A DNA stretch of 44,719 nt from NCBI GenBank assembly GCA_046583315.1, contig JAYGCN010000210.1:1-44719 (forward strand), in the 5' to 3' direction. The position numbers and the translations under genes are program-made. Origin of the DNA: Candidatus Hydrogenedentota bacterium (GTDB lineage: Bacteria > Hydrogenedentota > Hydrogenedentia > Hydrogenedentales > GCA-2746185). Positions 1-44,719 of this stretch are shown in pieces (position 1 is the stretch's first letter; the number at the start of each line of letters is the position of its first letter). Under the pieces are notes generated by a model. The model saw nothing but the letters and a program-made list of their open reading frames with translations. It was not told the DNA's origin and did no database searches.

Positions 1-71
1 TGCTGCGTTCCCCAGAGAAACACGAGGAAGAGGCCAAGCTCGACGAACAATGTAAGGTTAATCGTTACCAT
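1..71 (-). CDS. atpF: ATP synthase F0 subunit b/b' (5' part only, runs off the window edge)
   Basis: Hand translation from ATG at 71: MVTINLTLFVELGLFLVFLWGTQ..., a typical b-subunit membrane anchor; lies directly downstream of atpE. Confidence 0.8.
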   Translation of the reverse strand, partial: MVTINLTLFVELGLFLVFLWGTQ

Positions 72-93
72 AATGATTCAGTATGAGCCTCTA

Positions 94-429
<336 letters not shown>

Positions 430-454
430 TCAGTCATCCGATTTTCTTGATCGG

Positions 455-1432
455 TTAAACAACAAATAAAACCACCAAGGCGATAATGAATGCATATATC
501 GCCGTCGATTGAGATACCGCTTGCCCGATGAGCATGGTGCGTAACATCAGCGCATCGTTCGCGGGTTTTTCGGCTATGGCTTCGCAACTCGTCTCACCCA
601 CGTGACCACAGCCAACGCCGGGTCCGATTCCGCCGACACCCACGGCGATTCCCGCTGCGATCACCTTGGCGAATCCAATAATGGTGGGTTCGAGATCGTT
701 CAGCGTGAAAAGCATGATAAAGGCGACCAGCATGCCGAAGATGGCCGGTGTACCGCAGACGGCTTGCGCGATAAGCATGGTGCGAATGGTGATGGGACGG
801 GAGACGGGCCAATTACCTTGCCCACGTACCGCGCCGCCTGCCGTCATTCCCGCGCCCACGCCGGGCCCGAGCGCACTGGCGCCCATGGCGAGTCCTGCGC
901 CGAGAGCGATGCCGATGCTGGCGAGTCCCGTGCTGGGAATAGGCAGAAATAACAACATTAGGGCTACTAGCGTTGCGAATATACTGGTGCTCTGGGCCAG
1001 GGCTTGCCCAATCATCATCGTGGTGGTGATGGAGGAAGCTTTTTCTGGATTACGCGCAACGGCTGCGCAGGCCTGAGCTGCTGGCATGCCGCCGCCGACA
1101 CCGCTACCAAAACATCCGAGACCCACTGCGAGTCCTGCGCCGACCATGGCGGAGGCAAAGACTGGGCCGGAGATGGCTTCGTTGACGGGAAGAAATAGAA
1201 TGAGAAGTCCAATAACCAACGCAAAGATGGAGGGGCTTGCGCCGACGGCCTGACCGAGCAACATGGTACGCAACAGGTCGCTGTGGCGCGAGGGTTGTTT
1301 CATCATCGAACGCGAGGCTTCGGCCCCGGCCATACCCATGCCCACGGCAGCACCGAGCCCGCCGAATCCCAATGCGAGACCCGCACCGATGTATCGGCCT
1401 ATGTAGTCCCATGTTTCAGGTGCCAAATCCAC
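455..1432 (-). CDS. Four-hairpin (8-TM) c-subunit paralogue lacking all ion-binding carboxylates
   Basis: Four ~81-aa repeats, each Gly-rich inner helix / xxP loop (KQP, RNP, NWP, EKP) / TM-xx-(G/A)QA outer helix; GTG start with AAAGG upstream; sits between atpB and atpE. Confidence 0.92.
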   Translation of the reverse strand: MDLAPETWDYIGRYIGAGLALGFGGLGAAVGMGMAGAEASRSMMKQPSRHSDLLRTMLLGQAVGASPSIFALVIGLLILFLPVNEAISGPVFASAMVGAGLAVGLGCFGSGVGGGMPAAQACAAVARNPEKASSITTTMMIGQALAQSTSIFATLVALMLLFLPIPSTGLASIGIALGAGLAMGASALGPGVGAGMTAGGAVRGQGNWPVSRPITIRTMLIAQAVCGTPAIFGMLVAFIMLFTLNDLEPTIIGFAKVIAAGIAVGVGGIGPGVGCGHVGETSCEAIAEKPANDALMLRTMLIGQAVSQSTAIYAFIIALVVLFVV

Positions 1433-1444
1433 GCTGATAAACCT

Positions 1445-2200
1445 TTACTTGATAGCGACCGCGATGTAGGTGAGCGTCAGCATGGTAAACACGAATGCCT
1501 GAACAGTCCCTACGAAAAAGACAAAGAAGAAATCCAGCCCGATGGGGAAACCAGTGTTCCACACGAGCGACGATACGACAACGATAATGATGGAGCCGCC
1601 GATGATGTTGCCGAAAAGTCGGAAGGAAATGGAGACCACTTTGGCCATTTCGCCGATGACATTGAGCGGGAAGAAAAAGAGTGCGGATGCTTTGCCCATC
1701 ACCTGTTCCATGCCTTTCGCACCCTCCTGGCTCCACATGGGACCGAGCAATTCTCCGAAGTAGCCTCTCACACCTTTGGCTTTGACGCCGCAGACAGTGG
1801 CAATGACGATGGCCATAAAACCGAGCGCGAGGGTGCAGTTGATGTCGCCCGTGGGTTCTTCAAAGATGCCGGTTGGCAGGAAACCCATAAAATTGCCCAG
1901 GCACAGGAACATGAACAAGCAGGCAATGAGCGGGAGAAATTTGCGGTTTGCTACGCGCTCGGGGAGTTCGAGTGAACTGGACACCAGGTCATCGAAGGTG
2001 GCCACAAATGTTTCGAGGATGACCTGGGCGCGTCCGGGTATGCGATTCTGGCGGCGCACCGCTATCCACATAATGGTCCAGAGGATGCCCATCACCACGA
2101 GGGTGTTGAAAATCGTCAGAATGTTAACGCCGCCGCCGGGGATAGAGATATCCGTAAAGGGCAGATAGTTCCAGACCAGTCTTTCGCCTATCTTTTCCAT
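1445..2200 (-). CDS. atpB: ATP synthase F0 subunit a
   Basis: PTGDIN, SISFRLFGN (essential Arg) and VQAFVFTMLT motifs; start moved to ATG 2200 (MEKIGER), preceded by GGAG. Confidence 0.96.
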   Translation of the reverse strand: MEKIGERLVWNYLPFTDISIPGGGVNILTIFNTLVVMGILWTIMWIAVRRQNRIPGRAQVILETFVATFDDLVSSSLELPERVANRKFLPLIACLFMFLCLGNFMGFLPTGIFEEPTGDINCTLALGFMAIVIATVCGVKAKGVRGYFGELLGPMWSQEGAKGMEQVMGKASALFFFPLNVIGEMAKVVSISFRLFGNIIGGSIIIVVVSSLVWNTGFPIGLDFFFVFFVGTVQAFVFTMLTLTYIAVAIK

Positions 2201-2219
2201 CGTACTCCGTCCAAATTTC

Positions 2220-2663
2220 TCAACTGTTCGGCTCTTGCGTATTGTCGTTTGCGTCATCCGTTTTGCGAAAACGTTGATCCAGGCCAAAGACCCCCACGAT
2301 CACCAGCACGAAGCGAATAATCATGATACCTATCAACGCGCCTATCAAGCCATGGTAGGCCTCGCGATCCAGCGCAAATCCTTTGTATAAAACAGCACCG
2401 TACAATGCGAATCGAAGAGTCGACAAGGTCAGCGCGGCGAACTTTACGTTTGACGGGTTATGCAGAACAATTTTTTCGAGCCGAACCGCGATGATCCAGA
2501 ATCCCAACAATCCGGCGATTCCGCCCAACAGGACACCCTGAGCGACAAGTGGATCGTAGAAATACGTGCCAAACGTCACTGCAGCCGTGACTGTCATGGT
2601 CACCCGAACCGTCATCAGACGAAAACGGCGAATGGGCTCTAAATTGTAGTTATTGCTATCCAT
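2220..2663 (-). CDS. atpI: ATP synthase protein I (AtpI/UncI)
   Basis: 147-aa four-TM protein immediately upstream of atpB; first gene of the operon. Confidence 0.78.
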   Translation of the reverse strand: MDSNNYNLEPIRRFRLMTVRVTMTVTAAVTFGTYFYDPLVAQGVLLGGIAGLLGFWIIAVRLEKIVLHNPSNVKFAALTLSTLRFALYGAVLYKGFALDREAYHGLIGALIGIMIIRFVLVIVGVFGLDQRFRKTDDANDNTQEPNS

Positions 2664-2786
2664 GGTATTCCGAGCATTTCGTCCTTAGCCCTCGGCTCCA
2701 TTAGGGTGATAGCTACACCCATCGTTACGGGGTGTCAAACTGGCTTTCTTGGATCATTTCGTGCGTACTTGAGCAGGAAAGCCAAC

Positions 2787-2815
2787 ATTGTACGCTTTAC
2801 AATTCCTTCAATCAA
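2787..2815 (-). promoter_or_regulatory. Putative sigma70 promoter of the atp operon
   Basis: Minus strand TTGATT-N17-TACAAT, about 125 nt upstream of the atpI ATG. Confidence 0.6.
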
Positions 2816-2925
2816 GGCGGATAGATGATTTTTTCGGGTATCGAATCCGCCAGGGAATCGGCATGTGAACTGAATTTGGAATTTTGGTATGATATGCGCT
2901 GAATTTGTATTTTAGGAGACGCTAG

Positions 2926-3747
2926 ATGAAACGTTTGTTGGTTGGATTGATGATGAGCATCTTTGCTGTTGGGTGCATTCCGGAGAAACCGGAAGATGAC
3001 GCGACGACCGTTACACCACAGGTCGCCGTTGTGGATGCGCTCAGTGAAGAGGAAATCCTTATCGAAGAGTGGCTGGCCATGGCTGCGGAGCCGGACTCGC
3101 ACGTCGGTGATGTGCGCCCATTCCAGATTTGTGATGAATTGGCCCAGATGGGCCCTACGGCCTTGGCCCCCTTTGTCGAGTTACTGGATGATTCAGAAGC
3201 GAGCGGTGCAACCAAAATATTCGTGCTCCAGTCCATCAATGTCAACATGTCGCCCGCGTACATTCCTCAACTCACGGGTCTTCTGGACTCTGGCGATCAG
3301 ACGGCACGCTCGTGCGCGGTCTCGCTTCTGGGTGGAATTCATGATGATGCCGTAGCGAAACTATTGCTGGGACTTAAAGATGACGATAACTCCCGTGTAG
3401 CATTCTCCGCGCTTTCCGGGCTCGCGCAACAAACCGGGGAGCCGTATCGCACTGAATTCGTGGACCTTTACTTTGCCGATGATGCGACGCGCGCGCGCAA
3501 ATCCGAGATTTTTCGTGTGATCCTCATGAGAACTCAAGCATCGGATCTTCCGGTGCTTGAAGCGGAGGTGGCCGACCCGGAGACGGTAATCGGTATACGC
3601 CTTGTCGCGACCATGTTGCTTGGTAATTTTGGCGATCTGGATTCCATTCCTGAATTGGAAAAGAGTCTTGAGATTGTAACGGATGAGCAGTATCGGCAGC
3701 TGGCCCAATCAACCATAGCGGCTCTCCAAGAGCGGTTTAAGGCCTGA
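2926..3747 (+). CDS. HEAT-repeat lipoprotein
   Basis: Lipobox FAVGC; HEAT-like repeats (LLDSGDQTARSCAVSLLG, LKDDDNSRVAFSALSGL); AGGAG RBS. Confidence 0.7.
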   Translation: MKRLLVGLMMSIFAVGCIPEKPEDDATTVTPQVAVVDALSEEEILIEEWLAMAAEPDSHVGDVRPFQICDELAQMGPTALAPFVELLDDSEASGATKIFVLQSINVNMSPAYIPQLTGLLDSGDQTARSCAVSLLGGIHDDAVAKLLLGLKDDDNSRVAFSALSGLAQQTGEPYRTEFVDLYFADDATRARKSEIFRVILMRTQASDLPVLEAEVADPETVIGIRLVATMLLGNFGDLDSIPELEKSLEIVTDEQYRQLAQSTIAALQERFKA

Positions 3748-3751
3748 TCCG

Positions 3752-4063
3752 TTGAAAATTCTGACACAGCTCATGGCATGGTTTTCGCCCCGAACAGGCG
3801 CGGCGGGAAGCGATGGTCTGTCGGGGGAACCAATCACACGCACCATCGATTTCGACATGATGCTCAGGGGCAACCTCTATGAGCGACCCTCGGGCACGGT
3901 GCGGCAATGTTCGGTCACGGTCAACGGGGCGACACAATTGGTAACCACGGGCGACACGGTAACCAGTGAAGTATATGACGCGCTCGTGGAATCGGGCATC
4001 GTTTTGGGAGCCGAATCGGATTCAACCAATGTTGCGAAAGCAGAAAAAGACTCGACGAATTGA
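3752..4063 (+). CDS. Hypothetical protein
   Basis: Fills the gap between co-oriented genes; start uncertain (TTG 3752 or ATG 3773). Confidence 0.55.
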   Translation: MKILTQLMAWFSPRTGAAGSDGLSGEPITRTIDFDMMLRGNLYERPSGTVRQCSVTVNGATQLVTTGDTVTSEVYDALVESGIVLGAESDSTNVAKAEKDSTN

Positions 4064-4086
4064 GTCATATAGACTAAACTTAGGTT

Positions 4087-4917
4087 ATGGCGATTACAGA
4101 GCAAGAGGTTGAAGTGTTGAAAGCTGAGGCACATCAGTTGCATCAGCACTATCGGCGCATCAAGGAAGCAAACCGGTCGGACTCTCAGGAAGTCTCTGGA
4201 GGCGAGGAGATCGAAAGCCTCCGGGTGCGTTATGCCGAGATTGAGTCTATGCTGAATCAGGCGGAAAACCACAGCTCCGAAGAAATCGAACGCTTGTCCA
4301 ATTTCGATGTGGAGCCTTATCGTGTGCACAAACCGGTGACGGTAGATTTTGCACATGATAATTTCGTCAGCCGTATTTTTACATTGACTTCGCCGCGTCT
4401 CGTGATATCAACGGTCATGCTCATATTCTTCGTTTCCATTTTCTTGCTGATCTCGAACAGGCATATCGGTTTTTTCGTGGTGCCGTCATCCTCGATGGAG
4501 CCGACCTTGATTCCCAATGATAAACTGGTGACCATTCGCAAAGCGGAATATGACCGGGGGGATATCGTGGTCTTGATAGACCCCACCGAAGAGGGAAGCT
4601 ATCTGGTCAAACGTATTGTCGCCAAGGGGAACGATGATATTTATGTCAAACGTGGCGCCATCATGGTAAACAGCAAAGCGATTGATGAGCCGTACATCAA
4701 GGAAGCCATCGATTATGATTTCGGGCCTTACCGCATTCCCGAGGATCACATTTTTGTTCTGGGCGACAATCGGAATAACAGTGAGGATGGGCATCACTGG
4801 GGTTACGGGGTGCCCATGGATACCATCATCGGACAGGTTAAATACATCTATGCCCCCAGCGCGCGACTTCGGGCCTTGCCGCCGATGAATCAAGTGTTTG
4901 TATTGGCGGGAACCTAA
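4087..4917 (+). CDS. lepB: Signal peptidase I with N-terminal cytoplasmic extension
   Basis: PSSSMEPTL (catalytic Ser), YLVKRI (catalytic Lys), VLGDNRNNSED box; single TM. Confidence 0.93.
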   Translation: MAITEQEVEVLKAEAHQLHQHYRRIKEANRSDSQEVSGGEEIESLRVRYAEIESMLNQAENHSSEEIERLSNFDVEPYRVHKPVTVDFAHDNFVSRIFTLTSPRLVISTVMLIFFVSIFLLISNRHIGFFVVPSSSMEPTLIPNDKLVTIRKAEYDRGDIVVLIDPTEEGSYLVKRIVAKGNDDIYVKRGAIMVNSKAIDEPYIKEAIDYDFGPYRIPEDHIFVLGDNRNNSEDGHHWGYGVPMDTIIGQVKYIYAPSARLRALPPMNQVFVLAGT

Positions 4918-4941
4918 GCGGGGCTTCCCACGACAAACACC

Positions 4942-6039
4942 ATGATCACATCGCTGGATCGCTACATACTCAAACAGATACTGTTTCCGGCATCGATCGC
5001 GTTTTTTCTGATTGGATTTATGGCGATCGCGGCGGAGATTCAAGACAGTACAGATAATTTCCCGCGCGGTTTTTTGACGCCGGTCGATATTGGCTTCCTC
5101 GTGTTGTTTCTGTTCCCAAGCATTCTGGCCCTACTCATACCGATCGCATTTTTTGTGGGCATTCTGATGGCCTTCGGACGACTGGCGCAACAAGGCGAAA
5201 TAACCGCTATGCAAGCGGCCGGCATCTCGCTCAAACGGCTTACGCGCGCCATTCTGGTTGCCAGCGTAGTGCTAAGCGTGATCTGTTATGCCCTACAGGA
5301 CTGGTTGCAGCCTCTGGGGATGGCGCGCGCTTTCGACATCATGCACAACGACTTGCCACAACGCCTCACCATCGATAAACTGGACGCGGGCGAACTTCAC
5401 AATTACGAAGGTTGGCGAATTCATTTCGCGAGCAAGGACGAATCGACGCATACCTTGTATGATTTCGATCTCATTCAACCAGAAGGCACTGGCGTGGTGC
5501 TCTTTCACGCCGACGAAGCACAACTCACGCGAAGCGGTGACGAGTATACGCTACACCTGCGCTGGGGCTACAGCATTTCGCAACAGAATGTACATGTGCG
5601 CTTCGACGGACTGGATAAACCATTCCCGCTTCCCGCCGTACTTTCTTCGTCGAAAAACCATCGTAGTCTGGCAAATTTATCAACGATGATGAATCTGGAA
5701 AGTGACCTTTCAATGGACTATGCACAGAACTCTCAAAGGGCCGACAAAGAAGAGTTACGCCAGCTTCGCCGGGATATCGCAAAACGCATAAGCGAACCCT
5801 TTGCATGCCTGGCTGTTGCGCTCGTGGGAGCACCGCTGGGTGTACACGCCAGGCGCAAGGGCCGCACCTCGTTATTCAGCGTGGGCTTGGGCGTGCTCGT
5901 GTTGTATTACGCGTTGGTGACCGTCGCTGAGCCCACGGGATTGCGCGATCTGAGCACCTTCATTGCGCGCGCGTGGATACCGAACGTCGTATTGATGGGA
6001 ATAGGAATCGTCCTGTTGTGGAGGGTGGATCGCGCATGA
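4942..6039 (+). CDS. lptF: LPS export ABC permease, LptF/LptG family
   Basis: LDRYI N-terminus, GRL..GEITAMQAAGISL motif, AWIPN C-terminal motif. Confidence 0.85.
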   Translation: MITSLDRYILKQILFPASIAFFLIGFMAIAAEIQDSTDNFPRGFLTPVDIGFLVLFLFPSILALLIPIAFFVGILMAFGRLAQQGEITAMQAAGISLKRLTRAILVASVVLSVICYALQDWLQPLGMARAFDIMHNDLPQRLTIDKLDAGELHNYEGWRIHFASKDESTHTLYDFDLIQPEGTGVVLFHADEAQLTRSGDEYTLHLRWGYSISQQNVHVRFDGLDKPFPLPAVLSSSKNHRSLANLSTMMNLESDLSMDYAQNSQRADKEELRQLRRDIAKRISEPFACLAVALVGAPLGVHARRKGRTSLFSVGLGVLVLYYALVTVAEPTGLRDLSTFIARAWIPNVVLMGIGIVLLWRVDRA

Positions 6040-7133
6040 CGACGCTGGATCGATACTTGGCATGGCGCATCGCATCGACCTTTCTGAAGACCTGTGTATC
6101 TCTGATCTTGCTCTTCATCATCATCGATATTGTCACGCATCAACGCACGCGGATTATTGAGCAAGATGTGCCGGCACCAATCGTTATCGAATACTATCTG
6201 CTCATGATTCCGGTCATTCTGACCAACTACCAATTGGCACCCCTGTCGCTTCTGGTGTCAGGCCTTATGGTCTTCGGGAATTTCGTGCAACGAAGCGAAT
6301 ACACGGCGGCGCTTGCGGGCGGCATCGGACTAAAACGACTCCTTGTAGCGCCCCTGGGTGTCGCGCTCATCCTGAGTGGTTCATTGTTTGTCATGAACAA
6401 CTCCATCGGGGCCTATGCGGCGGAGCGCACGATTGAGATCGATGACCATTATTTCGGGAAAGCGCGGCGTGGCGATCGAAGCGCGCGCAATGGAATTTTC
6501 TGGCCCGGCCTTGAGAATGGGTGGAAATGCGACGTGCGCAAGTTCAATCGGCAGGCATTGACAGGCGAGAATATTTTTCTCTACGCAGTGCACGAGGGTC
6601 GCCATGAACAGATTCAGGCGCGCCGACTGTTCTGGGACGAGAATCAGGAAACGTGGTTTCTTGAGGATGGCAGTTGGTCGGTGTTTGATGATCAGCAGGA
6701 CAATCTAGGTCAGACCACCTCCTTTGCCCGAATTCGTGCACCCTTTCAGGCTTCACCGGACTATTTGCTGACTTCCGAGGTGAACACGGATACACGCTCA
6801 ATGGGCGAACTGGCGAAACTTCACGACAAACACGCTAGCCAGGGTTATACCGCGCGCCGCCTGTATCTGGACATGCATACCAAAGTGGTCGACCCGCTGT
6901 TGTGTGTGGTGTTTATGGGCTTGGCCGTGCCGTTTTCGATTCGACTGGGCCGGGGTAATGTCTCGGTCGGACTGAGCGTCGCCATCGCACTGGGCCTGGG
7001 GTATATTGTCCTTGCTGGCGTGACTCAAGGCATGGGCTATTCCGGCCAGATACCGCCGGGAATTGCAGCGTGGTTGCCCTTCGCCCTGTATTTTTTGGGG
7101 TGCTTTGGCCTGATTTACCGTACTCCGACCTGA
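6036..7133 (+). CDS. lptG: LPS export ABC permease, LptF/LptG family
   Basis: ATGA overlap with the upstream gene; LDRYL, SEYTAALAGGI, AAWLP motifs. Confidence 0.85.
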   Translation: MTTLDRYLAWRIASTFLKTCVSLILLFIIIDIVTHQRTRIIEQDVPAPIVIEYYLLMIPVILTNYQLAPLSLLVSGLMVFGNFVQRSEYTAALAGGIGLKRLLVAPLGVALILSGSLFVMNNSIGAYAAERTIEIDDHYFGKARRGDRSARNGIFWPGLENGWKCDVRKFNRQALTGENIFLYAVHEGRHEQIQARRLFWDENQETWFLEDGSWSVFDDQQDNLGQTTSFARIRAPFQASPDYLLTSEVNTDTRSMGELAKLHDKHASQGYTARRLYLDMHTKVVDPLLCVVFMGLAVPFSIRLGRGNVSVGLSVAIALGLGYIVLAGVTQGMGYSGQIPPGIAAWLPFALYFLGCFGLIYRTPT

Positions 7134-7181
7134 CTATGGGACTAATTGCTTTATTCATAGGGGGTTAGTAAAAATTTGTTG

Positions 7182-7210
7182 TTGCAGGAAAATCCAATCT
7201 CTGGTAAACT
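7182..7210 (+). promoter_or_regulatory. Putative sigma70 promoter (extended -10)
   Basis: TTGCAG-N17-TAAACT with TG before the -10, in an AT-rich intergenic region upstream of 7258. Confidence 0.45.
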
Positions 7211-7257
7211 TTGTTCGTAGATTTAGCGTTTCAGCAACACGCAAAAAAGGGAATTAC

Positions 7258-8805
7258 ATGAATGCTTACAGGAACGGTGTGATCTGTCTGGTCGCCGGAA
7301 TGATGCTGGCCGGATGTGTCACCAATCTTACCCCGCGCGCGCGCGAAGGCTGGACAGTGCCTCTGGACCATCTCGGTCTTAATGGGGACATTCGACGGCT
7401 TGATGAGCCGCATCGGTGGGAAGTACGCCAGGTATCCAGCTTTGATCGCACGGGTGGCAACAACGATGATCGCTATGGGCACCAGGTCTGGGACGGGGGT
7501 GCGATACTTGCAGACCTCGAAGGACCCGGCGTCGTGACACGCATCTGGTCGCGCAACCCACACGGTACAGTGTTCATTTTCGTTGATGATATCGAGCATC
7601 CAGTCATGGCGATGCCGTTTGCAACGATGTTTGCGGGCGAGACGGAATACGACGAACACAGTGTCAATCTTTTTAGCGCACCGTTTACGAATCAAGGCAG
7701 TGGCGGATACTTCAGCTACATGCCGATTCCCTACGAAAGCCGCTGTCGCATAATGGCCACGGGTATCGATGAGAGCCTGGGTTATCAGGTGACCTATGTT
7801 GATTTGCCTGCAGGGACGCCGATTCAGTCATTCGATTCGATGTTGTCGGAAGATGACATTCGGTTCTTCAAACGCTGGCAGGATAATTGGGAATTCACGA
7901 ATTACCGCTGGAGTGATCGCAAGACGGAGGAAGTGTGGAAATCGCGTCACAAGTATAACCCCGGCGAAGATTATCAGGTTATTCCGCTTCGCGGTTCCGG
8001 CGTGATTACGGAAATCGAAATATCGATTGAATCGGCTGATGAAGACACAATGGACGGGGTATGGTTGGCCATCTTTTTTGACGGGCAGGAAGACCCGGGT
8101 GTATTGACGCCCATTGGCGATTTTTTTGCGGCCTCCTCCAAAGATGTAGACGATTATGACAGCCTTGTGCTGGGTCGCAGTGAAGGCCGAATGTGGTGTC
8201 GCTACCCGATGCCCTATCGTGAGTCAGCAGAAATTCGATTCATCAACACGACCGATCAAATCGCGGATATCACCTACGCCGTAACGTATCGACCGGAAGA
8301 AGTGGCGCATGACAACTACTTCTTCGCACGGTACAACAGTGCTGAAACGGTAGAGGGCGTCCCTTACGAGGTACTCTCGGTCAATGGGGAAGGCCACTTC
8401 GTCGGAGCATCCATCTCTGCATCGAATGCGGATTCGCTCATCATTCTTGAAGGTGATGATTCGTATTCAGTCGATGGTCGCAGCCCTCAGGAATTTCACG
8501 GAACCGGTACGGACGACTATTTCAACGCGGGATGGTATTTCGCGGAAGGCTCCTCCTCCAGCCCAACGCATGGCGTGGCGCTCAAGGATGCCAAGAAACC
8601 CAACGGCTTCTCCGCGTTCCGCAGTCACTTTACGGAACCGGTAACCTTCGAAAAATCGTTCGTGTTTAATCTCGAACACGGGCCGAATAACGACCGTCCT
8701 GGCGTGCAGTACTCAAGCGTGTCTTACTGGTACCAGAATGATCGCACACCATCGCTGCGGGCTATTCCTGAAATTCAGGGCGTGCCGTTGCGAAAGGCGG
8801 ATTAA
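7258..8805 (+). CDS. DUF2961 / GH172-like glycoside hydrolase lipoprotein
   Basis: Lipobox LAGC; SSFDRTGGNND, GPGVVTRIW, EGDD, HGTGTDDYFN, LEHG, SVSYWY motifs; PMP(Y/F) module occurs twice. Confidence 0.85.
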   Translation: MNAYRNGVICLVAGMMLAGCVTNLTPRAREGWTVPLDHLGLNGDIRRLDEPHRWEVRQVSSFDRTGGNNDDRYGHQVWDGGAILADLEGPGVVTRIWSRNPHGTVFIFVDDIEHPVMAMPFATMFAGETEYDEHSVNLFSAPFTNQGSGGYFSYMPIPYESRCRIMATGIDESLGYQVTYVDLPAGTPIQSFDSMLSEDDIRFFKRWQDNWEFTNYRWSDRKTEEVWKSRHKYNPGEDYQVIPLRGSGVITEIEISIESADEDTMDGVWLAIFFDGQEDPGVLTPIGDFFAASSKDVDDYDSLVLGRSEGRMWCRYPMPYRESAEIRFINTTDQIADITYAVTYRPEEVAHDNYFFARYNSAETVEGVPYEVLSVNGEGHFVGASISASNADSLIILEGDDSYSVDGRSPQEFHGTGTDDYFNAGWYFAEGSSSSPTHGVALKDAKKPNGFSAFRSHFTEPVTFEKSFVFNLEHGPNNDRPGVQYSSVSYWYQNDRTPSLRAIPEIQGVPLRKAD

Positions 8806-8822
8806 TCCGAAACCAATAAACC

Positions 8823-8870
8823 AAAATCACCCCTGCACTCTTCTGAATGCCGGGGTGATTTTTTTGTTTT
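8823..8870. terminator. Intrinsic terminator between convergent genes
   Basis: AAAATCACCCC...GGGGTGATTTT inverted repeat followed by a T-run. Confidence 0.85.
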
Positions 8871-8882
8871 TCGTTCTAATTG

Positions 8883-10301
8883 CTAAAAAGGGTATTCGGC
8901 CATATAGTCCATGGCCCCGTAGAGGAACATGCGGACCATTTCAGGGTCACCCGTATCGAGCCCCGCCGCGCCGCCCCCGTAAACGCCACCGCTATCCGGG
9001 GTTTCTTTCGTCGTCGTCTTCGCGTACTCAACCGCTTCCGCGAGATCAGACACGAAACGATCAGCGACACCTTCTTTCGTCTGCGGTCGCGTGACGCACA
9101 TGTGAATGGCGCCGGGATTTTGCTGTCCGTTGAAGCGCCATCCGCGTTGGACCATAAAATCGTTGACGTGATAAATGTTGAATTCGTCGCTCGCAAACGA
9201 GAAGCACCAGGTCGGTTTGCCCATCAGCTTTAACTCGGGATGACTTTTCACGGCATCCTGCATCTTGAATGCCGTTTCAAATATTTCCTTGGCATGTTTC
9301 ATGTAGCCTTCTTTGCCCATTGTGACCATTGAGGCCCAGGTGGCTGCGATGAGGCCGCCGGAACGACTGCCCAGCAATCCTGTGGAGGCATAGGATCCGC
9401 CCTTCCAGTCGGGCCAGGCGAAATACTGGTGCGTGCGAAACGACTTGTCACGCAGCAGTAGCGTAGACGTACCTTTCAGTCCGTAGCCGTATTTGTGGGT
9501 GTCCGCCGAAATCGAAGTCACACCTGGCAACCTGAAATCCCAGATCGGAATATCATAACCCAGTGCCTCGCCCCAGGGAAGAATGTATCCGCCGAGACAG
9601 CCATCGACGTGCAGACCGACGTTTTTCTCAAGGGCCAATTCCGAAAGTTTCTCGATGGGGTCAATCGTGCCGTAGGGGTAGTTACCCGCAGACCCGACGA
9701 TGGCTATGGTATTTTCGTTGATGTGATCGCGTACCCAATCCACATCCACGAGTGTCGTCTCGTCGTCTACCGGCGCAAAAATGACTTCGATGTTGAACAG
9801 GTGTCCTGCTTTCACGAAGGCCGCATGTGCGGTGTCCGGCATAATCAGATTCGGCTCTGTAATACCCTGTTCGGCCTTGGCCTTATTGCGATAAATCAAC
9901 ATCGCGTTCAGAATACTCTCCGTGCCGCCTGCTCCAATCACGCCGCAGGGGGTCTCTCCGGGATGATGTTCCTTGACCGCGTCGCCGTGCAACATATCGA
10001 GTGCCATCGCGATGATCTCAGATTCAAAACGGTTCATGCTCATGCACATATCGCGCTGAATCGAGTTGACGTGGGAATACTGACCGTAAACCTCGTTCAA
10101 GAATTCGTAATGCTCGTGGTCGCCGCAGTACATCGTGCCTGAGCAGGAACCGTCTTCCCACCTGGCGTCTTCTGCGGTCGACATGGCCTCAACTTGTTTC
10201 AAGACTTCTTCACGACTCATGCCTTTCTCCGGCATGTTCTTGAGCACTCCGTATTCGTCTGCGTAGGGATACAAACCGCGCAATAATTTTTCAATGTCCA
10301 T
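8883..10301 (-). CDS. Sphingosine-1-phosphate lyase-like PLP enzyme (group II decarboxylase fold)
   Basis: GGTESI, TAHAAF, HVDGCLGG, TSISADTHKYG (PLP Lys) and GSRSG motifs, characteristic of the S1P lyase subfamily. Confidence 0.85.
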   Translation of the reverse strand: MDIEKLLRGLYPYADEYGVLKNMPEKGMSREEVLKQVEAMSTAEDARWEDGSCSGTMYCGDHEHYEFLNEVYGQYSHVNSIQRDMCMSMNRFESEIIAMALDMLHGDAVKEHHPGETPCGVIGAGGTESILNAMLIYRNKAKAEQGITEPNLIMPDTAHAAFVKAGHLFNIEVIFAPVDDETTLVDVDWVRDHINENTIAIVGSAGNYPYGTIDPIEKLSELALEKNVGLHVDGCLGGYILPWGEALGYDIPIWDFRLPGVTSISADTHKYGYGLKGTSTLLLRDKSFRTHQYFAWPDWKGGSYASTGLLGSRSGGLIAATWASMVTMGKEGYMKHAKEIFETAFKMQDAVKSHPELKLMGKPTWCFSFASDEFNIYHVNDFMVQRGWRFNGQQNPGAIHMCVTRPQTKEGVADRFVSDLAEAVEYAKTTTKETPDSGGVYGGGAAGLDTGDPEMVRMFLYGAMDYMAEYPF

Positions 10302-10339
10302 TGATACTTCTCCGGTTACTTCGATTCGGTATAAATTAG

Positions 10340-11143
10340 CTAGGCGTTCAGTGCCTTCTGCATGAGTTCCATCGCGTCGGCGTGCAGGGTTTCATTCGCC
10401 GCGGCTATGATTGTGCCGCCTTCCATGGGAATTTCGCCGTCAAGATTGGTAATGATACCACCTGCGGTCTCGATAATGGGAATGAGCGGTACAATGTCGT
10501 AGGCCTGCAACATGCCCTCGACCACCATATCGATGCAGCCGTGGGCCAGTAGGCAATAGGAGTAACAATCACCCCCGAAACGCTGCAGGCGGCATCGTGC
10601 GGAGATGTCCTGAAATCCCTGCTGCTCTTTGCTGCTTGCAAACAGATACGGATGCGTGCTGTAGATGATGGCATCGCCCAGGGTCGCATCCTGCCGGGAT
10701 TGTAGCTGCTGCGATCCATCACGACTGTGCAACCAGGATTTCACGTTGTCCCCGACAAAGGTTTCCTGCGTATAGGGTTGGTGCATGATGCCTCCCAGAC
10801 AAGCATCGCCGTCGGTCAATCCCAGGAGCACGCCCCAACCAGTGACGCCGCTGATGAAGGCGCGGGTGCCGTCGATGGGATCGATTACCCAGCGCAGATC
10901 GCTGTCGCCTTCGGAGCCGTACTCTTCACCGAGGATGGCGTAACCCGGAAAGTGTTTCGCGAGGCCCTCGCGCAGCTTCTCTTCGATGCGCTTGTCGGCC
11001 TGCGTTACGGGATCGAAGTAGACCCCTTCCATCTTGTTGTCGACCTGATGCGGCTTGCGGAAATACTCCAGCGAGATTTTTCCGGCCTCCTCCACCAGTT
11101 CGCGCGCGATCGTCATGTGTTCTTTGATTTCGTCGTGGTTCAT
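10340..11143 (-). CDS. Inositol monophosphatase family phosphatase (HisN-like)
   Basis: DPVTQAD, GEE, WVIDPIDGTRAF, GGDCY and YDI motifs. Confidence 0.85.
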   Translation of the reverse strand: MNHDEIKEHMTIARELVEEAGKISLEYFRKPHQVDNKMEGVYFDPVTQADKRIEEKLREGLAKHFPGYAILGEEYGSEGDSDLRWVIDPIDGTRAFISGVTGWGVLLGLTDGDACLGGIMHQPYTQETFVGDNVKSWLHSRDGSQQLQSRQDATLGDAIIYSTHPYLFASSKEQQGFQDISARCRLQRFGGDCYSYCLLAHGCIDMVVEGMLQAYDIVPLIPIIETAGGIITNLDGEIPMEGGTIIAAANETLHADAMELMQKALNA

Positions 11144-11163
11144 GTTGATTCCTGATTGGTTCG

Positions 11164-12735
11164 TTACAATCGTTTATGCGGATTCATACGCCTGAACAGC
11201 GGACGCGTCCGCTTGAAGGCCAACTTGAATGACCCAAACAACTCAGCGTATACCTCTTCCGTTTCGGGGCGCGGCTCGAGCACTTCCTTAATTTCCAACT
11301 TGCCGGGTATCTCATCAATGGTCATTTCGCCGAGGCCCTGAAAAGCAAGGTAGGCCCCGCCGCGCACGACGGTGTATTCGGGGTCCGCGACCTGATGCAC
11401 GGGGATGCGAAACACGTCAGCCATGATCTGCGCGCCTTCGCGGGATTTTGCGCCCCCACCGTAGAACACAATATGCGTCATTTTGCGTTTTGAGAAGGAT
11501 TCCACGCCTTCGCGCAACCATTGCAGATTCATCATGAGGCTCTCGATCGCCGCGCGGGCCATGTCGGATCGGGTCGTCTCCAGATTCAGATTCATCACCG
11601 CGCCGCGCATTGAGGGTTCGGGCGTGGGAGCCTGCACACCGGACAACCAGGGCAAAAACAGTACGCCATTGCTGCCCGGAGGCACGGACGCAAGCACTTC
11701 GTCGAGTTCCTGAAAGGTCTCGTCCGAGGAGTGATCGGCAAATCCGTCGTTGGGGTACACCAGCTTCGTCAGAAAAAATTCGATCACTTTCCCGGCAATC
11801 CCGTTTTCTGCCAACACGAAAAATGTGTCCGGCACAGGCGAGGGCATGCTCATCATACCTTTAATCGGGTCCGTCTTCTGACGATCCATGTGTGTGATCA
11901 TGACACCGGTCGTGCCAATGCTGATGGCACCGTGCGTACCGCTAAAGGTACCCGTCGCAATCCCGCCGACTTGCGTATCGTTCACACCTGAGAATATTTT
12001 CGTCTCCGGAGATAACCGCAACTCGTTCGCTACCGCTGGAAGAATGGTACCGACAATCGAATTCACCGGAACCAGTTCGGGCCATTTATCGGCGTCGATG
12101 CCGGACATCGCGATGAGGTCGGGTTCGTATTCGGTTCGTCCCAATATCTTGTTGTTCACGCCCAGCATCATCAGCGCGGTGCATTGACTGGCAGTGGCAC
12201 GTCCGCTGAATCGCATGGTGAGAAAATCGCTGGGCTCGAGAAAGGTTTTCGTGCGCGCGTAGACTTCTGGGAAACGATATTTAATCAGGCGCATGTGGGA
12301 CAAGGAATCCTGACCCGTACTCAAGGGAGGCAGACCAGCGCGTCGTAACCACTTCAGTTGCCGAAGCAGACTATCCGTCTTGAAGCCCGGCAACTTCTTC
12401 ATCTTTTCCGTCGTTGCGCGACCGTCCATGTGGGTGACCATGTTCATGGTCGGTTTTCCGTCGGCATCCACGGGAATTATCGATGAGTATTGCGTGGTGC
12501 AGATGAGTCCCAGAATTTGCTCCTTCGGAATGCCCGACTCGCGGACGACCTGCGCCACGATCGTCTTGATGGCATTCCAGACCACCTCGGGATCTTGTTC
12601 GACGCCCTTATCCTCGACATGAAGCAAGGGGATCGCATGGGACGCTGTGGCCACGAGCTCCCCGTCAAGCCCTACCAGCGCGGCTTTGGCATTGGTCGTG
12701 CCTTGATCGATGGATACAATGTAGTGCTGGGCCAT
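11164..12735 (-). CDS. FGGY-family carbohydrate kinase (xylulokinase-like)
   Basis: SIDQGTT, EQDP, GVNDTQ, SIGTTG, FLPWLSG, GGGAKS motifs; start most likely ATG 12735 (alternative 12747). Confidence 0.88.
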   Translation of the reverse strand: MAQHYIVSIDQGTTNAKAALVGLDGELVATASHAIPLLHVEDKGVEQDPEVVWNAIKTIVAQVVRESGIPKEQILGLICTTQYSSIIPVDADGKPTMNMVTHMDGRATTEKMKKLPGFKTDSLLRQLKWLRRAGLPPLSTGQDSLSHMRLIKYRFPEVYARTKTFLEPSDFLTMRFSGRATASQCTALMMLGVNNKILGRTEYEPDLIAMSGIDADKWPELVPVNSIVGTILPAVANELRLSPETKIFSGVNDTQVGGIATGTFSGTHGAISIGTTGVMITHMDRQKTDPIKGMMSMPSPVPDTFFVLAENGIAGKVIEFFLTKLVYPNDGFADHSSDETFQELDEVLASVPPGSNGVLFLPWLSGVQAPTPEPSMRGAVMNLNLETTRSDMARAAIESLMMNLQWLREGVESFSKRKMTHIVFYGGGAKSREGAQIMADVFRIPVHQVADPEYTVVRGGAYLAFQGLGEMTIDEIPGKLEIKEVLEPRPETEEVYAELFGSFKLAFKRTRPLFRRMNPHKRL

Positions 12736-12926
12736 GTAGGGATCCATTCGGGTTGTGGAAGGACAATCGGGGCGTATTTTAACTGAATTGGATAACGAAT
12801 TCAGCTTGCGCCTGCTCAATTCGATATCGATGCGATAAAGTTGGCTTTTTCGGGCGATATTGGATACCCTTGCGGGACTGATTTTTGGGTCATCGAACAG
12901 TCGCCCTGCAACTCAAGGAGCCGCGC

Positions 12927-14141
12927 GTGGACAGTCGAAAAGGATGGTGGGTCGTCTTCGGGTGCATGTTGACCATGACGATTACGGCGGGTGTGGGCTT
13001 CTCTTCGATGGCCGTCCTGGCTGATAATATCCTGAAAAACACCGGCTGGGACGAACTGGATTTTGCTCTGGGAGTAACCGTCTGGGGACTTTCAGCGGCG
13101 GTCGTCAGCCCATTCTGTGGACGCTGGATTGATCAATACGGACCCCGCCCCATGATCATGGCAGGTATTTGTCTCGCCGCAATCGCCGAATTTATGTTGG
13201 GGCGCGTTACGCAACTCTGGCAGTATTACACACTCCTTGCAATCCTTCCTCTCGGCATTATGTTGTGCACGTATATGCCAATCGCCACGGTCGTCACGCA
13301 TTGGTTTCGAAAGAAAATCAACATCGCCACCGGGCTTGCCATGTTGGGTATAGGACTGGGTGGGGGCCTTGCTCCATTAATCACGCAAGCACTGGTTGCC
13401 CAATACGAATTTAGAACAACGTTTACCATTCTCGCGGGCATTTTGCTCTGCGCGTTGATTCCATCGTATATCTGGATCCATTCGCCGGACGAGGAGTTAG
13501 AGGTGAATAGCTCTGCCGAAGAACAGGATCAACATGATTCCGATCTCTCTCTGGGTCGCGCACTCAAGACGCGAAGTTTCTGGGGCCTGAGTGTGGGTGA
13601 CATGCTGACGGGCATGGTATTCGCAATCTTCACTCAGTTGCTTGTCCTGTACCTTATAAATGAAACCAATGACGAGCAGTTCGCGGCCGCAGTGCTCGCC
13701 ACACTGAGCGTCGGATTGGGTTTCGGAATCCTTGTTTTTGGACCACTGGGTGATATTTTCAACTTTCGTCGCGTCATCGTTCTCTGTTATTTCTTGCCTG
13801 CCGTCGGCACCGTCTGTATTCTCGCCTCAGATACCCACATTATGGCTTTCACCTTTGCGGTGATTGCTGGATTCGCCGGAGGAGGGCGCAGCGCTCTTTT
13901 TCCTGTGGCCATTTCAAGCAGCTTTGGACACACGCACATGGCGGCAATCTACGGAGTATCGAATACGTTGTTCATGATAGGCACCGGCGTAGGACCCGTT
14001 ATCGCTGGTCTCATATACAAAGAAACCGGAAACATACATCACATCTATCTATTCGGTATCGTGCTTTTCGTTGCCTCGGCCGCTCTTGTCGCTCTGATTC
14101 GTGATGAGCGCGCACCGGAAACGGTCCCGTCCGAATCGTGA
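12927..14141 (+). CDS. MFS transporter
   Basis: About 12 TM segments; GRWIDQYGPR and GPLGDIFNFRR motif A; GTG 12927 preceded by AAGGAG. Confidence 0.88.
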   Translation: MDSRKGWWVVFGCMLTMTITAGVGFSSMAVLADNILKNTGWDELDFALGVTVWGLSAAVVSPFCGRWIDQYGPRPMIMAGICLAAIAEFMLGRVTQLWQYYTLLAILPLGIMLCTYMPIATVVTHWFRKKINIATGLAMLGIGLGGGLAPLITQALVAQYEFRTTFTILAGILLCALIPSYIWIHSPDEELEVNSSAEEQDQHDSDLSLGRALKTRSFWGLSVGDMLTGMVFAIFTQLLVLYLINETNDEQFAAAVLATLSVGLGFGILVFGPLGDIFNFRRVIVLCYFLPAVGTVCILASDTHIMAFTFAVIAGFAGGGRSALFPVAISSSFGHTHMAAIYGVSNTLFMIGTGVGPVIAGLIYKETGNIHHIYLFGIVLFVASAALVALIRDERAPETVPSES

Positions 14142-14160
14142 CTTAGCCTTTGAGAACACA

Positions 14161-14784
14161 ATGACCCTCGCATCTGACCATACCCATTTCTACCTCGTCC
14201 GCCACGGGGAGAGTTTTGCCAATGTGAAAGGCTACGTCGGGGGTTCAACTGACGACGAACTGACCGATCGCGGGCATGAGCAGGCCATAAAAGTCGCCCG
14301 TCATCTGAAGGAAACGGCGAAGGCTGCAACGGCACTGTACGCCTCACCCCTGAAACGTGCGTGGGAAACGGCGGGGCATATTGGCGAGGCCGTGGGTATG
14401 AATCCGGAAGCGATCGATACGCTGGTGGAGTGGCACGCGGGGGATTGGGAAAAATTGGAGTACAGCGAAATTCCGGAGCAGGAAGGCTTTACGCCAGAGG
14501 CAATCTTCGACCCCACCTGGGCACCGCCAAATGGAGAGGCCTTGGGTGATGTTCAGACGCGCGTGGTGGCAACCCTGCGCGAACTCAACACCCGTCACGC
14601 TGGCGAACACATCATCGTCGTCAGTCACGGGTCCGCGCTGGCCCTGTCCCTCGCCGAACTCATCGACAACAACATGTGCGCGTGGATTCAATACAAACTC
14701 GAGAACTGTTCCGTCTCCGAACTCATCCTCGGCCCCCAACCCAACCTCATCGCCGTGAACCAGACGGGACATCTACTCGTTTAA
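14161..14784 (+). CDS. Histidine phosphatase (phosphoglycerate mutase family)
   Basis: LVRHGES, ASPLKRAWET, VSHG, LENCS motifs. Confidence 0.9.
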   Translation: MTLASDHTHFYLVRHGESFANVKGYVGGSTDDELTDRGHEQAIKVARHLKETAKAATALYASPLKRAWETAGHIGEAVGMNPEAIDTLVEWHAGDWEKLEYSEIPEQEGFTPEAIFDPTWAPPNGEALGDVQTRVVATLRELNTRHAGEHIIVVSHGSALALSLAELIDNNMCAWIQYKLENCSVSELILGPQPNLIAVNQTGHLLV

Positions 14785-14841
14785 GTGATCGCCAGCACAC
14801 CCGGGTTTCGACCACTCATTACCGCATAGGATGATCCGTGA

Positions 14842-16791
14842 CTATTCTTTCTTTTTCTTGCCTCCGCCAAAGAGACTCTTTATGCCGCCCCGAATCGTCT
14901 CTCCGACCGGGGAGTTGTTGAGTTCTTCGCCGAGCCGTTCTTCGAGAAGTTTTTCCGCTTCATTTTGAACGACGGCACCGAGTACCCCGGACACATCGGG
15001 CACAGTACTCAACTCGGGTGGAATCCCTGTGATTTTGACCGGGAAACTGAGACGTCCCTGATCGTCCAGCAAGGCCGAAAGCTCTTTCACTTCGCCGACC
15101 ATATCGGCGGAGAAATCCGGGTGGAACCGCAGCGTGGAATCAAGATCGAGGTTCGTGTCCAGCCCTATGGTGCCAACGGCTTCAAACATAAAGAAATCGC
15201 TAACCACTTTCATGTCTTCGGTATGAATCAGCTCGTCGTACAGCGCAAAGGTGCCGGAAACTTCTTGCAGCACTGTGTGGGGTTGATTCAGGTAGGTCAT
15301 GAGACCGTCCGGCACCATATCGAGCAACACTCCTGACAAAAATGGCAGATCGCCGATGGCGCCCAGAACCTGTTCGCCCAAATTGACATCCTTGATGAGT
15401 CCGTCGCCAATCAGCACGGTCGATTCACCTTTCAGCGAGGGCATCATGTTGTCATCTAGCGTACCGGACACATTCCCTTTGATGCTTTTGATGGTTCCGG
15501 TCACCCCGAAGGGCATATCGGGCGCGAAGGCCGGTATCAACTCTTCGATGAGCATGCCCGAGGTGTCCAACTGCGACTCGAATGGGAAGGTTTCGTCGGT
15601 GAGTGTGAGCGTCGTGTTCACAGTGCTCTCGCCACCGAAGGCAGTGACCGTAAGCGGCTTCACATTTCCGGTCTCGGGATCCAGGGCAGCCGTCATCGCG
15701 ATAGTCATCGGTGCACCGTTCATCGTGCCTTGCAGCGACTCGGTGCTGATTGTCATCAGGGTTTCAGTGGCATCGATAGTAAATGTGCCCGCGAGCGCGT
15801 CAATCCCGATCAGATCTTCAACGGCTGCGGAAAATCCGGAAACGGCCATGGTGCCGTCCATTTTGTATCCCGTGGGGGTCAGTACAAATTCCAGATTCGG
15901 TTCGATCAAACCGGTCACGCCGAATTCATTGAGTGCAGGTGCGAAAATGTCCAGCAGTTCCCGGAAATCATCCACCACAATGTTGTCAGAGGCGATGAAC
16001 AACACTTTGGACGTATCGGTCAAATTCAGATCGCCGCTCATCAGCACATAACTCTCACCGATTTGCGGCTGAAGGCTGTCCAGCCCGATGGTTCCGTCGT
16101 TGAGTCCGTAGCGAATGGTGTCGCAGGTGTACGAGAAGTCCGAGACGTCCATCAGCACGCCGTCACCGGAGACCTTGGAAAGATGTACCTGATTCATGGC
16201 GAACTGCAACGACGCGTCCAGGCTCAAGTCGTCTACAGTGTAGGTGGCATCGGCGATTTTGTCGTTCACCGTGATGGACGCGCCGAAAATAGTGAAGGAT
16301 TTCAGATCAACGGTAACGGGGACATCGGTGGATGCGGTCGCAGCGGGTTCGCTGGCTGGCGATTCATCGGTTTTTTCGGCAGGTGTTGAAGTCGCGTCTG
16401 CTTGCGGACGCGCGAGGCCTTCAATGAAGATTCCTTCTTCCTCTAGGGACATGACGATGGTCGGGTTGATCACGCGCAGTGAGGTGATCACGATGTTGCC
16501 GGTCAACAACGGAAATAGCTCGAGATTGAGACTGACGTTTTCAACCGTGATGGCCTCTTCTGGGTTATCCGGATTCGCGACGCGCGCCGAATCAACGATC
16601 ACGCTCGCTTTGGGAAAAATTGACGCCGTGAGATCGCCCAGAGTAACCATGCTGCCGAGTGCTTCGCTGGCCATGCGTTCCAACTCAGGCTTGTATTCGG
16701 TGACGATGTCGCTGGCACGGCTCACCGCATACATCAGCGCGCCTGCCGCAATGACCAACAACACGATGACAAGAATGATGAACTTTTTCAT
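14842..16791 (-). CDS. AsmA family protein
   Basis: N-terminal anchor plus AsmA_N-like 'LELFPLLTG'; beta-rich body; C-terminal 'GTIGLD...FPVKITG...P'. Confidence 0.75.
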   Translation of the reverse strand: MKKFIILVIVLLVIAAGALMYAVSRASDIVTEYKPELERMASEALGSMVTLGDLTASIFPKASVIVDSARVANPDNPEEAITVENVSLNLELFPLLTGNIVITSLRVINPTIVMSLEEEGIFIEGLARPQADATSTPAEKTDESPASEPAATASTDVPVTVDLKSFTIFGASITVNDKIADATYTVDDLSLDASLQFAMNQVHLSKVSGDGVLMDVSDFSYTCDTIRYGLNDGTIGLDSLQPQIGESYVLMSGDLNLTDTSKVLFIASDNIVVDDFRELLDIFAPALNEFGVTGLIEPNLEFVLTPTGYKMDGTMAVSGFSAAVEDLIGIDALAGTFTIDATETLMTISTESLQGTMNGAPMTIAMTAALDPETGNVKPLTVTAFGGESTVNTTLTLTDETFPFESQLDTSGMLIEELIPAFAPDMPFGVTGTIKSIKGNVSGTLDDNMMPSLKGESTVLIGDGLIKDVNLGEQVLGAIGDLPFLSGVLLDMVPDGLMTYLNQPHTVLQEVSGTFALYDELIHTEDMKVVSDFFMFEAVGTIGLDTNLDLDSTLRFHPDFSADMVGEVKELSALLDDQGRLSFPVKITGIPPELSTVPDVSGVLGAVVQNEAEKLLEERLGEELNNSPVGETIRGGIKSLFGGGKKKKE

Positions 16792-16953
16792 AGCAAGACT
16801 CCCAATCGGAATATGTCCATTTCAACTCCTGTTACTTTACCATGAAATTCGCATCACATTGAACTCAAAACCCGCAGGATGGTTGACTCGGGTTCGAGTG
16901 CTGATGCACACTACCCCTTCTACTCGGCATAAATTCAATTAAGGACAACTATC

Positions 16954-18756
16954 ATGGCGAAAGTGAAATCATTACCTGCTCGTAGCCAGGTCAAAAAGCA
17001 GGATACCTGGGACCTCACCGCGTTGGCGAAGAGCGATACGGCCTGGCATAAAGCATTCAAGGCTTGGGAGAAACAGATCGACACCTTCGCGACGTTCCGG
17101 GGTACGCTGGGTAAATCATCCAAGGCGGTCAAGAAATGTTTCGATTTCGACAATAAATTCGATCGCGAGGGCGAGCGACTGGGCTCCTACGCCTTCCTGA
17201 AACAGTCGGAGGACGTGGTCAACGGCACCTATCAGGGCATGGTGCAGCAATTCTCCTTTGTGGCCACGCGCGCGGGTGAGGCTACGAGTTATATCGCGCC
17301 GGAATTGCAGGCATTGCCGAAAAAGACGCTGGAGAGTTATCTCAAATCGCCAACGCTCAAAGACTATCGCATCCAACTGAACAAATTGCTGCGCTACAAA
17401 CCCCATATTCTCTCGGATAAAGAGGAACGCCTGCTCGCCATGCAGGGAGAAATCGCCGGAACTGCCAGCAAGGTCTTTTCCCAATTGACCGACGCCGATT
17501 TCACCTTTGGCCACATCACAGATGAAAAGGGAGAGAAAATCGAATTGTCCCAGGGCTCGTTCCGCATGTTCCTGGAATCCCCGAAGCGTGCAGTGCGAAA
17601 AAAGGCCTTCGCCCAATTCTACGACGTGTTCGAGAAACATGAGAACACGCTAGCGGCGGCCCTGGGCTCATCCGTCAAACAGGACATCTACGGTTCGCGC
17701 GTGCGCAATCATCCGAGTGCGCGTGAAGGGGCGCTGTTTTCGGATAACGTTCCCGTGGCGGTCTACGACAGCCTGATTGATGCGGTGCACGGCAATCTGG
17801 ATACGGTCTATCGCTACCTGGAACTGCGTCGCAAGAAAATGAAGCTGAAAGAATTGCACAGCTACGATACTTATGTTCCGCTACTCGCCGATAGTCGCAC
17901 GACGGTTCCGTATGCCAAGGCCGCCAAGCAGGTCTGTGAAGCGGTGGAACCGTTGGGCTCGGCCTACACCAAGGCACTCAAAAAAGGGCTCGATGGCCGT
18001 TGGGTGGATCGCTACGAGAATCAGGGTAAACGCAGCGGCGCATTTTCGGCCGGTGGTTTCGATGGCCCGCCGTACATTCTGATGAATTATCAGTCCGAAG
18101 GGCTGGACAGCATGTTCACGCTGGCGCACGAGGCGGGTCATTCGATGCACACGTACTACAGCGCGCGGAATCAGTCTTACCAAAATTATCAATACACGAT
18201 TTTTGTGGCAGAAGTGGCCTCGACCTTCAACGAACAGTTGCTCGGTACCTACTTAATGAACAAGGCGCGCGGTAAAGAGGCGAAGGCCGCGCTCATCAAC
18301 AAACAGATCGACGACATTCGCGGCACGATCATTCGCCAGACGATGTTCGCCGAGTACGAAAAAATTATTCACTCCATCGCAGAAGCAGGCGATCCGCTGA
18401 CGCTGGAATGTTTGCGCGCGGAATACGCGAAACTGCTGCGTCTGTATTTTGGGTCCGACTTCGTGATCGATCCGGTGCTGGAACTGGAAGGCTTGCGCAT
18501 TCCGCATTTCTACAGCGCGTTTTACGTCTACAAATATGCTACCGGATTGTCGGCGGCCATCGCACTGTCCCAGATGGTGCTCAACGGCGGCACGAAGGAG
18601 CGAGATCGCTACCTGAACTTCCTGAAGAGTGGAGGCTCAAAATATCCGCTGGATCTGTTGCGCGATGCAGGCGTCGACATGGAGAAACCCGAACCGGTCA
18701 ATGCGGCCATGGCCCGTTTCACCAGCCTCGTCGATGAATTGGAAACGCTGCTCTAA
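16954..18756 (+). CDS. pepF: Oligoendopeptidase F (M3B)
   Basis: TWDL, GKRSGAFS, AHEAGHSMH zinc motif, FVAEVAS, IPHFY..FYVYKYATG. Confidence 0.96.
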   Translation: MAKVKSLPARSQVKKQDTWDLTALAKSDTAWHKAFKAWEKQIDTFATFRGTLGKSSKAVKKCFDFDNKFDREGERLGSYAFLKQSEDVVNGTYQGMVQQFSFVATRAGEATSYIAPELQALPKKTLESYLKSPTLKDYRIQLNKLLRYKPHILSDKEERLLAMQGEIAGTASKVFSQLTDADFTFGHITDEKGEKIELSQGSFRMFLESPKRAVRKKAFAQFYDVFEKHENTLAAALGSSVKQDIYGSRVRNHPSAREGALFSDNVPVAVYDSLIDAVHGNLDTVYRYLELRRKKMKLKELHSYDTYVPLLADSRTTVPYAKAAKQVCEAVEPLGSAYTKALKKGLDGRWVDRYENQGKRSGAFSAGGFDGPPYILMNYQSEGLDSMFTLAHEAGHSMHTYYSARNQSYQNYQYTIFVAEVASTFNEQLLGTYLMNKARGKEAKAALINKQIDDIRGTIIRQTMFAEYEKIIHSIAEAGDPLTLECLRAEYAKLLRLYFGSDFVIDPVLELEGLRIPHFYSAFYVYKYATGLSAAIALSQMVLNGGTKERDRYLNFLKSGGSKYPLDLLRDAGVDMEKPEPVNAAMARFTSLVDELETLL

Positions 18757-18766
18757 GCGAGAACGG

Positions 18767-19813
18767 CTATTCTGGCAAGGCAAACGCGATAAGGGAATCA
18801 CCCAGCGTCGTGCCTGCGCGACCGTGGCCTCCTGCGGCGATGACGACGTACTGTTTACTGTTTTCGCCGATTCGGTAGGTCATGGGTGTTGCCTGTCCGC
18901 CGGCTGGCAGCCGACCCTTCCAGAGTTCCTTGCCTGTTTCAATGTCGAAGGCGCGCAGATAGTCGTCCATTGCAGCGCCGATGAAAATGAGTCCACTGCC
19001 GGTGATGGTCGGTCCACCCAGATTGGGCACGCCGAGTTTTATGGGGATGGGAACGGGCGCAATATCGCGAACGGTGCCGAAGGGTTTTTCCCACAGAATA
19101 TCGCCGGATTTCAGGTCAACGGCGGCAATCGTACCCCACGGTGGCGGGTTACAAGGCAATTCAAGTGAAGACATGACCATCTTGCGAACCATTCCGCAGG
19201 GTGTGCCTAGTTGTCGGCCAATTTCGTCATGGGGATAACGTTCGCGCCACTCTTCCAGGTCTTCAATCGGAAACAATGCTACGGCCCAGGGCATGTCCAT
19301 GACATTGGCGATGACGACCTGTCGCTCTTCGTCGACCGTGCCGAAAAGAATACGACCTTCGCCATCCTCTGGTTTCCAATAGGACATGCCGCGCGAGGTC
19401 AACTGATTCGAATAATTTCCACTCAGATCAATCTTGGGATCGTGTACCCAGCGTTCTTCACCGGTCTCGGGATCGAGCGCAATGACCCGGCTGAAAGGCG
19501 TTGGGAAATATAGGATACCATCGACGAGAATAGGGGTTGCTTCGAAGGCGGTGGTCGTGTCGACTTCCCCGTTCCCGTCGGACACGTCGCCCGTGTGGTA
19601 CTCCCAGGCGATCTCCAGATGTTTTACGTTATCGGTCGTGATTTGGGTCAGCGGCGAATAGCGTGTACCCCCGGAGTCGTTACCGTAATCCGCCCACTCG
19701 CCCGTGGGGCCGCTCATATCAAGATCAAGGTGGATGGGTCGGTTCTGCCAGGCGTACCAAACCACACCGACCACCGCTATAACTAGAATCGGGCGCAATA
19801 AACGTTTTCGCAT
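18767..19813 (-). pseudogene. PQQ-dependent (glucose/quinate-type) dehydrogenase with an in-frame internal deletion
   Basis: N-terminal motifs (RYSPLTQI, FEATP, ALDPETG) joined directly to C-terminal motifs (PCNPPPWG, GGQATPMTY, AAGGHG); only 348 aa and no central WDYD region. Confidence 0.7.
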
Positions 19814-19937
19814 CGTTCAATATCTCCAAACTTCAATCTGTGCCGCGTAATGAAGCACATCAGTATCTACCAGTTGATGCTTCTATGACTATGTTCGGAG
19901 TGAAACGGTTTACTGTCGGCGCGCCTGTGTGCAAAAA

Positions 19938-20423
19938 TTACAGGGTGCCGGTGTCTATGGTGACTTTACTGCCTTTGCCGCCTTTTTTGGCTTCAACGAC
20001 GAGCAGGAATCCGTCGTCATTGCTGTAGCCGATGATGGTGTTGCCCTTTTGGGCCATGTTCATGTCTTCAGTCCATCCCTTTTCCGGATAGACTTTCATG
20101 TAGAAGTTCTGCACCTTGTCCACGTTCAGTTTCGTGTCCGCTTCGAGATGATACTGTTTCGATGCTTCGTCTTTCATGACTGCGGCGGTCAGTGTAAGTT
20201 CCGGCGGCACCTCAACCAGTCCAACGAGCGCTTTGGGCATCGGGACGCCTTCAGGTTCAGCGGGTTCCGTCGTCTCGGCCGTATCTTCCGGCGTGCTGGT
20301 TGCTTCCGGTTCTGACGCGGTCTCGATCGCTTCCGGTTCGGCAGTGGGTTCGTCCGTAGACTGTCCACAACCAACAATAATGGTCGTCGTGATAAGCAAT
20401 GCGAATAACAAGCGGTACATCAT
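19938..20423 (-). CDS. Hypothetical lipoprotein
   Basis: Lipobox IVGC followed by an E/P/T-rich linker and a small globular domain. Confidence 0.7.
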   Translation of the reverse strand: MMYRLLFALLITTTIIVGCGQSTDEPTAEPEAIETASEPEATSTPEDTAETTEPAEPEGVPMPKALVGLVEVPPELTLTAAVMKDEASKQYHLEADTKLNVDKVQNFYMKVYPEKGWTEDMNMAQKGNTIIGYSNDDGFLLVVEAKKGGKGSKVTIDTGTL

Positions 20424-20465
20424 GATACGTTCCTTTTCTAATTGGTCAAGACAGTGTGCCGGCGA

Positions 20466-20906
20466 CTAGCCACCGAGCACCTGCTGACAGATCGTGTTCA
20501 ACATTTTGCCGTCGGCGGCATCGCCCAGTTCTTTTTTCATGGCACCCGTCAACCGACCCGCGTGATTGATCTCGGGATGATCGGTCAGATACGCGTGTAC
20601 TTTGGCTTCCAGATCTTCAGCGGACAATTGTTGCGGAAGAAACGATTCCAGAATGACAATCTCCTGTTTCGTGACATCTACGACATCGTCTTTGCCGAGT
20701 TCCTGATAGGTCTCGATACTTTGCTGTCGTTTTTTTACTTCTGAACGCAGGATGGCAATTGACATATCGTCGGTCAGCTCACCGGTGCCGTCTTTTTCCT
20801 TGACCAGTAGCGCGCCTTTGGCCATGCGCAGGCAATCGAGCCGCAAGGTTTCCCTGTTGCGCAGGGCATCCTTCATGGCGTCCTGAATTTCTTGTTTGAT
20901 GCTCAC
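20466..20906 (-). CDS. GatB/YqeY domain protein
   Basis: MKDALR, VKKRQQSIETY, EIVILESFLPQQLS, ADGK motifs. Confidence 0.9.
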   Translation of the reverse strand: MSIKQEIQDAMKDALRNRETLRLDCLRMAKGALLVKEKDGTGELTDDMSIAILRSEVKKRQQSIETYQELGKDDVVDVTKQEIVILESFLPQQLSAEDLEAKVHAYLTDHPEINHAGRLTGAMKKELGDAADGKMLNTICQQVLGG

Positions 20907-21119
20907 CGGGTTGGTCCTCCGTGTACTAAAATGGGTTTCGAGGCGACGTTATCACCTCGATGCAAAATAGATGCTGGCATTGTAGCAATTCTTTGCCAGC
21001 CATGTCGCGAGGAAACTAGAAAAAGCGTCTGTTTTGCATCAAAATTGCGAAGGTCTTGTGAAGGACTCCATCCCTAAGGTTGCTCCTAAACCGCAACCCA
21101 CGTGTCAGGAGGCCCGCAC

Positions 21120-21518
21120 ATGAGACCCGTATTAACCAAGCGCAATCAGCATTTGTTTACAAAAACGCTTGCCGATAAGAGGGGTTTTCTGCCCGCACAA
21201 CGACTCGGTTCGCAGGCCGGCGACTTCGTGTTGGACGGACTCAACAACAAGCACAATCCATGGTTCGAAACGGAAGAGGAGGTTGAAGAGGGGCTGGCCT
21301 ATGGAGCAGAAAAGGCCGAAAAATTCGCTCAGGTTCGGGAGCTGATGGAGGCCATCTTGAGCGTCGATGAACGTGTGACAATGGAGTTGCGCTTTGTTCA
21401 CGACCTGTCGTATCGCGAAATCGGGCGCATCATGGATCGCAACGCCTCGACCATTTTTCGTCGGGTAAATCGATCGCTCAAGAAGATTCGCAGACGTTTG
21501 GGGACAGAGGCAGAGTGA
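21120..21518 (+). CDS. Sigma70 region-4-type HTH protein
   Basis: LSVDER...LRFVHDLSYREIG..M....STIFRRVNRSLKKIR; AGGAGG RBS before ATG 21120; no region 2. Confidence 0.75.
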   Translation: MRPVLTKRNQHLFTKTLADKRGFLPAQRLGSQAGDFVLDGLNNKHNPWFETEEEVEEGLAYGAEKAEKFAQVRELMEAILSVDERVTMELRFVHDLSYREIGRIMDRNASTIFRRVNRSLKKIRRRLGTEAE

Positions 21519-21529
21519 TGCGTGTGACC

Positions 21530-22054
21530 TTACTCAGCCAGTGCAGAATGGAAGCGTACCAGCGTCTTGGCAAGGTCCTTGATGCGAGATTTCAGATCGT
21601 CGTCCGCGAGGCCGTCGCCGGAGAACGCTTCGCCCTGGGCATAGACGAAACGCGGCACGATCACGGAGCGGAAATCGAGCATCAGATGGTTCGCGAGGCC
21701 CATGATCGCCATGTACGAGCCTTGACCACCCGCAGCGCACAGGAATCCCACCACCTTGCCAGTCCAGTTCTGCCCGGTGAGCTCGACGAGATTCTTGGCT
21801 GCGGCACTGCACGAATAGTTGTAAATGGGCGTGGCCACCAGGATACCCTCGGCATCGGCTATCAGTGCGGCAACATCTTGCGTATTGGGATCGGAATAGC
21901 AATCGGCCGCGTCGCAGATGGGTAGCGGGGTCTCTGCCAGATCGAGCCATTGCGTATCCACACCGCACTGTTGCAGGTCTTCCAGTGCCAGACGCGCCAT
22001 CGTGCGACTGAGACTGTCGGGTTTCAAGCTGGTGCTGATGACGAGATAGGCCAT
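21530..22054 (-). CDS. NADPH-dependent FMN reductase
   Basis: STSLKPDS, ATPIYN, KNLVE and AAGG motifs of the flavodoxin-like FMN reductase family. Confidence 0.88.
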   Translation of the reverse strand: MAYLVISTSLKPDSLSRTMARLALEDLQQCGVDTQWLDLAETPLPICDAADCYSDPNTQDVAALIADAEGILVATPIYNYSCSAAAKNLVELTGQNWTGKVVGFLCAAGGQGSYMAIMGLANHLMLDFRSVIVPRFVYAQGEAFSGDGLADDDLKSRIKDLAKTLVRFHSALAE

Positions 22055-22072
22055 GAGACAGTTCCTGTAGAG

Positions 22073-23017
22073 TTAATCGTTTTCTGTGAGAATGCCATCG
22101 GGTCGCACCACCGCGCGGGTCAAGTTGGTGGTCTGACTGATGGTCGAGCCATCGAGCACAACGCATTGTTCGAGTCGAATAGGGTTTTCGATGGTGACAT
22201 TGTTGCCCACGACGGTATCGATGAGCTCCACACCGTCGGCGAGCGAACAATCATTGCCCACAATGGATGTTTCGCCCGTTTTCTGGAGCTCGTGGGTGCA
22301 ACAATGAATGAGATCGCCGATAAACGTGACGTTAATGTCCCATTGCACGACTTCCGCGACGTGTACGGGATATTCATAATCGATCAGAATCTGGATGGAA
22401 TCGGTCAGCTCGTATTCGTCGCGCATCGCCGTACGCGGGGTGCGCCGAACAGCTTCAAAAATTCGGTCATCGAAAAGATAGAGGCCGCAGCCCTTGAGTT
22501 TATTCGGCACTTTGCGGGGTTTCTCGATCACGCGCCGGACCGATCCGTCCTCGGCCAAAATCACCGAGAAATTACGTTTGATGGCGTCGGGATCGTGCTC
22601 TTCTTTCACAGCCAACACGGCTGCGGCATCGGAGGATTCGAAAATCTCGATCATGGAAACCAAGTTTTCGACTTCGAAATAGATGTCCCCGAGCATCAAC
22701 AGAAAGGGTTTGTCGATATGTGGCTCCAATTGCCCGACGGCGTGGGCCAGACCGAGGCGTTCCTTCTGCTCGACATACTGCAATCGCACGCCGTAAGCCG
22801 ATCCGTCGCCCAGTGCCTCCCGAATGCGATCGCCCAAGTGTCCAATCACCACGATCACGTCTTCGATGCCCAACGCGCGCATCTGGTCGAGCTGATACCC
22901 GAGCAATGGCTTGTTGCATATCGGCGCAATCGGCTTGGGCACGTTCTCGCCAAAGGGGCCCATGCGCGATCCATGGCCCGCGGCCAGTATTACTCCTTGA
23001 ACTTGTCCAGTACCCAT
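22073..23017 (-). CDS. Sugar-1-phosphate nucleotidyltransferase (glucose-1-P thymidylyltransferase-like, long form)
   Basis: GVILAAGHGSRM, PKP, GLAHAV, LGD, IEKP, EYELTD motifs; C-terminal beta-helix. Confidence 0.85.
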   Translation of the reverse strand: MGTGQVQGVILAAGHGSRMGPFGENVPKPIAPICNKPLLGYQLDQMRALGIEDVIVVIGHLGDRIREALGDGSAYGVRLQYVEQKERLGLAHAVGQLEPHIDKPFLLMLGDIYFEVENLVSMIEIFESSDAAAVLAVKEEHDPDAIKRNFSVILAEDGSVRRVIEKPRKVPNKLKGCGLYLFDDRIFEAVRRTPRTAMRDEYELTDSIQILIDYEYPVHVAEVVQWDINVTFIGDLIHCCTHELQKTGETSIVGNDCSLADGVELIDTVVGNNVTIENPIRLEQCVVLDGSTISQTTNLTRAVVRPDGILTEND

Positions 23018-23115
23018 GCACTATACTCCGTTAAATGCCGTTATCGGGTCGTATTGTGGATTACCGACCTTGGACAGTGCAACTTTCGCGACACGCGGAT
23101 CGGAATGAACACGAA

Positions 23116-24066
23116 ATGAAAGCGCTTGTATTGGATGGCGAGGTGAAGCTGCAGGATGTCGCGATGCCTGAGCGTACGCCTCAGGAATCGCTCATTCGCG
23201 TGATTACAGCGGGCGTGTGCAACACCGATCTGGAATTGATGAAGGGGTACATGGGCTTTACCGGAACACTCGGACATGAATTCGTTGGTGTTGTAGAAGA
23301 ATCGGACACCGAATCGCTTGTCGGTAAACGCGTCGTGGGCGAAATCAATTGTGCGTGCCATCGCTGCAATTATTGTCAGCGGGAGATGCCCAATCATTGC
23401 ACGAACCGCACGGTACTGGGCATCTTGAATCGCCACGGGGCTTTCGCAGAGTACCTCACGCTACCGGATGAGAACCTGCACATCGTGCCGGACGCCATGG
23501 ACGACACGACGGCGGTCTTTACGGAGCCCGTGGCCGCCGCGCACCGGATTCTTGAACAAATCGAAATCGAGCAGAGTGATCGTGTGGTCGTTTTAGGCGC
23601 AGGAAAACTGGGCCAGCTCATCGCGCAGGTGCTAAGCCCGCACACAAAACACATGTTGTGCGTGGGTCGAAACGATTGGAAGCTGGAAATCTTGAAAGAG
23701 CTTGGAATCCCCACTGCGGATGTCTACGAACCGATGCAACGCAACCATGCCGACATTGTGGTGGATGCCACGGGTTCCTACGAAGGCTTCACGCGTGCCA
23801 TGGAGCTGGTGCGTCCGGAAGGCACCATCATTTTGAAAACGACGGTGACCCATCCCACAGCGCTGGAGATGAGCGTTCCGGTGATCAACGAAATTAGAGT
23901 CATCGGGTCGCGTTGCGGACCGTTTCGTCCAGCACTGGAATCCTTGGACACGAAAGCCGTCTCGGTATTGCCGCTGGTGTCCGAAACCTACAGTCTGGAC
24001 GAAGGGGTACACGGCCTTCGCCGCGCCAATGCCCGTGAAGTCATGAAGGTACTGATTCAGCTGTAG
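23116..24066 (+). CDS. Zn-dependent alcohol dehydrogenase (MDR family)
   Basis: GVCNTD, GHEFVG, CxxCxxC...C structural zinc site, GAGKLG; start ATG 23116. Confidence 0.9.
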   Translation: MKALVLDGEVKLQDVAMPERTPQESLIRVITAGVCNTDLELMKGYMGFTGTLGHEFVGVVEESDTESLVGKRVVGEINCACHRCNYCQREMPNHCTNRTVLGILNRHGAFAEYLTLPDENLHIVPDAMDDTTAVFTEPVAAAHRILEQIEIEQSDRVVVLGAGKLGQLIAQVLSPHTKHMLCVGRNDWKLEILKELGIPTADVYEPMQRNHADIVVDATGSYEGFTRAMELVRPEGTIILKTTVTHPTALEMSVPVINEIRVIGSRCGPFRPALESLDTKAVSVLPLVSETYSLDEGVHGLRRANAREVMKVLIQL

Positions 24067-24073
24067 GACACGC

Positions 24074-24241
24074 CTATTCGTTGGCGGCACCGGGCTCCAC
24101 GCCGAAAATTCCCGCGATATCGCCTATTAGTGGAAGGTCTGCGCCGAGTGCCGTGATGGCCACCGATCCGCCTACTACCAATACGACAATCGCTACCACG
24201 CCAGCCACAAATGCCCGAATTTTTACCATGGATACAGCCAT
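24074..24241 (-). CDS. Small membrane protein (55 aa; absent from the ORF track)
   Basis: Hand translation MAVSMVKIRAFVAGVVAIVVLVVGGSVAITALGADLPLIGDIAGIFGVEPGAANE*; AAGGA RBS; fits the gap downstream of the DJ-1 gene. Confidence 0.65.
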   Translation of the reverse strand: MAVSMVKIRAFVAGVVAIVVLVVGGSVAITALGADLPLIGDIAGIFGVEPGAANE

Positions 24242-24268
24242 CGGTTTTTCCTTTCCCCAAGGGGTGAT

Positions 24269-24817
24269 TTAGGTTCGCACCAAACCCGATTCGATCGTCT
24301 CTCGAACCGAGGCATCTCGCAATACTTCAATCAAGGTTAACGCAAAGTCCATCGCCGTGCCGGGACCGCGCGAAGTCACCACGTTGCCATCCCATTCGAC
24401 CGCTTCACCGGTAGAGGACACTTCCGGCGCAATGTCGTCGAGAAATCCGGGATAACTGGTCGCGCGTTTTCCGTCCAGTAGCCCCGCATGGGCCAAAACT
24501 CGCGGAGCGGCACAGATGGCACCAACGAGTCGCCCTTCGGCAACGTTTCGTTTAAGCAAGACATGGATACGCGGATCGTTGTCGAGGTTATCCGCCCCGG
24601 GCAAGCCGCCGGGCAACACGACAAGATCGAAGTTGTCATCCAACACATCAGCCAGGGCCGCGTCGGGAATAATGCGGGTGCCGCGACTGGCAGTGATGGC
24701 TTCTCCGCTCAGGCTCGCGATGGTCACGTCGATTTCCGCACGACGCAACACGTCCACAATGGTAATCAATTCCATTTCTTCGCTGCCGTCTGCAACGGGT
24801 ACCAACACCGTAGGCAT
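24269..24817 (-). CDS. DJ-1/PfpI family protein (YajL/ThiJ-like)
   Basis: GSEEME, LPGG.PG, AICAAP (catalytic Cys), TSRGPGTA. Confidence 0.92.
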   Translation of the reverse strand: MPTVLVPVADGSEEMELITIVDVLRRAEIDVTIASLSGEAITASRGTRIIPDAALADVLDDNFDLVVLPGGLPGADNLDNDPRIHVLLKRNVAEGRLVGAICAAPRVLAHAGLLDGKRATSYPGFLDDIAPEVSSTGEAVEWDGNVVTSRGPGTAMDFALTLIEVLRDASVRETIESGLVRT

Positions 24818-24935
24818 AGGAAGTCTCCTCGTCCGTCCAATGGACCCAGTCTAGTGTAGATGCGGCGCAGAATCAACTTGGCGGCACTCACGAAAAAAAG
24901 GGTACACTAGACGCATCATCAGAAGGAGAAATGCT

Positions 24936-26408
24936 GTGAATAGTCGTCGATCCGTTGGCTGGAGTTGGCTCGTTGCCGTGCTGGGGATTGTTGCGCCAAG
25001 TGTCGCACAGGAATCGGTCGAATTGACGCTGGGAGATAGGCCGCAGCTGTTTGTCGATCACCATTTCATCGAGTCGATTGAAGGCGACGCGCGGCTGAAA
25101 TTGTGGGAACCACGGGCAAGCGAATCGGTGTTGACCTTCGACAAGCCCTGGGAGGGCCGCTACTGTGGATACGCCACGGTGCTGCATGATGATGATCGTT
25201 ATCGACTGTATTATCGTGGATTGCCCGAAGCCGGAAAAGACGGCTCGGACACGGAGACCACGTGTTACGCGGAAAGCACGGATGGCATCCATTGGACGAA
25301 ACCCGATCTGGGTATCCACGAAATAGACGGAAGCACCGAGAACAATGTTGTACTCATGGGGCAGGCACCCTTCTCGCACAATTTTTCACCGTTTATTGAC
25401 ACGCGACCCGGCGTACCCGCATCGGAACGCTACAAGGCGATGGCGGGCACACTGGAATCGAAACTTGTCCCCTTCGTCTCGCCCGATGGACTTCACTGGA
25501 GCAAAATCACTGAAGAGCCCGCCATCACCAAGGGCGCCTTCGATTCGCAAAATATCGCGTTCTGGTCGGAGTCGGAGCAATTGTATCTGTGTTACTTTCG
25601 CGTATGGTCCGAAGGCGATTTTCGAGGCTATCGATCCATTGCGCGGGCCACCTCGACCGATTTTATCCATTGGACCGAGCCAATTGAAATGACTTACAGC
25701 GACACGCCGCGTGAGCACCTGTACACCAATCAGACGCAGCCCTATTTTCGCGATCCAAGTCTTTATGTGGCCATTGCCGCGCGGTTTATGCCTGGACGTC
25801 GTGTGGTCGATCCCGCGCAATTCGAGGCTCTGGGCGGTCAGGCCAGCTATTCGGGCGATTGCTCGGATACGGTGTTGATGACCTCGCGGGGCGGCACGCA
25901 GTATGCCCGCACCTTCATGGAAGGCTTCGTGCGTCCGGGCATCGGATTGAACAATTGGAGTTCGCGTACGAATTATCCCGCGCTCGGTCTTGTTCCGACG
26001 GGTCCAGAAGAAATGTCGTTTTATATTCAGCGCAATTACGGGCAAACAACGCATTATCTGCAACGCATGACCTTACGCACCGATGGTTTCGTCTCGGTTC
26101 ACGGTGCCTACACAGGCGGCGTGTTGCATACCAAACCCTTCGTGCTGGACCGAAACGAGCTCGTGTTGAATTTTTCGACTTCGGCGGCGGGAACGGTGCG
26201 CGTGGAGTTACGCACGCTGGATGGCGAGCGCATTCCAGGATTCACGCGTGGTAAATGTGACGAGATCCTCGGCGACCAAATCGAACGCGTCGTAACGTGG
26301 GGCGGGGAATCCGATCTGTCCGCATTGACCGGAAAAACCCTTCGCATGTCGGTGTATCTGAACGACGCGGATCTCTTTTCTGTTCGTTGTCGAAATAGAA
26401 AGGGCTGA
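24936..26408 (+). CDS. Secreted beta-propeller glycoside-hydrolase-like protein
   Basis: Signal peptide; QLFVD, KPWEG, repeated S.DG.HW, FDSQN, LRTDGF motifs; substrate unknown. Confidence 0.65.
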   Translation: MNSRRSVGWSWLVAVLGIVAPSVAQESVELTLGDRPQLFVDHHFIESIEGDARLKLWEPRASESVLTFDKPWEGRYCGYATVLHDDDRYRLYYRGLPEAGKDGSDTETTCYAESTDGIHWTKPDLGIHEIDGSTENNVVLMGQAPFSHNFSPFIDTRPGVPASERYKAMAGTLESKLVPFVSPDGLHWSKITEEPAITKGAFDSQNIAFWSESEQLYLCYFRVWSEGDFRGYRSIARATSTDFIHWTEPIEMTYSDTPREHLYTNQTQPYFRDPSLYVAIAARFMPGRRVVDPAQFEALGGQASYSGDCSDTVLMTSRGGTQYARTFMEGFVRPGIGLNNWSSRTNYPALGLVPTGPEEMSFYIQRNYGQTTHYLQRMTLRTDGFVSVHGAYTGGVLHTKPFVLDRNELVLNFSTSAAGTVRVELRTLDGERIPGFTRGKCDEILGDQIERVVTWGGESDLSALTGKTLRMSVYLNDADLFSVRCRNRKG

Positions 26409-26412
26409 GTCG

Positions 26413-26724
26413 ATGGAAAAGAAGTCGCTTCCTCATCAAAAGATCGTCTTCGTGTGTTGCAACCAACGCGAAGAGGGCGAACGCGTTTGTTGTGCATCGC
26501 GCGATAGTCAGGCGCTGCGTGATCGCATGAAGCAATTGGTCAAGGAGCGGGGTTACCGAACCCGCATCCGCATCAGCCAGTCCGGGTGCATGGATCGCTG
26601 CGAAGAGGGTGCCAATGTGATGATTTTTCCTGACAACGAATGGCTTTCGCACGTGGTGCTCGAAGATGCTGAGGGATTGGTGGACCGCATCATCGGCGAT
26701 CTGGAAAATGAGGACAGTCCATAA
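26413..26724 (+). CDS. Thioredoxin-like [2Fe-2S] ferredoxin
   Basis: FVCCNQR...CC...GCMDRC..G...FPD..W pattern. Confidence 0.85.
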   Translation: MEKKSLPHQKIVFVCCNQREEGERVCCASRDSQALRDRMKQLVKERGYRTRIRISQSGCMDRCEEGANVMIFPDNEWLSHVVLEDAEGLVDRIIGDLENEDSP

Positions 26725-26758
26725 AAAAACCGCCTGTGCCCAGATGAGCACAAGCGGT
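26723..26758 (-). terminator. Intrinsic terminator for the TlpA-family gene
   Basis: Minus strand ACCGCTTGTGC-loop-GCACAGGCGGT followed by a T-run. Confidence 0.8.
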
Positions 26759-26773
26759 GGATTCGCTACTTTT

Positions 26774-27988
26774 TTAGTCTTTTGTAAGCTCTTCCAAATC
26801 CGCGCGCACTTCTTCTTCGTATTTCGGTGTCACGCCCAGATGCACCTTCTTCACTGTTCCGTCTTTGCCGATCATGATCATCAGCGGAATCGAACTGGCC
26901 ATATACGGTTCGGAGGTATCGCCGTTAGAATCCAATACCACATTGAGATCCTTCATTTCCGTGCTTTCCAGAAACGCGTTCACCTGCTCAGGAGTATCTC
27001 TGAGGTTAACGGCATAGAGGCGCACGTCTTTATCGGCGAATTCTTTGGATACCTTGTTTAGTATCGGCATGCCCAGGCGGCACGGTCCGCACCACGTCGC
27101 CCAGAAGTCTAGGATTACGATTTCATTATCTTTCTTCGAGGCCAAATCAAAGGGCTGCCCATCAAGTTGTGTCAGCGAGATTGCAGGGGCCACTTTGCCG
27201 ATCAACACTTCGGCAGGAGGGGGCGGTTGTTTGCGATAGAACTGGGCGACTTTTTCGATGCCCTCAATTGGCTCATAGAGCAGCGATTCGTCGGTCACTT
27301 CATTGGGTTGCCAGTGCAGTACGTTTAGGCCGACATAATACTTCTTCACTTCGCCCCCGCGTTCTTTGAGACTTTCTTCAACGGCCGACAGGTTGGGCAC
27401 GACCTTGTGCACAAGGGCTTCATCGCCCTGCTGAATCCAGATGTCGCAGGTGAAGTCCGCGTAGTCGAAACGAACGATGTCGCACAATATGCCGTTCACT
27501 TCTTCTTCGCCAATATGTTGGATGGCCTTCTCGCTGGTCAATACACTGCCTAGCGGAACCTCCTTGGTGAATTCGCCCATGATGGCAATCGCAGGCAGAA
27601 TCGTTCCAATCGACGCACCGCGCAACAGATTGTAGGGTAAGGTTCCTTTCTTGGTCACCTGCACCTGCTCGTACTCAGGTACATATTTTGTCGTGGTACT
27701 CGATGTGGTATAAAAGTGGATTTCAGAATACCGGCTGTTCATGTGAACCGAGGCTTCCATCGGGCGCCGAAAGGCTAGCGTGTAGTCCGTAATGAACTGC
27801 TCCTTATCGTCATCGACTTCAAAATCCACATCGACTTCAAAATCCACCGTGAATCCGTTGAGGCGCGCGGCAAAGTCCGATGCGCGACGAAGAATCGGTT
27901 TTCCGTCCGCCGTATCCTGCGCAATTGCGGTAGTCGCCATGATGGCCAGCGCTGGCGCCAGCAATGTTAGTGTTCTCAAAATTCTCAT
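26774..27988 (-). CDS. Exported TlpA-like thiol:disulfide oxidoreductase with N-terminal LolA-like (DUF2092-like) domain
   Basis: Signal peptide; C-terminal DFWATWCGPC and SIP motifs; N-terminal domain call is weaker; start probably ATG 27988. Confidence 0.8.
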   Translation of the reverse strand: MRILRTLTLLAPALAIMATTAIAQDTADGKPILRRASDFAARLNGFTVDFEVDVDFEVDDDKEQFITDYTLAFRRPMEASVHMNSRYSEIHFYTTSSTTTKYVPEYEQVQVTKKGTLPYNLLRGASIGTILPAIAIMGEFTKEVPLGSVLTSEKAIQHIGEEEVNGILCDIVRFDYADFTCDIWIQQGDEALVHKVVPNLSAVEESLKERGGEVKKYYVGLNVLHWQPNEVTDESLLYEPIEGIEKVAQFYRKQPPPPAEVLIGKVAPAISLTQLDGQPFDLASKKDNEIVILDFWATWCGPCRLGMPILNKVSKEFADKDVRLYAVNLRDTPEQVNAFLESTEMKDLNVVLDSNGDTSEPYMASSIPLMIMIGKDGTVKKVHLGVTPKYEEEVRADLEELTKD

Positions 27989-28174
27989 TCTAATTCCCTT
28001 CAAAAAAATGCCCGGCTCGAGGTCGTATGACCGTAGAGGCCACCATTATATATCATGTATTCACTTCGTGGAAAATGTAGTTCACTAATTCAAAATACGT
28101 GCCCAACGGGAGATAACTCGCGGAAACCACAAATCGACGGGGTTCAATCCTATAATCTATTGTATATGAACAGG

Positions 28175-29074
28175 TTATGATACATTCGGAAAGTGGGCGT
28201 TTACGGGATCGGCGTGATCACTCGGCGGTTTCACGCGCTCGTTGTTTCTGGTATTTCGCTTCTTCCCGTCGATGAATGTTCGATATCCTTCTGGATCGAT
28301 GAATGGATTCGTGCCTGCATCCACCGCGCGAGCGTTCATCTTTTCCACCATATTGTACATGGATGGGTGTTGTGCAAGAAAAACGTCTACCTCAAGATTC
28401 GACAATACTTGAAAGGTTTTCGCGTAATCCTCAAGAATGCCCGGATGCCGCGTATTTCCCACGAGGTTGACACCGCCGTTTATGCTGGTGCCGCCGATAA
28501 AAATGACGTTGTATTTCTTGCCCCTATCCTCGATGCTCATCGTCCAGGTCGTACAACCCTTGGTATGGCCAGGCGTATGATGCGCGGTCAATTCTACGCC
28601 TCCCAGTGTTACGACATCGCCATCCTTGAGTACGCGGTCAATCTCCACTGCTTCCCAGCCGTCTCCGCCGAGCGCTGAATTGTCCACGCCGTTGGAAATT
28701 GCTTCGGCATCTTCTCCGAGGGCGGCAATCGTTGCGCCGGTGCGCCGCTTCATTTCGGCGTGGCCTTCAACGTGATCCCAGTGCGCGTGGCTGGACAGAA
28801 TCACCTTTACGTTTTTGATGCTGAATCCCAGCGTCTCGATATTCCTCTTGATTTGAGGCACCATAAGCGTCGTACCCGTATCCATCAGAATGAGTCCTTC
28901 GTCAGTCGCAATGATGTGGGATGAAATTCCGGACGCGCCGACGTAGTAAATGTTCTCGATGACGTTGTAAGGCTCGACCGGTTGGCTCCAACGCATGCGA
29001 ATGCCATCAACCCCCTGCGCCTGTGCAAACGAGGTGACAAACAAAAGGATTCCAACCACAAAAACATTCTTCAT
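28175..29074 (-). CDS. Subclass B3 metallo-beta-lactamase
   Basis: Signal peptide; NIYYVG, SHAHWDH, TPGHTKGCTTW, AQHP; GAAGGAG RBS before ATG 29074; C-terminus probably frameshifted. Confidence 0.88.
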   Translation of the reverse strand: MKNVFVVGILLFVTSFAQAQGVDGIRMRWSQPVEPYNVIENIYYVGASGISSHIIATDEGLILMDTGTTLMVPQIKRNIETLGFSIKNVKVILSSHAHWDHVEGHAEMKRRTGATIAALGEDAEAISNGVDNSALGGDGWEAVEIDRVLKDGDVVTLGGVELTAHHTPGHTKGCTTWTMSIEDRGKKYNVIFIGGTSINGGVNLVGNTRHPGILEDYAKTFQVLSNLEVDVFLAQHPSMYNMVEKMNARAVDAGTNPFIDPEGYRTFIDGKKRNTRNNERVKPPSDHADPVNAHFPNVS

Positions 29075-29079
29075 TGGTC

Positions 29080-30531
29080 TCACTCCTTCAAAAAGTCGCG
29101 TGTGATTTGTAATACGCTGTCGACCATGACGTCTTCGACGTCCAGTGACCAGGGTACGGGGGAGGCGTATTGAATCTGAATGACCTTGGCCTGATAGGTG
29201 TTGAGTTCGACGAGTTTTCGCGTCGGGATATAGAGATTGTGTTCGCCCATGTAGGATGTGACGAATGTCGGCCCGTCTGCTCTGAGCGCGGCCTTGAGTC
29301 GCAATCCGATGCCAGCACACACCTCACCCTGCATGGCGATGAAGGTCAAGGGGCCGATTCGCGAAACGATGACCTCTTCATATTCACACGGTTGCGTATC
29401 GTGCAGGCTGTAGTCCCACTTTTCGAGCATCTCGGTATCATTCTTGTCCACGAAATAGGTGTCATCGGTGCAGACCAAATCGGCGGTGGTCCTCGGAAAA
29501 GGCAGATCTTTCTCATACCAATAGAGCAACATGCGAACCCAGTTGGAGCCGCGGGCATCGTGGGGGTAGGGGACGAATCCTGTCTCTTTTTCTTTGCTCG
29601 CGAGAGTCCGCGCCTCTTCAAGCGAAATCGGATCGCCCAATGGTAACGCAATACGATTGTGCGTGCTTCGAATGCTGCCGGTGACATCGATCATTTTACC
29701 GCGTGCAATTTTCAGAGTCGCCTTCGCGAGTTTTCTGCCGGTTTCTCGCGTAAATTTTTCGCGCAGGGCCTGTGCCGCAGCCTTGCCATCCTCTTTTTTG
29801 GCCGCGACGATCTTCTTGTTCAGTTTTTTCGGTCGTTTGATGAACTGATCGCCTCCGCAAGCATCGGCGTACATGGCCTGCACGCCGGGCATCGCCGCTT
29901 CAATCTCATCCATCGCGTATCCGGGATGCCCCGTGCCGATGTAATCGCTGGTCACTTGCGCCGGATGCGTGCCGTGGGTGAAGAACAATGCGAGCGGTTG
30001 ATCGCCATGCATCACTTTCAACGCCTGAATTTCGTAATCCGGCTCAATTTGTCCGCGACTCACAATAAACTTGCCGTCACCGGTTCCGAAATTCACCGTG
30101 ACCGGTCCCACCTCGTTCGCGATGGCTGTCTGAATCAGTCCGAATATCGTGTCAGCGAGTCCACGCCCATACTCAAAGTTGCCCGGCGCAATCTGGATGG
30201 GCGCGTTGTGATTGTGGGTCGCCAACAACACGAGATTTTCAATGGGGATGTCGAGTTCCCCCTTCACCCGCTCACGAAGAATCGCGGTGGCGACATCGAG
30301 GCAGTTCAGATCGTAGGTCGCGATCACGTATCGCTGGTTTCCATCGTTCAACACCAGCACGCGCGCCATGATGTCCTTGAATATGCCTTTGGCATTCGGG
30401 CCGTTCGTCAGCACAAGTGGCTCAGTAGTGGAGATAGAGCCTTTCGCGACACCGGCTTTCATTTCAACGGCTTCCGCCGGAAGCGCTACGAGTGCGACCA
30501 AAAAGGCACCTAGTACGAGAGTTCTTTTCAT
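29080..30531 (-). CDS. Neutral/alkaline ceramidase-like secreted hydrolase
   Basis: Signal peptide; ARVLVL, ATHNHNAP, THP, ACGGD, QGEV, YIPT motifs. Confidence 0.72.
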   Translation of the reverse strand: MKRTLVLGAFLVALVALPAEAVEMKAGVAKGSISTTEPLVLTNGPNAKGIFKDIMARVLVLNDGNQRYVIATYDLNCLDVATAILRERVKGELDIPIENLVLLATHNHNAPIQIAPGNFEYGRGLADTIFGLIQTAIANEVGPVTVNFGTGDGKFIVSRGQIEPDYEIQALKVMHGDQPLALFFTHGTHPAQVTSDYIGTGHPGYAMDEIEAAMPGVQAMYADACGGDQFIKRPKKLNKKIVAAKKEDGKAAAQALREKFTRETGRKLAKATLKIARGKMIDVTGSIRSTHNRIALPLGDPISLEEARTLASKEKETGFVPYPHDARGSNWVRMLLYWYEKDLPFPRTTADLVCTDDTYFVDKNDTEMLEKWDYSLHDTQPCEYEEVIVSRIGPLTFIAMQGEVCAGIGLRLKAALRADGPTFVTSYMGEHNLYIPTRKLVELNTYQAKVIQIQYASPVPWSLDVEDVMVDSVLQITRDFLKE

Positions 30532-30610
30532 GATTTAATCTCCATTGCGATTTCGAAATTTCCAGGTGCTACCAATTTCGCCATTCTTGCGACTTTGAAG
30601 CTTTATCGAA

Positions 30611-30976
30611 TTATGCCTTTTTGCGACGGTCTATTTTTGTCGTTCGCTTTTTCTCAGTCGTGGTGCTTTTGTCCAAACTTCTTAACTTCTTGACCAGCCA
30701 AATCGGAGTCAGTGAGACGACAATAATAAAAACGCCAACGAATATGGCCCACTCGCTGACGATTAATTCGTTGTAAATATTTCGGTATCCTGCGCGATCA
30801 CCTTGATAACTCCTGATGCCACTAAGAATAATGCTAAGTCCGAACAGGACTCCGAACATCCTCGTCAGGATGTTATGGTATTTTCTCATAAATGTCATCA
30901 ATGAATCTGTATACCCGAGAAAATCGGCCCACCCACCACAATAAATGTTGTTCGTCGATTCATCGTTCATCTCCAT
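30611..30976 (-). CDS. Hypothetical membrane protein
   Basis: Two hydrophobic segments and a basic tail; visibly AT-richer; start uncertain. Confidence 0.5.
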   Translation of the reverse strand: MEMNDESTNNIYCGGWADFLGYTDSLMTFMRKYHNILTRMFGVLFGLSIILSGIRSYQGDRAGYRNIYNELIVSEWAIFVGVFIIVVSLTPIWLVKKLRSLDKSTTTEKKRTTKIDRRKKA

Positions 30977-31002
30977 GTCTCGGTTGGGCCGACCCTTATC
31001 GG

Positions 31003-32481
31003 TTAAGGATCACCCTCAATAACCTGATTCAATAGTTCATTTAGTTCCGTCGCAATTTCCGGAAAATCGTCTATACGATTTGTGGTTTCTGCCAGATCGT
31101 CGCTCAAGTTATACAATTGCTCCGGTGAAAGCGTATCGTCAAGATCGACCACGCAGGTGGATCGCGAATCATCGCCAAGCGCGTCGCCTTCGGGTTCGCT
31201 GAACTCCTTTGGTAATTGCTCAGGAATGTATTTCCAGTCGCCCACGCGAATACCGAATTTGCCCCGCCAGGAATGATGCACAGTGGATTCGGTTTCCGGC
31301 GTTGGAAAACGTACCGTCTCGTCCACAAAGGCATACCACCGGTCCACGCTGTCGACGGCCTGGTCTGGAAAAATCGCGCCGCCGATTGCAGATGCAAGAG
31401 TCGAAAACAGATCGACCAGACTTACCAGACTGTCGGATTCCGAATTCGCTTCAATGACGCCGGGCCATCGCGCCACCATGGGTACGCGGTGACCCCCTTC
31501 ATCAATCAGGCCCTTGGCACCTTTCAGCACACCATTGGCTTCGTGCGCCGTATCGCAGGTGAAGTAACTCCACGCGCCGTTGTCACTGGTCACGATGATA
31601 AGCGTGTTCTCGGTCAGTCCGTTCGCGTCCAGTGAATCCAGAATCTGCCCAACGGTCCAGTCAAACTCGTGTACGAAATCGCCATACGGACCCAAAGGAC
31701 TCGTGCCCACGAATTCGTTGTCCGGCGAGAGCGGAAAATGCACTGACGAAGTCGCGACATAGAGGAAAAACGGATCGTCCTTGTTCTCTTCAATAAACTG
31801 TACAGCTTTTTCCGTCGTCCGCCGACCAATTTCGTTGGCTTTCCGGCTGGCTTCAATGCCGGAGACTTCTACGCCATCGACAATTTCAATGACCTCACCG
31901 GGTTGACGGTCGACGACTTCATGATTCTCAACGTAGACGAAGGGCGGCAAGTTCGGGCTCGTGGGCACGCCGTAGTAATAATCAAACCCGACTTCCAAGG
32001 GCCCGGGACTCAACGGAATATTCCAGTTCACGGGATATTCGGTCTGAAAACCCAGATGCCATTTCCCGACGCATCCCGTGGTATAGCCGCGATCACTGAG
32101 ATACGTCGCGACGGTATCGGTCCCCTCCTCGATCAACAGAGTGCTGGAAGTATGCAACACGCCGGCCTGCAATCGAGTCCTCCAGGCGTACTCACCCGTG
32201 AGTAATCCATATCGACTCGGCGTGCAGACGGAAGACGGGGAATGCGCGTTGTTGAACTTGCGACCCTCGCGAATGAGTCGATCCACGTTGGGCGTGTCTA
32301 CCAAGGTCGCGCCGTATCCGCTGAGATCGCCATAGCCCAAATCATCGGCCAGAATGATGATGATGTTCGGCGCATCCGCGTTGGGCCCGCCGCTGCTTGA
32401 GTTGTCGCAGGAGACAATCAAGGTCACCAAAATCAGCAACCATAAAATTCGAAATAGACTTCGTATCAGATGATTCATCAT
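31003..32481 (-). CDS. Arylsulfatase family lipoprotein (Cys-type formylglycine)
   Basis: IVSC lipobox; ADDLGYGD, CTPSRYGLLTG, GKWHLG, SDNG, EGGHRVP. Confidence 0.92.
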   Translation of the reverse strand: MMNHLIRSLFRILWLLILVTLIVSCDNSSSGGPNADAPNIIIILADDLGYGDLSGYGATLVDTPNVDRLIREGRKFNNAHSPSSVCTPSRYGLLTGEYAWRTRLQAGVLHTSSTLLIEEGTDTVATYLSDRGYTTGCVGKWHLGFQTEYPVNWNIPLSPGPLEVGFDYYYGVPTSPNLPPFVYVENHEVVDRQPGEVIEIVDGVEVSGIEASRKANEIGRRTTEKAVQFIEENKDDPFFLYVATSSVHFPLSPDNEFVGTSPLGPYGDFVHEFDWTVGQILDSLDANGLTENTLIIVTSDNGAWSYFTCDTAHEANGVLKGAKGLIDEGGHRVPMVARWPGVIEANSESDSLVSLVDLFSTLASAIGGAIFPDQAVDSVDRWYAFVDETVRFPTPETESTVHHSWRGKFGIRVGDWKYIPEQLPKEFSEPEGDALGDDSRSTCVVDLDDTLSPEQLYNLSDDLAETTNRIDDFPEIATELNELLNQVIEGDP

Positions 32482-32575
32482 TTAATCTCTGGGCATCCGC
32501 CATACTAGACAGTCCACCAGCAATCTGATAGCCTACATTACGTAACTTTCGATCCAGACTCCTTGGAGAACAGCA

Positions 32576-33823
32576 ATGAACAGGATAATCGTCGCACTCG
32601 TCGTTTTGCAAAGTTTCATGGGTGCGGCATCGGCCGAATTCATGGCCGGTGTCGCGAAATCGGACCTTACCCCACCCCTCGGTGGGCTTATGTACGGCTA
32701 CGGTGCCCGTGGTAAGAATGTCTCGCAGGGCGTGCATGACCGGCTTTACGCGAAAGCGGTCGTATTGCGCAGTGGAGACCAGCATTTGGTGATTGTCACC
32801 CTGGATCTCGGCACATTCACCGGGGAAAACCTGAAAAACGTCCAGAAACTGGTCGCAAAAAAGACAGACCTCACGAATCTGCTGTGCGTGGCCTCGCACA
32901 GTCACTCCACCCCGGGATTGCAGGCGGATTTCCCGTCGAAACGAAAACCCTATGCGCGGGACATGGAGGCGAAAATTGCGGACGCCATCATTCGTGCCTC
33001 GCAGAATCTGAAACCCGCTACCCTGGGCGTAGGAACGGGACGCGTGGAGGAGGGCTTCAATCGCCGCAAAATAGCGGACGGCAAAGCGGAGATGTTCTGG
33101 GTGAATCGTGATCGCGTTCCGACGAGTCCGGTGGATTATTCATTGGGTGTGATTCGCATTAATGACGCTTCAGGATCGCCCATCGCGCATCTCGTGAATT
33201 TTCAGTGCCACCCGGTCATCCTTGGACCGGAGAATCTCGACATCTCGGCGGATTATCCCGGATACATGATGTCCATCGCCGAAGAAGCGCTGGGCGGACA
33301 GGTCATGTTCATGCAAGGCGCCGCTGGGGACATCAATCCTTTCTGGGACAAGACCCCTCCTGCCGAAGGCGGGTTTGAGCAGGCGGAAAAAATGGGTCGT
33401 GCGGTTGCCGAAGAAGTGATTCGAGTTTCCAAGACCATCGGAGATTTTGAATCGAACCCGGCGATCAATTTTCACACGGAAGTCATCCCGCTTGCGGGAC
33501 GGTTGGATCTGGAGCGTGACAAACGAGAACATATCGCGGAGGTGAATACCGTGCTGCTTGGTGATACTCTCGCGTTGGCGACGTTCCCCGGCGAATTTTT
33601 CGTGGAGCATGGTCTCAACTTGAAGGCTGGCAGCGGAATTGAGCATACGTTTTTCCTGGGCTATTGCAACGGGCGACTCCGTTATTTCCCGACCATCAAA
33701 GCCTGCGCTGAAGGGGGTTACGGGGCTGCATCCGCCACTCAGGTGGAGGTCGGTGCCGGAGAACGCCTGGTCAACCGGGCCATTATCAACCTGCATTATC
33801 AGGCCGACCTGATTAAGCCGTAA
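32576..33823 (+). CDS. Neutral/alkaline ceramidase-like secreted hydrolase
   Basis: Signal peptide; GVHDRLYAKA, ASHSHSTP, NFQCHP, ISADYPG, QGAAGDINP, PGEFF. Confidence 0.8.
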   Translation: MNRIIVALVVLQSFMGAASAEFMAGVAKSDLTPPLGGLMYGYGARGKNVSQGVHDRLYAKAVVLRSGDQHLVIVTLDLGTFTGENLKNVQKLVAKKTDLTNLLCVASHSHSTPGLQADFPSKRKPYARDMEAKIADAIIRASQNLKPATLGVGTGRVEEGFNRRKIADGKAEMFWVNRDRVPTSPVDYSLGVIRINDASGSPIAHLVNFQCHPVILGPENLDISADYPGYMMSIAEEALGGQVMFMQGAAGDINPFWDKTPPAEGGFEQAEKMGRAVAEEVIRVSKTIGDFESNPAINFHTEVIPLAGRLDLERDKREHIAEVNTVLLGDTLALATFPGEFFVEHGLNLKAGSGIEHTFFLGYCNGRLRYFPTIKACAEGGYGAASATQVEVGAGERLVNRAIINLHYQADLIKP

Positions 33824-33826
33824 TTC

Positions 33827-36800
33827 ATGAAAGGAAACACCGTGATTAAGACTGTTTTACCTTTGTTTTTAGGCCTAACCGCTACAATATGCATGGCCGT
33901 GCCGCCGGAAGAGGCCTTGTCCACTTTCGAATTGCATCCCGATTTCCAAATCGAACTTGTCGCGCATGAACCGGCCATCATCGATCCCGTTGACATGGAA
34001 TTCGATGCACAGGGACGCATGTTTGTCATGGAAATGCCGGGATATCCTTTTCCCGGACGTAGCGGCAATATCGTGTTGCTGGAAGACAAGGACGATGACC
34101 GCGTGTATGAATCGCGCAAGGTCTTCGCGACCGGATTTGAAGTAGCAACATCGTTGCTGCCGTACGAAGGCGGGTTTCTCGTGGCATCGCCGCCCGATAT
34201 TTTGTTCCTCAAAGACACGGACGGTGATGACGTGGCCGATGTACGCGAAGTCGTGCTGACCGGATTCACGGTGGACAATCAGCAGCACAACATCAACGGC
34301 CTGACCATCGGGCTGGACAACTGGATTTACATCGCCAACGGCGGCAATTCGGGAATGATACATTTCGCAGACACCCCCGACGAAAAAATATCGATGCGCT
34401 TCGACGACATGCGCTTTAAGTGGTCCTCGCGAAAAGACCAACCCCGTGCGCTCGAAAAATTCGGACGTTCCTCCGGGGGATTCGGCATCACGCACGACAA
34501 CTACGGTCGCTGGTTCTCCACACACAATACGCAACACATCAGCCAACTCGTGTTCCCCGGAAAATATCTGCAGAATATCCCCATGCCGCGCGGCGCATCC
34601 CTCGCCCAGATCTCCGATCACGAAGAAAATGGTCTCGCTCGCATCTATCCCATCGGCACGCAAGATACCCGCGTCAACCATCCCGAGCAATCGGGTTACT
34701 TCTCCGGTGGCTGCGGAATCACCCACTACAGCGGAGGCGCGTTTGGATTCCGCGGTTATGGTCAACACGGATTTAACGACGCCGTATTCGTATGCGATGT
34801 CGTACTCAACCTGGTCCATGTTGATTTTTTGCACGCCTACAGGAACGGCACGGTACTCACAGCTGTTCGAGATCGAGATCGTCCCAAGAAGGCCTTCCTC
34901 GCGTCAACAGACCGCGGCTTTCGTCCGGTGAATATGACCGTTGGCCCAGACGGGTCACTCTATTTGATGGACATGTATCGCGAAGTTATCGAGCACCCTG
35001 AATGGATTCCCGACGAGATGGAGGAGAATCTCGACTTGGATGCTGGCAAGGAAGCAGGGCGTATTTATCGTATTCGGCTGAACAAGCACTTGCTGCCCAT
35101 TCTCGAAGGCGCGGCGGATAACGAACACAATCGGGCGAACGTCGAGCGTATCAAGGCTACACCTGTACCAAATCCAAAAATCGATGTGAATCTGGATGAA
35201 GCCACGAACAAACAGCTCGTCGAGTCGCTCAATCATCAGAACGGCTGGTATCGAAAGACGGCGCAACGCCTGTTGATTGAACGCAACGCTACCGATGTCG
35301 CACCGGAACTGGAGCATCTCATTCGAAACACGCGCGGCACTCCTCCTGGTGCTCAAGTAGGGGCCTTGTGGACGTTAGAAGGGATCGGGAAGCTGTCAGA
35401 TGAACTGTTGGCCGCGAATTTTTTCTCGAATAATAACGTCATCTCCGAGAACGCCTATTGGATTGCCGCGAAACGTCTCAACACCTCGCCGTATGTTAAA
35501 GAACGCATGTTGATGGGTGGTCGCAATGGCGCGACACCAAGGCTTATTAAAGAGTCTCTTCCTGGACCACGCATGGAAGGAAGTAGACGTAACCGGATGA
35601 TCATGGCGCTCATTTCCGGGGGCATAGAAGATAAAGACGCAGAACTCTTTGACCTTCTGCTTTGGATTGCTGAGAAGGACATCGCAGACGAATGGTCGCG
35701 CCTTGCCATCACGAGCGCAGTTGGAAAAGTACCGTTGCCGTTGATTCAAGCCTTGTGGGCGAACGATGCCTTATCGATTGGCGAAGATTCCCGTGAGTTA
35801 TTCGCGTCCTTGTATCGAACCATCGGTAAGGAACGATCACCCAACGATTTCGAGGTCGCGCTGGCGGAACTGTCCTTGGAAGACCGTAGCGACGCGCATA
35901 AAGAAGCGGCTCTGGAGGGCTTGTTGCTCGGGCTTGCAGACGGCACGGTGGACCAGGAATCGCTGACGACGAAACCCGTCACACGTACGCTGAACGGCTT
36001 GAGTTCAACGGACTCTCTGTCGCTAAAACGGGCCAGCTGGAGCGTCGCGAAAGCGTTGGGCGTGGATCCCTCAAAAGAACAGCGTCGGGAACTGGGGGCA
36101 TCGGCGAAACTGGCTACCGATGCATCGCAATCCACAGAATCCAGGGTCGATCACTTGCGCTTGACCACCTTCGATACGCCAGAAAAACGTGTGCCGCTAC
36201 TGTTCGCTATGCTGGACCCGCGCCAACCTAAGGAATTGCAACAAGAAGCCATCGCCCAACTCGGCGATATTCGCGGACAGCAAGTCGCCGAGAAGTTGGT
36301 AGACCGCTGGGATACGCTGGGACCAAGTGTGCGTACGCAGGCGGGCAATATTCTGTTGTACAAGCGGGACAATCACGATCTGCTGCTGACCGCACTGGAA
36401 AACGCGGACCTTTCGCTGGGTGAGATGAATTTCCATCTGGAACGACGCCGAACCTTGCTGTTTTCACGTGCGCCGGGTATCAAGGAACGCGCAGAGAAGC
36501 TGTTCACCGATGCCGGAGTCGTCACGCGTAAAGAGGCGATGGCACGGATGCGGCCCGCGCTGGAATTGCAAGGCGACCCACTCAAAGGACGCGATCTCTT
36601 CTCGGAACTTTGCGCGAAATGCCACACGGTAGGGGATCTCGGCGTGGATCTTGCCCCGAATCTCACGGAAATTTTCCGCAAGAGCAGCGAGACCCTACTA
36701 CACGACATCGTTGACCCCAATGCCGCGACGGACATCAACTATATCGCCTACAACCTCGAAACCCTCGACGGTGATTTCTTCACCGGTATTGTCGTGCGGG

Positions 36801-36973
36801 ACGATGCGGACGGCGTGACCCTGCGTGATGCGGAAGGCGAGCATTCGGTCTCGCGCGGGGACATTCAGGAATTTTTCTCCAGCGGACTCTCTCTGATGCC
36901 GGAGGAACTGGAAACCGAAATGGAGCCGCAGTCCATGGCCGATCTGTTGGCCTTTTTACAGGAACCCAAGTAG
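33827..36973 (+). CDS. PVC-type membrane-bound dehydrogenase domain protein with HEAT repeats and c-type heme
   Basis: N-terminal propeller (EP...DP..M.FD..GR, GLDNWIY, FRPVN...GPDG.LY..DMYR), HEAT region, C-terminal CAKCH and SLMPE; start may be GTG 33842. Confidence 0.85.
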   Translation: MKGNTVIKTVLPLFLGLTATICMAVPPEEALSTFELHPDFQIELVAHEPAIIDPVDMEFDAQGRMFVMEMPGYPFPGRSGNIVLLEDKDDDRVYESRKVFATGFEVATSLLPYEGGFLVASPPDILFLKDTDGDDVADVREVVLTGFTVDNQQHNINGLTIGLDNWIYIANGGNSGMIHFADTPDEKISMRFDDMRFKWSSRKDQPRALEKFGRSSGGFGITHDNYGRWFSTHNTQHISQLVFPGKYLQNIPMPRGASLAQISDHEENGLARIYPIGTQDTRVNHPEQSGYFSGGCGITHYSGGAFGFRGYGQHGFNDAVFVCDVVLNLVHVDFLHAYRNGTVLTAVRDRDRPKKAFLASTDRGFRPVNMTVGPDGSLYLMDMYREVIEHPEWIPDEMEENLDLDAGKEAGRIYRIRLNKHLLPILEGAADNEHNRANVERIKATPVPNPKIDVNLDEATNKQLVESLNHQNGWYRKTAQRLLIERNATDVAPELEHLIRNTRGTPPGAQVGALWTLEGIGKLSDELLAANFFSNNNVISENAYWIAAKRLNTSPYVKERMLMGGRNGATPRLIKESLPGPRMEGSRRNRMIMALISGGIEDKDAELFDLLLWIAEKDIADEWSRLAITSAVGKVPLPLIQALWANDALSIGEDSRELFASLYRTIGKERSPNDFEVALAELSLEDRSDAHKEAALEGLLLGLADGTVDQESLTTKPVTRTLNGLSSTDSLSLKRASWSVAKALGVDPSKEQRRELGASAKLATDASQSTESRVDHLRLTTFDTPEKRVPLLFAMLDPRQPKELQQEAIAQLGDIRGQQVAEKLVDRWDTLGPSVRTQAGNILLYKRDNHDLLLTALENADLSLGEMNFHLERRRTLLFSRAPGIKERAEKLFTDAGVVTRKEAMARMRPALELQGDPLKGRDLFSELCAKCHTVGDLGVDLAPNLTEIFRKSSETLLHDIVDPNAATDINYIAYNLETLDGDFFTGIVVRDDADGVTLRDAEGEHSVSRGDIQEFFSSGLSLMPEELETEMEPQSMADLLAFLQEPK

Positions 36974-37051
36974 GGATTGGCTCGGCTTGGTCGCGATTCG
37001 GTATACTGTTCGCGGTAGTTCGACTCAATACCGGGCCCGAAAGGAATAGGT

Positions 37052-37411
37052 GTGAAGAAAGCACTAAATGGATTTATTCTGTTCGCGATGATTGCCTCGA
37101 TACTGGTGCAATACAACGATCCGGACGGAATTGTATGGGCTATGGTATACGGCTACGGCGCAGTGATGGCCTTCAACGCATTGCGTGATCGCTACGACGT
37201 GTGGCTGCTCGTCATCGGAATCGTCGGTACGCTCGTCGGCGGAATTCTATTGCTCCCTGACAGTCTCGACAATTGGATCACCAACGAAGTCGCACGCGAA
37301 ACGGGTGGGCTCGTCATGACGGCCATCTGCCTGGCTATCCTGCTCGCGCAACGTCTGATTGCGGGTGCGCCGGAAGAGATCGAGGAAGAAGCGAAACCGG
37401 CAGAAGAGTAA
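37052..37411 (+). CDS. Transmembrane 220-like protein
   Basis: VQYNDPD..W...Y and E.ARE.GGL motifs. Confidence 0.75.
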   Translation: MKKALNGFILFAMIASILVQYNDPDGIVWAMVYGYGAVMAFNALRDRYDVWLLVIGIVGTLVGGILLLPDSLDNWITNEVARETGGLVMTAICLAILLAQRLIAGAPEEIEEEAKPAEE

Positions 37412-37416
37412 TTTCT

Positions 37417-37800
37417 CTACTCCAGCGACTCGTTGATCCGTTGCAAAATCACCTCGCTCAATCGCGAATCGATCCCCAGTGGCTCCGTCACGTGATAGGG
37501 AATTAACGGAAACAAGGCCGCCGCCTCTTCGGCCATACGCGGGATATCCTCCGTGCTGTGACGTCCCGGTGCCAGAAAATACGGGTGAATCACGACTTCT
37601 TTCGCGCCCTGTTCCACGCATGCCGAAAACGCTTCCATCAACGTCGGGTCCGCCAATTCCATGTGCGCGGGCTCCACGATGGCATGCCCGGTTGTCTCCT
37701 TGAACACCCGCACGACTTCCAGCAACAAGTCATTCGCCGCGACCCGCTTCGATCCATGATCGATCAGAATGATGCCGGTATCGGGGGGAAGGGTCGACAT
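37417..37800 (-). CDS. Short CbiX/SirB sirohydrochlorin chelatase
   Basis: DHGSK, HMELADP, PYFLAPGRH...DIP; 127 aa, single domain. Confidence 0.85.
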   Translation of the reverse strand: MSTLPPDTGIILIDHGSKRVAANDLLLEVVRVFKETTGHAIVEPAHMELADPTLMEAFSACVEQGAKEVVIHPYFLAPGRHSTEDIPRMAEEAAALFPLIPYHVTEPLGIDSRLSEVILQRINESLE

Positions 37801-37805
37801 GGAAG

Positions 37806-39239
37806 TTATGCCTTCTTCTTTTTCCGAGGCGGACGGTAGATGTGGGTGGAGGAGCCGTGCACGAGTTCGGCCGATTCCATGATGGTCTCGTTGAGCGTGG
37901 GATGGGGGTGAATGGTGAGGGCGAGGTCCGTCGCGTTGGCGCCCATTTCGATGGCGAGTGCCCCTTCGGCAATCAATTCACCAGCTCCGACGCCGACGAG
38001 TCCCATGCCCAGCACTTCATCGGTTTCGGCATCGCAAATCAATTTCGTCAGACCATCGTTGCGTCCTACGGTTGTCGCGCGACCGGATGCTGCCCAGGGA
38101 AACTTGCCCACGTTCACGGCGCGATCGGCGGCTTTGGCTTCGGCTTCCGTGATGCCAACCCACGCGACTTCGGGGTCCGTGAATACGACGGCGGGAATGC
38201 AGCGCACGTCGAAGGCCGATTTTTTTCCGGCGATCACTTCCGCCGCCACGCGCCCTTCAGCGTTACCCTTGTGCGCGAGCATGGGCTGTCCCACGAGATC
38301 GCCGATTGCGAAAATATGGGACTCCGCCGTGCGCATTTGTTCGTCCACTTCCACAAAACCCTGCTCGGTTTCGACGACATCGGTATTTTCGAGGCCGATG
38401 CCACTGGAGTTGGGTTTACGTCCAACGCTCATCAACACTTTCTCGAAGGTATGCGATTTTGTCTTGCCATCCGGAAAGGTGAGTGACACTTTGATTCCGG
38501 TTTTAGTTTCTTCTAGTTTGTTGATCGTGGTTTCAAGATGGATCGCCTCGCATAGTTCCTTCATACGTACCGCCAGCGGTTTCACCAGATCCGCATCGGC
38601 TCCGGCCAGCAGCGTAGGCGCAATATCCACGACCGTCACCTTCGAACCCAGTGCCGCGTACACCGTCGTCAGTTCCAGGCCGATATACCCGCCGCCAATC
38701 ACGAGCAAGGTCTTCGGGATGCTCTCCAATTCGAGCGCATCGGTGGAGTTCATCATACGATCCGATTCCAGCGCCAGATGCGGCAAAGTGGCCGGTCGCG
38801 ATCCGGTCGCGATGATGGCGTTCTCGAAACCAAGTGTCATCTCACCGCCCTCGGCCAGCGAAATGTGAAGGGTGTGGGAGTCCATGAACGAACCGCGACC
38901 CTGAATGTAACGAACTTTGCGCGCTTTACACAACTGGCCGAGTCCGCCCGTCATTTTTTTCACGATTTCACGGGTCGCTTCCCGCACGCGATCGATATCG
39001 ATTTTTGGTTTTCCGAAATTCAGCCCGAAATGGGATGCTTCTTCGGCTTCATGAATGACTTTGGCGACGTGCAACAACGCTTTGGAAGGAATGCAGCCGC
39101 GATAGAGACAGGTGCCGCCGGGATTGGTATCCAACTCGATGAGCGTGACCTCCAAGCCCAAGTCCGCCGCCATAAATGCCGCTGCATAACCCGCCGGTCC
39201 GCCACCCAATACCGCTACATTCGTCGTTTCTTTTGTCAT
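37806..39239 (-). CDS. lpdA: Dihydrolipoyl dehydrogenase
   Basis: GGGPAGY, GGTCLYRGCIPSK redox disulfide, GGGYIGLE, HPHPTLNE. Confidence 0.96.
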   Translation of the reverse strand: MTKETTNVAVLGGGPAGYAAAFMAADLGLEVTLIELDTNPGGTCLYRGCIPSKALLHVAKVIHEAEEASHFGLNFGKPKIDIDRVREATREIVKKMTGGLGQLCKARKVRYIQGRGSFMDSHTLHISLAEGGEMTLGFENAIIATGSRPATLPHLALESDRMMNSTDALELESIPKTLLVIGGGYIGLELTTVYAALGSKVTVVDIAPTLLAGADADLVKPLAVRMKELCEAIHLETTINKLEETKTGIKVSLTFPDGKTKSHTFEKVLMSVGRKPNSSGIGLENTDVVETEQGFVEVDEQMRTAESHIFAIGDLVGQPMLAHKGNAEGRVAAEVIAGKKSAFDVRCIPAVVFTDPEVAWVGITEAEAKAADRAVNVGKFPWAASGRATTVGRNDGLTKLICDAETDEVLGMGLVGVGAGELIAEGALAIEMGANATDLALTIHPHPTLNETIMESAELVHGSSTHIYRPPRKKKKA

Positions 39240-39373
39240 TCCACCCCATCCTTAGCTTCGACGCGTCGAGACCGCGCGAAACAGCGTGGGCGCGGTCATT
39301 CGTGCTAAGCTTACCATAACTGGCTATAGGATTTTTCGCTTTCGAGGCTCCTTGAAGGCATGGAGATGATGAA

Positions 39374-40180
39374 ATGAGTCTTTCGCGGCGACGGTTTATG
39401 GGATTGAGTGCGGGGTTGGGATTGGCCGGGTGCCTGCGTATTGTCGCAGGCGGATCGGTGTTTGGCGTGGAGGGTCCCGTCACCGTCGCGGCCATCAACG
39501 ACCTGCATATTCTCGACGAGGACAGTGTCGCCATCGTGAATCGCGCCGTGAAACAGATCAACGCGCTGGACAATGTGGATTTCACCGTGGTCATCGGCGA
39601 TCTGGGATCGGACGGCACTGAATCTGAGATGACCCTTTCCAAAGCAGCACTGGATCAACTAAAGAAGCCTTATTTTTGCGTTCCCGGCAATCACGATTAC
39701 GATGCCAGCACCACAAACGGGTATGTGAATTACGACGCGTCTTTCGTGGATCGGCAGTGGCAGCAGGAAGAACAATCCAGCTGGGCCTTTATCGGTCTGG
39801 ACACCTGCAACGGCACCGCAAGCACGGTTACGATTCCGCCGGAGCGGCTGGTCTGGCTCAAGGGGCAAATCGCGGGCATTGATCCGAAGCGACCCATTGC
39901 GTTGTTTGCGCATCATCCGTTTAACCCCAACACGAAGGCCTATCGTGTGGCGAATGCGGATGACGTGCTGGAACTTTTCTCCGATCACACGCTCAAACTC
40001 GTCGCGTCGGGTCATTTTCACGGCAACCAGATAGAAGAACAAAACGGCACCCTCTTCACGACGACCGCCTGTTGCAGCACCACGCGCAACAACTTCGACG
40101 GCACCAAGGAAAAAGGATTCCGACTCTTCACATTGGACGGCGCAACGATTGAGCACGAGTTTGTCGAAGTACCCGTATAA
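39374..40180 (+). CDS. Tat-exported metallophosphoesterase (calcineurin-like)
   Basis: SRRRFM Tat motif; DLH, GDL, GNHD, HHP, GHFH. Confidence 0.88.
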   Translation: MSLSRRRFMGLSAGLGLAGCLRIVAGGSVFGVEGPVTVAAINDLHILDEDSVAIVNRAVKQINALDNVDFTVVIGDLGSDGTESEMTLSKAALDQLKKPYFCVPGNHDYDASTTNGYVNYDASFVDRQWQQEEQSSWAFIGLDTCNGTASTVTIPPERLVWLKGQIAGIDPKRPIALFAHHPFNPNTKAYRVANADDVLELFSDHTLKLVASGHFHGNQIEEQNGTLFTTTACCSTTRNNFDGTKEKGFRLFTLDGATIEHEFVEVPV

Positions 40181-40254
40181 GCCAACGGGTTTACCAAACA
40201 CCCCTGAATTCGATATCCTAGTGAGTGGAACCACAACAAATCTCGGAAATTCTC

Positions 40255-40686
40255 ATGTTTAGAAGCATATTAGCAGTCGCATTGGGTTTCATACTCATGA
40301 TGATACTGGCGATGACTTACGGACGCTTCATGTTCAGCCTGTATCCCGAGGCACAACCCGTACTTGCAGAAGACGGTACACTATCCGCTGGAACCATGTC
40401 GTTAATGTTTATATTTGTGCTGTTGGCTCTCGACTTTGCGAATGCCGCGTTCGGCGGCTATTTTACCGCGGCTACGGCGGGCCGTAACGAAAGAAAACAC
40501 GCCAATGCGTTGGCGATATTGGTGTTGATTTTGGGACTGTTAAATCTGGTTTCATTCTTGGAGGTGGTGCCTGTCGCTTATGCCGTGGCACGGACGTTTT
40601 GTGCGCCGATTGGAGTATGGGTTGGCGGGCTTCTCTGGGGTTCGCAGAAAGCCACGACTCAACGTGTCCAGGAGCCTTCAAAATGA
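40255..40686 (+). CDS. Hypothetical four-TM membrane protein
   Basis: Hydrophobic ORF; its stop overlaps the next start (ATGA). Confidence 0.7.
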   Translation: MFRSILAVALGFILMMILAMTYGRFMFSLYPEAQPVLAEDGTLSAGTMSLMFIFVLLALDFANAAFGGYFTAATAGRNERKHANALAILVLILGLLNLVSFLEVVPVAYAVARTFCAPIGVWVGGLLWGSQKATTQRVQEPSK

Positions 40687-42053
40687 TCGAATCCATCCTT
40701 GTTACCGAAGACGACCAAGTTCAGCGTGAAGTGCTGCATGACATTTTGTCGAACGCTGGATTCGCCGTGTCCACGGCGGACTCCGGAGTCGCGGCGATGG
40801 ATCAATTGGAGTCGTCATCTTTCGATTTACTCATCACCGACATGAAGATGCCGGAGATGGATGGGCTGCAATTGTTGCCGGAAGCGAAACGACTTCGCCC
40901 CGAGATGGAAGTCATTATGATGACGGCGCACGCCACCGTCGAAACGGCCATTCGTGCGATGAAGGAGGGCGCGGCGGATTACCTTTCGAAACCCTTTGAT
41001 AAGGATGAACTACTCATTGTCGTGGAGCGTGTGCTCGAAAAACAGGACCTCAAACGTCAAAACGTGAACCTGCGTAAACTGGTCTCCGACACTTCCTCTC
41101 TCGGCAACATCATCGGAAACAGCGCAAGCATGCAACAGGTTTACGATATCATCCGGCGCGCCTTGCCCCTCACAACCACTGTACTCATTCGCGGCGAATC
41201 GGGTACGGGCAAGGAACTCGTGGCGCGACACATCCACTTCAACGGTCCACGCAAAGACAAACCTTTCGTGGTCGTCAATTGCGCCGCCATCCCGGACACG
41301 CTGGTGGAAAGCGAACTCTTCGGCCACGAAAAAGGCGCGTTCACGGGGGCCGACACCAGTCGCCAGGGCAAGTTTATGACGGCCGACGGCGGCACGTTAT
41401 TCCTTGATGAAATCGGTGATATGCCGCTGGAAAGTCAGGCGAAATTGTTGCGTGTGTTGCAGGACGGCATCGTTGAACCCATCGGTAGCAGCAAATCGGT
41501 GCAAGTGGATGTGCGTGTGATTGCGGCGACAAACCGTGATCTGCCGGATCGGGTGGCCAACGGCGAATTCCGCGAGGATCTGTATTATCGCCTCGATGTG
41601 TTGAACGTGAATCTTCCTCCATTGCGCGAATGTAGCGATGATTTTCCCCTGCTGATTCAACATTTCCGCGAAAAGCTCAGCCGCTCGATGGGCAAACCGG
41701 CACCGAAAATCAACATGGACACGCTGAAACAGTTTCAAAATTATCGCTGGCCGGGCAATGTGCGCGAACTGGAAAATACACTCGAGCAACTCTTCATTCT
41801 TTCGGACGCGCCAACCATCGGCGTCGATCAGTTGCCGGAAAAGTTCAGTCAACCCAGTTCAAAACCGGCGGAATACGCGTTGCCTTCGGGCGGGGTCAAT
41901 CTGGAAGACCTTGAGCAGGATCTCATGCGACAAGCCCTGGAACAATCGGGCGGACGCATCAAGGAGGCGGCCGAGCTGCTTGGTATGACCTACAAAACCT
42001 TCCAATACCGCATCAAAAAGCACGACATCCAGAAGAAAGTGGAGTTCGAGTGA
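40683..42053 (+). CDS. Sigma54-dependent response regulator (NtrC family)
   Basis: Receiver (ITDMKMP), [29 protein letters not shown]-terminal Fis HTH. Confidence 0.95.
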
Positions 42054-42057
42054 CGCG

Positions 42058-42717
42058 ATGAAACCCTATCTCATGCAAATCGATCTCGAATCGAAATTAT
42101 GCTTGGTTGTCGGCGGCGGACCCATCGCGTTGCACAAAACACGGCACCTTGTCGCCTCAGGCGCACGGGTAACCCTCGTCAGTTCTTCGATTCACGAGGG
42201 CTTCGGCGAACTCCGTTTGCACACGCAACACCTGCGTCGATTTGAAGATGCCGACATCGACGGCATGACGCTCGTGCATGCGGCGACGAACGATCCGGGC
42301 GTCAACGTACACATCGCGAAGCTGTGTGCCGACGCGGGAATCCCGTGTTGCGCGGCACACGACACGACCGTCGGTAGCTTCAGTGTTCCTGCTGTTCTCG
42401 ATTCCGGCGACCTGCGCATATCGGTATCCACCAACGGAAAATCGCCTTCCTATGGCGCGCGACTGCGACGAAACATTGAAGAACAGCTTTCAGAGAATCT
42501 CGATGCCTATCTAAACTTTCTCGGTGAGGCACGCGAGCAGTCCAAGCAACAGATTGAAGACGGGAAATTGCGCATGCGCTTCAACGCCTATCTCGCTTCC
42601 GAAGAGGGGCAACTGTGGTTTGAAAATACAGAACCCGACGAACGCGCTGCTGAATTGGAAGGCTTGATGTGCAAACCTGAATCCATCTCCGAAATTTTCG
42701 AACCACGGTGGAGTTGA
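42058..42717 (+). CDS. Precorrin-2 dehydrogenase (CysG N-terminal / SirC-like)
   Basis: VVGGGPIA..K, AATND, FSVPA, ISVSTNGKSP. Confidence 0.88.
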   Translation: MKPYLMQIDLESKLCLVVGGGPIALHKTRHLVASGARVTLVSSSIHEGFGELRLHTQHLRRFEDADIDGMTLVHAATNDPGVNVHIAKLCADAGIPCCAAHDTTVGSFSVPAVLDSGDLRISVSTNGKSPSYGARLRRNIEEQLSENLDAYLNFLGEAREQSKQQIEDGKLRMRFNAYLASEEGQLWFENTEPDERAAELEGLMCKPESISEIFEPRWS

Positions 42718-42719
42718 AG

Positions 42720-44219
42720 ATGCCCGATCACAAAACCGGAAAGGTCTATCTCATCGGTGCCGGGCCCGGCGATCCGGGATTACTCACGGTGCGCGGCAAA
42801 GAGCTCATCGAGACGGCAGACAAGGTGGTTTACGACAGTCTGGTCAACGAAGCCATCCTGAAATGGGTCAAAAATGGGGAGCTGGTATTCGCCGGGAAAC
42901 GTTCGGGCCTACACTCGCTCAACCAGGATGACATCAATCGAGTTATCGTCGACCTCGCGAAAGAAGGACACACCGTCGCACGCTTAAAGGGTGGCGATCC
43001 GACCATTTTCGGGCGAGTCGGCGAGGAGTTGCGCGCGCTGAATAAAGCCGGAATTCCCTATGAGATTGTGCCCGGCATCACTGCGGGAATCGCCGGCGCG
43101 GCCTACGCAGGGATCCCCATCACGCAACGGCACATGTCATCCAGCGTGACCTTCATCACCGGTCACGAAGCCATCGACGAAGACGGGCTACTCAACATTC
43201 ACAAACAAGGCACATTGATCTTCTACATGGGCCTCAACCATCTCGAAGCCATCGCGGCACAACTCATCGAAGCCGGACGCTCCGCCGATACCCCCGTGGC
43301 CGTCATCGAATGGGCCACGCGTCCGCATCAACGCACCGTGACCGGATCATTGACCACGATTGCCGAACTATGCGCCGCTGAAAACTTCGGCACGCCCAGC
43401 ATCATCGTCGTGGGAGAAGTCGCCGCGTTGCGTGACGAGTTCGCCTGGTTCGAATCAAAACCGCTTTTCGGAAAACGGGTTTGCATCACGCGATCCACAG
43501 GCCACGCCGACGAATTAAAGGAACGACTTCACGAGTACGGTGCAGACGTGTTTGAATTCCCAACCGTTGCCGTGGAGGCAACAACACCTGCCCCACAACT
43601 CGAGAACCTTGGCGAATACGATTGGATCCTCTTCACGAGTATTAACGGTGTCGATGCCTTCCTCGATCAACTTCACGCAAGCAATCAGGATCTCCGCGCA
43701 CTGCACGGTATTCGACTCTACGCGATCAGTCGAAAAACGGCCGAGGCGTTGGCGTGGAGAGGTCTGCGCGTAGACGGCGTTCCCGAACGATATGATCCCG
43801 AAACGATTCTGGCTCAATTGGAAGAGATTAGCGGGCCGCTCACTGATCAACGTATGCTGCTGCCGCGTGCAGATGTCGGACAGAGTGCCTTGCCAAAGGC
43901 CCTCGAACAAGCGGGGGCTGACATCACCGAATTACAGGCGTATCAAATGGTCATTCCCGACGAATCCGAGGTTCGCGCCGACAAACTCGTGGACTATCGA
44001 CCGGATTACGTCATCTTCAACAGTGCCTCGGCAGCGCGAAACTACCACGCCATCATGGGAGAGCGACTGGCGCAGTTGCCGGACGATTTAACCTATGCCT
44101 CCATCGGACCCATCGCGTCCAAAGCAGCCACTCAATGCGGACTCACCATCGCACTCGAGCCCCACACCCATCGCGTACCGGATCTGGTTGAGACGCTCAT
44201 CGAACACGCGCGTGACTAG
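42720..44219 (+). CDS. cobA: Uroporphyrinogen-III C-methyltransferase / uroporphyrinogen-III synthase fusion (CobA-HemD)
   Basis: GAGPGDPGLLT, RLKGGDP..FGR..EE, WFE.KPLFG junction, FTSINGV and SIGPI HemD motifs. Confidence 0.93.
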   Translation: MPDHKTGKVYLIGAGPGDPGLLTVRGKELIETADKVVYDSLVNEAILKWVKNGELVFAGKRSGLHSLNQDDINRVIVDLAKEGHTVARLKGGDPTIFGRVGEELRALNKAGIPYEIVPGITAGIAGAAYAGIPITQRHMSSSVTFITGHEAIDEDGLLNIHKQGTLIFYMGLNHLEAIAAQLIEAGRSADTPVAVIEWATRPHQRTVTGSLTTIAELCAAENFGTPSIIVVGEVAALRDEFAWFESKPLFGKRVCITRSTGHADELKERLHEYGADVFEFPTVAVEATTPAPQLENLGEYDWILFTSINGVDAFLDQLHASNQDLRALHGIRLYAISRKTAEALAWRGLRVDGVPERYDPETILAQLEEISGPLTDQRMLLPRADVGQSALPKALEQAGADITELQAYQMVIPDESEVRADKLVDYRPDYVIFNSASAARNYHAIMGERLAQLPDDLTYASIGPIASKAATQCGLTIALEPHTHRVPDLVETLIEHARD

Positions 44220-44407
44220 TTGAGGGCGAATTTTTCGCCGCGATTCTACTGAACCGACGCTAAGCCATTGAGTTGTCAACTAAATACCCCTAATTGTTTC
44301 TAAAGATTGGAACAAGATTGGTCGAAACGGAATATATATGGTACAAGTCATATAGATGGACAAAGCAACTGAAACTCGAACGCAAGCCAAAAAAAGGGGG
44401 ACGCATC

Positions 44408-44533
44408 ATGATTATGTTTTCCAAAGGCGATTTCGACGATGCTGCTGACGGGATGGATATCTGGATGATACCGGGCGTTGCGGTGGTTGACGCAGAACCC
44501 GAACTATTCGCCATCGTGAGTTACACCGAGTAG
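44408..44533 (+). CDS. Possible small acidic protein (41 aa)
   Basis: ATG preceded by AAAGGGGA after an AT-rich region; no recognisable domain. Confidence 0.25.
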   Translation: MIMFSKGDFDDAADGMDIWMIPGVAVVDAEPELFAIVSYTE

Positions 44534-44719
44534 TACTTAGTACTGTCGAATCGATATCCGAATCCGGAAATCGATGCCCGACGCGACGATGATGATTGAC
44601 AGCGTCGCGACGGAGAGCACGGATACATTCACGATCCCGCGATTGTTTTGATAGAACCGCCCTAACCGCTCTCGCAACGAGTAGTGATGCACGTGAACCA
44701 CTTTCGTATGCCTGTTTTT

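Follow-up and report, generated by a model that had tools for sequence, protein, structure and literature searches.

A four-hairpin c subunit without ion-binding carboxylates in a Na+ F1Fo ATPase operon of Hydrogenedentota, probably a c1-type rotor subunit

We analyzed a 44,719-nucleotide stretch of DNA from a Candidatus Hydrogenedentota bacterium (GenBank assembly GCA_046583315.1, contig JAYGCN010000210.1, positions 1 to 44,719; hereafter the window) and found in its F-type ATP synthase operon a gene for four fused c-subunit hairpins, c4, in which no ion site retains a carboxylate. Based on its sequence and on analogy with the c1 subunit of Acetobacterium woodii, we consider it probable, at roughly 55%, that each c-ring of this Na+ F1Fo ATPase incorporates one c4, a c1-type subunit, as an ion-blind segment. 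Membership in the ring, the single copy per ring, the ring size and the working direction of the enzyme are parts of this reading that we infer. The protein most likely works like c1 yet lacks two features that define c1, namely two hairpins and one intact site. The features of the locus are as follows:

455..1432, minus strand: c4, four-hairpin c1-like subunit, 325 aa, GTG start, all ion sites without carboxylate
1193..1420, minus strand: c4 hairpin 1, residues 5-80; inner M32, outer A65 (codon 1238-1240), then S-P-x-x-F; loop M-K-Q-P
947..1165, minus strand: c4 hairpin 2, residues 90-162; inner G114, outer Q147 (codon 992-994); loop R-N-P
707..925, minus strand: c4 hairpin 3, residues 170-242; inner A194, outer G227 (codon 752-754); the sole labile site
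464..682, minus strand: c4 hairpin 4, residues 251-323; inner C275, outer Q308 (codon 509-511); 52% identical to atpE
494..508, minus strand: S309-T310-x-x-Y313, putative ligand donors to an adjoining canonical c, the Na+ site of which they would complete (ligand roles from the available part of PMC3692424)
1442..1446, minus strand: weak ribosome-binding site of c4 (AAAGG), overlapping the atpB stop codon
423..454, minus strand: c4-atpE spacer, with a predicted 5-bp stem (438-454, -4.5 kcal/mol) and the atpE ribosome-binding site (423-431)
94..417, minus strand: atpE, canonical c, with the full two-carboxylate Na+ motif E55 / E88-S89-T90-x-x-Y93, as in Fusobacterium nucleatum
1..71, minus strand: 5' end of atpF' (b'); the operon goes on in contig C284
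1445..2200, minus strand: atpB, subunit a (PF00119), keeping the essential Arg (S-F-R194-L-F-G-N), E184 and Q234
2220..2663, minus strand: atpI, c-ring assembly factor family (PF03899, 27.5 bits)

The c4 reading frame contains no internal stop codon, a profile search placed four PF00137 stretches above the cut-off (E = 1e-51), and the gene order on the minus strand of the window is atpI, atpB, c4, atpE, all in agreement with the earlier note, which had described a 325-residue protein of four c hairpins between atpB and atpE. The protein has the Gly-rich inner helices and Pro loops of the subunit c fold, and an AlphaFold2 model based on a 78-sequence alignment predicted eight long helices forming four hairpins (pLDDT 95, pTM 0.90). 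In the alignment to atpE, the outer-helix site of E88 is occupied by A65, Q147, G227 and Q308 and the inner-helix site of E55 by M32, G114, A194 and C275, exactly the residues that the note had named. None of the 13 Asp and Glu residues of c4 occupies either ligand site; they are confined to the N-terminus, loops and helix ends, and c4 thus lacks the mid-helix outer Glu or Asp of an ion-translocating c subunit. The hairpins are 32–39% identical among themselves and 36–52% identical to atpE, low values that indicate an old fusion. We ruled out a sequencing error, as 86 of the best 120 homologues also have no outer carboxylate.

The arrangement of the ligands around the empty sites provides the main support for a c1-type role. 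The Na+ site, according to the available part of PMC3692424, is formed at the interface of two hairpins: both acids belong to one, the other contributes a Ser and a backbone carbonyl, and Thr and Tyr complete the network. For fused subunits, the donor rule is that the [STQ][STQ]xxY of a hairpin serves the Glu of a hairpin after it (bioRxiv 10.64898/2026.10.01.756066, in the portion accessible). Among the best 120 c4 homologues, the S-T-x-x-Y donor motif was found in hairpin 4 of 115 sequences and in hairpins 1, 2 and 3 of 1, 0 and 0, and hairpins 1–3 of c4 read S/T-P-x-x-F in its place. The donors of hairpin 4, which itself lacks an acid, would be without purpose unless they faced the Glu of an ordinary c. 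The ligand evidence ties only this end of c4 to a neighbor, the acceptor acids of hairpin 1 having been lost in the taxonomic order of the source organism.

The best match of c4 in the PDB, both by sequence (4BEM_J, E = 1e-21) and by fold (rmsd 1.5 Å over 157 columns), is A. woodii c1, one of the ten subunits of a ring with 1:9 stoichiometry (available parts of PMC8904574 and PMC9317959). The polarity of 4BEM_J runs from A-E-T-S-G-I-F in the first hairpin to A-Q-T-T-G-I-Y in the last. Like c4, the c1 genes of A. woodii (AtpE1, 4BEM chain J) and Clostridium aceticum lie between atpB and a canonical Na+ atpE; the position of a multi-hairpin c between atpB and a one-hairpin Na+ atpE of an F-type operon was found in the window and in 29/29 complete c4 loci. 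In both proteins, the last of the fused hairpins has Gln for Glu and S/T-T-x-x-Y donors (Q308-S309-T310-x-x-Y313 in c4) and an earlier hairpin has Phe for Tyr. The differences are that c4 has four hairpins, not two, and no carboxylate, a state also seen in 86/120 of the best homologues, whereas c1 keeps one; where c1 has an intact first Na+ acceptor, c4 has M32 and A65, and, if it joins the ring, it would bring in four contiguous empty sites against one. The earlier likening to A. woodii c1 is therefore borne out, and the suggestion that c4 is a ring insert gains support from the c1 polarity and from donors confined to hairpin 4; the added claim that such an insert favors pumping finds no such support.

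Other rotary ATPases resemble c4 less. The proteolipids of V-type and archaeal A-type enzymes (Enterococcus hirae NtpK, 2BL2; eukaryotic c, c' and c''; methanogen c of 2, 3 and 13 hairpins) also have fused hairpins and lost ion sites, with a weaker sequence and fold match to c4 than that of c1. They are main ring subunits with the empty sites spread evenly, whereas c4 belongs to an F-type operon, stands beside an ordinary c and has its empty sites in one arc. Against models of the V/A proteolipid, subunit K, c4 scored 108 bits where the cut-off is 211 (PRK06271) and 98 where it is 188 (PRK14893), and the V/A K genes of the source genome are separate, on C293 and C335. These belong to two similar V/A-type sets (G-I-K-E-C-F; G000:C293, G000:C335 and C107:1848-2420), each with a one-hairpin K of motif I-P-E-T-I, the second of which could represent either a genuine duplication or contaminating sequence (5.4%). 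The partner atpE has the two-carboxylate E/E-S-T-x-x-Y motif in common with the F. nucleatum c11 ring (3ZK1), which is homomeric and has no fused partner. N-ATPases (atpDCQRBEFAG) are likewise comparable in their Na+-type c motif and as accessory enzymes of patchy distribution; they differ from the c4 operon, which has the standard order, includes a full-length delta (PF00213) that the D-C-Q-R-B-E-F-A-G order lacks, and ends in alpha-gamma-beta-epsilon. Six of these genomes have true N-type operons at separate loci (L151-L156).

A homologue search gave 543 matches, and ligand sites were counted on the best 120 (58–100% identical), all of which have four hairpins. Their outer-site patterns were GQQQ (68), GQEQ (18), SQQQ (13), GQDQ (9), SQEQ (5), AQGQ (4), and EQQQ, GQGQ and DQDQ (1 each); outer carboxylates were thus absent from 86 of these best 120 of 543, single in 33 and double in 1, and 0/120 had a carboxylate in the inner-helix window. 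The absence of carboxylates noted previously is true of c4 and is the commonest state of the family, and it is not fixed, 34/120 of the best homologues having one or two; counting one locus per genome, 14/29 have a zero-carboxylate c4. Q308 of hairpin 4 and both Q147 and R127 of hairpin 2 were found in 120/120 of the best homologues, and hairpin 1 has M32 in 118 and an outer G in 96, S in 18, A in 4, D in 1 and E in 1. The outer site of hairpin 3 is Q in 82, E in 23, D in 10 and G in 5, the c4 of the window included in the last. On a tree of 30 operons, the hairpin-3 acid changed at least five times and the Gly of the window lineage sits among Asp-bearing closest relatives, from which we conclude that this acid is nonessential.

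One alternative is that the Gln hairpins still carry Na+ through neutral ligands (Gln, Ser and backbone carbonyl), so that the arc is not blind. The invariance of Q147 and Q308 (120/120) and the +1 Ser/Thr kept in nearly all hairpins agree with this; the inner-helix ligands are, however, Met, Cys, Ser or Gly, hairpins 1–3 have Pro and Phe for the Thr and Tyr donors, and placing a cation in lipid without charge compensation is energetically costly. The Gln hairpin of c1 is moreover described as unable to bind H+ or Na+ (PMC7911925, available part), and we regard neutral-ligand transport as very improbable.

The whole protein is evidently under constraint. The outer-helix face Q-A-V-x-x-S/T and the loop proline are kept in all four hairpins, 56 columns are invariant in 78 c4 sequences at 59–90% identity, and hairpin 1 is the best conserved, with a mean identity of 75% against 65–71% for the others. 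Pairwise dN/dS had a median of 0.24 and a maximum of 0.40 among the 168 of 435 pairs with pS < 0.65, the other 267 being left out as near saturation; median dN was 0.31 for c4, 0.27 for subunit a and 0.15 for c. Two of the checks proposed in the earlier note, the ligand-site tabulation and dN/dS, showed a four-hairpin family that mostly lacks outer carboxylates and purifying selection similar to that on subunit a, with no decay. The idea that c4 is a functionless atpE duplicate in decay could appeal to the lost catalytic acids and to the complete loss of c4 in one clade of 26 operons, but with a frame intact in 29/29 complete loci, dN/dS of ~0.24 and the 56 invariant columns, it is refuted by the conservation data and given almost no weight. 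The closest c4 loci are titled Hydrogenedentota or bear MAG labels such as "Nitrospirales" and "uncultured bacterium."

A profile search of 1.84 billion representatives revealed a wider family of multi-hairpin c subunits with two to five hairpins and zero to all acids. In 45/45 multi-hairpin ORFs from outside Hydrogenedentota (L058-L106), mostly titled Desulfobacterales and with three to five hairpins, the Glu was in hairpin 1 only (EQQQ in 36, EQQQQ in 5 and three hairpins in 4), and both ends of these subunits therefore fit ordinary c neighbors; the scan pattern held Q-S-T, making the last-hairpin motif in L027-L106 partly built in. Two basal genomes of Hydrogenedentota have three hairpins, E-Q-Q, and both they and the Desulfobacterales have the first Glu of c1 but not its hairpin number. 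Hairpin 1 of c4 might alternatively have become the first hairpin through loss of a preceding Glu-bearing one; the mean identities speak for orthology with outgroup first hairpins (50–51% versus 41–48%), while a tree of 68 columns instead groups hairpin 1 with internal hairpins. As far as can be read from the sequences, c4 is the end of a c1-like series of two to five hairpins in which internal hairpins were added and the last acid was then lost. The series includes a cultured organism, Desulfatitalea alkaliphila M08but (L062), with a five-hairpin form and one Glu.

Related architectures also came to light. Four Desulfobacterales (L062, L072, L093 and L103) encode the multi-hairpin c at a locus limited to Fo genes and a plain c at a second Fo locus of their genome; a single F1 may serve both Fo motors in these bacteria. 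P0191, P0196 and ~50 similar proteins of 307–329 aa form a separate four-hairpin family, mostly E-Q-E-D/E, with one cluster named TM6/Dependentiae, for which the likely use of the ATPase is holding a proton gradient (PMC4776705, available part). Other carboxylate-free multi-hairpin c subunits have three or four hairpins (P0123, P0137, P0151, P0163 and P0176; P0163 named candidate division CSSED10-310), and complete loss of the acids may have happened repeatedly. Five proteins (P0144, P0167, P0181, P0216 and P0218) fuse 7 to 15 c/K hairpins, most of which keep Glu; P0216 has ten near-identical K-type repeats, and some of these proteins may be assembly artefacts.

The c4 gene is embedded in its operon. 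The operon order is Z-I-B-c4-E-F'-F-H-A-G-D-C, with b', b, delta, alpha, gamma and beta on contig C284, the start of which overlaps the end of the window, and epsilon on C313, and it is the one F-type set found in the source genome. The gene starts 12 bases after atpB; promoter predictions for c4 were not above chance (3 found versus 2.4 expected), and terminators around it were not above shuffled sequences. The earlier observation of an intact frame with a ribosome-binding site stands for the frame, and the site is present yet weak (duplex -3.9 versus -5.6 kcal/mol for atpE). At the homologous start of c4, GTG or TTG was found in 26/29 operons, ATG in 2 and no common start in 1, in comparison with ATG in 29/30 atpB, 20/22 b' and 14/15 called gamma genes. 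In loci outside Hydrogenedentota, ATG is kept and the ribosome-binding site of atpE was stronger than that of the multi-hairpin c in 27/27 (medians -11.6 versus -4.6 kcal/mol); within Hydrogenedentota, no such difference was seen (atpE stronger in 16/28). This suggests that few c4 are made per many c, as signaled by the start codon in Hydrogenedentota and by the ribosome-binding site elsewhere.

Elsewhere in the genome, V/A-type genes, an Nqr-like operon (C192:11994-17960) and haem-copper oxidases, with five subunit I matches (C262, C97, C329, C342 and C351), accompany the c4 operon, and no NuoH match was found; from this gene content, respiration seems to enter via a Na+ pump. Subunit b of Hydrogenedentota F-ATPases (G000:C284:493-1272; L011:10862-11617) is ~250-260 aa long, with an extra N-terminal membrane helix and an insert of ~70 residues ahead of the usual b helix; this extra part has no Pfam match and occurs with and without c4. 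The neighbors of the operon in the window are a DUF2961 protein (7258-8805, plus strand), unrelated to c4, and genes that we take to be two LptF/LptG-like permeases (4942-7133, plus strand) and a PLP-dependent decarboxylase/lyase-like gene (8883-10301, minus strand), equally unrelated.

In the proposed mechanism, c4 would replace four ordinary hairpins once per ring, with hairpin 4 packing against the next ordinary c and giving it the Ser, Thr and Tyr ligands. Every ordinary c would keep its full Na+ site and the four c4 positions would stay empty, the neutral Gln (or Gly/Ala where the pocket is occupied by Met) allowing them to move through the lipid and pass the subunit a Arg with no ion bound. 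The rotor would be asymmetric, its ion-blind arc covering about a quarter to a third of the rim, and fewer Na+ would be moved per ATP: for one c4 in rings of an assumed 11, 13 and 15 hairpins, we computed arcs of 131, 111 and 96 degrees and Na+/ATP ratios of 2.3, 3.0 and 3.7. Such an enzyme would pump Na+ freely under ATP hydrolysis, while ATP synthesis would be slow and confined to low phosphorylation potentials unless elastic coupling bridged the gap.

The difficulty lies in the torque. In a toy rotor model with a uniform F1 load, an assumed diffusion constant and no elasticity, four blind positions made synthesis ~4x10^3- to 4x10^6-fold slower where it still ran, or reversed it, whereas one blind position made it ~2- to 60-fold slower. 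As described in the available parts of the respective papers, one E56Q hairpin abolishes ATP synthesis in a fused Bacillus PS3 c10 ring (PMC8809890), and the A. woodii enzyme with one blind site synthesizes ATP (PMC9171764). The engineered PS3 ring is like c4 in its fused hairpins and Gln at the ion site, but there a single Gln is enough to stop synthesis, while in the c4 family purifying selection maintains three or four consecutive blind hairpins. A second subunit a driving the rotor past the gap is not indicated: the two-stalk design of Chloroflexus aurantiacus goes with a shortened delta N-domain (PMC12002316, available part), and the delta of the c4 operon is full length (178 aa in L011, PF00213 positions 1-172 of 172).

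A permanent ring segment thus sits badly with fast synthesis, and the tension is removed, at the cost of departing from c1, if c4 instead seeds or templates the assembly of rings together with AtpI, a template role that the earlier note had also raised. The arc would set the curvature, ordinary c would add at the hairpin-4 end via the Na+-bridged interface, and c4 would then be displaced or kept in some rings only, the working synthase having an all-c ring. This would account for ligands at the hairpin-4 end only, the weak start codon and the labile hairpin-3 acid, and it does not conflict with genomes in which the c4 operon is the only rotary ATPase found; the A. woodii ring also requires its own AtpI (PMC8904574, available part). 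On the other hand, the two-hairpin homologue c1 is a fixed member of a solved ring, the acceptor site of hairpin 1 is complete in outgroup forms, this hairpin remains the best conserved of the four in c4, and atpI is kept in c4-less operons. We hold assembly seeding to be a tentative alternative, worth pursuing if rather unlikely. Deletion of A. woodii c1, in work of Brandt from 2016, reportedly left an unstable, poorly transporting enzyme, and a structural role would be favored if that is right.

The distribution of c4 bears on how the enzyme is used. Among 109 genomes of the phylum at least 85% complete, 59 had an atpB match: c4 was present in 28 of these (truncated at a contig end in one), 26 had the same operon without c4, 2 had the three-hairpin form and 3 had an N-type operon only. 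The partner c had the full Na+ motif in 29/29 complete c4 loci and in 1/26 operons without c4. The 26 c4-less operons form one clade on the tree of subunit a and on that of alpha (UFBoot 100, 22 sequences), and the association of c4 with the full motif therefore represents one evolutionary event; the alpha tree did not discriminate between a nested and a sister position of this clade relative to the c4 lineages (support 55 and 22). The essential Arg of subunit a is kept in the c4 operons, and consensus comparison of gamma, epsilon and delta between c4 and c4-less operons, a contrast of one clade, gave no clear c4-specific motif. In the c4-less clade itself (L107-L126, L147, L150, L020-L023), subunit a evolves faster, reads S-C-R-L-F-G-N and carries an F-E motif ahead of Q-A-F-V-F, and the Na+ motif of c is degenerate in 25/26, perhaps reflecting a switch towards H+.

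V-type subunit D was found in 92/109 genomes and not in 10 of the 28 with c4; a V/A-type ATPase is thus present in 18/28 c4 genomes, the source genome included, and two of the ten others have an N-type operon. No other rotary ATPase was found in the remaining 8/28, which are MAGs in which absence is not proof. These eight have exactly five PF00137 matches, four in c4 and one in c, and seven of them have a zero-acid c4. In one, G024 (a single contig, 94% complete), the PF00006 matches were alpha, beta and two genes standing alone at other places, whose sizes and scores resemble those of FliI and Rho. NqrB/RnfD was present in all five of the ten genomes checked, four of them among the eight, and haem-copper oxidases were found in one of the five, G019, which is among the eight and has a c4 with one Glu in hairpin 3. 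The earlier proposal that c4 favors ATP-driven pumping is weakened by these eight genomes and by the NqrB/RnfD-type Na+ pumps encoded in the four that were examined.

The same genomes argue against the proposal of a brake: with no other rotary ATPase found in 8/28 carriers, a constitutively stalled enzyme is unlikely. In a regulated version, rings with c4 would stall at subunit a, stopping ATP waste or Na+ leak, and c4-free rings would work, the ratio between them being controlled. The single Gln hairpin that blocks PS3 synthesis (PMC8809890, available part), near-zero rates in both directions close to equilibrium in the toy model and the V/A-type ATPase of 18/28 carriers speak for such a valve. 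Its improbability in our judgment comes from the location of c4 inside the operon, 12 bases past atpB and with no promoter above chance, from a constraint equal to that on subunit a and from its retention where no second rotary enzyme was found.

Returning to c4 as a ring segment, a stronger claim is that a natural F1Fo with a four-hairpin ion-free stretch still makes ATP as the only rotary ATPase of its host, which we think unlikely though deserving attention. If true, the rotor would have to cross ~100-130 degrees, near one catalytic step, without ion-driven torque, either by elastic storage or with the blind arc locked to one catalytic phase via gamma/epsilon docking on the conserved c4 loops. 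The rule that every F-type hairpin needs a carboxylate would be broken, and the series of two to five hairpins would be a natural Na+/ATP gearbox.

Our literature search found no description of an F-type c with four hairpins or no acid; the Brandt and Muller 2015 survey of hybrid rotors, outside that search, could list longer c1. None is mentioned in the available parts of PMC9171764, PMC3692424, PMC5129741, PMC4154653, PMC8904574, PMC8809890, PMC7911925, PMC4776705, PMC12002316, PMC9317959 and bioRxiv 10.1101/2024.02.27.582367. The accessible text of bioRxiv 10.64898/2026.10.01.756066 mentions multi-hairpin structures without naming the c4 taxa, and its supplements may bear on c4.

The ion cost of ATP in F-type enzymes is attributed to the size of the ring, and to our knowledge there is one known hybrid ring, with a single site of eleven lost. 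In the widespread c4 family, three or four neighboring sites are lost, down to an acid-free subunit. Either these rotors cross a long ion-free gap, providing a direct test of Brownian-ratchet and elastic-coupling models, or c1-type subunits are ring seeds or rotor anchors first and ion carriers second, giving a new reading of A. woodii c1. The torque question is testable because a cultured carrier exists in D. alkaliphila M08but. Either way, ion/ATP ratios predicted from atpE alone would be wrong for these anaerobes, including the Desulfobacterales of marine sediments.
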